Assembly: GCF_001194135.2 (NCBI RefSeq)
Contig: NC_068982.1
Span: 111,749,475 to 111,803,901 of the forward strand
Direction of reading: 5' to 3'
DNA from: Octopus bimaculoides
Taxonomy: Eukaryota
DNA length: 54,427 nt
Translations under genes and position numbers: made by a program
The notes under the pieces: model-generated
The model's database searches: none
Told to the model about the DNA's origin: nothing
Seen by the model: only the letters and a program-made list of their open reading frames with translations
Shown: positions 1 to 54,427 of the stretch, one piece after another
How positions within the stretch are numbered: position 1 is the first letter of the stretch
How the letters are laid out: every line of letters starts with the position of its first letter

Positions 1-915
1 TTATTATATGATTGAACACCACGCATCCTCTTCCAAGTAAGTCTTATCTTAATAATTCTGATGCGTACTCTATACGATCTTTTTACTCTTTCGTTTTTCT
101 CTCTCTTTCTCTCTCTTATTCTTTTACCTCCTGTTCTCTCACTATTCTATCCTATTATTCTGTCACTCTGTCTCCCTCACTCCTCCTTTCTTGCTCACGT
201 GGCTCCCACGTGTCCATCGGTCATCTTTCTTTCTCTCCACTGTAGCTGGAACAAGAAAGACGTATTCTTGTTTGTCTCCTGTCCTAGCTTGATTTACGTG
301 TTCGCCACCACAACCTCGTTTAGGCTTAGCTGTTCTTCCTGCTTGTTTCACTGTCCTCCTCAAAATCCCAAATTTTATTTAATTTGCTTTGTAGGAGCAG
401 CTGTTTTATCGAAAACATATATTGCTGTTAAATGCTCGAAATACGAAACTAAAAAAAAAAAAAGAAAAACACCCAACAACGGATGAAGGGTCGTTCTTTA
501 TGCTATTTGTTTTGTTTCCCATTTGTGTCTTTCGTTGTTCGAAAGAATAGTTCATGTTCCATGTGCTCGTGCTTCGTATTTTTTGTTGTGCACGTTTCGC
601 GATGTCCTGTGCCCACATATGCATATATATATATNNNNNNNNNNNNNNNNNNNNNNNNNNNNNNNNNNNNNNNNNNNNNNNNNNNNNNNNNNNNNNNNNN
701 NNNNNNNNNNNNNNNNNNNNNNNNNNNNNNNNNNNNNNNNNNNNNNNNNNNNNNNNNNNNNNNNNNNNNNNNNNNNNNNNNNNNNNNNNNNNNNNNNNNN
801 NNNNNNNNNNNNNNNNNNNNNNNNNNNNNNNNNNNNNNNNNNNNNNNNNNNNNNNNNNNNNNNNNNNNNNNNNNNNNNNNNNNNNNNNNNNNNNNNNNNN
901 ACGTATATATATATA

Positions 916-1260
916 ACGCAGCGTGGCTGTATGGTGCGAAGCTTGCTTCCCAACTACATGGTTCTGGGTTCAGTTCCACTGCGTGGCACCTTGGGCCACT
1001 ATCTTTTACTAAGGCCTTGTGAGTGGATTTGGTAGATGGAAACTGAATGAAGCCCGTCGTATATATATATGTGTATATTTGTCTGTGAGTCTGTGTTTAT
1101 CCCCCACCATCGCTTGACAACCGATTCAGCAAAGGAGACCGATAGAATAAGAACTAAGCTTACAAAAATAAGTCCTGGGGTCGATTTGTTCGACTATAAG
1201 CGGTGCTCCAGCATAACCGCAGTCAAATGACTGAAACAAGTAAATGAATAAAAGTAAAGA
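916..1260 (+). mobile_element. tRNA-derived SINE (octopus-type family 1)
   Basis: Co-linear with the copy at 53247-53672 (ggctgt..tggt..cttgcttc, gtgagtggatttggtaga..gaaactga, gcttgacaaccg, ggtcgatttgtt, cagtcaaa.tgactgaaacaagtaaa). Confidence 0.85.
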
Positions 1261-1269
1261 TATATATAA

Positions 1270-2492
1270 AGTTCTTTTTTAGTCTAAAATATACTCTCCT
1301 TCATTTTCTGCAATACTCCTTCTATCTGGAATACTTGCAAGACCCTTCTTCCAAACTTCACTTGTCCATGATGTCCGTGATGAAAAATACTTCTCCAGTA
1401 CTGTTTTGACCTCGTCTACATAATTCATATTTTTTCCGTCTAAATGATTTTGACGACTGCGGAGTAAATGATAATCAGATGGGGCAATGTCCGCAGATTA
1501 TGGTGGGTGGGGCATCGTTTCCCATTCAAACTGCTCCAGCCTTTGAAATGTCATCCTCGCTGAATGTGGCCGAGCATTATTCTGATGGAAGAATACTTTT
1601 CGTCTTGAAACCAAAGATGGTTGTTTTTCTTCTAGCGCTTACTTAAACCGCTCAAGCTGCTCGCAGTAGATCTCCTTTGTTATCGTTTGGTTTGGGCTTA
1701 AAAGTTGAAAGTGGACTAAACCTTTCATATCCCACCAAACAGATAATACCTTACGTGGGTGAAGACCTTCTTTAGCCTTGGATCTTTAGCCGGTATTTCT
1801 CCTTTCCTACCCACTGTCTTCGGCGCTTGACATTTCTATAGAGAACCCATTTCTCGTCAGCAGTCACTATGCTGTTCAAAAAAGGTTCATTCGTGAGACG
1901 TGACAGCAAAGAAGAGCACACATTCACTATTTGCGCACGATTGGTCTCGGAAAGTTTGTAAAGAACCCACTGACCCAATTTGCTGACTTTTGCGATGGCA
2001 CGCAGGTGTCGATGAATGGTTGAATGACCAAATCCAAGCTTCTTTGCTAGTTCCTCAACAGTTACGATTGGATTTTGCTCCACCAGGTTTTGCAGGACGT
2101 TCTCGTCGAGCTCTATAGGTCTGCCAGGAAGAGGATCGTCTTCTAGGTTGTGGTTTCGGCTCGGAATTTCTGGAACTACTGTTAACACTGGCTTACGCTT
2201 ATTGTCCGATCTCCATATACTACATTAATATTTCCTTGCACTTTCCGTTGCGTTGTTGCCTTTATTGAACTCATAAAGCAAAATATACCGAATATGCTCC
2301 TTTGTATTATAGTTTTGAAAAAGTAACTGTTAAAATCGAACAGCACTCTTCAAAACTTGCACTACGAATAAGGACAAGGTAAAATTACTATCTGCTTTTA
2401 TAGCAAGTTGATGCAGGTAGTTTATCCCGTCCCTCTCCGACTTTTAGTTCATGCAATTGAAAAAAACCCGCATTATTTATGGGATGACCCAA
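1270..2492 (-). mobile_element. Decayed mariner (DD34D-type) transposon
   Basis: Frameshifted transposase: KEHIRYILLYEFNKG, EDDPLPGRP, WVLYKL (WVPHEL-like), TADEKW, HQNNARPH, PHPP*SADIAPSDYHL. 5' TIR TTGGGTCATCCCATAAATAATGCGG starts at 2492 next to TA; 3' TIR not seen. Confidence 0.93.
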
Positions 2493-2814
2493 TATATACA
2501 CATGCGTGTATGTGTGTGCCTATACCTTTCTGTTTGTACTGTGTGTGTATCTGTATGTATGTATNNNNNNNNNNNNNNNNNNNNNNNNNNNNNNNNNNNN
2601 NNNNNNNNNNNNNNNNNNNNNNNNNNNNNNNNNNNNNNNNNNNNNNNNNNNNNNNNNNNNNNNNNNNNNNNNNNNNNNNNNNNNNNNNNNNNNTACACAT
2701 ATAAACACACACCTACACATATGTACGTACGTACGTATGTTTGCATGTATGTATGTATGTATGTATGTGTGTGTGTGTGTGTGTGTGTGCAGTTTGGGAT
2801 TTCTGCTCTGGTAC

Positions 2815-2943
2815 CTTTTGCCAAATTTCACGATGTTGGTTATTAGTCAACCTGGGGCTCCTCGAAGCCATTCGTCGAAGAATAGAATTTCTCAGCCTCA
2901 GACCACTGTCTCCACCTACATTATCTTGTTTACATTTTAACAG
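2815..2943 (-). CDS. Orphan putative exon, product unknown
   Basis: aattttacttgcag|CTG ... AAG|gtacca, 129 nt, phase 0 to 0, open: LLKCKQDNVGGDSGLRLRNSILRRMASRSPRLTNNQHREIWQK. Confidence 0.3.
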
Positions 2944-4349
2944 CTGCAAGTAAAATTCTACTCTGGATGTCTTGAAATAGCATTACTTTTAACCCTTTAA
3001 ACAATTAATATATTGTTATATGTCGTCATCTTGAGATAATTGACTTCTTCGCTCTGGGCCATGTTCTCATTTCTCCTCTCCTGTGATATATTTTTGCCTC
3101 ACACTTGTTCTCCTCTTCTTTTCTCATTGAATTCCTTTCCTAATGGATTTTATTTATTTATATTGAAATGTCGAAAGAATTCTAGTTACCTTTCATTAGA
3201 TCGTTTTTATTAATTTCCATTCGACATTTCGAAATTGAAGTATTTCTTCATTCCAATATTTTCCTGTCCATTTTGTATGTCCAAACCTTGTGAATACCGA
3301 CATGTCAGATGATTCAATGCATTTGTCTGTCTTTATTGAGTGCTCATGTTTTACAGTGAAAGCGCAGAGCTGAAGAGTTCTAACATTCCGCAAAGATTTT
3401 TCATAGATTTAGTGAAAGGTGTTTCGATGTCAAGAGTGTTTTCATGTTCAGGAAACGAGATTTTACTATTCCTATTCTATTAACTTCTGTATCATACTTC
3501 CTGTTTTCTTCGATGAGTTAACCAAGCTATTTATAAATTTTGACACCTCTTCTGAATCTATGACATTTATTCCCGTGCTTCTTTTATGCTTTGCTCCCAA
3601 TAATAGTTACTAGAAACACTTCTGTTGATAAAGAGATATTTACACTGTTTGTATCCTTATAGCTGTCGGAAAAGAAGAACCATCCAAGTATGCTAGTTGC
3701 AGATATTTATTTTGTTCTACTCACATTATAACGTTTAATAGAAAATCAGAAGCTGTAATGTTTTCATGTAAGTATTCTGTGTAAAACAGTTGTACAGTTG
3801 TTTGCTATATAAAACTCTCCTTCTTCTGTACCAGTTTAAATTATAAAATATTCTCAGTACACATTGGTAATCTTTTTGCAAAGCCTGTGTTGAAAGTGTA
3901 TGTTCAACGTCTGTGTTGGAAAAGATGGGCAAATTTGGTATTTTTGTACTATTACGCCCGACTCGTAAAGTCAGTGTTGAGAACGAATTTGCAAAGTCTG
4001 TGTGTTTGTTTGATTAGAAAATTGATTTAGGCAAAGGTGGGTTGTATAAACTAATCTTTAGTTGATATTTTAAATTAGTGAATTTCTTAACGGGGGGATA
4101 AGAAAGATGGCATAACCACTATGTTGCTCAACCGTAAAAGCAGTCGAAATAATACAATACAACTATTGAACAGTAATACAATAAAAAATTATTAATACTT
4201 CAAACTGAATGCATGATGATTGTTCTAGAATTATCCCTAACTCTGTTGCTCAATGACTCTTCCAGAGTAAAATTAAGATATGCTTAAATATTACGATCCG
4301 AGTTTTGTTATGTTTTGTATGCAGTGTGGAGAAGGAGAATCTGACGTGT

Positions 4350-6545
4350 TTGGACCGAACGTTTATCGCAGAGGATATTGTTTTCTCTTTATTTTTCTGA
4401 ACAGACAGCCCTGAAATATCAGATTGTTCTTCTAACCACAGCATATAAACTTGCTCAAACAACATTACTATATAACTCTAGCCGATCCAGTCTACCACCA
4501 GTTTCTTTAGACTACATACATACATACTTACATATTTTAGTGAACTTCCAACTGGGACCAAGGCCTATATCAGTTCTACAAAAAGACTAGGAAAGACACC
4601 TCGGTAGGCTGCATGAAGAGACTTAAAGAATATTGGAATAAAAGACAATTACACCATCAAGTTTCATTTCTTGAAAAGAAATATGCCAACAACCAAAATC
4701 ACTCATTCAAAATGTACAAACGATAACACTGGTATTGACAACACAGTAAAACTTCTCTGTGAAGAGGCTGAGAACGACACAAGGCACACGACAAGACGAC
4801 CATAATAGCAAACTGTTGCCACTACCCGGACATCCACTTATGATCTGCCACTACCCGGCAACCACTTATGATCTGGTAAAAACAAGAGACGGATATAAAA
4901 TACTAAAATCACAGCTTGCATCGAAGTTCAAGTAGAACTTCACTACTTATATACATAAGGCACTGCATGAGAGAACGCTACCGACACGAGCTGGGAAAAA
5001 TCCCAGTACCGACCTGATGTTATCCGCGATCAACGAAATTGTATGAATAACTAGCTCAAATTCAGACTCTCAGCTTTTGGACAATAAATTTCCTTCTACA
5101 GTGTGCTGCAGTAACTGTACACCAATAGATGGGAATAAAAGAGACCGATCCAAAAAATAACACTGAGCCAAAATTGATTAATTCCCGTCAAAATAACATC
5201 AACAGACTCAGGGAAATGATAGAACAGTTGGACACTATCATAAAATGCAAAGCTAAAAATGAATTCATGAATCACCAGCTATGACTGCACGATAGATTCT
5301 GAATTGTATGGGTTTGTCACCTCAAACACGACCTGCGAGTGGTAAATGAAAAACTTCGTTATCGTTAAAAGTTACACGGACGAAAAATGATAAACTGAAA
5401 GTTTGCCTGGAACTCACAAGTGTATATCGCATGTACCCCTCCCTAGGAAGACTTAGAGTCATTCTGGTGGGGAATCTGGGATATAAACAAAGAACACAGT
5501 CACGATGCAGCATGTTTAAACGAACTACGAAGTAAGTATTGTTTAAATGCCTCTCCTAAAATATATAACATCACCAGTGTAACACTCCTGTCGGTTATTA
5601 TGAAATTGTCGAATGGAAAATCGCCTGGGAGAGTCTTGATAGTAGGCCACAAGTACAAAAGGCTCACTTTCTGCAGGCAAATTCTCATGACCCTGTTTTA
5701 AAAAACAATGTACACTAAGCTAGATATACCGGATGGCTGACGGTTGCACGGACTACTCTTATCCCCCAAGAACAAAGAGACCCATGTGGCCGAAAACCGT
5801 AGGCCCTAGCATGCTTGAATGTTACGTACAAACAGTATACAAGTTGTTTAAACATGTTTCTCCAAAGCCACTGCCAAACAAATGATGTGATAACTGATGA
5901 ACAGGTAAGAAGAAAGAAAGTCTGGGGCTCTGCTGAACAGCTTCTTAACAAAGCCGCCCTTCATGCAAGCAGCATTGCCATAATCTCTTAACAATATGGC
6001 TACTCTACAGGAAATCATTCGATTCTATTTCTTACTCATGGATGATAGAATCACTGCACCTAGCTAAAGCGCCAGCTGCTATATTGAATGCCATTGAAAG
6101 ACATGTTCGACACAGTTTGAACTGGCAGTGAACTCCTTGTCAACTCTATTAACAAAATGCTAAGGCTACATGTTGGGGTATGCAGAAAAGAATAAAATTA
6201 ATGTCACCCACATGCCACACTGTATCACTCAGACAACAGCTTCTGAACAGTAGAGAAAGAAATGAGTACATTACATGCATGCTCAAAAATGAGAATGACA
6301 TCTTCAGAGTTGTAGAACTATTGAGTAGGTACTCTGAGAATACAACTGTCTCAGGTGACCCCCAAAAGGCTAGTTTGGCCTACTTCAACAGGAGCATGTG
6401 GTAGAAGCAGGCATCATACCAACGAAAAGCAATGCATGAGTACATACCCCAAAAGCTAGAGGATAACAATGGCATTGACAGGGAGAGTAGCCTCTTCGGG
6501 ATCTGTGATCTGGAATTCTCTCAAGAACTTAAATCTCAATGTGTG
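4350..6545 (+). mobile_element. Decayed R4/Dong-type non-LTR retrotransposon with internal deletions
   Basis: RT motifs across frameshifts at about 5440-6100: LESFWWGIW, KSPG, WLTVARTTLIPKNKETHVAENRRP, ACLNVTYK.YTSCLN, EQLL, IWLLYRKSFDSISYSW; later KAMHEY. Confidence 0.8.
4817..4875. repeat. 29-bp tandem duplication
   Basis: tgccactacccggacatccacttatgatc / tgccactacccggcaaccacttatgatc. Confidence 0.9.
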
Positions 6546-7989
6546 TGCATAGACATAATAATGATTGTCAACTTTTGGATAGGAATGTGTACTGCAATTG
6601 ATTTAATATAACTTGATAAGATGCATAAAACTATTATATCATAGGACCCTAAGACACTTATTCAGCAGAAACACATTTTGGAATGTAATATGATGAAAAT
6701 GCATTTTATTAAATAAAATTTTAATGCTGTATAATTTTCCATTCTTCATTAGTACTCTACATGAAATCTATTGAAGCAAAGGTATATATTGTTTATGTTT
6801 GTAACGTCCTTGTTCAGATGATTTGGTTTGGGAAACAGTTTGTTTTAAACAACCTCAAACGATTACATACTTGACCTTAGCTTATAGAGAATGAGAACTC
6901 ATGCATACAGAGTTCTATATTAGCTGAAATATCCACATTGTAGTTCCTGTACTTTATCTAGTGACTTATAAGACAGAACAATTATAAATATACCTACTTT
7001 TTGCAGGCCTTTTCTTGAACCTCTCCTTTCCAGTAACTCAAAACCTGATCTAATGTTTATAAGACATAAGTTGATTTTGTGGAACATATTTTTCTTTTGG
7101 AAAAAGTGCCCCTCGTAAGACATTATATGCAATTTTTATTTTTTACATCTTTTTCTTTCTTGTTATCTTATTTTCTCTTATCACTCAGAGCTAATGTTCA
7201 AGAAATTATTTCTTAGTAATACATGAAATTTATTTCTATTTTTGAATTTTACCAATAATTAAAGAACTGATTTCTAACAAGGAAGCAAAATCCCAAGTTA
7301 TTTGTAATTACCACTTAAACATTTATTGACATAACCAAGTGTTAAAATAATTATTCATACAAATGTAAATTTGTTATCTGGGTAGAGAAGCTATGTTTCG
7401 AATTAGTTTTTCATATATTCTCTTTCTCAGTGATTTCTAATGAAATGTTCACATTATTGTTTTTCTGTCCTTCAAGAGACATCATACCTATGTGTGGTGG
7501 TGGTGATTTCTGTGCGTGCTTGCATGTGTATGTGCATTTTTGCATATGTGTATGTGTATGTTGATAATACTATCAGCATTTCCTTTACACTAATTTGCAC
7601 ATTCAAATACAAACTGTATTCTGAACTATAAATCTGGCCCACTAGTAAGGCACAAGGAGACAACTGGTATATTGGTCTAATGGAGAAATGTATAGATTTG
7701 GTATCTATTTATGATATCTATGTCAGCTGAGCACAGTTGTATTGAAAATGACTTTTGAACTTGTGGATTCCAATGATATAAAATGTCTTTAATGAAATTT
7801 GGATAGGATGTCCAACATCTTCACCATTTTGCATCTACAGTCCATGCTGATTTTACTCAGCAATGAACATTAAACAATATAATATTATTGTAGACTTAGA
7901 ATTAAGAAAAATATACCCTACCACACCTGTATGTATGTATGTGTATGTATATATGTGCGTGAATGTAAAGGTGTGTATGTGAGTGTATA

Positions 7990-8066
<77 letters not shown>

Positions 8067-8279
8067 TGCCCCTTCGTTATCGAGTATGGCCATTGCACGA
8101 AGCTTAAATTAACTGTGCTGTGATCGAATGTGACTTTTTAGCCCAGCCAAAGATCTACAATGTCTTGCACAGAGTTGGCATCCAAAACCTTTACTGGCAA
8201 TAGCTGGCTGTTGTTGTAAATGGGCTCCATGTACCTTTGCATGTCATTTAAGTCCTCATTAAGTCTGTGAAAGAAACAG

Positions 8280-8956
8280 CACCATCATGCAATTCACTCT
8301 TCCAGAAATTTCAAAATAACATGCTGCACTGCTTGATATTTGTGCTGGAAGCTCCAATATAAACATTTCAGAATGTTTGGAGTGATCACTAATGATGGCG
8401 ACGTTATTCCTCCATTCATCTTCCCACATGGCCTCAGCCTCAACACAAAGCCTACATGAAGTACCTGGAGGAGGTAGTGCTGCCCTGGGTCAAGAGGGTG
8501 GCGGCTGGAAGGCCCTATGTCTGGTAACAGGACTGTGCACCATGCCACACAAGCAGGAGAACCCAATGACGGCTGTCAGACAATTTCTGTGACCACATCT
8601 CCCTTAACATTTGGCCACCTAACTCCCCAGACTACAATTCCCTTGATTATTATGCATGGGGCACAGTTGAGTGAGAGACCAACAAAACTCCTTGTAACAC
8701 CAAAAGTGAACTGAAGGCAAGGATTATGGCAAAATTCACCAACTTAAACAAGGAGACCGTCCAGAAGAGTTACAGGAGATTCTGAAGTCGTCTGGAGACC
8801 ATACTTGAAACCAATGGCGATTTTATTGAATAACTTTACTCTTTGGTATTTGAAGATATTTTTATGTAATTTTGATAAATATATCTGTTAAAATGAGATG
8901 AGAGTGTTATTTTCCTTTTTGCATGATTTAGACTGCGGTTTATTCACCACACCCTG
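8280..8956 (+). mobile_element. Internally deleted maT (DD37D) Tc1/mariner transposon
   Basis: MFGVITNDGDVIPPFIFPHG, W*QDCAPCHT, WPPNSPDYNSLDYY; 37 residues between the 2nd and 3rd catalytic D by hand count; ends ...caccacaccctg|ta. Confidence 0.9.
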
Positions 8957-9567
8957 TATATGTATGTATATGTATTTAATTTGTTTTATCTTGAGAGAGT
9001 CATTATGCCAATGATGATGAAGAAAAATATATGCAAAATCCTTTGGAGCATTTTAAGCAAAAGTACCTTTGAAAGTAATGCATGCATCTTGGAAGAACTA
9101 TGTGAGTGATGTTGAAGTCTTGGAGATAGTAAATGTTGCATCTCATTAGCAAGCAGCAGTCATATAACCCTATTGAATAGTTAGCTTCTATCATGTTCAT
9201 TATGTATGTATATATGTATGCATGCATGGTCATATATTGACACACTTATATGTATATATATATATGTATATTTATATATATGTATATCTATACATATGTA
9301 TATAAGTATGTAATTATGTGTGAATGTATAAATATATATATATACATGTGTGTGTTATACATATAATATATATTATATATATATTATATTATATATATAC
9401 ATTATATATTTTATATATATTATATATATATTATATTATATATATATATATATACATTATATATTTTATATATATTATATATATATTATATATATATATA
9501 TTATATACTATATGTATATATATTGTATATATATTATATATATATATATATATTATATATATATATA

Positions 9568-9885
9568 TTAGTTGAATAAAATTAAAACATATTCTGGTTT
9601 TCACGTTTTTCATTATGGTATTTTAACAAAATTAACACTTTAATACATAGTGTACTCATCAGATTTCAAATGTGTTTAACTGACAGTTGAGTTCTTGACA
9701 ACTTTAGTACCTCTTAGAATGCTCCAATCAAATGAATTTTTAGTATACCTTTTTCGTCAATCTCCATGTTCTTAAACATCATTTGAAATCTGATCAGTAA
9801 ACTATGTGCAAAAGTGCTAATTTTGTTAAAATACCATAATAAAAAAACATGAAAACCAGAATATATTTTAACTTTATTCAACTAA
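9568..9885. mobile_element. MITE with about 112-bp imperfect TIRs and TA flanks
   Basis: 9568-9679 is the reverse complement of 9772-9885 (TTAGTTGAATAAA... / ...TTTATTCAACTAA); TA on both sides. Confidence 0.85.
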
Positions 9886-10849
9886 TACATTATTCTATAC
9901 ACATTCACACAAATTCGAAACAATATATATATATATATATATATAAGTTTATATATGCATATGTATACACACACACATATAATAGTCTAAAATATGTCTT
10001 GAATGTATATGATTTAATCATGGGTAAAACCATAATGTTGTTCACATGAAACGCCTTGGTCATTTGGTCTGGCTATTTAATCCTATTTCTCCTCAAATAA
10101 CATGACAAACAAATATATATACATTAGTATATATGTGTGTGTATGCCTGTTTTTGAATATTTATATACGGGTATCTGTGTATGCGTGTATGTATTCATGT
10201 ATTCATATTTCCATTTCACTTACTGCCACTTCAAGGATTTTGTTATGGCATCTGACATTGTTACATTTTTGCACAAAGGGTAATTTTTCTCTCCTGCTGA
10301 GTTTGTAGAGAAAAATGTCTGTTGTATGGATTTATGACTGATATTTAGCTGTATTATGTGTCAGTTTTAAGAAGATTTGTTGTATTAATCTGTATTAATA
10401 CTTGCTATGATTAAGAATGATTTATTTCTGAATCTTGAATTGTGGAAACAGGAAGCTATGAAATATTTATGGCTGTGAGAACAATGTATTTTTTGTTTCC
10501 TATTATCTTTGAAATTATAATTTTCTATTGAATTCGTATAGTGATTTTCAGAAATCATACTCAACTGTTTATGTATAATTTAAGCATTTGCTTTAGTTGG
10601 ATATATCAGAATTACTTTTGATGTGATTTTTGACTTTTTTATTTTCCAAACTTAATTTGGTTGTTGAATTATTATATTCCATAGCTGAATTTGTTCTCTG
10701 ATACTACAAATGAAATTTACTAAAATTCCAATAAAACTAGAGAAAAAAGCTAGGTCAGTTCCTCCTCAACTTTTTGCGAACTCTTAAATATATTTCCTGG
10801 GTATATATATACATATTTTACCAAATCCTTTTTGTTATAACAACGTTGT

Positions 10850-11145
10850 AAACTGTTTCAAACATATTCTTATTATTATTATCAAAGAATGTATATATGT
10901 ATTTTGATACTTAAACTGTTTCTAACATTTTCTATTATTATCAAAGAATATGTATATGTATATTTTCCATATATGTATTTTCATACTTACACTGTTTTTA
11001 ACATTTTCATCAGTATGTAACACTACAAAGCTCATACAAAGCTTTATACTTTAAATATATTCCTCTTATTATCATCAAAGAATGTATATATGCATTTTAA
11101 TACTCAAACTGTTTTTTAACATTTTCTATTATTCTCAAAGACTTT
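10850..11145. repeat. Degenerate minisatellite, about 60-bp unit
   Basis: Recurrent aactgttt.taacattttctattattatcaaagaatgtatatatg.atttt.atact units beside an N gap. Confidence 0.75.
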
Positions 11146-11413
11146 TGATAATCTTTTTCTAAAAAATAGAAACCGGTTAAGTAAATAAATNNNNNNNNNN
11201 NNNNNNNNNNNNNNNNNNNNNNNNNNNNNNNNNNNNNNNNNNNNNNNNNNNNNNNNNNNNNNNNNNNNNNNNNNNNNNNNNNNNNNNNNNNNNNNNNNNN
11301 NNNNNNNNNNNNNNNNNNNNNNNNNNNNNNNNNNNNNNNNNNNNNNNNNNNNNNNNNNNNNNNNNNNNNNNNNNNNNNNNNNNNNNNNNNNNNNNNNNNN
11401 NNNNNNNNNNNNN

Positions 11414-11449
<36 letters not shown>

Positions 11450-11454
11450 TTTGG

Positions 11455-11653
11455 TTAAGGCACTGAATAACAAAAAGGTATCAATGGGGAACAGTGACTA
11501 CTAATATATATATATATAGAGAGAGAGAAAGAGAGGGAGAGAGATGTGTCTAGGATTCTTCTCAAGTCTTCCACAATTGGTGGGCATAATTTATCCTCAA
11601 ACTGCAAACCTGGCCAGTATGTTTGCAACAGAGTGGAGTCCACAGCAAGGTAC
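11455..11653 (-). CDS. Putative terminal exon of a ROCO/MFHAS1-like (COR domain) gene
   Basis: Acceptor catag|G (phase 2); only long open frame: YLAVDSTLLQTYWPGLQFEDKLCPPIVEDLRRILD..., resembling the COR C-terminal LL-x-WPGL motif as I recall it from MFHAS1/LRRK2. Confidence 0.5.
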
Positions 11654-11845
11654 CTATGCAACTACATTGCAGTTTTGTAATTCACTAAAAGTATGCATTT
11701 AGTGAATGGATAAACACATAAATACACCATAATAAGGTCAAAATGGAACTGTTCTCTATAGATTTAGATGAAGAGAAGCCCTAAGCCATTCCACTTGTAA
11801 GGCCCTTTCCAGCCTCATCCTCCATGACTGGAATTGTATATATAC

Positions 11846-11988
11846 CTTGGCTGATTGCCTTTTAGATTTTGTAACCTTAGGCTTTGTCTTCCCAAGCCCA
11901 TTTGATAAATCCAACACCACTTCTCAGCTTGTTCAGAAGACCAATAACATAATTGCAGTCTTTGTAAAATCTCTTTAGAACCATTTAC
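11846..11988 (-). CDS. Putative internal exon of the ROCO/MFHAS1-like gene
   Basis: cacag|GTA ... CCA AG|gtatat, 143 nt, phase 0 to 2, single open frame VNGSKEILQRLQLCYWSSEQAEKWCWIYQMGLGRQSLRLQNLKGNQP-R; phase-compatible with both neighbours. Confidence 0.55.
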
Positions 11989-12537
11989 CTGTGACTATTA
12001 TATTACCTGAATTGATAAGTAATATATTGGAATAATTTCAATGTTATTTCTATTAATTCTATTTCAAATAGTAAAATAATTGTCAATATATTCTCTGCAG
12101 ATTTCATTACTATGTGACTAAAATAAATATGACAGAGTTCAAACATGTCTGCTGTTGATTGATATAATTATGTTTCTCAGATACATTTTGAGGCTCCTTT
12201 CAAAAAATTCTACATACTTCTTTCTTGTCTGAGTTCATTTTTTCAGTGTAGTCAAAATGAATGTAAAATGTACGTAATTAAAGTATTTCATGAAGATTTT
12301 ATCAAAATGTTGCATATTTTGTTTATAACATTCTTTTCTTAACTGAATATTACGAATTACTTCATTATGTATTTGATAATGTTAAAGCTTTGTAAGTATT
12401 TGAACATGGAAATTAATATTTATATATTTACTCTAACCTCTTTGTTACCTATGGAAAATAAATGATGTAGTCTGCAGAAGCTAAAAAAAAAAAAAAAGAG
12501 AAAGAATCCCTCTTTGAACCAATAAAGTTGCTTGTAC

Positions 12538-12633
12538 CTGATCTCTAGAAATAACAATAGCAATGAAATTTCTTGCAAATTTAACTTCACCATCTCGAAA
12601 ATAGTAACATATTTGTGCATGAGCATCAACTTG
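12538..12633 (-). CDS. Putative internal exon of the ROCO/MFHAS1-like gene
   Basis: tttatag|CAA ... CAG|gtacaa, 96 nt, phase 0 to 0: QVDAHAQICYYFRDGEVKFARNFIAIVISRDQ. Confidence 0.5.
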
Positions 12634-12648
12634 CTATAAACCACTTAC

Positions 12649-12753
12649 TGGATATGATATAAGATGTAAACCATATAAAATGTTTTCTTTAAGTTGTAAG
12701 CAAAAGTGTTGTGTGTGATATCTATCAATATAACACCTGTTATCATTCCTATC
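12649..12753 (-). CDS. Putative internal exon of the ROCO/MFHAS1-like gene (abuts the next exon across 15 nt)
   Basis: cttag|GAT ... CCA|gtaagt, 105 nt, phase 0 to 0: DRNDNRCYIDRYHTQHFCLQLKENILYGLHLISYP; weak pyrimidine tract. Confidence 0.4.
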
Positions 12754-13661
12754 CTAAGATGTTCTCACTGCAGCAGTAACATATTACAATTTTCACATTT
12801 TTGAAAAAAAAAATTTTTTTTGAAGAAATTTGTTTAGTTTTTTTTTTTTTTGGTCTATTTACACAAACATACAAATTGAATACATTTTCCAATCTCTTCA
12901 GAAAATTAGGTTTGTTTGACTGTTGGAAATAATTGATAAAACAATTGAATAGAAAGCAGTCTTTTTCACTTTATTATCCCTTCGGTGAATAGAGAGCATA
13001 AGTTTTTAAAGAGTCTCAACGGAGAAAGTCTCCAAAGGTTTACAATAAAGAATAGTGTTAATTAAAATATTAATTAATTGATGATAACAGTCATTACTGG
13101 GTTGCCTGTTGTCTAAATTACGATTATCATTTTCATTATCATTGGTATTATAATGAATAGTTGTCACTTGTCTTCACTATTGCTATTCTAGAAATAATTA
13201 TATAATGATAGGTGAAACAATTAAGACCATTGCTGGTGGTTATGAAGTTTTAAACAACAACAAAAACAAGATAGTTCCGCTTAGAGAGTGTAAGAAGTCC
13301 AATGAGAAAAACATACTCTTTGAGCGGTTTCTTTTTTTCTCTATATAATAACATATTTTTAATTAAGAAAAAGGTCTCTTATTTTTTTCTTTAAAAAAAG
13401 TAGGATTTAAAAAAAACTATTCTGAGTAAGAGAAAATGATATTTCTTACAAAGAATTTTCTTTTCGACCATTTTTTTTTTTTAATCTCTTAGATTATAAA
13501 AAGAAATCTGTACACACTCCCATTGCATGTGTGAGTTGTAGAGTTGAGTCGCCATCAACACGACTATAATAAGGCGAGTGTTTGTGTAAGCCATGGCAGA
13601 ATGGTTATAATATTAGTCATGGTGGGAGAAAGGGTCTTAATGCCAGTTTCAGCTTGGCCTA

Positions 13662-13774
13662 GTGGCAAACACTGCATTCCTTCAGATCATTGAAGTTGAA
13701 CAATGCCAAGCCAGGGTCGTACTTGGTTCAATGGCTATTTTCAAAAGCCATCTAAGTACTAGCAAGGTGTTGTA
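13662..13774 (+). pseudogene. 5S rRNA-derived fragment (5S pseudogene or SINE3-type head)
   Basis: gatcattgaagttgaacaatgccaagccagggtcgtacttgg aligns by eye with the metazoan 5S core gatcaccgaagttaagcaacgtcgggcccggttagtacttgg; 3' ggtgttgta matches ggtgctgta, with an extra segment in between. Confidence 0.6.
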
Positions 13775-14401
13775 TGTAACCAACTTTACCATGCTTTCCT
13801 TTTATTGGAAGAGTAAAACCAGCCCCTGCAAAAGTTGTGATAGATCAAAAGGGTTTAATATCAGCTATGTATAAATAAAGGATTTTGTTATAAGTTGTGG
13901 TAAAACAAAGGCTTCTAATATCAGCCATAGTAGACCAAAAGGGTTTTTATAATAACAGTCTATATATATTACTCTTTTTTTCTGCCATTTGCTTCTCAAA
14001 TGGAAAAAAGAAGAAACTCAAAGAAAAACATAATCAGATCAGCTGTAATACAGTTAAAGGGTCAAATTGTATTCATATTTTAAAAGTGGGGAAAATTCAA
14101 CTGCATATTTTATTTTCAGTGATCTAGTTTTTCTGTAACACATTCAAAATTAGTAATGTATAGTCATGCAATAAATATGCATGGGCATTTCAAGAAACAT
14201 AAACATTCACACACATGTGCACACGTGAATGGGCACACTAGCAAGCATATATGCATACATGCAAATCTTCATACACTCACACACATATACATAATACATA
14301 CATTAATATGTTAAGATATATGGATATAGAAAACAAAATTAACTGTGAGAGATGGCATGCGTAAGAACATAATTACAATATACTTTTATACAGAGTTATA
14401 T

Positions 14402-14468
<67 letters not shown>

Positions 14469-15210
14469 CACACACGCATGTATTTACATGTGTGTGTGTA
14501 TATATATATTGTATGTGTATGTGTGCATATAGTATGATATATAATGCATAATTGTATATAATTATATGTGCAACATATATCTGTATTTATAGATGTATAC
14601 ATGCACATGTGCATATATGCAAATCCATACAAATAGGCTCACACATACATACATACACATACACCATTTATTCCTATGTATAATATACACACACATATAT
14701 GCATGTGTTTACATGTGTATCTGTATATACATATATATGTATGNNNNNNNNNNNNNNNNNNNNNNNNNNNNNNNNNNNNNNNNNNNNNNNNNNNNNNNNN
14801 NNNNNNNNNNNNNNNNNNNNNNNNNNNNNNNNNNNNNNNNNNNNNNNNNNNNNNNNNNNNNNNNNNNNNNNNNNNNNNNNNNNNNNNNNNNNNNNNNNNN
14901 NNNNNNNNNNNNNNNNNNNNNNNNNNNNNNNNNNNNNNNNNNNNNNNNNNNNNNNNNNNNNNNNNNNNNNNNNNNNNNNNNNNNNNNNNNNNNNNNNNNN
15001 NNNNNNNNNNNNNNNNNNNNNNNNNNNNNNNNNNNNNNNNNNNNNNNNNNNNNNNNNNNNNNNNNNNNNNNNNNNNNNNNNNNNNNNNNNNNNNNNNNNN
15101 NNNNNNNNNNNNNNNNNNNNNNNNNNNNNNNNNNNNNNNNNNNNNNNNNNNNNNNNNNNNNNNNNNNNNNNNNNNNNNNNNNNNNNNNNNNNNNNNNNNN
15201 NATATATATG

Positions 15211-15263
<53 letters not shown>

Positions 15264-15268
15264 GTATA

Positions 15269-15334
<66 letters not shown>

Positions 15335-16410
15335 TCACACACAAGCCACATATTAATGCACACGTATTGATATGTGACTAATAATATGTGCGTATATGTA
15401 TATGTTTCTATGCATAAAGGTAAGATATTAAAAGGTCAAATGTCAGCTCTACGATTTGACCCTATTTTAAATAAAAATAAAGCTTGTAGAGCATATAAGC
15501 TAGTTTTCCTTTCGAATTGGGGCTCTAAATAACTAGGAAATGGTGCCTTGTTTCAGTCTGGCTTCAATATATTGAAAACTAGGGTTGCAAGGCATTTCAC
15601 TCTACATCGATTTCATTGTATTGTAACTGTGTAAGGGGAGTATAAAGCTATGTATACTCACCCAGACATACACACTCATATGCATTCAAACACACATACA
15701 CACTCACACATACAAAAACACATTCATTCACACTCATTCACAAAAGCATACACACTCATTCACACATATACACACATGCACATATGCATATATAGATATA
15801 TACATATTTATATATCTATATATATCCATATATGTGCAACACATTCATTCATATGCACATGCTTTTATATACGTACATATATGTACAAAGATATCCATGT
15901 ATATACATATGTAAATATATACCTATGTACATGAATAATATATATATATATATATATAAAGTATGTGCATATGTATATACATGGGAGTATTTCTATGTGT
16001 TTGTGTGTGTAGGTATGTATATATATATATATATATGTATTTATATATATATATATATATATGCTTATATGTATACGTATATATAAATTTATATATATAT
16101 GTATACATATATGTTTTTTATATGCTAGTGCATATTCTACAGAAAATGTATATATAGTAAAATATATGTATCACCAACTTCATCCTCATCCCCTTTAGCA
16201 TCTTCATCATCATCCTCATCATTATCTTCATCATAACTACTATTGTCATCATCATCAACATCATGATCATACTCATCATAGTTATCACCTTCATTATTAT
16301 CATCATCATCATCACGATCATAATCAAAGTTATTGTCATCATCATGGTTATCATCATCAGCATCATCGATGTCATCGATGTCATCATCACCATTGTTTGT
16401 TACATATCAC

Positions 16411-16478
16411 TTTCCATGGAAGCATGGTTTCATTTTCTATCAACCAATGATAAAAAAACTCAATAAAATATTGTGGGA
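16411..16478 (-). CDS. Putative internal exon of the ROCO/MFHAS1-like gene
   Basis: gtatag|TC ... AAA|gtgata, 68 nt, phase 1 to 0: (V)PQYFIEFFYHWLIENETMLPWK; weak donor. Confidence 0.4.
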
Positions 16479-16653
16479 CTATACAGTATATTTGCATACA
16501 TTAATATTTCTGGAGTAAACAGTATTGTACACTTGTCTTATAATGGTTATATCAGCTGTGTTTTAATAGATAGTTGTGGCTATACATACATAAATACATA
16601 CATACATACATAATTATATATACATACATACATATTTATACATGCATACATAC

Positions 16654-16741
<88 letters not shown>

Positions 16742-16989
16742 NNNNNNNNNNNNNNNNNNNNNNNNNNNNNNNNNNNNNNNNNNNNNNNNNNNNNNNNNNN
16801 NNNNNNNNNNNNNNNNNNNNNNNNNNNNNNNNNNNNNNNNNNNNNNNNNNNNNNNNNNNNNNNNNNNNNNNNNNNNNNNNNNNNNNNNNNNNNNNNNNNN
16901 NNNNNNNNNNNNNNNNNNNNNNNNNNNNNNNNNNNNNNNNNNNNNNNNNNNNNNNNNNNNNNNNNNNNNNNNNNNNNNNNNNNNCATAC

Positions 16990-17035
<46 letters not shown>

Positions 17036-17103
17036 TTATATATATTGTATGCATACATGTTTACACACATGAGCATATATATATATACACACACACACTC
17101 ACA

Positions 17104-17134
<31 letters not shown>

Positions 17135-17154
17135 CCACATATATGTATATACAC

Positions 17155-17255
17155 CAGTGGAAATTGGTTGACCTTTGTTAATTGTCCAACAGATGCAATT
17201 ATCATGTGACATCATGTCTAAATTGAATTGAAAAGGGAAATCATCAACAGATGAC
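17155..17255 (-). CDS. Putative internal exon of the ROCO/MFHAS1-like gene
   Basis: tttgtttgtcctag|G ... G|gtgtat, 101 nt, phase 2 to 1: SSVDDFPFQFNLDMMSHDNCICWTINKGQPIST. Confidence 0.45.
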
Positions 17256-17855
17256 CTAGGACAAACAAATGTAGATACTCTACTTACATACTCACACTGA
17301 GACAGACACTAATATTCACACTCACACTCACCCTTACACTCACTTACTCTCACATCCGTTCAGCATTCGGCTACATCACTAAGTACCTCATTCATCATTT
17401 ATCTTGAGAATTTTCACTTCCCAAAGATGAATCGGGTCTGAGGCTACATATTCAAACTCTGAGTAGGTCTGTCAGAATAGGCAAAACATTGTAAAAGCTT
17501 AAAAGTAATTAATATATTTTGTTAATTATTTCACTATACAGAGCTTCAGAACTTGAGTATTTGCCAGTTTCTATTTTGATAACAAAATTGGAAAACAAAT
17601 GATACTTGATATAACCATATACAAACACATTTGTATATATAAGTACATGAACAGGCATATTTGTATTCATACATATGTACTTGTATAAATGTGTAACTAT
17701 AGATGTAGACATAAATGTACTCACACACACATGCACGTACACACACCCACAGACTCACACATATAGCCTTATATACCCAGGAAGACACATATATGAATAT
17801 TGATAAATATGTATGTGTGTGTGTATGTGTATATATATATGTGTGTGTGTGTGTA

Positions 17856-17908
<53 letters not shown>

Positions 17909-18594
17909 TTATATATATATATATATATAAATATATATATATAAATATGCATGTATATTTGTACAAACTTGTAGACATACTTATACATACATACATCACT
18001 ATGTATACACACATATATATATATACACACATACATATGCATGTATGCACAGACACATGCATATACATAAATCTCCTGAACATATATTTTCATATGTGTA
18101 CCAACATTGATTGTTTAAATGAAACATACAGTTATTTATACAGTCAGTTGTGTATATAACTTAAAAGGAGCCATCAATGTATGTATTTAAAATTAATAAA
18201 GCCATTGTTAATTCTAATTGCTGAAAAAGAATTGTTATGTGTACGATGATATATTGTCACATGCAAATTGCAAATGTTTCATTCTGTGAATAATTCTATA
18301 TCCTGCATATACATAGATGAATATTTTAATTTGTATGTTTTTATGTGTATAAAACCACACACGCATTCTCTCAGTATATGTATGTTGTGTATGTATATAT
18401 GTGCATATGTGTGTATATGTGTGTTTGTGCACAGCTCATTTGACTGGTATATTTATGAAAGTATATTTACCTGTATATAATCATATACATGTATCTGTAT
18501 ATACATATAAATATATATATATGTATACATATATACATATGCATACATGTGTATACATATATATACATATACAAACATACATACATATATATAT

Positions 18595-18625
<31 letters not shown>

Positions 18626-18743
18626 NNNNNNNNNNNNNNNNNNNNNNNNNNNNNNNNNNNNNNNNNNNNNATATATGTATATATAATGCTTTGCAATAAT
18701 ATACCAAATAGTAGGATCTTTCATTTCAACCAACATGTTTTAC

Positions 18744-18847
18744 CTACAGGTGTTAGACAACTTCCCCGATAGGTTGATTTCATTAGCTTCCTCATGGAAT
18801 TTCAAAACAGATTTTTGAGTAATTTTACTGTCTTTTTCTGAAGTAGT
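18744..18847 (-). CDS. Putative internal exon (same gene?)
   Basis: atatag|ACT ... AG|gtaaaa, 104 nt, phase 0 to 2: TTSEKDSKITQKSVLKFHEEANEINLSGKLSNTC-R; poor acceptor. Confidence 0.3.
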
Positions 18848-20327
18848 CTATATTTTATCTCACCAATATTTGTAGACTTCAACGTAATTTTTTTTTCAGT
18901 TTTCTTTTTTAAAATTTCATTTGTAATCATATTTTTCTCTATTCACTTGCACTCCGTTTTTATTTTTTTTTCCATAAAGGTTTTAGTTTACTGTTTCTGA
19001 GGGCACTTACTGGTAGAAATTTATGCATAATTAAATATAAACTAATACAAAAGTGGTAGAACTTGTACATATGATTAACAATAATGTTTAAATAAGAAAG
19101 TTTACATTGGTTTTGCATCAATGAAAATATTAGACCTTTTTCTTAAGAAAAAAAAAAGTCATGAAAACAAAGAAATGGTTTCTTAGAAAAAAATAATTTG
19201 GAGATTTTTTGTGTTTCTTTTGTTCTTTTTTTCTTTGCTATTCAAAAAGAAAAATAACAAATCCTTTTAAATTGTTTCAAATTCTTTTTCATTTTTCTCT
19301 AGCATAGTTACAATGTAAGGGAAATAGAAAAAAGTAATAACAGTATTGGGAAAGCTTTCAATAGAAACAAACAAATATTGCATGGAATGTTATTGAAAAA
19401 TTGAAAATATAAAAATAATAAGAATAATAAAAGAGAAAATTTAAACAAGAAATAAAGCTATATTTTGTGTAACTGTGGTTAAGTGTTAAGAATTGAAACA
19501 CACAAGGTGACTAACCTTTGAGAGAATGTAGATTTGGGAGGAGAAAGAAGTAGGAATGTAATTAAAAGAAAGACTATAAAAGATAAAATTCTTGAAGGAG
19601 GGAAAAAAGAAAAAGAGTTAAATCTACACATAAAAGTTTTGATAATGGACCCTGATATAAAAAGAAAAGTTTTATTAGAAGCTATACAGCAGGTTGTATT
19701 GGTAATGTTTTAGCTTATAATAGTCAGGGTATCAAGTTGTTGATATTGACTAAAATCTGTTAAGTTTCCCATAAGGTCTCATAATAAAAATTATACAAAA
19801 AAAAAACAAAACAAAAAAAACAATAAAAATAAAAAAAAATCCAAAAGCAGAAAAGAATCCATTTGTAATCTATTTGTTTATTATTATTATAATTGATGAA
19901 AATAAAAGTGAATACTTAAGATCCACACTGTTGGTATTTTAATAGAGGAATGTATAGAGCGAAATGTATTTAGATGCTATCTACTTTATAATAAGGTATC
20001 TGACTCTAACTGCAAGGTAAGGTACACATGAAGTCATCTATAAGATTGCATCAATAAAGGATTTAAAAAAAATTTGATTACTTAATTTCTTATTGAACTA
20101 AATATAGATTAGGTTATGAAATTAATTTTGACTGAATTTCCCATTATTGTGTAAGGAAAATCAGCATTATGTTATTTGTATATCTGTTTGCAAGAATGCA
20201 GAATTCTTTAAATATAATTCCACATGTTCGCATCATTTTGGTTTTTTGCTTTCACTGTCAGCTCTAATGTAAGTATATACATGCATATATGGAAATTTGA
20301 ATTTACATAAATAAGATATACATATAA

Positions 20328-20379
<52 letters not shown>

Positions 20380-21132
20380 GTACATATTCGCAGACATATA
20401 GACACACAGATACACACACACATGTATATAGTAAACTTATGTGAGTATATGAATATTTATATGTGCCTACATATGTATATACACATGCACATATTTGAGG
20501 ATTTGTAGTTATATAGTTATATATATATATATATTCATACAATAATCAGCATGTAATGACATACCACTGCATATAATAGTGTACAGATATACAGTGGATA
20601 TACTAGTATACATGTATGCATGATTGTAAATACCTACATGAGAATGTATGCAAATATCTATATATAACAAAGTATATATATATTTATTAGTATGGGTGGA
20701 GTGATGTGTGTATAAACAACTAATTATTTATATATTTATGTATATATTTGCTTCTCATCATGTGTATATATACACTTTTACACACACAACACAAACATAA
20801 GCATGTGTATATGTATACATTCTGTGGTGTAACATGCACTTATGTGTTTTTATAAAGGTTTTTAATATGCAAGACATTTGGTATAATGGTATGTGTAAAT
20901 ATATATATTAATAAGCATTTACCACAATCACTCACACATACACACACACACATATATATATATGCATACACATACATTTGTAATTATGTATATATGTGCA
21001 TGTGTATATATATATTTATACACATACATATGTATATTGATATGTGCATATATTTATATAAACACACACACACATTAATGTATATAAGTATGTATGTATA
21101 TGTGTATATAAATGTATATATCTACATAAATA

Positions 21133-21163
<31 letters not shown>

Positions 21164-21183
21164 GTGTATATATATGTGTGTAA

Positions 21184-21232
<49 letters not shown>

Positions 21233-21288
21233 GTGTATACTAATGAATAGCTATAGTTTGATCCATATAGTTTCATATATATTTCCCT

Positions 21289-21336
<48 letters not shown>

Positions 21337-21746
21337 GCACCTTATAATTGCTATAGTAGTAGTACTGCACCAGTAGTTGAAGTAGTAGTAGTAGTATTGT
21401 ACTAGTTGTATTAACTAATGTCAACTATAAATTTTTCTACAATCATTTTGCAATTATTAGTAAATTAAGTTGATTACTTTATATCAAGATATCAACTGTC
21501 AGGAATGAAGAGGGGAAGAGAATTTTAAATTTATTTCTTCATCTAAGTTTTTTTTTTTTTACAAGCCTTTAACATTTATGTCAGATTCATTTGATGATAA
21601 CTAATGTAATACGATGTATGTATTTATGTCTGTGTTTCTTTCTATTCAGAAACTATTTTTATTGAAGATATGTTCTATTGTCATATTCCAAATTAATCTT
21701 CAAGTAAGAAACATTAAAACAATTCATTTATAGATTGAAACAGTAC

Positions 21747-21856
21747 ATATTTGTTTGCAATGTTTTGCAATATTTTCAAAATGTCTTGTTCAACGATTTT
21801 CTTTGTTTCATTAAATGAGTTTTCATTCATGAAGCTGTATTTTGGATCAAGGTATC
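21747..21856 (-). CDS. Putative internal exon (same gene?)
   Basis: gatag|GA ... TAT|gtactg, 110 nt, phase 1 to 0: YLDPKYSFMNENSFNETKKIVEQDILKILQNIANKY; weak splice sites. Confidence 0.3.
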
Positions 21857-23135
21857 CTATCAATTCTCACAAATTATATGTATATTCATATATATGCAAA
21901 TATATGTGTGTGTATGTAAATATTATAAATATATATTACATATGCATTTATGTTTATGTTTAAATACATATGCACATATATACATTTTTATACATACATA
22001 CATACTGTGTGTGTGTATATGTATAGATATATTTATATATATGTTGTCCAAATCACATGCAGAATTAGTATGCCAAAATTTAAGTCCTTAAATAATTCTA
22101 TTAATGATTTTAATGGAATATCATTAAATATATTTAATAAGAATAAACTAAAAAAGAAAAATGTTTTACAATTAAATGCAATTAAATTATATGTAACAGA
22201 AGTGAACCACACTTGAAAATAAAATAAAAGTTTCTTGATTTATGGGTAAATGCAATTTTATTGTACATATATATATATATATATATATATANNNNNNNNN
22301 NNNNNNNNNNNNNNNNNNNNNNNNNNNNNNNNNNNNNNNNNNNNNNNNNNNNNNNNNNNNNNNNNNNNNNNNNNNNNNNNNNNNNNNNNNNNNNNNNNNN
22401 NNNNNNNNNNNNNNNNNNNNNNNNNNNNNNNNNNNNNNNNNNNNNNNNNNNNNNNNNNNNNNNNNNNNNNNNNNNNNNNNNNNNNNNNNNNNNNNNNNNN
22501 NNNNNNNNNNNNNNNNNNNNNNNNNNNNNNNNNNNNNNNNNNNNNNNNNNNNNNNNNNNNNNNNNNNNNNNNNNNNNNNNNNNNNNNNNNNNNNNNNNNN
22601 NNNNNNNNNNNNNNNNNNNNNNNNNNNNNNNNNNNNNNNNNNNNNNNNNNNNNNNNNNNNNNNNNNNNNNNNNNNNNNNNNNNNNNNNNNNNNNNNNNNN
22701 NNNNNNNNNNNNNNNNNNNNNNNNNNNNNNNNNNNNNNNNNNNNNNNNNNNNNNNNNNNNNNNNNNNNNNNNNNNNNNNNNNNNNNNNNNNNNNNNNNNN
22801 NNNNNNNNNNNNNNNNNNNNNNNNNNNNNNNNNNNNNNNNNNNNNNNNNNNNNNNNNNNNNNNNNNNNNNNNNNNNNNNNNNNNNNNNNNNNNNNNNNNN
22901 NNNNNNNNNNNNNNNNNNNNNNNNNNNNNNNNNNNNNNNNNNNNNNNNNNNNNNNNNNNNNNNNNNNNNNNNNNNNNNNNNNNNNNNNNNNNNNNNNNNN
23001 NNNNNNNNNNNNNNNNNNNNNNNNNNNNNNNNNNNNNNNNNNNNNNNNNNNNNNNNNNNNNNNNNNNNNNNNNNNNNNNNNNNNNNNNNNNNNNNNNNNN
23101 NNNNNNNNNNNNNNNNNNNNNNNNNNNNNNNNNNN

Positions 23136-23173
<38 letters not shown>

Positions 23174-23343
23174 ATACATGCATATGCATAAATAAGAACT
23201 TATATATACATGAATATGTAAGGATTGGTTTTAGATGTGAAGAATATTTATAATATTACATGCTGATATTGGAATATTGTTTTATTTTTGCTTTTTTGAA
23301 ATTATCATTATTATTGTTATTATTGTTATTATTATTATTATTA

Positions 23344-23383
<40 letters not shown>

Positions 23384-24594
23384 GTAACATTATGTAGAAA
23401 AAATGTTGCTTTTTTGCTTTATAATAGAAATGTGTCACTATGTTACGTCCGACATATAGTCTCCTTTATAGGGTATTGTTTCCATGTTTGGCATATTTAT
23501 GGTTCTCTATGTAAAGTATTATAATATTAGTGTTTATTCTGGCAATATTCCTCTATGTAATTTAATATGATTATCAGAGTTTGTTTTACTACGGGTCTTC
23601 TAAATGTGTTTGTGTTTTTATGGTGGTATTATTTGTTCTATCACTTGTCTTCTATTCAAGGTGTTATCATCTTCATATTTGTTCTGGCAATTGTCTTCTA
23701 CATAGTATAATGATTTGAGGGTTTGTCTTATTGAGAGTCCTCATGTAAGTTATTACTGTTTGTTCTATATAAGATATTAGAAAATTAGTATTTATCAAGT
23801 GTTATCATTTTGTGTAAGAGAAAAATTGTTTCTAAGTAAATACAGTAACTTATTTTAGTTATGAAGAAAAGGATTTGTACTTTATTATCATGTGTGCCTA
23901 AGTCAGAAATTATTACTGTTATTATGATGATCATTTTTATAATTGGATAAAATGCATGTAATTCTTCTTTAATACTTACTAAATACTTACAATTATTTGT
24001 TTAGGTGTAGTATGAAGAAAAACCAACAACAACATCAACAACAACAATAACGATAAAGATAAAGATGAGAATAAGGATGATGATTATGGTGATGATTATG
24101 GTGGTGATCATGATGGTGACAACAACAACATTGATAGTGATGGAGATGATGATTTTGATGAGGTGATGAGGGTGGTAGATGATGATAAAGAAAACTTCTT
24201 ATGCAGTCATAACAGAGAAACTGAGAGACGTTGAGATGTTTATCCTGTCCTAAACATGATTTCACAGATTCTAACCAACAAACTCTCATCTGTTTACTCA
24301 CAATTTAGTGTTATACCACCATGTAACCATCCACAAAATTCTTGTGATATTGACAAGTTTTTAATTAGTCATAAAGCTTTTTAGCAAAGTAAATAGAGTT
24401 ACAGAGACTCCAGCAAATAAAATAGAGTTAAGTTTCTTGTCTAAGGAGGTAACACAATGTATCTACAGCTAGGCTTCAAATTTGTATCCAAGCTAACTTA
24501 TTTGTTTGCTCATTGCCCCTTCTTGTTCTTCTAATAGTAAAAATTAATAATAATAATAATAATAATCATAATAATAATAATAAGAATATTAATA

Positions 24595-24780
24595 ATCCTT
24601 TCTGCTATAGGCACAAAGCCTGAAAGGATGAAAGACAAAGTCCACCTCCTGTACTTGTCTGGTATTATATATATTTTTTTACCCTTCCTTGAGAGAAACG
24701 AGAGGCAACATTGAACTTGGCAGGATTAAAACTCAGTAAAGAGATGTAACAAAATTCTACTTGGCTACCAGTTATGCCAC
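24595..24780 (-). mobile_element. Degenerate SINE (family 2)
   Basis: aataatcctttctgctataggcacaaagcctgaa and gaaaggatgaaagacaaagtccacctc are reverse complements of segments in the 52591-52815 copy. Confidence 0.7.
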
Positions 24781-25551
24781 ATCAACACCTTACTACTACT
24801 AATAGCTATTACTAATACTAATAATATTTAAGTGATAATGGGAATAATTTTAATGATAATAATCACAGTAAATTCTGAATTTGCTTTATAGCATTTGCTA
24901 TATAGATCAAAATTCTATAAAATAGCCTTAAACTTACATAAATTGTATTCTTTTTTTGCTTACTTCTACAGTAATTTAAAAATGCTCTCCCTCAAACATG
25001 CATACATAGATACCACACATGTATGCATATATATATATACATACACATATTCTTTCACTAGTTTCAATCACTAGACTTCAGCTATTCTTTAGCATCATCC
25101 CAAGGGTACAGCCAATGATATTCATTACAGTACTTGACAGCTAGTTCTATTATTACCTTCAGAAAGAGGTTTGCCTGAGTAGAATTTGAACTCAAAATGT
25201 TATGAGTCATAACTGAATGCCAGAAGGTATATTCTTTGAAACTCCAGTGCTTATAGATATAAATATAGATATTTATAAATGCATATATGTATACATACAC
25301 ACATATTCATATTAAGATGCACACTCGCACGCACACACACACGCATGTATATATACATATACACACACATGGAAAGTAGAAATATCTTCTGTCTTCACTG
25401 TTGGAGCACTGGAACCTCCTGTTGCATTAATTGTACTAAAGGGGTAAATTACTATACATGAGCCAGCCCTTGCAACAGAAAACACTATGACTCCAAGTAT
25501 ACGTACGTACGTACGTACCTACCTACCTACCTTCATTCACATATACATACA

Positions 25552-25589
<38 letters not shown>

Positions 25590-25697
25590 AAGCAAATTAA
25601 AAAGGGTGGCTTATTAACAATTAGAACCTAAAGGCAAAATTAATAAAGGTTACAAAAATGATGGAAGGTACTGACTAGCACCCCTTATCCTAAACTC

Positions 25698-25764
<67 letters not shown>

Positions 25765-26804
25765 CACACACATAGTGCTATATAACTGTTTAAATGATAT
25801 ACAATTGATGCATAATTGCATATGTTTATTGTCTGCAGATTTTAGATATGTTAAAGCCAGTAGAGTAATTTGTGTGATTACCTTCATCATTATTAGTAGG
25901 ATTATAATTTTTGTAATGCTATATTTATGTTCAGAGTTGAAATCCCTCTTGGAGTGAACTTTATCATTCATGTTACTGGAGCAATAAAATACTTATTAGT
26001 ATTGATTCAATCAATTTACACCATTCTTCTAAAATGCATGACTTTGTGTCAAATTTTGAAGTTAGAGTCATTAGTCTCACCATCACAAGTGCTGTAACTA
26101 TCATGCTTTAGTAGTAGTAGTAGTAGTAGTATGCTCATCTTTAGTTCTCAAAATGAGTCTAAGAGAGGTGTATCACATGAATGACAAATGCCTATCAGAT
26201 AAGCATGTGTCATGTAATCATTATTCTCTTTCGAAAAATCAAAAATAAATTTTAAGAAAAGTTAATAAAAACTGGTGATTTCAGTCAATGGAGGAAATCA
26301 GTTAGCTGGTACTACTACTGTTACTACTATTGCACACACATAAATGATTTTACTAGTACTAATGTTTTTCCTTGTCTGTTTCAATTGCTATAGCAGAACC
26401 CTTTGCCATGAAGTCCTAGAAGTATAAGTTGACAACAACAACTAGGACTTAATATTTCATTCCATTATTTGCTTTAAATTGAGAGCTCATATTTTGTTCA
26501 TGACAACACTTGCAATGTAGTCTTTAAGACTGGTATTGTCATTGCTCAGAGTTTCCTCACATAAGTTATTGATAAACCTTAGGCTCTTCAGACAAACATG
26601 TTGCCATTTTACTATGTGTCTATATATAACCAAAATAGCTACTAAAAGCATCAAATGAACCCTTGTTTGATGAAACTTCTAATTTCAGAAAGTTTCGGTT
26701 CTAGCTAGTCAAATTATATATATTGTTACATACAGTTATATATATATATATTGTGCATGTATAATTTGATTTATATACACACACATCTCAAAATGCGTGT
26801 CCTT

Positions 26805-26860
<56 letters not shown>

Positions 26861-27656
26861 TAAATCTTCGTATATATGTTGTTTTTTGGTAAATAATATA
26901 AACAGTATCCTTTACTATCATCATCATTGTTATTATTATTATTTATTTTTTTATTATTATTATTGTTGTTGTTATAATTATCATCATCATTATCATTGAA
27001 AGATGAAAAATATTTGGCAAGAGTCAATTTCAAGTAACTTATTTATAATAAATAATAAATTCTAGAACCATAAATTTCTTTTTAAACAAGATCATATCTA
27101 AATGCAGTGCTCCAGCATGGTCTTAGTCATGATGAATTCAAACAAACTAAAGGACTTAACATATATATATATGGTACACTTTACTTTATCTTTTCACCTC
27201 AAATGCATCCTCAAGTATATTTTTCACACTGGCAGTGATAATATTAACTGATATATTATTTTTAAAAAACTCCCCAAAAACTAGCGGAAAAAACTGAAAT
27301 TTACCAATGGCATAAATTTGGGGTGATGAATTATTAGATAATGTACTGAATGCAAATGGACAAAAAAAAATTCCCAAAGGAAATTTCCGCAATGAAGAAT
27401 TTCTTGCATGTGTCAGTCAGAGCATCAGTCCTTAACTTATGTTTGCTAGGTTTATTAACTTACATTTACTACGAGATCTTGCACATAGCTTGTTTGTGAA
27501 AAGATGGTTATACTTTATATATGATCATTCCACATGAAGCTTAGGGATGTTTTTCTTAGCTTATATCAGCCTGACAGCCTCTGGGCATTTTATCAATATA
27601 AGGCAGGCAAATGACGGGTGTTTATTATTATTATTATTATTATCATTAGTATTATA

Positions 27657-27706
<50 letters not shown>

Positions 27707-29574
27707 CATTATTATTATTATTGTTATTAGAAGTAGTAATGGTGATGGTGACAGAAGTAGTTGGAGGAGGAGGAGAAGAGAGGTGCAGCAGCAAGTGTAT
27801 GTGAATGTGTGGAGAGTATGGATCAATTGCGAAATACTAGCTGTTAGCAGTGTAGCTATACACTGTTGTTGTTTAACCCAGGTCAACTCTGAATGAGTAG
27901 ACCTGTAATCAAGTATTTTCTAGCATTGAACAGCCATCATTTCATATATATCATAGACTATATTGTCTAATGTATTCTTTGTTTCAACATGGGGGAAGTG
28001 ATTTGAAGAAGATTTGGTTATTAACAGTGGTGGTGGCCATTGTGTTGCTGTTACTGTTGCTTGGGTGATGCTATTGTTGTTAGTGATAATGTTATTGTTG
28101 TTGTTTGTTAATATTGGTGATGTTATCATTAATGTTTGGTAATAGTGTGTTTATATAGTTTAATGTTACTCTTATTAATGAGGCAATGGAGTTTTGTTAT
28201 TTTTGCTGTATCCTTTTAGATTGTTAGTGCTATTAATGTTGTTGTTACCATTGGTATTACTGGTAAAATTACTGGGTATAAATGTAAAAAATATAAAAAT
28301 TAGTGATGTACATGACAATGGGATATGCATTAATCCAGTCATATTATCAGATTCTTTATGCCCTACTTGAGCTGATAGTTAATTTGATCATGGGACCAGA
28401 CTGTCCAGGATCTATTTGACCTATAGGACCCCTAAGACTAATTTAAGTCCACACTTATCTCTTGTTTCTCTGTTGTTAAATGTACATGAGACAAATTTCA
28501 CCTCTCCCTTAATAACACTGATTTACTAGAAGTAAAATTGTCATTACTTTTGACTAGGTGAACTTAGGCATTAATATATCCTCCCCCTCCACTCACACTC
28601 ACAAGAAAAACCAGCAGTAGAACTGAACTTACTGATCTTATGTAAATAATCTAATAGAGGCCATTCACCTCTATTTTGTTTACTACAGTTGAAACTAATT
28701 TCGTTGGGCTGGAAATATTATCTCATATTTGTTTGTATCCTACTACAATAAACTATAATAATAATAACTATTATTACTACCATCATCATGATCTAACAGT
28801 TTCATGTGAGTTTCTACTTCATCACTATATTTCTAATACATTTACTGTATTAATAAGCATAGAATTTTGTTTGTAGAATACATCTTGTTTACTTTAGTCT
28901 GAGTTTTTGTTTTATTGCTTCTGGTGTTTCTTTAAAGTTTACTCTAATACTTGTGTAGAATACATGTACTATCTAAGTTCATCATCATCATCGTCATCAG
29001 CAAACTGTCACTGAACTTGTTAGAAATAACTATTGTTTGGTTACGTTCTTGATATACTAATTGTTATTACTAGAATTGCAAATATTTGTAATTCTGTTAA
29101 TAACTATGTGTGTGTGTGTGTGTGTGTATGGTGTCTGTAGCTATTTGTATTCCTTTGGTCACATATATAATTTTATTCTTTTATCAAATACACTTGTGTG
29201 TGTGTGTGTGTGTGTGTGTGTCTTTTTTCTTGAAGATATGGAAAGAAACTAATTTTTGTCATGTTTCAAATGCTTGTAAATGTTTATTGATCGAGACATT
29301 AATATGATTTAATATTGCTAATGGTAACAGTTTAACATTCCAAGATAGGAATTCATGTGGCAGTAGTTGTAACAATAATGGGATTACTTTGACTATATAC
29401 CATTTTGTTATCATAATGGCATGTGAATTTGGAAGGATGATAATATTAGGGTCACTAATAAACAAGAAATATTGCATTTTGTGTTGTAACTATATACACC
29501 ATTATTTTCAACATCAACCACACCATCATCATTTTATTATCAAGCTAGTACATGATAATTTAATTAGCCAGAGT

Positions 29575-29760
29575 GTTATTGTGAGTTTTAGTGGCAACAA
29601 GTCTCCTCAAATCTTAAGAATCTTTCTTAGGATTCTTGCAGAATATAGGATGGCACTTTTCTGCAGGTCAACAATGCAAATCTCAATTTCAACATCTTTC
29701 AGTCTTATAGGTAGCGTTTTTTGGTGTTGTACCAAATACACCAGTCACCATGGGAATATT
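29575..29760 (-). mobile_element. 5'-truncated 3' end of an R4/Dong-type LINE
   Basis: TLPIRLKDVEIEICIVDLQKSAILYSARILRKILKI* (stop 29609-29607), a typical C-terminus of this clade; (TAA)n upstream. Confidence 0.7.
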
Positions 29761-29779
29761 ATTATTGTTGTTGTTGTTA

Positions 29780-29837
<58 letters not shown>

Positions 29838-30508
29838 TATTATTATTATTAATGTGTCTACCCTGTTACAAGATATTTTCTGAATCAGTGATTCTTTCTA
29901 AATCCGTCCAAGAGTGTGTAACTCTGCATCTATGTATATAGTGGCAGTGTCAACAAATATGATGGGTTGGAATCTCAGACCTCACACACTCTTTGGTAAC
30001 TTTACACTTACTTACCAAAGCNNNNNNNNNNATATATACTTATCAATCAATGCTTATCATCATCATTATTACTGCCAATATTATTACCCTCACCAATTCC
30101 ACACACCCAAACTAATACTGTCATCTTCATCATCAAGCATTATTATCGTCATCAAAAAGAAACTCTATGTTACATGCAAAATACATGAGAGATCATTCTA
30201 AAATCTATATATATGTCTATGTTATATCACAAATGTTTCTTGTGGTTTGGACAAATCAGAGAATATATTACTTAGGTTGTTTCATTTTATAGGTATTTTC
30301 TCTTATCACAGTCTTTTGGGATTTTGCTTAAAAAAATCTTTGGTCAATTTCTTCCACTTTGGTTACACTTGCTCACCTATTCGAATAATAACGCTTCAAA
30401 TATCTTTCTCTCTTCCAAACTAATCAATGATGAACCACTACAAACTTCAAATATGCCTCGTTATTAATTTCAAACCCTATGAAATTTCTTATGTTAATGA
30501 GCCGCACT

Positions 30509-30572
<64 letters not shown>

Positions 30573-30614
30573 CATTATTATTATTATCATTATTATTATT
30601 ATTATTATTATTAT

Positions 30615-30886
30615 TCCAACAAAAACTCGAATTTTGTGGGAACTTCTGGAGTTTTGCATGCTTAAGTGGGCTTCCTACCTGCAGCCTATGGTACCATACT
30701 ATCTGTTCAGTTCAACTATGTAATAATTTCTTGATTATTCTGGCTGTGCCATAGAGGCAAACACTTTGTAACAGTTCTACTGGGCACTCTATTCTGATTT
30801 CCTTTATATTCCTCTTGATGCCTTCTGATATTGTCCCCAAGGACCCACAGTCTAGCTACTTCGTATTTAAGGGGGCTGTATATGTC

Positions 30887-30890
<4 letters not shown>
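30615..30890 (-). mobile_element. 5'-truncated 3' end of an R4/Dong-type LINE embedded in (TAA)n
   Basis: LGTISEGIKRNIKEIRIECPVELLQSVCLYGTARIIKKLLHS* (stop about 30714-30712); (TAA)n arrays on both sides. Confidence 0.75.
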
Positions 30891-30932
<42 letters not shown>

Positions 30933-31304
30933 AGTATCTCCCATTCTATACTGTCTCAATATTATTCTAGTGTATATTACAAATTCAGTTTCAGAATATA
31001 TACCTCTACTTAGTGGCAAATTCACAGTAACATGTGCCATTATCCAGTCACTGTAAGATATACCTGATATCCTCCTGTTCCACGTACCATAGTAGTTTCT
31101 TCATCATTACTGTTGATATTTATTCTATAGCATGTATAATTCACATCATGTCCATATGATGCAATTAATTTTTTCATAGGTACTTTATTCCAAAGTTACT
31201 GTTGTACCATTTTTTTTTATAGTAGTGGCATTATGTATACCTACCTTATACCTTACTCAGTAACATATACATCTCATTTCACAGAAATATGTCTTTCATA
31301 CACG

Positions 31305-31346
<42 letters not shown>

Positions 31347-31379
31347 ATATGTATATGCATATATATATATATGTATGCA

Positions 31380-31415
<36 letters not shown>

Positions 31416-32503
31416 NNNNNNNNNNNNNNNNNNNNNNNNNNNNNNNNNNNNNNNNNNNNNNNNNNNNNNNNNNNNNNNNNNNNNNNNNNNNNNNNNNNNN
31501 NNNNNNNNNNNNNNNNNNNNNNNNNNNNNNNNNNNNNNNNNNNNNNNNNNNNNNNNNNNNNNNNNNNNNNNNNNNNNNNNNNNNNNNNNNNNNNNNNNNN
31601 NNNNNNNNNNNNNNNNNNNNNNNNNNNNNNNNNNNNNNNNNNNNNNNNNNNNNNNNNNNNNNNNNNNNNNNNNNNNNNNNNNNNNNNNNNNNNNNNNNNN
31701 NNNNNNNNNNNNNNNNNNNNNNNNNNNNNNNNNNNNNNNNNNNNNNNNNNNNNNNNNNNNNNNNNNNNNNNNNNNNNNNNNNNNNNNNNNNNNNNNNNNN
31801 NNNNNNNNNNNNNNNNNNNNNNNNNNNNNNNNNNNNNNNNNNNNNNNNNNNNNNNNNNNNNNNNNNNNNNNNNNNNNNNNNNNNNNNNNNNNNNNNNNNN
31901 NNNNNNNNNNNNNTATATACATATATGTATGTATGTATTAATGTAAATATATCACCATGAATGTGTGTTGTTTGTAAATGAATTTAATTAGTTGGAACAG
32001 GGAAGAATTATTTAACTTAATTAATAAGTATTAATTAGTATTAAAAGAGGTGGAGAAGTTTAAATTTACTTCCTAAAGAGATGTTTGAATTATGAAATAT
32101 AATAAACAATTAAAAAAGTTATAATTGAAAACATGAACTTAAAGGGTACATTCTAAATCTAAGTGTATATGTGTGTGTGTGTATGTGTGCATGTGTGTGT
32201 GTGTATATATATATGTGTATATACATGCATGTGTGTATGTGTATGTATATGCATATATGGGTGTGAGTGTGTTTATTTACATACATATATGTACATGAAT
32301 ATACACATTCACATGTAAACATACACACAAACACACATACACATGCATATATAAATAAGAATATAATTGTTCATAGATAAAATCAAAATGCTTGTTTTTG
32401 TTCGAATAATTTTATATACATATACATTATATACATATAACTATATATAACTCTGTATATATCCTTTATATTTATATATACATGCATAACTATTCATATA
32501 CAT

Positions 32504-32553
<50 letters not shown>

Positions 32554-34234
32554 GTATATACACACATACATATATATACATATATATATACATTTATACA
32601 TATATATATACATATATGTGTACATATATATATATATACTTACATATATATTCATATGTACATAAATATATGTACATATATTTGTATACATGCATACATA
32701 TATATATTCTTACTTATATTCATATATGTGTGTATATTTCATACATATACATGCACATTGTATGTATATCTGTAAGAATGTGTGTGTGTATGTGTGTGTG
32801 TGTGTGTATGTGTGTGTGTGTGTATGTGTGTGTGTGTGTGTGTGTGTGTATCTAAGTTTATTTACATGAACGTGATGTATGTGAATATAGATATAGAACT
32901 TTATCTGTTAAGATTACATCACGCTAGGTTTCAAGAAAAAGAAAATTCAATTTTGGTGCTCTATAAATTGTGCTTGGATATTAGTTAATATTAGTTAGCA
33001 TATTATAATGATAATTTTCAGTTATAATAATTAATTCTATAGCTAAGTATACGTAGGATTATTGCTGCTGGGTTTATTTTTATAATAATAATTATTATAT
33101 TTTTAATTTATTTAAATTATTATTACTGGATTGTAAAAGTGAGTATTGTACCATAATAGTAAGATTACAACCATATACAATCCCCATGATTCAGACGTAG
33201 AGAGCCTCAGAGAATGTAGATCTGTGAAGAACTCTTGTCATTGTTCAAATAAACAGCATGAGGAGAAGTAAATTTAGGGCAGAATCTTATTGCTAGTCAG
33301 ATTGGGGCTGCTGTGATATGCAGCAGGTGAGATGCTGCAATCACATGTATCACTAGTTATATTAAAAAAAAAAAGAAAAAAAGCCTTGAAGCTTTGGTAT
33401 ATTTTATGGTGCTCAGTTAAAAATGTATTCTTCTCATTTAAATGATACAGAATATTTGCTGTGTGTTTGTGTTTGATTACGTGAGTATGTGGTTATTGAC
33501 TATGTAATTATGTGAGTATGTGATTATGTGAATATGTGTGTGAGGGAGTATATCTCTTGTGTTTGTATGTATGTGAGCAGACTGAGCTGGAAGAATGGAC
33601 GGCCTAGAAATATATTCTCTTCTAAATTTCATAGTTTCATATTGTAAAAGATTTAATTTAATCAAATATTGTTCTAATTTTTTTCATGGAGTAAAATTAA
33701 TATATTTTTTTTTTTGTAGTGGATGGGGGAAAAGACTAAAAATAAAACAACAACAACAAAACAACAACCAATTGTAACTATAATTGGCTTCTTTCTGGTA
33801 CATTAAAAAACTTTTTTTTTTTTAAATGTAGGGGAAAATAGTAAATGAATGCATTAATGTTGTATGTTATTGAAATTCATAAAAACATACTGCCACTGCC
33901 ACAAACTTAAATATTCAATTGCCTAAGTCATTTATATTTATATACACACCCTTGCCTTTTCATATAAATATACACATACATTCATGCACATACACTCACA
34001 CACATATGCATATTTATATATTTATATATATACATATATATGTATGTATTTACAGTATTAGATACATGTGCATAATTATAGAACAATATATACAAATAGT
34101 TTATATACATAGATATATGTATGGCTAAATCTGAAGTAAATATATGTGCATTATCACATATATATGTAATATAAACATACACATAACTATCTACATGTAT
34201 ATCTATATATGTTGAAGTAATATGTATGTATGTG

Positions 34235-34294
<60 letters not shown>

Positions 34295-34923
34295 NNNNNN
34301 NNNNNNNNNNNNNNNNNNNNNNNNNNNNNNNNNNNNNNNNNNNNNNNNNNNNNNNNNNNNNNNNNNNNNNNNNNNNNNNNNNNNNNNNNNNNNNNNNNNN
34401 NNNNNNNNNNNNNNNNNNNNNNNNNNNNNNNNNNNNNNNNNNNNNNNNNNNNNNNNNNNNNNNNNNNNNNNNNNNNNNNNNNNNNNNNNNNNNNNNNNNN
34501 NNNNNNNNNNNNNNNNNNNNNNNNNNNNNNNNNNNNNNNNNNNNNNNNNNNNNNNNNNTATGTATATATATATATATATATATACATATATATGCGCAGA
34601 GGTCCACACCACATACATATATATGCATATATAATATATATGTGTATATATATATATATTTGTGTGTGTGTATATGGATCTATACGTGTGTGTGTGTGTA
34701 ATTGAATATATATATATATATATATATGCCTTTGTGTGTGTGTTTTTGTGTTTTTTGTATTTATATTTTTAATCGAAGTGAAATATATCTATGTACATGC
34801 AATGGCTACATGTTCATATCTACTGACATAGCGTTTAGTAACAGATGATCATTAATAATAGGAATTTGTTATTTATTATGCATATTTGCATGCATTTCTT
34901 TATAATGTATACATATACATGGG

Positions 34924-34970
<47 letters not shown>

Positions 34971-35862
34971 CACACGCGCAATATGTATATATGAATGTGT
35001 GTGCATTTGTATGAGTTTATTTGGGAGTGAGACAGTTGAAACCAAATCTTAAACTAAGACAAAGAAAAAACTAGTCTTAATTCAATTATGAAATTAACTT
35101 CAAAATTGTCATTAAGACATCCTGTAAGATTGCTAATAATGTTGTTGTTTGTTGTAGCAGCAGCAGCAATACTAGTAGTAGTAGCAGTAGTAATAGTAAG
35201 AATAGTTGTTGTATGTATGGTGCTGGTATGTAATAGTGGTAGTGGTAGTAATAGTAGTAGTAGTTTGCATTATTTATAATTTCCCTACATTGCCCCATTA
35301 TAGATTGAGTCAGAAACATGTAAGAAAACATGATCTTTCTGTTGTGACTTCTCTTCAACACTTATATGTTTGGTCTTGTACTATTTGTGCAATTGGTGTT
35401 CTTATAGTGTATTATGCTGACCGTCATTACAGATAGGAAGTTTCTCTTTAAGACCTAATGTTCTATCAATGTATGTGTATGTTCATGTTTGTTTATGTCT
35501 CAGTCACAGTGTTAATCTGATATTACTAACCGTATATAATGATTATTTTTCATATCTTTTACTGTTCATTTGATGCCTATTAACTTCCTTTCCATTTCAC
35601 TTGCCTATTGTATATTCTCTTTCTCTAGACCTTAACATTCTTGTCCTGAGTAACCAACCAAATATTTGGCAGAATTTTTACTTGATGATATTTTTATTAC
35701 AAGAATAATATTCTACGTTTATGGTTTAATCAATCCAGTGAAGCAAATCAACTCTAGATTTTTTTCCTAATCTGTTTTGTTATGTATGTATTAAGAGGAG
35801 AAAAATGTTTACGTAGCTTCAGTTGCCAGTATCTTTATGGAATGAAGACTCACCCAGCCTTA

Positions 35863-35974
35863 TTTATTTGAAATGGTTTCTTAATCCTATGACTAAAGTT
35901 AATAAACAAAAAATTAACTTTCATTCTATTAATCTGTTAGTTTAAAACACTTTGGATGTTTTTAAAAATTTATT
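35863..35974 (-). other. Candidate poly(A) signals of the innexin transcript
   Basis: AATAAA on the minus strand at 35974-35969 (overlapping the extension's TAA) and at 35868-35863. Confidence 0.35.
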
Positions 35975-36194
35975 TTGGTATAGTTTTTTTGGGCTGTCCG
36001 CAGCTAGTTGTGTTGCCTTGGCAATACCCCAGCCGAATTTCGTTTGACTCGCGACATATCTGTTGTTGTCGCTGTCCTTTGAGTGCCCTTCCTGATAAAA
36101 GGACACCGTGTTCGGCCTCCACGGGCCATAGCAGGCGTAACAAACGTGAGTGTTGTTTGAGTTGAAGAAATTTGATAAGGTGCCTGACGGCTAG
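35970..36194 (-). CDS. Candidate stop-codon readthrough extension of the innexin (74 aa after the TGA)
   Basis: TGA at 36197-36195 followed by CTAG; frame stays open: LAVRHLIKFLQLKQHSRLLRLLWPVEAEHGVLLSGRALKGQRQQQICRESNEIRLGYCQGNTTSCGQPKKTIPK*, TAA at 35972-35970. Confidence 0.4.
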   Translation of the reverse strand, partial: LAVRHLIKFLQLKQHSRLLRLLWPVEAEHGVLLSGRALKGQRQQQICRESNEIRLGYCQGNTTSCGQPKKTIPK

Positions 36195-37398
36195 TCAGAC
36201 GTTACTGTTGTCGTCGCTAATGGGGTTGGCGTGCCGAAAAAGTGGCTTGTTCCGGTAATGGTTCCACAGTTGAAGAACAAGCTCGGATACCAGCACGTCA
36301 TTGGCGTTTTTGCCTACAAGTCTCAAAACAAATATCCCATCATGCCTTAAGTATTGATCCGCGAATTTCACCGCCATTTTTTTATCCAGTTCTGTCTTGT
36401 AACATTCGTTCACTCTCAGGAACTTTTTCAGATATCTAATACGGTGTTGGCGGAATACCATTGCATAAAACCATATCAGAAAATTGCCGGCACTAAAGGT
36501 TGAAACAAACACTAACCAGAACCAAATGAAAATAAAAATCTTCTCATTGAATAGGTTGATGGGTAGCACACACTGTACAGTGTATTTATGAACATTTTGC
36601 ATCTGGCGAATTTCAAAGTCACACATCGTCACACGTGGGAATCTAGGAGACTCCGTCCAGTCATCTCCATTGGCTAAGTGACTCAGGACTTCAAATCCGT
36701 ACAGATTATAGTTTGTGCCTAAAAATTCATTCAAAATGAAAAGCTGGCCTACAGCATTTCCCATGTAAAAAATCTTGATAACCATGTAGATAATAAAGAG
36801 GTAATTTCCATAGCGTTTCCCCCACACAATGCAACAGTATTTCGATAGAGTCTGGCGCATTCGTATGAGGCAGCCCGATCGATATTCCCTGGCGTTTTCA
36901 AGCCAGCGGTCCATATATCGGACTATATGTTTGATAGTTCTCTCTCGATCTTCAGGAGCCACAAATTGGGTGTCGGCTGCTAACGTAACAATCTTATCCA
37001 GGTTTACGCCTCCGGAAGCACCAAGGATCCTCCACAATATACAAGGAACTTTAAATAACAAGGCTTGGAAGAGAAGGATCATGGGAACCCATTGATAATA
37101 TCCGATCTCCTTTTGCTGTTTTCCCTCCCGGTGCAAAGGTATTCGCTCCTCAAAAGGAACGTAGTACGTGTTTGATATCCAACACACGTTATTGGCATAA
37201 TCCCTGTGTCCGGAAGTAAACTGTGCAGGACACCAGCAGTGAATCGGTTCCCCAACATACTGCTTGGTGCTCACAACAATTGTGAAAATAATAAATATTA
37301 TTGTCGTGTAAAGGTGATTTAACCGGTCGATCCAGTCATCGTCGTAGCGCCCTTTCAAGCGAGCATAAGTTGCAAAACTTCCCAACACACTGTCCAGC
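36195..37398 (-). CDS. inx: Innexin (invertebrate gap-junction protein, unc-9/unc-7-like), main coding exon
   Basis: Open frame of about 400 codons with innexin hallmarks: DDDWIDRLNHLYT, QYVGEPIHCWCP, CWISNTY, YYQWVP, FPRVTMCDF, CVLPINLFNEKIF and four hydrophobic segments. The exon starts after a polypyrimidine tract plus AG (AG at 37400-37399) as G|CTG GAC AGT GTG = phase 2, x-L-D-S-V-L-G-S-F. The ORF-track start at 37388 is a GTG, not an ATG. Confidence 0.97.
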
Positions 37399-37963
37399 CT
37401 GAAAAAGAAAAAAAAAAAGATATTAAATTTCTATCTCTTACTGGATTTCCACATATATTACACAATTTAAAAGATATTGAATTACATTTCATTTTACATA
37501 ATAATTTTATCCAAAATATCACTATCTTTTAAAATAAAATTGATACATTAAAGATGTAGACTTATTTCTTCATTACAATTATTGTTCGTAAAAAATCACA
37601 TGCAAGCACATTTAAACAAAATACGTACATAATATCAGTTGAGAAATATATACATAAATATATTAATCAAAATATACAGTATTAGAGATCCATTACAGGC
37701 GATCAGTTTCGCACCAGATATTAAATAACTGAACAGGTATGTATCTAATACACGTCCTCTTCAGAGGCGGCAAGTATGGAAAAAATCCCACGACTCTTGT
37801 AGTATTTGATAACCGCTCGGTTATCCAATAACCCGTGCGAAATCGATTGGTAAGCTCGGCTGTAATGAATCTATAATACTATACACTTTGACTAATATAC
37901 CAACTCACTTGCCAAATATAAGAGTGCCAGAGTGCCTATATTGTCTGATTTATGGATTCTTAG

Positions 37964-38001
<38 letters not shown>

Positions 38002-38244
38002 CACGTGTCTATTAAACAGAATGTAATGGGTATGTATGATATTGAAATTATATTAGGATTAGCATTAAATTCCATTAAAATTTTAACAGAACAACAAATT
38101 CAGATGACGAAATTTTTTGAATATATAGAGATTGAAAGCAAATTTGGGAAGGCGAACTCAGCGAGTCTTTGCTCGTTTCTACCATAAAAATACATTCAGG
38201 TTCACTCTCACAATATCTACTCAGACTCAAGTACTCATACTCAC

Positions 38245-38279
38245 GATTTCCATATGTGTAAGTCTAAATATGCCAACAT
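38245..38279 (-). CDS. Candidate innexin first coding exon A (MLAYLDLHIWK-S)
   Basis: ATG at 38279, 35 nt (phase 2), donor ATC|GTGAGT; splicing to 37398 gives MLAYLDLHIWKSLDSVLGSF over an 846-nt intron. Confidence 0.45.
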
Positions 38280-38455
38280 TCATTCATGCACGAGTGGATC
38301 TGATGGTATGTATTCATGACATGTTAACAAATATTTAAAACAATAATTTGAATTATGCAATAGAAGTAGCTCTAGAGTCAAACTTTATCTATATGACATA
38401 TTTAATGTATTTGTGGCGTTGAAGAGTCAGAAGCTAGAGTATTCGTGCGAGAGAA

Positions 38456-38598
38456 AAATCTCTTTATAGGCATAGTTAATAAAGCAAAATATTCTTCAGA
38501 GTTAGTCGAAACGAAATCGTCGAAAAAAAAAAAATCTCTTTATAGACATTGTTAAGACAACAAAATATTCTTCAGAGCTAGTCAAAACGAAACCGTCC
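38456..38598. repeat. About 70-bp imperfect direct repeat
   Basis: aaaatctctttatagg...aaaatattcttcagagttagtcgaaacgaaatcgtc and aaaatctctttataga...aaaatattcttcagagctagtcaaaacgaaaccgtc. Confidence 0.9.
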
Positions 38599-38680
38599 AG
38601 GAAGTGATTGCAAGAACGACAGATGTGCACTTCGCCATTTTTAAGGTTTGTCAATATCACGTTGTCGCGTCACTGAAGGT
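38595..38680 (-). promoter_or_regulatory. Possible proximal innexin promoter
   Basis: CpG-rich patch with a YY1-like AAAATGGCG (minus, 38641-38633) and an ETS-like CAGGAAGTG (38598-38606), about 350 nt upstream of candidate exon A. Confidence 0.3.
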
Positions 38681-39988
38681 TAGATTAATTTATATGCATG
38701 GATTTTGTGAAGGATGGTGTAGACAAAATAATATGGTTTATTTGAGAAGATGGAGTTTTTCTTAAAATATCTAGAAATATAGTAAGGTGTAAAACAAATA
38801 AAAATGTCTGCTATTAAAAGTATTTCGTTATCGGTGTATATTAAAAGGTTTATAAATTTCATGTTTGAATGAAGAGAATTTTCTCGACTGTCTTTTTTCT
38901 TGGCAAAAGAATTTCGTTATTTCTGCAGTGCACGAGTTATGCTAATATAACTTATACGCCACATAAGTTATATAGCTTTTCTTATATTTCCATTTTATGA
39001 CTTAGGTCTCGAGATGATAATCCATTTTATATAATATTACTGATTTTCGTTTTTCAGCTTCTAAATGCAGATAATGAGGTGAATTTACATCTATTCGTAT
39101 TTCTGAATGTAAGCAGGTGTTGGGTACGCACACACGTTATATATATATATATATATATATNNNNNNNNNNNNNNNNNNNNNNNNNNNNNNNNNNNNNNNN
39201 NNNNNNNNNNNNNNNNNNNNNNNNNNNNNNNNNNNNNNNNNNNNNNNNNNNNNNNNNNNNNNNNNNNNNNNNNNNNNNNNNNNNNNNNNNNNNNNNNNNN
39301 NNNNNNNNNNNNNNNNNNNNNNNNNNNNNNNNNNNNNNNNNNNNNNNNNNNNNNNNNNNNNNNNNNNNNNNNNNNNNNNNNNNNNNNNNNNNNNNNNNNN
39401 NNNNNNNNNNNNNNNNNNNNNNNNNNNNNNNNNNNNNNNNNNNNNNNNNNNNNNNNNNNNNNNNNNNNNNNNNNNNNNNNNNNNNNNNNNNNNNNNNNNN
39501 NNNNNNNNNNNNNNNNNNNNNNNNNNNNNNNNNNNNNNNNNNNNNNNNNTATTGACATATAATTATAGATAGATACCACAAACACTATAAGTATTGATTA
39601 GGTCTGGTTTTGGCATCTTTTGTTTATGAAAGTGGTTTTAAGAATCACACGCTTTCTCACCGAACCAATACATGGTCTTTGATTCGCGACTACTAAGAAT
39701 TCATTGTCTTATAAAATGGCAAGTAAAGGAGGTTGAGAAAGATGAAGAGGAGGAGAAGAATGATGAAATGGAAAAAAAAAAAAAATTAAAAAAGGACAGA
39801 CCAAAAGAGAGTAGAAAAAATATAAGAAGAAAAGAATTCAGTAATAATTTTGATCAATTCTTTATTTTTGTACATCTGCTACAGAAAACTGTTTTCGGAA
39901 CTAAATTTGAAATACAATCAGACTCAATTTACTATCAATTGGAATAATTGTGTCGTGTTTAAATCGCTTAGAATATATAGTTTAGCAT

Positions 39989-40067
<79 letters not shown>

Positions 40068-40099
40068 TACATAATACAAAGATACATACATACATACAT

Positions 40100-40131
<32 letters not shown>

Positions 40132-40862
40132 TATGATTTTATAGGTAGTCATCAGGAGATCATTTTAAATAAGAAATTTGATAAGAATAAACTAGAATTT
40201 AAAGAAACCGAATCACTCTTCTCTATTTAGATATCTGATTTCATTCACCTTTTATTCTTTACTTTTGTTTTCATCATCTTTCCCTTCTTTGCTTTCAATT
40301 GATAATTTTGTTATATGTATCCGATATTATAAGCTTTTTTTTTCTCTCATCATCTCGCTTTCTTTTAATTGATCAGTTTCTTCTAGTTGCTTTCAATCAC
40401 GTTTTCACATTCCCCCCACCCGCTTTTTTTTTCTAGTCACATAATTACATTAGCAAAACCAGACAAAAAACAATAAGTATATAAAACAACAACAACAACA
40501 CTAACAACAATAATAAACATTTATACAATGACAAAAAACAATTAGAAAACAAAATTGGGAGGACAAAAAGAAGTTGCAAAATACTACTGTCCTATTGATT
40601 CACAAATTCGATAGAACATTTGGAACACTTAAAACCCAGACTATAAAATGTAACAACAACAATTTTTAAAGGCTGCTGTGTCGTTGTTGTTGTTGTTGTT
40701 GTTGCTACTGTTGTTTTATTGCTGAGGTTGTTGCTGTTGAAGTTGTTGTTGAGATTCTTCTTGTTGAGAGTTGGCCAACTCTTTTTAGGTTTGACCAAAG
40801 ACATAGAAATAGGCGATCAGCAAATCTTTCGATCGATATTTTAGACGTCGCTGTCCTGTCAC

Positions 40863-40888
40863 CTTTCTGCGGTTTTGGATTCTGTCAT
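40863..40888 (-). CDS. Candidate innexin first coding exon B (MTESKTAE-R)
   Basis: GCA-ATG at 40888, 26 nt (phase 2), donor AAG|GTGACA; gives MTESKTAERLDSVLG. Confidence 0.25.
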
Positions 40889-41089
40889 TGCTTAGCTCCA
40901 GATCAGGAGTGATTTTTACAATCATTGGTGCCATCCTTGATCGAATCATACATGGCCGTTACAATCACATTTTCCTGTAATTATTGTTATTGTTAGTGTT
41001 TAGCTCCAGGCTTGGTTTGATCCTGCTCTCAAAGACGTTTCAGCCACGACGAAACCATCTTTTATTATCGCCTCTAGCGAAAGCACATC

Positions 41090-41620
41090 CTTACGATAAC
41101 TTCGATCACATCCCGAATTCAGGGACCAGAAAACATTTCAGCCTTTAGTAGGTGCTGACACTTTACAAGGGTCAAATAAGGCTTACAGTGGAGTACTGCT
41201 TCTGCATTTGGGATGGTTCTATTACTACACACATCCTGAATCGCATCCAGTTAGTGATTGAAAGCAGTTAATCGAGTACACGAAGAGTTACTCGACTAAC
41301 TGGTTTCAATCCCCAATAGACACACTCCAGCTTCTGACCCACTCTTTTCTATCATGGTTATAATGGTCTCTATTCATCGTAGCTAACTAGTTTCGTACTC
41401 ATAACTTTCAGGCACTTTAATCTAACTCGTCTTTCCAGATTTTCTCATTCTTGATGTGTCCAACCCCGCCCAACTTCGCCTTAACCATTATGCCAAGTCC
41501 CTTCACCATAGAACACTAGCCCTCTAGAATCTTCTCCCTGTTCATGTCTTTTCTACAAGTGTCGACAGGCAACTGTTCAAACGGGATATTAATTCATCAA
41601 GTCTCCCAGTCACGGGCAGC
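41090..41620 (+). mobile_element. Decayed L2/CR1-type LINE, RT C-terminal portion
   Basis: LYKGQIRLTVEYCFCIWDG...LNRIQ from 41161, TLFYHGYNGLYSS*L, HYAKSLHHRTLAL*NLLPVHVF...QLFKRDIN. Confidence 0.85.
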
Positions 41621-41930
41621 CAAAAATAATGGACAATGTCTCTTTCTTCAGACTCAACGTTTAAAAACTAAGCATACACAAATAATCGGATGTTAGACAT
41701 CAGGAAAAACTTTGCAGCACAGCTCATGCCAGAAAGGAAAACCATCAAGATGAGAGAACATTTATGCAAACGCTATAAATTGAAGTCATGTCCTCCTGTC
41801 TTAAAAAGACAAAAACAAATAAAGACAGCAATCTAGACAATTTTGTCCGGGACCACTGATGATAAAGTTTATAATGACAGCAGTAACAAACCGCGTGTTT
41901 TAAGGTAGACTACGATATATACTTTGAGTA

Positions 41931-42080
41931 GGAGGCGCAATGGCCTAGTGGCTTTCATCCTTTCGGGGTCGATAAATTAAGTACCAGTTATGCACTGGGG
42001 TCAATGGAATCGATTTAATCCTTTTGTCTGTCCTTGTTTTCCCCCTCTATGTTTAGCCCCTTGTGGGCAATAAAAAAAAA
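41931..42080 (+). mobile_element. Internally deleted SINE (family 2-related)
   Basis: ggaggcgcaatggcctagtgg head fused to ctttcatcctttcggggtcgataaattaagtaccagt (shared with 52591-52815); A-rich tail. Confidence 0.75.
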
Positions 42081-42273
42081 AAAATAAAATAAAATAAGTA
42101 GCACTAAAAGAAAACCACTACTAAAGAAATTTTAATTCCCATACGTCACTGCCCTTGATACACTATACCAGAAAAAAACAGACGGGTTGTTCACGGATAG
42201 AATACCTTTCATCAAAAGGACGACAAAGACTACAACGACGACGACGACGACAACCGTCGCCGCCGCTACCACC

Positions 42274-42305
<32 letters not shown>

Positions 42306-42689
42306 CAGCAACAACAACAACAACAACAACAATAACGACTGGAGCTGTAGTAAAAAGAACATGCAATCGATATTTTCAGCATTTATTGGAATCAATAGAG
42401 TAAATAGAGAGATAAAAAGACTGATTGAATAAATAACCTTTTTTTATGAATAAAAATAAGAACAATGAATAATATAATAACCGAGTTTTGGCAGGGTTGA
42501 AGACAAGTTTACAATGATAAACCTCAAAGTCGTTGCTCAACCAGTCGAGGGGGTACGTAAATGTGTTAATAGCGAGACAGAGACCGACATCCCAGGTTAA
42601 ACCGGATTTAAGATGGTTATAACACACACACACACACACACACACATTCATACACACACGCGCGCGCACGCATGCCACCACTAGCTAAC

Positions 42690-42780
42690 GGAAGAGACCT
42701 CTATGTTGTTGCTAGCCCTTGTAGAAATATCGTGCTCCGATATGGCCGCAGTCGAATGATTGAAACAAGTAAAAGAGTGT
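42690..42780 (+). mobile_element. SINE family 1 3' fragment
   Basis: gtgctccgatatggccgcagtcgaatgattgaaacaagtaaaaga matches the tails at 1201-1255 and 53625-53670. Confidence 0.7.
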
Positions 42781-42864
42781 ATGTATGTAAGTATGTATGT
42801 ATATGAAATGTGAGTGAGTTTGTGTACATGTGTACTATGCGTGAATAAAAGACAAAATTCTCAC

Positions 42865-42884
42865 GACCAGAAGTTATCTGCCAT
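42865..42884 (-). CDS. Candidate innexin first coding exon C (MADNFW-S)
   Basis: GAT-ATG-G at 42884, 20 nt (phase 2), donor GTC|GTGAGA, GC-rich upstream sequence; gives MADNFWSLDSVLG. Confidence 0.35.
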
Positions 42885-43755
42885 ATCATGGCTGATCTGG
42901 AGCCGATCTGGCCGAGATGACAACAATAACGTTGTTTACTTAATTTCTGTATCTGCAATATTTTTTCTGCTGTAATCAATATTTTTTATTTCGATTTTTA
43001 AATGCAGCTTGTTAATGCTGTACTCTCCAATCTTTACACGTTTCTCTAAAAATTCATTCATTTAAAAAAAAATGTAGTCGATGAATGATTATCAATGATA
43101 TATATATATATATATATATATATAACTATTGCGATAGTAATGTATATTTCTAGAGTATGTGTAAAACAATTTTTCTATTGCATGATTGAAGATATCAATG
43201 ATCCTATTTCTCATAATTAGTGTAACACCAAATGAAATATCATAATCAGTTAATCATTTAATTAGCCATTGTCTAATGTTAACAGTAGAAAATAAGGAAG
43301 AAAAAAAAAATCAGAAAGAATTCTCCCCAAAATTTCTTTTATTTTTTTACCCTCGCATTTAATATTAGCTCCTCTTTGCTTAAATGTAGACAAATGACAA
43401 TGTTAGCTATCTTAACTGCATATATTCTCCACAAGAGTCATGCTACGACTTGGAAACATGGCTTCAAAGTAAAGAAAGCTTGATTTAAAAATCAGATATT
43501 CATAATTTATTTATCCGTTGCCCATGTTTATAATTGCCCAGTGAAAAGTCTTTATTTTATATACTATGCTGTCATAATTAGTCGCCTATATAATTAATAT
43601 GTAAGCTGATTTACTGTACTTAATTGTGTCGGGTGGTAATGTCATATCTAACCGACACGTTCCAAAAAGAAAAGAAAGAGAAAAAATAAAGAGAGAGAAA
43701 GAGAGAGAGAGAAAGAGAGAGAGAGAAAGAGAAGGAAAGAGTGATATGTATATAC

Positions 43756-43788
<33 letters not shown>

Positions 43789-44509
43789 TAGAGAGAGAGA
43801 GAGTAAAAAAACAACACAGACAAAAACGTAATAAATACAATAAAATATGCCAGCAAAGAACACCTACACTGATGTTTATAGAAACTTTAACTATCAGCGC
43901 CTATATAACTGTCAGAATATATGCTTCGAAAAGAAGGAGAAAATGGGGGATAAAAGGAAAGGGTGAAGAGCCAGTCTTCTCATTCATTAAAATATGGGTC
44001 GAAAGGTACTTGCATGCATGTGTNNNNNNNNNNNNNNNNNNNNNNNNNNNNNNNNNNNNNNNNNNNNNNNNNNNNNNNNNNNNNNNNNNNNNNNNNNNNN
44101 NNNNNNNNNNNNNNNNNNNNNNNNNNNNNNNNNNNNNNNNNNNNNNNNNNNNNNNNNNNNNNNNNNNNNNNNNNNNNNNNNNNNNNNNNNNNNNNNNNNN
44201 NNNNNNNNNNNNNNNNNNNNNNNNNNNNNNNNNTATATATACATATATATATATCAAGATAAAAAGTTATTCGGCATTCAAGATCACGCTTAGAGTTAAC
44301 GATATACGTCACCACATCGCATAAATATGCAGAATCACAAGGAAACAAACATCATAATGCATTTGATAACGCATTATACTACCATTTATAAACTTACATA
44401 AATGTATCATAATATACGCTTATACATACATACAACCACATATATATGTATTTATATCTGCATCTATCTGTCTGCCTGTTTGTCCCCCTGTCTGTCTATC
44501 TATCTATCG

Positions 44510-44570
<61 letters not shown>

Positions 44571-47500
44571 ATATAGGCAAAAATAAGCACAAATGCACAC
44601 ACACATGCGCACACACATTTATTATATTTGCTCATACACATGCACGCATTTTTTATACTGCGAACACATACATATTTATATGCATAGAGGTGTATGAAAG
44701 CGAGTGTGAATAAAAGCCTGAAAGTCTGAAGCATTTATGTTTATATATAGTGATCTAACAAGAAACCATGACTGTGCAAATATAATTACTAAAGCAAGAA
44801 CTTAAAAATACACTGTGATATCAAGAAGAGAAATAATTGATTTCTTTCATTGATACAACTCTATAAAACATTGCAATTTTCTTGAATTCTCTAAAATAGA
44901 TATGCCATCCATTAGAGAGAAAACATCAACAGCACGAGTTTTCCTTTCCAACCTTATTCGAACAGTCCTAAAATCAATGAACTTTTAAATACTAAAGCTT
45001 CAGTAATATATATCGGCTTTATAATTCTTTTTAAAAGATAAGACCGTATGTTTTTCAAGAAAGCAGTAATATAAGATTATGAGTGACATTTGACATTATG
45101 ATCAGTTGGTGAGTGTAAAAACGACACGCTGCCAGAATCTGGCATTATTTACTCAAGTAAAGTAAATCAGTCGCCTTCTCCCCACGAACTCAATCCATCA
45201 TACCCTTTCCTGCAAATGATGTACAGTTAAAGCTTGGTAAAGATTTTCTCTTTGGAATACCACAGAAGAATTTCACTGCATGTGGTATCCTAATAGAAAT
45301 TGTAGTACTTGGGCTTATTATGTGAACTATACTTCCTCGTGGGTACACTCTTCTTCCCTTTATCATGCTGTAGCTACATCTATCATACTATACTTCCGAA
45401 CGTCTTATTGAGTCCCATATCATAGTGTAGCTCCCTATGTCATATAAATTCCCAGGCTGTGTAGCTTTCCATATAGTGCAGTTCATTATATACATCTCGC
45501 CGTGTTACACTGTAGCTCTGCATCGTAGCTCCCTGTGAATCCAGGAAAAAACGTGAGAGTCGTTATTTTTAACACTAAACAGCTCAGTTTTCTAGTTATG
45601 GAATTATATTCAACAACTTGGAGAATAATCTCATTTATAAATTTATACAGTTCGATGTAATAAAGTTATATTCGACTATAATAAAAACATTTTTCTTGAA
45701 CAAATTTAGATTTTAGAATATCTCAAGTCTGACATTATTAATATTATCCAAGCAAGGAAAGCTCTGTTATTTTACACTAATTGTTTTGGGCTAATTGTAT
45801 TGGCCAACCATTGTTTGGCACATGCAATTTTACGATGGGGATGATTATTATGAATTGAGAGGATTGTACCTCTTCTGAAAGAATTCTGTTTTCCTATTTA
45901 CCGTGATGATGAACCGATAGTTTTTGAGTTACGAATGGTCAAGCAAAGAAAGAAGTTCATTTGCATAATCAAAAAGATTTAAAGATCCCAGTAGATATGA
46001 ATTTAGGAAGAGTTAATTTCTTAAATATAATTTTAGATTTAGATACTGGGAAATATCGCTTGCATACTAACTCTAACGAGACATTAAAACCATCCTGCAC
46101 TTATGGCTAAAAACTTAATGAATAATATTAGTGAACGCATATCCAGCTTATTCTTTGATGGAAAATCATTTAACCATGCTGCTTACAAAGGCATTAAAAA
46201 TAGTGGTTTCCAAGCTAGAATACACTATATGTACGAACATTAAAAAAGATAGATGTTGCGAAAATAGGAAATGAAATATTTTATGGTATAAACCTAATTC
46301 AAATGTTCGTTTCAATGATATCGAGATTTTCCTAAACCTTATATATAAACATTTCCATGTTGACCATAGATATAATAAGATATTTAATAGAAATAGACTT
46401 AAAGTGAGTTACGGTATCATCAACAACACTGCCAGCGGAAGAAAACGTGCCGGTATGAAAATTCAAAACTTCTTTCTATGTTATTTCATTTACGCTTTTA
46501 TCTACCCTCTGAAGAGCATGTGTCTTTCTAAAGCATTGGCTCATGGAGTTAAGGTTTGACTTGCATACAAAAAAGTTACACAAGTCTTACTAAAACCACT
46601 CTAAAACTGATTGTCTCATTCTCTGACATTGTGAAAGATATTTTGCATCTCAGTCTCCAAATATACATTTATATACATGCATATATAAATGTATATAAAG
46701 ATGTATGCGTAATTGAGTATAAATATTATGAAAGTCTAAAAATTAAAAAGCATCTGACGATCGTTTCACGGATATTATTTCCTCCACAATGTAATCGATA
46801 TAGATAAGCATACTGGCAATAATTCCGCTCTTCAGAGATGAATACGTGTTAAAAACGAATGGTATATATAAGATGATATTAATTAAAATATTAAAAAATA
46901 TTAAGAATATTAGAAATATTAAAATGTATACTGTCCTTTAAGAGTTTGTAAAAGTAATCCGTCCTATAATTTGGAAATTTCATATTTTTCATTTGTAGAA
47001 ATTTTAANNNNNNNNNNTATATATATATATATATATATGGGAGAATGTACGAAAAAAAACAACAGACGAGGACAAGTGGTGTAAACAACAAAAGGATGTA
47101 TTAGTTTGACGCTCGGGAATATATATATATTTATATGTACATATATATAGAAGTGTGTGTATGTGTGCGCGCATTCATTCATAAGTATTTACTTATATAC
47201 AATTTAGTTTCTTTGTTTCAATAGGAGAAATGAATACAGGGATGAGGAAGTAAGTATACGATTGACAGACACAAGTCATTAACTGTCGTCATTGCCAATT
47301 GTGGTATTGTAGTGTCGCTATTTAGTCAGTTTATCTTCTCGAAGCATACTTTTTCTATTATTTGCTCCACTGACATTTAATAAAATCAGGAATACAATGA
47401 TGTATATTCACTGAAGGCTACTCTTATGTAGCATTAGTTAAAGTAAATATTAAAATAATACTATTTATTTAATACGTAGAATGTGATTTTTATAATCGTG

Positions 47501-48037
47501 TTGAACGCGTCATACTCAAAATGTTTTATTTATTTACTTGCTGTTGGATATCGTTAATTTCTATACTGATGTTCACCTAAAATGGCGTCAAAGTACAATT
47601 TTGATAACGTCAAATCAAGGGTTTATTAAAATGGCGCTAAGCGCAAACATTATGGCAAAGTGCATTTCACCACTCATTCTCTCTGTTTCTCTTTGTTTTT
47701 CTCTCTCTTTCTGCTCCTTCCTCTCTCTCTCTCTCTCAATCTGTCTCTCTGGCTTAAAGTTGACGCCCATCAACAGATTAATTCAATTTCTCAGATGGTT
47801 TAACGAAATCTGTTTTCTCTCATATGAAAGATTAGTTGTTTTGTATTTTTACTTGTTTACACATAATGGCTGTATTGATTAATCACAGATAAATGAATGA
47901 AATGAACATAGGAAAGCACAAAATAAGTTTTTATGAAAACGATGTATTCAGTCCTATGTTAGATATAATAAAACAATAAATTGAACTTTATAGGTCTCCA
48001 AAGTTTTGATTTGTTTTGTGTTTAGAAATGTTTCAGT

Positions 48038-48094
<57 letters not shown>

Positions 48095-48410
48095 NNNNNN
48101 NNNNNNNNNNNNNNNNNNNNNNNNNNNNNNNNNNNNNNNNNNNNNNNNNNNNNNNNNNNNNNNNNNNNNNNNNNNNNNNNNNNNNNNNNNNNNNNNNNNN
48201 NNNNNNNNNNNNNNNNNNNNNNNNNNNNNNNNNNNNNNNNNNNNNNNNNNNNNNNNNNNNNNNNNNNNNNNNNNNNNNNNNNNNNNNNNNNNNNNNNNNN
48301 NNNNNNNNNNNNNNNNNNNNNNNNNNNNNNNNNNNNNNNNNNNNNNNNNNNNNNNNNNNNNNNNNNNNNNNNNNNNNNNNNNNNNNNNNNNNNNNNNNNN
48401 NNNNNNNNNN

Positions 48411-48463
<53 letters not shown>

Positions 48464-49091
48464 CGTATGTATGTATGTGCATGCGTATACGCTTTTCTGT
48501 GTGTATATCTATCTATCTATTTGCATACCATTTTTTGCAAATATAAACGGTACAAAGTGTTTAGGCAATATTTATATAGATTGCATTTGTAGAAACAAAT
48601 ATTATATACAGACTATGTTAGTTTTATTCCGGGAGCTATTACAGAAAAACTCATTAATAGTTTTTAGATCATTAGACTGTATTTTTTAATCGAAAGTTTC
48701 CAGAATTTATAAGAAGCAAGTATATTCATTCTTAGGCTATTGCCGTGTATTAAGAAGTGAATCTTTAGATATTACACATAAAAGGCTTCGGAAAGAAACA
48801 CTTCGCTTAGAAATACTCTACTGAATATTTGCTAAGCACTTTGTACTGTATAGTTTTATTAGAAGGTGGTAAAGAGTTAAATTACTGGAATGTTTAATTT
48901 ACGATAGAATCAGTGACTGTAGGAACTGTAAAACATGAGGATTGTAGCTTTGTAAGGAATGATGATGGATCAATCTCATAAAAGTTCTATAACAATAAAC
49001 AAAACTTAGTTTCCAAATCGTGATTGAAAAAATATGAAATATGATTTTTGTAATTATTCTGCAACAATCGATGCAATAAAAGAAAACATAC

Positions 49092-49225
49092 CCCTTTTTA
49101 GCATCCCCTTCAGGTGAGGGCAATTTTAAATTGAGTTCCTTTAATGACTTCAGTGCCGACAAATTTGGCCATTCTGTCTTTTTCTTTAGAGCACTTTGCT
49201 GCCCGTTTGGTATCAAAGAATTCAT
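49092..49225 (-). CDS. Candidate innexin first coding exon D (44-aa N-terminal extension)
   Basis: ATG at 49225, 134 nt (phase 2), donor AGG|GTATGT; MNSLIPNGQQSALKKKTEWPNLSALKSLKELNLKLPSPEGDAKK-G. The ORF turns intron-like in composition right after the donor. Confidence 0.3.
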
Positions 49226-50424
49226 TCGGCCTTTCCATAACTATACCCTAGAAGTAAGGGTTTGACACTAGACCTTCCTTGAAATATCTATTTGTTGCAT
49301 AGTCAATGTCAGAACGTCAGTTGACAGTCAGAATTTTATCGGGACATGTCTAATGCATATACAACCCACAGTTAAGGTGCAGGATGTGTTGGTTGTATTC
49401 CGAATGGTCTGTTATTCCTCTTTTTGGTTATAAAATTTCTCTTTCCTCTTTGTGACATTTCATTTAATTTTCTTATTTTCCTGCCCATTTTTTCTGTCCT
49501 TATTTTGTATTTAACTCAGGTACAAATGCAAATAATTTAACATTAAAAACGAGAGAAAAAAAAAAAAAGAAAATACTTCGACACTAGTGAGCTAACCATA
49601 GATATGAACGGAAATGACGCTGGTTTTTCAGGAGCATAAGCTACTTGGTTCAATAAGATAGCCAATCATTATTGAAATAATTAAAGATTAGTGAAATGTA
49701 CTTTCAGCTGTAATTAGACTAGCACAGGGCTTCAGCTTGAGACTTAGCGTCACATCATTTCATTCTCTGATCCTCAACCGCATAAATCCAATTGCTTTAC
49801 TGTCTGACATTCTGAAACAAAGCTCATCAAGTCACTGTTTACTCATATGAATGCCCAGACAAAATGTATCGTGACACACACACANNNNNNNNNNNNNNNN
49901 NNNNNNNNNNNNNNNNNNNNNNNNNNNNNNNNNNNNNNNNNNNNNNNNNNNNNNNNNNNNNNNNNNNNNNNNNNNNNNNNNNNNNNNNNNNNNNNNNNNN
50001 NNNNNNNNNNNNNNNNNNNNNNNNNNNNNNNNNNNNNNNNNNNNNNNNNNNNNNNNNNNNNNNNNNNNNNNNNNNNNNNNNNNNNNNNNNNNNNNNNNNN
50101 NNNNNNNNNNNNNNNNNNNNNNNNNNNNNNNNNNNNNNNNNNNNNNNNNNNNNNNNNNNNNNNNNNNNNNNNNNNNNNNNNNNNNNNNNNNNNNNNNNNN
50201 NNNNNNNNNNNNNNNNNNNNNNNNNNNNNNNNNNNNNNNNNNNNNNNNNNNNNNNNNNNNNNNNNNNNNNNNNNNNNNNNNNNNNNNNNNNNNNNNNNNN
50301 NNNNNNNNNNNNNNNNNNNNNNNNNNNNNNNNNNNNNNNNNNNNNNNNNNNNNNNNNNNNNNNNNNNNNNNNNNNNNNNNNNNNNNNNNNNNNNNNNNNN
50401 NNNNNNNNNNNNNNNNNNNNNNNN

Positions 50425-50496
<72 letters not shown>

Positions 50497-50795
50497 GCCT
50501 GATGTTCACATGCATATGATTTAGTTGTATATACATATATACAAATATATGCCCTCTCTCTATCTCTCTCTTTTCCTCTTTCTCTCTCTCTCATGCAAAC
50601 ACACACACATGCACACACACACGCATACATATATATATATGCCTGATGTTCACATACATATGATTTAGTTGTACATATATATATATACAAATATATGCCC
50701 TGTCTCTATCTCTCTTTCTCATTTCCTCTTTCTTTTCCTCTTTCTCACTCTCTCTCATGCAAACACACACACACACGCATACATATATATACATG
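50497..50795. repeat. About 145-bp tandem duplication of a low-complexity unit
   Basis: gcctgatgttcacat.catatgatttagttgta...caaatatatgccct...ctctctcatgcaaacacac occurs at 50497 and 50641. Confidence 0.85.
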
Positions 50796-51561
50796 CAGTT
50801 CGTAAATAATCCGTTAATCAATATATTTATACTAATATATAGTTTTTGAGTTACGTTCTGCATCGAACAGCGGGGGGTTACTAAAAAGAAGAAAACAAGC
50901 AACCTTTCTTTTGTCCCAGATTAATGACTTTTTAAACAGGCACGAATTTTTAGTTTTTGATATGATATTGAGTTTATTGAGTTTTGAGAAATCTTGCCAG
51001 TTATGGCAGTTTTCATTATGTTGCATACACGGACACACACGCACTCCTCTCTGTTTCTGCTTCTCTCCGTTTCAGCCTCTCTGTGTTTCAGCCTCTCTCT
51101 CTCTGTCACCTCACCAAACAGATACTAGCTACAAACGATATTTTCTCCTTATAAAATCCAACAATCTAAAAGTTCTTTCTTCCGTGCCCTAAATTTTTCC
51201 TTGCAAGCTTTGATTTATGTTTAAGTTTGATACCAATCGCATCAATGCTACCATCTGGAAGATTCTGCAAAAGCTATGAGTGCTGTCTGATCTCCAGTCA
51301 CTAACTGTTAAAGAACACTTGCAGTACAAACAAACATGAATCTATTCAGTATATTATATGCGAAGAGATCCAACGCAACTTAGTTGCATACTCCGAGTTT
51401 TTGTGCTGGAAGTGGTATTCAGATAAAGTAGCTACTTCATAAATGCCCAAGATATCTATATTGAGTACATTAACACGAGAGTAAGTTCAATAAAAAGTAC
51501 TCTTTACGAAAAGACGCTCAAGAACCTCAGAAAAGGGTGATACATTTAAGTTTTATTGTGT

Positions 51562-51600
<39 letters not shown>

Positions 51601-52062
51601 NNNNNNNNNNNNNNNNNNNNNNNNNNNNNNNNNNNNNNNNNNNNNNNNNNNNNNNNNNNNNNNNNNNNNNNNNNNNNNNNNNNNNNNNNNNNNNNNNNNN
51701 NNNNNNNNNNNNNNNNNNNNNNNNNNNNNNNNNNNNNNNNNNNNNNNNNNNNNNNNNNNNNNNNNNNNNNNNNNNNNNNNNNNNNNNNNNNNNNNNNNNN
51801 NNNNNNNNNNNNNNNNNNNNNNNNNNNNNNNNNNNNNNNNNNNNNNNNNNNNNNNNNNNNNNNNNNNNNNNNNNNNNNNNNNNNNNNNNNNNNNNNNNNN
51901 NNNNNNNNNNNNNNNNNNNNNNNNNNNNNNNNNNNNNNNNNNNNNNNNNNNNNNNNNNNNNNNNNNNNNNNNNNNNNNNNNNNNNNNNNNNNNNNNNNNN
52001 NNNNNNNNNNNNNNNNNNNNNNNNNNNNNNNNNNNNNNNNNNNNNNNNNNNNNNNNNNNNNN

Positions 52063-52149
52063 CATACATAATAAAAATATACATATACTCATATTTTTAG
52101 TTCTATTTTTCCTGTTTGCATCAACATGCCTACACACGCACATATATAT
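52063..52149. repeat. 87-bp exact direct repeat (second copy 53849-53935)
   Basis: Identical sequence catacataataaaaatat...cacgcacatatatat; the first copy starts at a gap edge. Confidence 0.9.
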
Positions 52150-52300
52150 ATCATTTAAATTTATGGGAAACGTTTTGAATATGCAAATAAAACTCCTATT
52201 CTATTATGCCGGCCTCAGTCTAATGATACTGACTGGTGAACCAGTTTTTCGGGGTTGCGTCGGGCTGAACCGATAAATTTAATAATATTAGCAATAATCA

Positions 52301-52590
52301 TTGGATGGAATTTATAGATATTTAATGCATCGCTATGTGCGTTTCCACAAATCACATATCTCTTAAGATCACAGTCCATATTCCTGGGATGATTACTGTG
52401 TAGTCCGTAGCGTCCGTGGGCATCGGGTTGATCATCTTCACGGATTGATTTCTTCAACCGATATAGCATTAATGCGGATACTACGGACTGCACTGTAATT
52501 ATTCCAAGAATACGGATTCTGATGTTAAGAGACATGTAATTTGTAGAAACGGACGTAGCGAAGCATTAAATATTTATGAATTCCATCCAA
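52301..52590. repeat. 290-bp imperfect palindrome (foldback/MITE-like)
   Basis: 52301-52431 is the reverse complement of about 52454-52590; about 22-nt loop. Confidence 0.92.
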
Positions 52591-52802
52591 GGTTTGCGAA
52601 CTGACAGAATCGTTAGGACGCTGGACAAAATGCTTAGCGGTATTTCGTCCGTCGATATATTCCGAGTTCAAATTCCTCCGAGATCAACTTTGCCTTTCAT
52701 CCTTTCAGGGTCGATAAATTGACTACCAGTCAAGTATTGGGGTCGATGTGATCGACTGTCTCCAACCCTCAAATTCCAGGCCTTGTGCCTAAAGTAGAAT
52801 GG

Positions 52803-52815
<13 letters not shown>
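52591..52815 (+). mobile_element. tRNA-derived SINE (family 2)
   Basis: Head with gagttcaaattc (B-box-like), core ttgcctttcatcctttcagggtcgataaatt, 3' ggccttgtgcctaaagtagaatggattattatt. Confidence 0.85.
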
Positions 52816-52833
<18 letters not shown>

Positions 52834-53246
52834 GCCCCCTCCCTCGACACACGCATATATGTGTGTGCACTCGTATCTGTGTGTGTGTGTGTATGTTTGT
52901 GTTTGATTTTATGTCTCAATTTTGAAGTGGCATTAACATTTCTTTTTGTCAACTGATAACATCCCAGAAAATCAGTTAAGATTTTAACGGAAATACGGGA
53001 GACAATAGACAGTTAGCTTATATGGAAGGGAAATAACTCTTGTTACTTATTAAGTGTTGGTTTTTAACTTAGACCATAATTATTTCCTGTCATGCAAAAA
53101 GGAAAAAAAGAAAAAAAAAACAAAACAAATAACCCATACTCAACATGCTATTTGTGATGATCTTTAGCATGATCAAATGATATGCTGATCTCAGGACAAG
53201 TGCAGTGAAATTAAATTTGGTGTCTAATGTTATATATATAACATAT

Positions 53247-53672
53247 GCAGTCTTGGCTGTGTGGTAAAAATCTTGCTTCTCAACCACATAGTTCTAAGTT
53301 CAGTCCTACTGCATGATTCTTTGGGCAAGTGACTTCTAGTATAGCTTCGGACCGACCAGAGCCCTGTGAGTGGATTTGGTAGACGGAAACTGAAAGAAGC
53401 CTGTCTTATCATCATCATGTGTGTGTGTGTGTGTGTGTGTGTATATCTATGTGTTTGCGTCTTTGTGTCTGTCTTTTGTCCACTCACCGCTGCTTGACAA
53501 CCGGTGTTGGTGTGTTTACGTCCCGGTAACTTAACAATTCGACAAAAGAGATGGACAGAATAAGTACTAGGCTTTTAAAATATTAGACCTGCGGTCGATT
53601 TGTTTGATTGAAACCTTTGAAGGCGCTGCCCCAGTGTGGCCACAGTCAAACTGACTGAAACAAGTAAAAAAT
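53247..53672 (+). mobile_element. tRNA-derived SINE (family 1), near full length
   Basis: Co-linear with 916-1260, with an internal (TG)n. Confidence 0.85.
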
Positions 53673-53996
53673 ATATATCAGGCTGATTGCTATGGCCAGT
53701 CAGAGGATGACCATTGGTTTCGCTGAGATAAGAAATACTTTTAGTTTTATTTTGGTCGAGTCAGTCGTAACTTTGCTGAAGACCATGTGTACTCACAGAC
53801 GAAACTCAGAGTAGCAAGAGACTGACTGCATCAATATATATATATGCTCATACATAATAAAAATATACATATACTCATATTTTTAGTTCTATTTTTCCTG
53901 TTTGCATCAACATGCCTACACACGCACATATATATTAAAAAATTTCAACTACTGATATACATATACATACATACATACATACATACATACATACAT

Positions 53997-54078
<82 letters not shown>

Positions 54079-54427
54079 TACGGAGATGCACTTGCATAAC
54101 AAGTAACCTGATCTGAGATCGTGTGCTGGAACGAAAACAATTGCAGCGTGGAAGGTGTTTATAAGCCATTTAAAATAACACACAAAATCCGTTAGATTCA
54201 CTTCAACATTTAAATTTAATTTGTCAAAATATTTTCGTCGCTTTGAGACCGCGACCTGTTCACTGGTATATATAAAGTTAAAGAAGTGATTTTAAATCGT
54301 AGAATAATGCTAATAATATAGCCTGAACAGGATAAACTACCACTATTTTGCAGAGAAAAGTGTAGGTGTTCTTTAACTTTCTATAGACATCTCAACGCTT
54401 CTAAAAAAGCAAACTTCGTTTGTTTAT

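Follow-up and report, generated by a model that had tools for sequence, protein, structure and literature searches.

Stop-codon readthrough that is conserved as a functional feature of cellular genes is well documented in insects and in a handful of vertebrate genes. Among the latter, UGA_CUAG and UGA_CUA are documented autonomous readthrough signals, giving 6-17% readthrough in OPRL1, OPRK1, AQP4 and MAPK10 (PMC5868278), and MDH1, LDHB and VDR share the UGA_CUAG context; in the four PhyloCSF-positive genes, the coding signature extends to the next stop (PMC5868278). In AQP4ex, the readthrough isoform of vertebrate aquaporin-4, the signal is conserved across a large clade and adds a 29-codon cytoplasmic C-terminal extension that controls anchoring and localisation of the channel (PMC6444679); for this isoform there is reporter, antibody and knock-out evidence. 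The leaky UGA-C or UGA-CUA(G) context is also used by alphavirus nsP3/nsP4 and other viruses, although the viral cases often depend on a 3' RNA structure. In insects, "ancient" readthrough genes shared by Drosophila and Anopheles are enriched for TGA and a 3' C, and their readthrough regions evolve faster than the first ORF but remain under purifying selection (Jungreis et al., PMC5100048). No innexin gene name appears in the text or text supplements of that paper, and we found no paper that links readthrough to innexins, gap junctions, octopus or molluscs. The C-terminal SAYV motif of connexin-36, a gap-junction subunit of a family unrelated to innexins and one for which no readthrough is known, binds ZO-1 PDZ1 at electrical synapses, tying the channel to a scaffold (PMC7179694, PMC8081524).

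Here we analyzed a 54,427-nucleotide stretch of Octopus bimaculoides DNA (GCF_001194135.2, contig NC_068982.1, positions 111,749,475 to 111,803,901; hereafter the window), in which an earlier note, based on the sequence alone, had proposed that an innexin gene ending in UGA-CUAG is read through into a 74-codon in-frame extension. All of the sequence statements in that note were reproduced. The features of the locus are as follows, with positions numbered from the first letter of the window:

49091..49225, minus strand: one of several alternative first coding exons of the innexin gene (MNSLIPNGQQSALKKKTEWPNLSALKSLKELNLKLPSPEGDAKKG), with 43/45 residues identical (tblastn) to the N-terminus of the Octopus vulgaris/sinensis isoform P0125
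37399..37400, minus strand: splice acceptor AG preceding the common coding exon, with a poly-pyrimidine tract upstream, reading ...ttttttctttttcag|GCTGGACAGTGTG; all isoforms join at x-LDSV with a codon ending in G
36198..37398, minus strand: common exon coding for the innexin core, ending ...NPISDDNSNV, a C-terminus of class-I PDZ-type form (S-N-V)
36195..36197, minus strand: first stop codon, TGA, putatively leaky
36191..36194, minus strand: CTAG immediately 3' of the stop, completing the UGA_CUAG readthrough context
35973..36194, minus strand: 74-codon in-frame extension, LAVRHLIKFLQLKQHSRLLRLLWPVEAEHGVLLSGRALKGQRQQQICRESNEIRLGYCQGNTTSCGQPKKTIPK
36117..36194, minus strand: most conserved part of the extension, its first 26 codons (LAVRHLIKFLQLKQHSRLLRLLWPVE)
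35991..36005, minus strand: SCGQP motif near the end of the extension
35970..35972, minus strand: second stop, TAA, marking the end of the coding-like signature
35969..35974, minus strand: AATAAA hexamer overlapping the second stop, one of 7 AATAAA/ATTAAA hexamers in the next 1.4 kb

The innexin ORF (37388..36195, minus strand) matches Pfam Innexin PF00876 over residues 17-378 of 397 and over profile positions 1-333 of 333 (E=4.3e-105). The core protein is 100% identical to Octopus and Argonauta "innexin unc-9" isoforms and 78-83% identical to gastropod, bivalve and chiton orthologs. All public annotations of this gene stop at SDDNSNV, and the S-N-V end is present in all orthologs. The minus strand reads GTC TGA CTA GCC across the stop, and frame 0 then remains open to the second stop. 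GC content is 88/180 (0.489) at 36001-36180, compared with 12/60 (0.20) at 35881-35940 and 0.274 at 35700-35969. The length of this open frame is, by itself, weak evidence: the probability of 74 open codons is 0.029 at uniform or local composition and 0.00075 at the composition of the AT-rich flank, while a separate calculation gave 0.0089, and, as the earlier note had cautioned, the other two frames are also largely open in the window. Frame +1 hits the TAG inside CTAG and is then open for 84 codons, and frame +2 is open for 62 codons.

To determine whether the extension evolves as coding sequence, we compared the window with orthologous DNA from other molluscs. In the nine lineages for which DNA could be retrieved, which do not include congeneric Octopus, Argonauta, Haliotis or Nautilus, a TGA followed by C is found at the homologous position. 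The context is TGA CTA GCC GTC in the window and in two other coleoid cephalopods (L001 and L017), TGA CTA GCC GTT in a metagenomic relative (L018), TGA CTA ACC in an oyster (L004), a venerid-like clam (L008) and a caenogastropod-like snail (L011), and TGA CAA in a chiton (L009) and in a further lineage, L010. Thus, seven lineages have TGA-CTA, while CTAG is confined to the cephalopods and L018; the bivalves and the snail have CTAA, so that the motif class of the vertebrate genes is only partly shared across the phylum. L001 and L017 are unnamed SRA assemblies and could in principle represent a deep paralog rather than orthologs, although this would not change the selection argument.

The core proteins of L001 and L017 are 100% identical to that of the window, although synonymous sites are saturated (pS 0.72 between the window and L001). 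Within the extension, 25 of the first 26 residues are identical between the window and L001, with 11 synonymous changes (pS 0.56, pN 0.034). The first 47 codons align without gaps and differ by codon position [10,3,28], whereas frames +1 and +2 show no synonymous excess and carry stops in L001. Over the whole extension, differences by codon position are [17,10,40] for the window and L001 (p=9e-6, pN/pS 0.27) and [21,11,44] for the window and L017, with p about 1e-5 and pN/pS of 0.27-0.28 across the two comparisons. This constraint is far weaker than in the core (pN/pS below 0.01), a relationship also seen in the ancient insect readthrough genes. The SCGQP motif is kept in the other cephalopods as SCGQP or SCGQT, on the far side of a 31-35 codon in-frame length difference.

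Furthermore, a nucleotide alignment of L001 and L017 showed that the coding-like signature ends at the second stop. Indels inside the extension are 15 and 3 nt, while those after the second stop are 2, 30, 23 and 37 nt. Identity is 91.4% in the core, 84.0% in the extension and 73.6% in the UTR, and mismatches by codon position are [9,0,93] in the core, [13,8,30] in the extension (p=1.7e-4) and [23,15,20] in the UTR (p=0.48). In the window, GC content falls from 0.49 to 0.22-0.27 at the second stop, beyond which the sequence no longer aligns to the other cephalopods; attempts to align it to their UTRs gave only TA repeats and an insignificant 15-mer. Extension ORFs of 37-109 codons are open in every lineage (Fisher's combined P over 7 lineages, 5.6e-6).

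These results make it unlikely that nothing is translated and that the open frame arose by chance, with the conservation reflecting a regulatory 3' UTR element or a feature on the opposite strand. While the largely open frames of the window and the GC-richness of the region, which resembles that of many conserved UTR blocks, could be taken to favor this view, the periodicity and synonymous excess appear in frame 0 only, indels preserve the frame and the signature is lost exactly at the second stop. With synonymous sites saturated between the window and L001, an untranslated sequence would not keep 25/26 encoded residues while changing 11 third positions. The plus-strand ORF 35956-36165 is not supported by this periodicity.

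The similarity of the extensions is not limited to cephalopods. The first 14 residues, in an alignment anchored at the stop, are significantly similar to those of oyster, venerid-like clam and L018 (p from below 0.0002 to 0.002 for most pairs between classes), and the extensions of oyster, clam, snail and L018 begin alike (L[AT]V[RH]K...). Conversely, the chiton and L010 extensions are not demonstrably homologous to the others. The feature is therefore wider than the cephalopod innexin described in the earlier note, since it is shared with bivalves and gastropods. A profile search with an alignment of four tails returned only one hit (P0187) and missed known clusters, a search with the octopus extension alone found nothing, and no credible Pfam domain was identified in the extensions.

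Six spliced transcript contigs from two cephalopod species carry the TGA and the extension contiguously, which bears on two alternative routes to an extended protein. The first, that A-to-I editing converts the UGA to UGI, read as UGG (Trp), with the minus-strand A at 36195 as the edited base, must be considered because coleoid cephalopods recode mRNAs on a massive scale (cited in PMC5868278 and PMC4384741) and because a coding signature indicates only that the extension is translated, not how. However, all six contigs read TGA, at consensus level and without read data that could exclude low-level editing. The TGA and extension are also conserved in bivalves and a gastropod, which are not hyper-editors, and what is conserved next to the stop is the readthrough context CUA(G/A). 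In addition, a 5' G neighbor, as in UGA, is probably the least favored by ADAR, so that UAG would be the expected codon if editing were the selected route. Folding of 120 nt from the stop revealed no notable local duplex (z = -1.0, +0.25 and +0.64 in the three cephalopods). We consider editing improbable, although it is the strongest of the alternatives.

The second route, an alternative splice or exitron that joins the coding frame to this region without the stop, could be suggested by the many alternative first exons of the gene, by the AG within CTAG and by the resemblance of TGACTAAC in bivalves to a branch-point consensus. However, amino acid conservation begins at the very first codon after the stop, in frame with it, and an acceptor there would need a donor inside the invariant single-exon core. 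The sequence around the stop (AAC|GTCTGA) is a poor donor, and all six contigs are colinear through the stop. This explanation also appears unlikely.

An in-frame conserved TGA followed by conserved coding sequence is also the signature of a selenoprotein. However, no SECIS or any credible Rfam family was found at E<=1 in 34700-37500 of the window or in five ortholog loci (L001, L017, L008, L018 and L012) that include 0.5-1.6 kb of 3' sequence; the only hits were TA-repeat "miRNA" noise. None of the nine lineages has a Cys codon (TGT or TGC) at this position, the position is not in a redox-type motif, all annotated orthologs terminate here, and the conserved S-N-V end is itself a plausible functional C-terminus. 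We regard selenocysteine as very unlikely. Likewise, no shared or unusually stable fold was found 3' of the stop that might act as a readthrough stimulator (z-scores from -1.6 to +1.9).

Taken together, the comparative evidence suggests that this is probably an ancient programmed UGA readthrough, in which a fraction of ribosomes decode the UGA with a near-cognate tRNA, the inserted residue most likely being Trp, Arg or Cys, and translate the 74 further codons, although translation of the extension is inferred from sequence evolution and not from ribosome footprints, peptides or reporters. The reading offered in the earlier note is thus supported: none of the refuting outcomes it named for the sequence comparisons (orthologs with TAA/TAG or lacking CTAG, frameshifting indels, or no frame-0 codon signature) occurred among the cephalopods. 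Compared with AQP4ex, the predicted product is likewise an oligomeric membrane channel subunit with an added cytoplasmic C-terminal extension behind the same UGA-CUAG, but the protein family, phylum and extension sequence are unrelated and the extension is longer. Compared with the insect genes, the split spanned here (cephalopod, bivalve and gastropod, probably Cambrian) is deeper than that between fly and mosquito. Peptides diagnostic of the extended protein would be FLQLK, LLWPVEAEHGVLLSGR and the junction peptide ...SDDNSNV[W/R/C]LAVR in octopus, and MDTSSNGYLR and NEQFETEV in oyster.

In the extended subunit, the normally free S-N-V would become internal. The extensions of oyster, clam, snail and L018 end in a second motif of class-I PDZ-type form (ETEV, ETEV, VTSV and ETAV, respectively), while those of cephalopods, including the window, end in a Lys-rich tail (TIPK or LIKK) without such a motif, so that in the octopus the effect would be masking rather than exchange of the ligand. 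Our best guess is that readthrough acts as a translational switch of the tail that the subunit offers to cytoplasmic scaffold or trafficking partners, but this idea rests on motif form only, and no PDZ partner of this innexin is known to us. If real, the extension would add an unannotated proteoform to one of the most conserved mollusc innexins and extend the UGA-CUA(G) signal to Lophotrochozoa. More tentatively, it is possible that a readthrough dating back to the common ancestor of cephalopods, gastropods and bivalves lets neurons or other cells set, at the level of translation, which tail an electrical-synapse innexin presents: S-N-V in the canonical form and, in the readthrough form, a different ligand in bivalves and gastropods or a basic, Thr-rich tail in cephalopods. 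This would be the first recoding event described in any gap-junction protein, among the oldest conserved cellular readthrough events, and a new regulatory layer for electrical-synapse assembly.

Other properties attributed to the extension in the earlier note were only partly upheld. The description of the tail as basic is correct (+5 net charge in the first 24 residues), but its description as amphipathic is not supported, as the helical hydrophobic moment is 0.27 and 75% of shuffles reach this value. The suggestion that the transcript ends just after the second stop is not supported by the two other cephalopods, in which transcripts run at least 220-330 nt past it, and the AATAAA over the TAA is not special, as five AATAAA and two ATTAAA lie within 1.4 kb downstream in this AT-rich DNA. 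The lysines at the end of the cephalopod extensions are not at the canonical -3/-4 or -3/-5 positions of a dilysine ER-retrieval motif.

Interestingly, an independent gene caller had translated the oyster, clam and L018 genes straight through the TGA as "W" in Logan-derived proteins. As the DNA reads TGA, this W is neither a genomic TGG nor an editing product but a genetic-code-4 gene call, and the downstream frame evidently scored as coding. Gene callers that switch to genetic code 4 on eukaryotic contigs emit W at such stops, a behavior that could be mined to find other readthrough candidates.

The minus strand of the window carries a 397-codon ORF that is a full-length innexin (Pfam PF00876, E=4e-105, profile 1-333/333), ending ...NPISDDNSNV, beyond which the same frame stays open past the stop codon. 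The features of this locus are as follows:
49225-49091, minus strand: an alternative first coding exon of the same innexin gene, 11.7 kb upstream of the common exon
37398, minus strand: start of the common exon, behind an AG acceptor
37388..36195, minus strand: the 397-codon innexin ORF
36197-36195, minus strand: the TGA stop codon, followed by CTA, G
36194-35973, minus strand: 74 further codons in the same frame, LAVRHLIKFLQLKQHSRLLRLLWPVEAEHGVLLSGRALKGQRQQQICRESNEIRLGYCQGNTTSCGQPKKTIPK
35972-35970, minus strand: the TAA that ends this extension
35974-35969, minus strand: the AATAAA within which this TAA lies

The GC content is 88/180 at 36001-36180 and 12/60 at 35881-35940, exactly the hand counts of the earlier note, and is 0.27 in the 270 nt after the second stop. 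The chance of finding 74 open codons is about 0.03 at uniform or local composition and 0.00075 at the composition of the flank. However, the caveat raised in the earlier note, that the other two frames are also open, holds as well, because frames +1 and +2 are largely open in the window, and we consider the window alone suggestive but not convincing.

The best database match is a cluster holding the 'innexin unc-9' isoforms of Octopus bimaculoides, O. sinensis, O. vulgaris and Argonauta hians, all of which are 100% identical to the window over the common exon and are annotated as ending at SDDNSNV. These isoforms differ only in alternative first exons, with public annotations listing at least nine different N-termini spliced onto the same core; the first exon at 49225-49091 is 43/45 identical to the O. 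vulgaris/sinensis version. The next-best matches are orthologs in gastropods (Haliotis and Babylonia, 83%), bivalves (Mercenaria 80%, Saccostrea 78%) and a chiton (79%), while other octopus innexins are only about 51% identical. This is a mollusc-wide and very strongly conserved innexin, and every ortholog ends in ..(D/E)DNSNV.

To determine whether the extension evolves as coding sequence in other cephalopods, we compared the window with six spliced transcript contigs, from six sequencing runs, that encode the identical core. These contigs fall into two sequence types, one comprising L001, L002, L003, L015 and L016, and the other L017 alone. They are not from the species of the window: synonymous sites between the window and L001 are saturated (pS 0.72, with 169 of 182 differences at third positions), yet not one of the 397 residues differs. 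Considering both coleoid types (pS 0.72-0.79), this 100% identity of the core (36198-37388) represents an unusually extreme level of purifying selection for a membrane channel. Both types read TGA CTA GCC GTC AGG, exactly like the window, and their frame stays open for 105 and 109 codons.

Against this saturated background, the first 26 extension codons encode 25 identical residues while carrying 11 synonymous changes, and the first 47 codons, which align without gaps, differ by codon position [10,3,28]. Conversely, when the same nucleotide alignment is read in frames +1 and +2, there is no synonymous excess, and those frames contain stops in L001. Over the whole extension, the counts are [17,10,40] (p=9e-6) and [21,11,44] (p=1e-5), with pN/pS 0.27-0.28. 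Furthermore, a plain nucleotide alignment of L001 with L017 gives the classical picture, in which the coding signature is lost after the second stop.

Nucleotide alignment of L001 with L017 by region (identity; indels in nt; mismatches by codon position)
Core: 91.4%; none; [9,0,93]
Extension: 84.0%; 15, 3; [13,8,30], p=1.7e-4
After second stop: 73.6%; 2, 30, 23, 37; [23,15,20], p=0.48

Beyond its own second stop, the window no longer aligns with either species. Although a 15-nt TGTTTTAAAC(A/T)AACA block occurs downstream of the second stop in all three cephalopods (window 35935-35949, minus strand; L001 about 2100; L017 about 1896), it lies at different distances and is not significant on its own (E=0.06). 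The earlier note, which had proposed stop-codon readthrough producing a C-terminally extended innexin, had named such a comparative result as support for the idea, and none of the comparative outcomes it listed as refuting occurred.

We next asked whether the feature extends beyond cephalopods. Some database proteins from oysters, a venerid-like clam and a metagenome run straight through the stop with a 'W' (loci L004-L008 and L018; proteins P0010, P0158, P0178 and P0187). However, the DNA shows TGA in each case, and the loci are flagged as not translating to the query under the standard code. The W is therefore not TGG but a genetic-code-4 gene call on Logan and JGI contigs, made because the gene caller switched codes where the frame continues to look coding; such calls on eukaryotic contigs could be mined as a by-product screen for readthrough candidates.

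Stop codon, context and extension in non-cephalopod lineages (stop and context; codons; start of extension; end of extension)
Oyster (L004): TGA CTA ACC GCG; 48; LTAHKLLKLVKSQ; FETEV
Venerid-like clam (L008): TGA CTA ACC GTA; 49; LTVRKILGILKAQ; SETEV
Caenogastropod-like snail (L011-L014): TGA CTA ACC GTA; 76; LTVRKWKLVQNV; LVTSV
Metagenomic relative (L018): TGA CTA GCC GTT; 72; LAVVKVCRMLTLQ; AETAV
Chiton Liolophura (L009): TGA CAA; 37; QIVQKGRFVDKIT; AEIM
Unidentified taxon (L010): TGA CAA; 45; QATEHLANIKASL; YANL

When the alignment is anchored at the stop, so that it has no freedom, the first 14 residues are significantly similar among cephalopod, oyster, clam, snail and L018, but not significantly similar for chiton or L010. 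ORF-length probabilities per lineage are 0.001-0.096, and combined over seven lineages they give 5.6e-6. The stop, its CUA context and the translated sense of the downstream frame therefore predate the split of cephalopods, gastropods and bivalves, although this rests on comparative evidence and not on a demonstration that the extension is translated. In L018 (755-1100), the roughly 90-nt segment encoding the end of the extension (...HQVIRQPNGRLSKEAETAV*) recurs in tandem two more times, with variations, after the second stop, and one copy again ends ...AETVV followed by TAA.

With respect to mechanism, UGA followed by CUAG, or more broadly CUA, is one of the best-characterized autonomous readthrough signals, giving 6-17% in OPRL1, OPRK1, AQP4 and MAPK10, and is also used by alphaviruses (PMC5868278). 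We found no shared or unusually stable RNA structure in the 120 nt after the stop in nine lineages (z-scores range from -1.6 to +1.9), and the signal is probably the short context alone; TGACTARCCG is conserved at the nucleotide level. Incorporation of selenocysteine at the UGA is disfavored, as no SECIS was found at 34700-37500 of the window or in five ortholog loci, and there is no Cys-codon homolog. The Rfam comparison did yield spurious sub-threshold miRNA hits, such as mir-297 and mir-466, which are produced by long (TA)n and (CA)n microsatellites that flank nearly every run of N (assembly gaps), at window 34905-35018 and many other sites. Splicing around the stop is likewise disfavored, since the six spliced transcripts are colinear through the stop and conservation starts at the first codon after it.

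The only serious rival in a cephalopod is A-to-I editing of UGA to UGG. However, several points argue against editing as the main route: (i) the transcript consensus is TGA; (ii) the feature is shared with bivalves and gastropods; (iii) the conserved neighbor is the readthrough context; and (iv) a 5' G is probably the least favored ADAR neighbor. Low-level editing cannot be excluded without reads.

While stop-codon readthrough itself is known, full-text searches found nothing on readthrough in innexins, gap junctions, octopus or molluscs, and no innexin name appears in the insect readthrough catalogue that we could search. Both the gene family and the phylum would be new for this kind of system, and the conservation is unusually deep.

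Since innexin termini are cytoplasmic, the extension, if translated, is a cytoplasmic tail. No Pfam domain matches it credibly. Its start is basic (+5 in 24 residues), in agreement with the earlier note, but is not amphipathic beyond chance, contrary to what was suggested there. The invariant canonical end S-N-V has the form of a class-I PDZ ligand, which readthrough would make internal. In four non-cephalopod lineages, the otherwise divergent extension ends in another class-I motif (ETEV, ETEV, VTSV, ETAV), while in the three cephalopods it ends ...SCGQ(P/T)..K without one. The most economical reading, which remains an inference, is a translationally set ratio of two subunit forms with different scaffold or trafficking interactions, by analogy with AQP4 versus AQP4ex (PMC6444679) and with the Cx36 SAYV-ZO1 interaction at vertebrate electrical synapses (PMC7179694).

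Elsewhere in the window, a 138-aa ORF at 1772-2188 on the minus strand looks like a mariner/Tc1-type transposase N-terminal fragment (helix-turn-helix). Pfam gives only a sub-threshold HTH_11 match for this ORF, so it is probably a decayed transposon.

What the first reader, a model, noticed from the sequence alone, without database searches (positions are those of the whole stretch)
38245..49225. Array of alternative phase-2 first exons that could give one innexin several N-termini
Seen: the main exon has no ATG before residue ~100 and begins at a phase-2 acceptor, so an upstream coding exon is obligatory. Four separate ATG mini-exons end in a phase-2 GT donor and splice in frame: A 38279-38245 (MLAYLDLHIWKS-), B 40888-40863 (MTESKTAER-), C 42884-42865 (MADNFWS-), D 49225-49092 (44 aa + G-). 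A and C both end TC|GTGAG with a nearby Trp. Known: innexin N-termini line the pore and affect voltage gating and rectification, and Drosophila shakB and C. elegans unc-7 use alternative N-termini. Inference: a variable-first-exon/constant-exon layout could diversify electrical synapses by cell type. Caveat: in about 13 kb of AT-rich DNA some candidates will arise by chance.
Basis: partly seen in the sequence, partly recalled or inferred. Interest (0 to 1): 0.7.

Follow-up and report, generated by a model that had tools for sequence, protein, structure and literature searches.

The report
Octopus innexin: one real alternative first exon

Summary
The sequence is as described. A 400-codon innexin exon (minus strand, 37398-36195) starts at a phase-2 acceptor. 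Its first Met is residue 106, so an upstream coding exon is required. All four mini-exons exist at the stated coordinates and none touches an assembly gap.

Only D (49225-49092) has support. D plus the constant exon is letter-for-letter XP_014767857.1, "innexin unc-9 isoform X3 [Octopus bimaculoides]". A D-like exon is spliced to the same acceptor in transcripts of another octopod.

A, B and C joined to the constant exon are absent from a 15-billion-protein collection. They match none of the 11 distinct N-termini retrieved for this gene in octopods. They are not conserved in a related genomic contig. Their number is what chance gives: 12 ATG-to-good-donor strings observed against 9.4 +/- 3.6 in shuffles.

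The general idea is right but already annotated. The retrieved isoforms differ only before LDSVLGSF. The O. bimaculoides gene model spans about 368 kb, so most first exons lie outside this window. Gastropod and bivalve orthologues have the same layout, and one N-terminus (MMHSLTR) is identical in octopus and abalone. The variable exons appear to extend the channel's N-terminal helix rather than replace it, as in C. elegans UNC-7 isoforms.

The parts
36195..37398 (-). Constant coding exon of the innexin gene. It has 400 codons (LDSVLGSF...DDNSNV) plus the stop codon. The first base, G at 37398, completes a split codon.
   Evidence: Translation. Pfam Innexin at E=4e-105. 100% identical to the constant part of every retrieved isoform in the octopod innexin unc-9 cluster. 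182 nucleotide differences and 0 amino-acid differences against transcript L001 of another octopod.
37399..37425 (-). 3' splice site: AG at 37400-37399 preceded by a T-rich polypyrimidine tract. All first exons splice to this shared acceptor.
   Evidence: Sequence. Transcripts L001-L006 of other octopods, with two different first exons, switch to constant-exon sequence at the homologous position.
49092..49225 (-). Candidate D: a genuine alternative first coding exon (MNSLIPNGQQSALKKKTEWPNLSALKSLKELNLKLPSPEGDAKK plus GG of a split Gly codon). The donor GT is at 49091-49090.
   Evidence: D plus the constant exon is an exact match to XP_014767857.1, innexin unc-9 isoform X3 [O. bimaculoides]. 95.6% identical to the O. 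sinensis/O. vulgaris N-terminus. A D-like exon (32 of 47 aligned positions identical; 79% nucleotide identity, E=1e-13) is spliced to the constant exon in transcripts L001-L003.
37399..49091 (-). Intron between exon D and the constant exon, about 11.7 kb. It contains four assembly gaps of estimated length that sit next to simple repeats.
   Evidence: No conservation with the 6.2 kb upstream of the constant exon in related genomic contig L008, apart from microsatellites.
38245..38279 (-). Candidate A (MLAYLDLHIWKS): present in the sequence but unsupported; most likely a chance ATG...GT string.
   Evidence: A plus the constant exon is not in the 15-billion-protein collection. Donor score 2.05, within the shuffle background. 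An out-of-frame ATG 4 nt upstream stays open to the same donor. No counterpart in L008.
40863..40888 (-). Candidate B (MTESKTAER): present in the sequence but unsupported; most likely chance.
   Evidence: Not in the collection. Donor score 2.8, within background. Three upstream out-of-frame ATGs stay open to the donor. No counterpart in L008.
42865..42884 (-). Candidate C (MADNFWS): present in the sequence but unsupported; most likely chance.
   Evidence: Not in the collection. Donor score 0.47, one of 36 strings at or above 0 against 24 +/- 5.6 expected. An out-of-frame ATG 5 nt upstream stays open to the donor. No counterpart in L008.
36036..36194 (-). Start of the 3' UTR, conserved with the transcripts of other octopods.
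   Evidence: The blastn alignments of L001-L005 and L008 run about 160 nt past the stop codon, to 36036-36037, at about 83% overall identity.

Best explanation
The window covers the 3' end of the Octopus bimaculoides gene annotated as 'innexin unc-9'. The whole channel is encoded by one constant exon (37398-36195, minus strand). That includes the N-terminal helix, the four transmembrane segments and the C-terminus. The start codon and a variable N-terminal extension of 1 to 47 residues come from one of many alternative first coding exons. Each ends after the second base of a codon and splices to the single acceptor at 37400-37399.

Exon D (49225-49092) is the only such exon that could be identified in this window, and it gives isoform X3. 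The others lie further upstream, within a gene model of about 368 kb. Candidates A, B and C are chance ATG...GT strings in AT-rich intron DNA.

Shown here: the exon structure, the identity of D, the multiplicity of N-termini in public models, their conservation, and two different first exons with unrelated 5' leaders in real transcripts of related octopods.

Inferred: each first exon has its own promoter, so different cell types make the same channel core with different cytoplasmic N-terminal extensions. By analogy with C. elegans UNC-7b, such extensions could tune voltage gating, rectification, partner choice or trafficking of electrical synapses.
For: Structure and phase:
- Shown: Exon D:
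- D plus the constant exon equals XP_014767857.1 exactly.
- It is 95.6% identical to the O. sinensis/O. vulgaris N-terminus.
- A D-like exon is joined to the same acceptor in Logan transcripts L001-L003.

The array:
- 11 distinct octopod N-termini were retrieved, all joined at |LDSVLGSF. They begin MEKKR.., MVTQA.., MNSLI.. (D), MATHF.., MHVYF.., MFSWA.., MKRRL.., or are MFIDLIINEG, MMHSLTR, MK, MR and bare M (a split ATG).
- The MFIDLIINEG form is also seen in transcripts L004-L006, whose 5' leaders share nothing with those of L001-L003.
- The gene range is 367.8 kb in O. bimaculoides and 133.6 kb in O. vulgaris.

Only D in the window:
- tblastn and peptide scans find only D.

A, B and C:
- They are absent from the collection.
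- They are at chance frequency.
- They are not conserved in L008.

Selection:
- The constant exon has 182 nucleotide changes and 0 amino-acid changes against L001.
- D has 32 of 47 aligned positions identical.
- MMHSLTR is identical in Octopus and Haliotis, and the same layout is seen in Biomphalaria, Pomacea, Crassostrea, Ostrea, Mytilus and others.

Extension, not replacement:
- Constant-exon residue 17 aligns with INX-6 residue 21.

Functional precedent:
- UNC-7 has 10 isoforms that differ mainly in the N-terminus, and the UNC-7b N-terminus confers rectification (PMC7455501).
Against: - Most of the N-termini are computational RefSeq (Gnomon) or ENA gene models. I could check real transcripts only for two of them, and only in species other than O. 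bimaculoides.
- No RNA-seq junction data for this species were available, so rare use of A, B or C is not excluded.
- The conservation test against L008 is weak for 20-35-nt exons. L008 covers only 6.2 kb upstream, in a species whose introns are otherwise unalignable.
- 14 of the 31 cluster members were not displayed. The exact look-up does exclude full-length A, B or C forms of this species.
- Separate promoters and any effect on channel properties are inferred, not shown.
Confidence: 0.85

Rival explanations
1. One or more of A, B and C are genuine but unannotated first coding exons, for example used at low level or in a few cell types. The window would then carry a local cluster of two to four alternative first exons.
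For: - All three have an ATG, an open frame and a GT donor in the correct phase.
- Short N-termini of 2-7 residues are typical of real isoforms of this gene: MMHSLTR, MK, MR; and MIESLW, MFGWG, MYW in other molluscs. Several of these end in or next to Trp, as A and C do.
- Gnomon models are not exhaustive.
- 14 cluster members were not displayed.
Against: - The exact look-up of A, B and C joined to the constant exon found nothing, while the D form and the bare-M form were found.
- The counts of such strings equal the shuffle expectation, and an unlisted string scores better.
- Each has at least one out-of-frame ATG a few bases upstream that stays open to the donor.
- No similarity to any retrieved N-terminus of this orthogroup.
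- Nothing is conserved at these sites in L008. Real first exons are conserved together with their leaders: D at E=1e-13, and the MFIDL leader at 87% over 164 nt between species.
Confidence: 0.08
2. The many N-termini are mostly annotation or transcriptional noise. The functional protein is the canonical short form, M|LDSV..., with the ATG split by the intron. Upstream exons, D included, would matter only as 5' leaders.
For: - The 401-aa form M+LDSV... exists in the collection. It is also modelled in oysters and scallops, and in Babylonia for a paralogous gene.
- Its N-terminal length is that of a typical innexin.
- D's ATG is preceded by an out-of-frame ATG 13 nt upstream, which would compete for initiation.
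Against: - Individual N-terminal peptides are conserved as proteins over long distances. MMHSLTR is identical in Octopus and Haliotis. The 47-aa MEKKR... peptide is identical in O. bimaculoides and Argonauta. D has 32 of 47 aligned positions identical, with an uninterrupted LNLKLPSPEGD block. Long His-rich and PKPK-containing forms are shared among gastropods.
- In all these forms the reading frame and the phase-2 junction are kept.
Confidence: 0.05

Closest known systems
RefSeq models of this very gene: 'innexin unc-9' isoforms of Octopus bimaculoides (X1-X9 seen here; X3 = XP_014767857.1) and the corresponding O. sinensis, O. vulgaris and Argonauta hians models
   Same: The constant exon is identical, and D plus the constant exon is an exact match. 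The isoforms differ only in the residues before LDSVLGSF.
   Different: These are computational annotations, and I found no paper in the searchable library that describes or tests the array.
[quoted passage not shown]
   Same: One innexin core carries N-terminal extensions of very different length, 24-168 aa before TM1 in UNC-7. The short form has a canonical N-terminus and the longer forms add cytoplasmic sequence in front of it. NCBI names the octopus protein 'unc-9'.
   Different: Some UNC-7 isoforms also differ in the intracellular loop, whereas the octopus isoforms retrieved differ only at the N-terminus. No electrophysiology exists for the octopus forms. Orthology between the nematode and mollusc genes was not tested.
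Drosophila shaking-B (ShakB N, N+16, Lethal)
   Same: Alternative 5' exons give innexin isoforms used on different sides of rectifying electrical synapses (as summarised in PMC7455501).
   Different: The differences between ShakB(L) and ShakB(N+16) extend through TM1 up to TM2. In the octopus gene TM1 and the N-terminal helix are constant.
Orthologous innexin genes of gastropods and bivalves (Haliotis X1-X9, Biomphalaria X1-X11, Pomacea X1-X7, Crassostrea, Ostrea, Mytilus)
   Same: Same junction (|LDSVLGSFATYA), the same mix of very short and long N-termini, and some shared peptides such as MMHSLTR. The constant part is 78-84% identical to octopus.
   Different: Most long N-termini are lineage-specific. 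Examples are the His-rich forms in gastropods and bivalves. The D-type peptide was seen only in octopods.
Clustered variable-first-exon loci (clustered protocadherins, UGT1A)
   Same: Many alternative first coding exons upstream of shared constant coding sequence, with one chosen per transcript.
   Different: The octopus variable exons are short, do not encode a folded domain, and show no significant similarity to one another. They are therefore not a tandem-duplicated paralogous array. Stochastic promoter choice is untested.

Membership tests
Innexin (Pfam PF00876) | Full-length match to the innexin profile above the curated cut-off | tested here: met
   352 bits against a cut-off of 25, profile positions 1-333 of 333. 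INX-6 (PDB 5h1q) at E=1.6e-51.
Octopus bimaculoides 'innexin unc-9' gene, isoform X3 | The conceptual splice of exon D to the constant exon gives the deposited protein sequence | tested here: met
   Exact-sequence look-up returned XP_014767857.1 / A0A0L8I0B4_OCTBM.
Innexin genes with alternative N-terminal first exons (unc-7 / shakB type) | Several products share the channel-coding sequence and differ only in the 5' coding exon | tested here: met
   11 distinct octopod N-termini joined at one point. Two of them are seen in assembled transcripts of related species.
Innexin genes with alternative N-terminal first exons (unc-7 / shakB type) | The alternative exons are first exons with their own leaders or promoters, not internal cassettes behind a shared leader | tested here: inconclusive
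   The 5' leaders of L001-L003 (262-293 nt) and L004-L006 (137-440 nt) share no similarity, which fits separate starts. These are other species, however, and transcription start sites were not mapped.
Innexin genes with alternative N-terminal first exons (unc-7 / shakB type) | Isoforms differ in gating, rectification or cell-type expression | not testable with these tools
   This needs expression data and electrophysiology. The precedent is PMC7455501 only.
   The exact look-ups of A, B and C joined to the constant exon were negative, while the D form and the bare-M form were positive. They match none of the retrieved N-termini.
   12 observed against 9.4 +/- 3.6 at score 2 or more, and 36 against 24 +/- 5.6 at score 0 or more.
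   No counterpart in the 6.2 kb upstream of the constant exon in L008. The exons are short, the species is distant (83% coding identity) and the coverage is limited. The O. sinensis and O. vulgaris DNA could not be fetched because the gene range is too long.
Clustered variable-first-exon loci (protocadherin / UGT1A type) | The variable exons are paralogues of one another | tested here: not met
   All-against-all blastp of the N-termini gave no hit below E=0.5.

The most novel reading that the evidence does not exclude
The most conserved molluscan innexin carries an ancient set of a dozen or so alternative N-terminal 'address or gating tags'. The constant exon shows zero amino-acid changes among the octopods sampled here and is 84% identical between octopus and abalone. 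Some tags, such as MMHSLTR, have not changed since cephalopods and gastropods diverged. Each tag would be driven by its own promoter across hundreds of kilobases, giving a cell-type code for electrical-synapse properties in molluscan, including cephalopod, nervous systems. This appears not to have been described in the literature I could search, although the isoforms sit in RefSeq. A further, less likely, part of this reading is that one of A, B or C is an additional, unannotated member.
Probability: 0.3. Interest if true: 0.6.

Novelty: already known. Interest (0 to 1): 0.3.

Why it matters
For this finding, the practical result is a correction. Only one of the four proposed exons is real, and it is already annotated. 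The true array is about 30 times larger than the region flagged.

The wider point could interest people who study electrical synapses. The channel core is under extreme constraint. It is combined with many conserved N-terminal extensions, in animals with large nervous systems and classic rectifying giant-fibre synapses. This is a ready-made system for testing whether N-terminal extensions set rectification and partner specificity, as shown for UNC-7b in C. elegans. That would require expression mapping and electrophysiology, and nothing here demonstrates function.

Tried and rejected
- Scans for other retrieved N-termini. I ran tblastn and six-frame peptide scans of the window for every N-terminus long enough to search for. 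Only D was found. The one- and two-residue forms (M, MK, MR) cannot be located by sequence alone. The only strings with a good donor were AT|GTAAGT at 44399 and ATGAA|GTAG at 51440, and both are unverifiable.
- Scan for N-terminal endings known from other molluscs. I checked every phase-2 GT site for such endings (..SLW..HHLSE..GEG and so on). The one near-hit (47068..LHHLSS) has no Met, has upstream stops and has a poor donor. I rejected it.
- Genomic DNA of close relatives. I tried to fetch O. bimaculoides, O. vulgaris and O. sinensis chromosome DNA for a direct conservation test.
- Second protein search. I searched with the first 150 residues to catch transcript fragments with other N-termini. 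It returned only genomic read-through ORFs (P0137, P0139) and no new N-terminus.
- Repeat check. A, B, C and D are not part of repeats within the window, so a transposon origin is neither supported nor needed.
- Pfam on the D peptide found no family.
- Literature. Searches for a description of the octopus or molluscan array found none. Limax 'innexin 9x1-9x4' cDNA variants (PMC8049302) may be the slug counterpart, but I could not check orthology.
- The bacterial promoter/terminator scanner was not used because it does not apply to an animal gene.
Full report
**1. The observation**

On the minus strand a long T-rich tract ends in AG at 37400-37399. From 37398 an open frame reads LDSVLGSFATYARLKGRYDDDW... 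for 400 codons, to a stop at 36197-36195. The G at 37398 is the third base of a codon, so the preceding intron is phase 2. An in-frame stop lies just upstream of the acceptor. The first Met of the exon is residue 106. The product is a full-length innexin: Pfam PF00876 at 352 bits and INX-6 at E=1.6e-51.

The four mini-exons are at the stated coordinates with the stated peptides and phase-2 GT donors.

**2. The assembly gaps**

The four gaps in the finding's range lie between D and the constant exon. Simple repeats abut at least one side of each: (TA)n at three of them, and (CT)n plus (TA)n at 48095-48410. No candidate exon or reading frame crosses a gap. The gaps affect only the stated intron length of about 11.7 kb. 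The order and orientation of D and the constant exon are consistent with a deposited protein that is matched exactly.

**3. What the gene is**

A search with the constant exon found a 90%-identity cluster of 31 proteins whose constant part is 100% identical to the window. The named members are 'innexin unc-9' isoforms of Octopus bimaculoides (X1-X9), O. sinensis (up to X12), O. vulgaris and Argonauta hians.

D joined to the constant exon is letter-for-letter XP_014767857.1, isoform X3 of O. bimaculoides. The window is therefore from that species, and D is an annotated exon.

**4. The array is real but is mostly elsewhere**

All retrieved octopod isoforms differ only before LDSVLGSF. I retrieved 11 distinct N-termini:
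- MEKKR...(47 aa)
- MVTQA...(46)
- MNSLI...(45; this is D)
- MATHF...(44)
- MHVYF...(36)
- MFSWA...(21)
- MKRRL...(16)
- MFIDLIINEG
- MMHSLTR
- MK and MR
- a bare M, whose ATG is split by the intron

tblastn and peptide scans find only D in this window. The O. bimaculoides gene model for the longest isoform spans 367.8 kb, and the O. vulgaris model spans 133.6 kb. The window's 17 kb upstream of the acceptor is thus only the proximal end of the locus.

**5. Transcript evidence**

Logan assemblies of RNA runs from other octopods have 83-84% nucleotide identity to the window in the constant exon and no amino-acid change (182 differences, 169 of them at third codon positions). They give two transcript types:
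- L001-L003 carry a D-like exon (MTHQPIRNGQKKK...LNLKLPSPEGDGVSKG).
- L004-L006 carry MFIDLIINEG.

Both types switch to constant-exon sequence at the same position. Their 5' leaders (137-440 nt) share no similarity between the two types. That is what alternative first exons with separate starts predict, though start sites were not mapped.

D itself aligns to the D-like exon at 79% nucleotide identity (E=1e-13), with 32 of 47 aligned residues identical. Nothing else in the intron aligns.

**6. Candidates A, B and C**

*Public data.* A, B and C each joined to the constant exon are not in the 15-billion-sequence collection. In the same call the D form and the bare-M form were found. The constant exon is invariant among octopods, so any full-length model or assembled ORF of these forms from this species would have matched.

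*Chance.* The 17 kb upstream of the acceptor holds 531 ATG-to-phase-2-GT strings. With a donor weight matrix (frequencies recalled from metazoan consensus, so approximate) the counts against 200 dinucleotide shuffles are:

| Donor score | Observed | Shuffles |
|---|---|---|
| at least 2 | 12 | 9.4 +/- 3.6 |
| at least 0 | 36 | 24 +/- 5.6 |

A scores 2.05, B 2.8 and C 0.47, all inside this background.

*Context.* Each of A, B and C has an out-of-frame ATG a few bases upstream that stays open to the donor.

*Conservation.* L008 is a 12.4-kb genomic contig of a further related species with 6.2 kb upstream of its constant exon. It has no counterpart of A, B or C by tblastn or sensitive blastn; only microsatellites match. 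This last test is weak for such short exons.

*Similarity to known forms.* None of the three resembles any retrieved N-terminus of the orthogroup.

I conclude that A, B and C are most likely chance strings. I leave about 8% that at least one is real.

**7. How it most likely works**

The constant exon encodes the whole channel subunit. Its residue 17 aligns with INX-6 residue 21. By offset, its first residue corresponds to about residue 5 of INX-6. The N-terminal region that forms the pore funnel in innexin structures (established knowledge; not re-derived here) is therefore constant. The first exons supply the Met and an extension of 0-46 further residues in front of it.

The best-supported mechanism is choice of first exon, probably by alternative promoters, giving cell-type-specific cytoplasmic extensions on an invariant core.

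The functional precedent is C. elegans UNC-7. It has 10 isoforms that differ mainly in N-terminal length (24-168 aa before TM1). Only UNC-7b forms strongly rectifying junctions with UNC-9, through charged residues in its N-terminus (PMC7455501). D is Lys-rich (ALKKKTEW...KSLKELNLKL...DAKKG), so a comparable electrostatic role can be tested. It is not shown.

**8. Comparison with what is known**

The same layout is annotated across Mollusca:
- Haliotis X1-X9
- Biomphalaria X1-X11
- Pomacea X1-X7
- Crassostrea, Ostrea, Mytilus and others

All are joined at |LDSVLGSFATYA. MMHSLTR is identical in Octopus and Haliotis, which argues that at least some extensions are functional peptides rather than noise.

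Unlike protocadherin or UGT1A clusters, the variable exons are not paralogues of one another. Unlike ShakB(L) versus ShakB(N+16), TM1 is not exchanged.

I found no paper in the searchable library that describes the octopus or molluscan array. Limax 'innexin 9x1-9x4' may be related, but I did not verify this.

**9. Verdict**

What is verifiable is already in public annotation. Interest is modest. The under-described pan-molluscan conservation of N-terminal variants is the part that might repay follow-up.

Noticed in passing
window 49238-49223 (minus strand); L001 about 278-296: An out-of-frame ATG lies exactly 13 nt upstream of D's start codon. It is conserved between the window (ATGGAAAGGCCGAATGA) and the D-like transcripts of another octopod (ATGGAAAGACCTCATGA). 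In the window it opens a 42-codon upstream ORF that overlaps the D start. This could be a translational control element.
   Followed up: partly
window 36195-37398 (minus strand) compared with L001, L004, L006: The constant exon is under extreme purifying selection. There are 182-185 nucleotide differences (169-173 at third codon positions, none at second) and no amino-acid change over 400 codons between octopod species. It is 84% identical in amino acids to Haliotis.
   Followed up: yes
proteins P0124, P0172, P0183, P0207, P0185: The 7-residue N-terminus MMHSLTR is identical in Octopus and Haliotis. It is nearly identical in Pomacea (MTMMHSLTR) and Gigantopelta (MLHSLTR). A tiny alternative first exon has apparently been kept since cephalopods and gastropods split.
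   Followed up: partly
L007 9680-10420 (ENA ERZ26168041, contig at 3.3x coverage, unidentified mollusc): Four tandem copies, with a period of about 140-195 nt, of the splice acceptor plus the first 95 nt or so of the constant exon (LDSLLGSFATYARLKGRYDDDWIDRLNHLYTT). Only the last copy continues into the rest of the exon. That exon is here interrupted by an intron after CWCPAEF, and the remainder lies about 4.3 kb downstream. It could be a real micro-duplication or a low-coverage assembly artefact.
   Followed up: partly
window 1772-2188 (minus strand): A 138-aa ORF (…PLPGRPIELDENVLQNLVEQNPIVTVEELAKKLGFGHSTIHRHL…ADEKWVLYRNVKRRRQW…). From memory it looks like the N-terminal DNA-binding part of a mariner/Tc1-type transposase. 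Pfam gave only weak helix-turn-helix hits below the curated cut-offs. It is probably a transposon remnant downstream of the innexin gene.
   Followed up: partly
window 35172-35265 and 36036-36194 (minus strand): Sequence after the stop codon stays alignable with transcripts and a genomic contig of other octopods, about 160 nt directly after the stop. A further 73%-identical 100-nt patch lies about 0.9 kb downstream. This suggests conserved 3' UTR elements.
   Followed up: no
Its product joined to the constant exon is also absent from the protein collection. This shows how easily such strings arise.
   Followed up: yes
whole window: The window has sixteen assembly gaps. The four in the finding's range sit beside (TA)n or (CT)n repeats, and ORF translations across most of the other gaps show similar simple-repeat flanks. 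Overall G+C is 13-39% per 2 kb. This is typical of a draft short-read scaffold of a repeat-rich cephalopod genome.
   Followed up: partly
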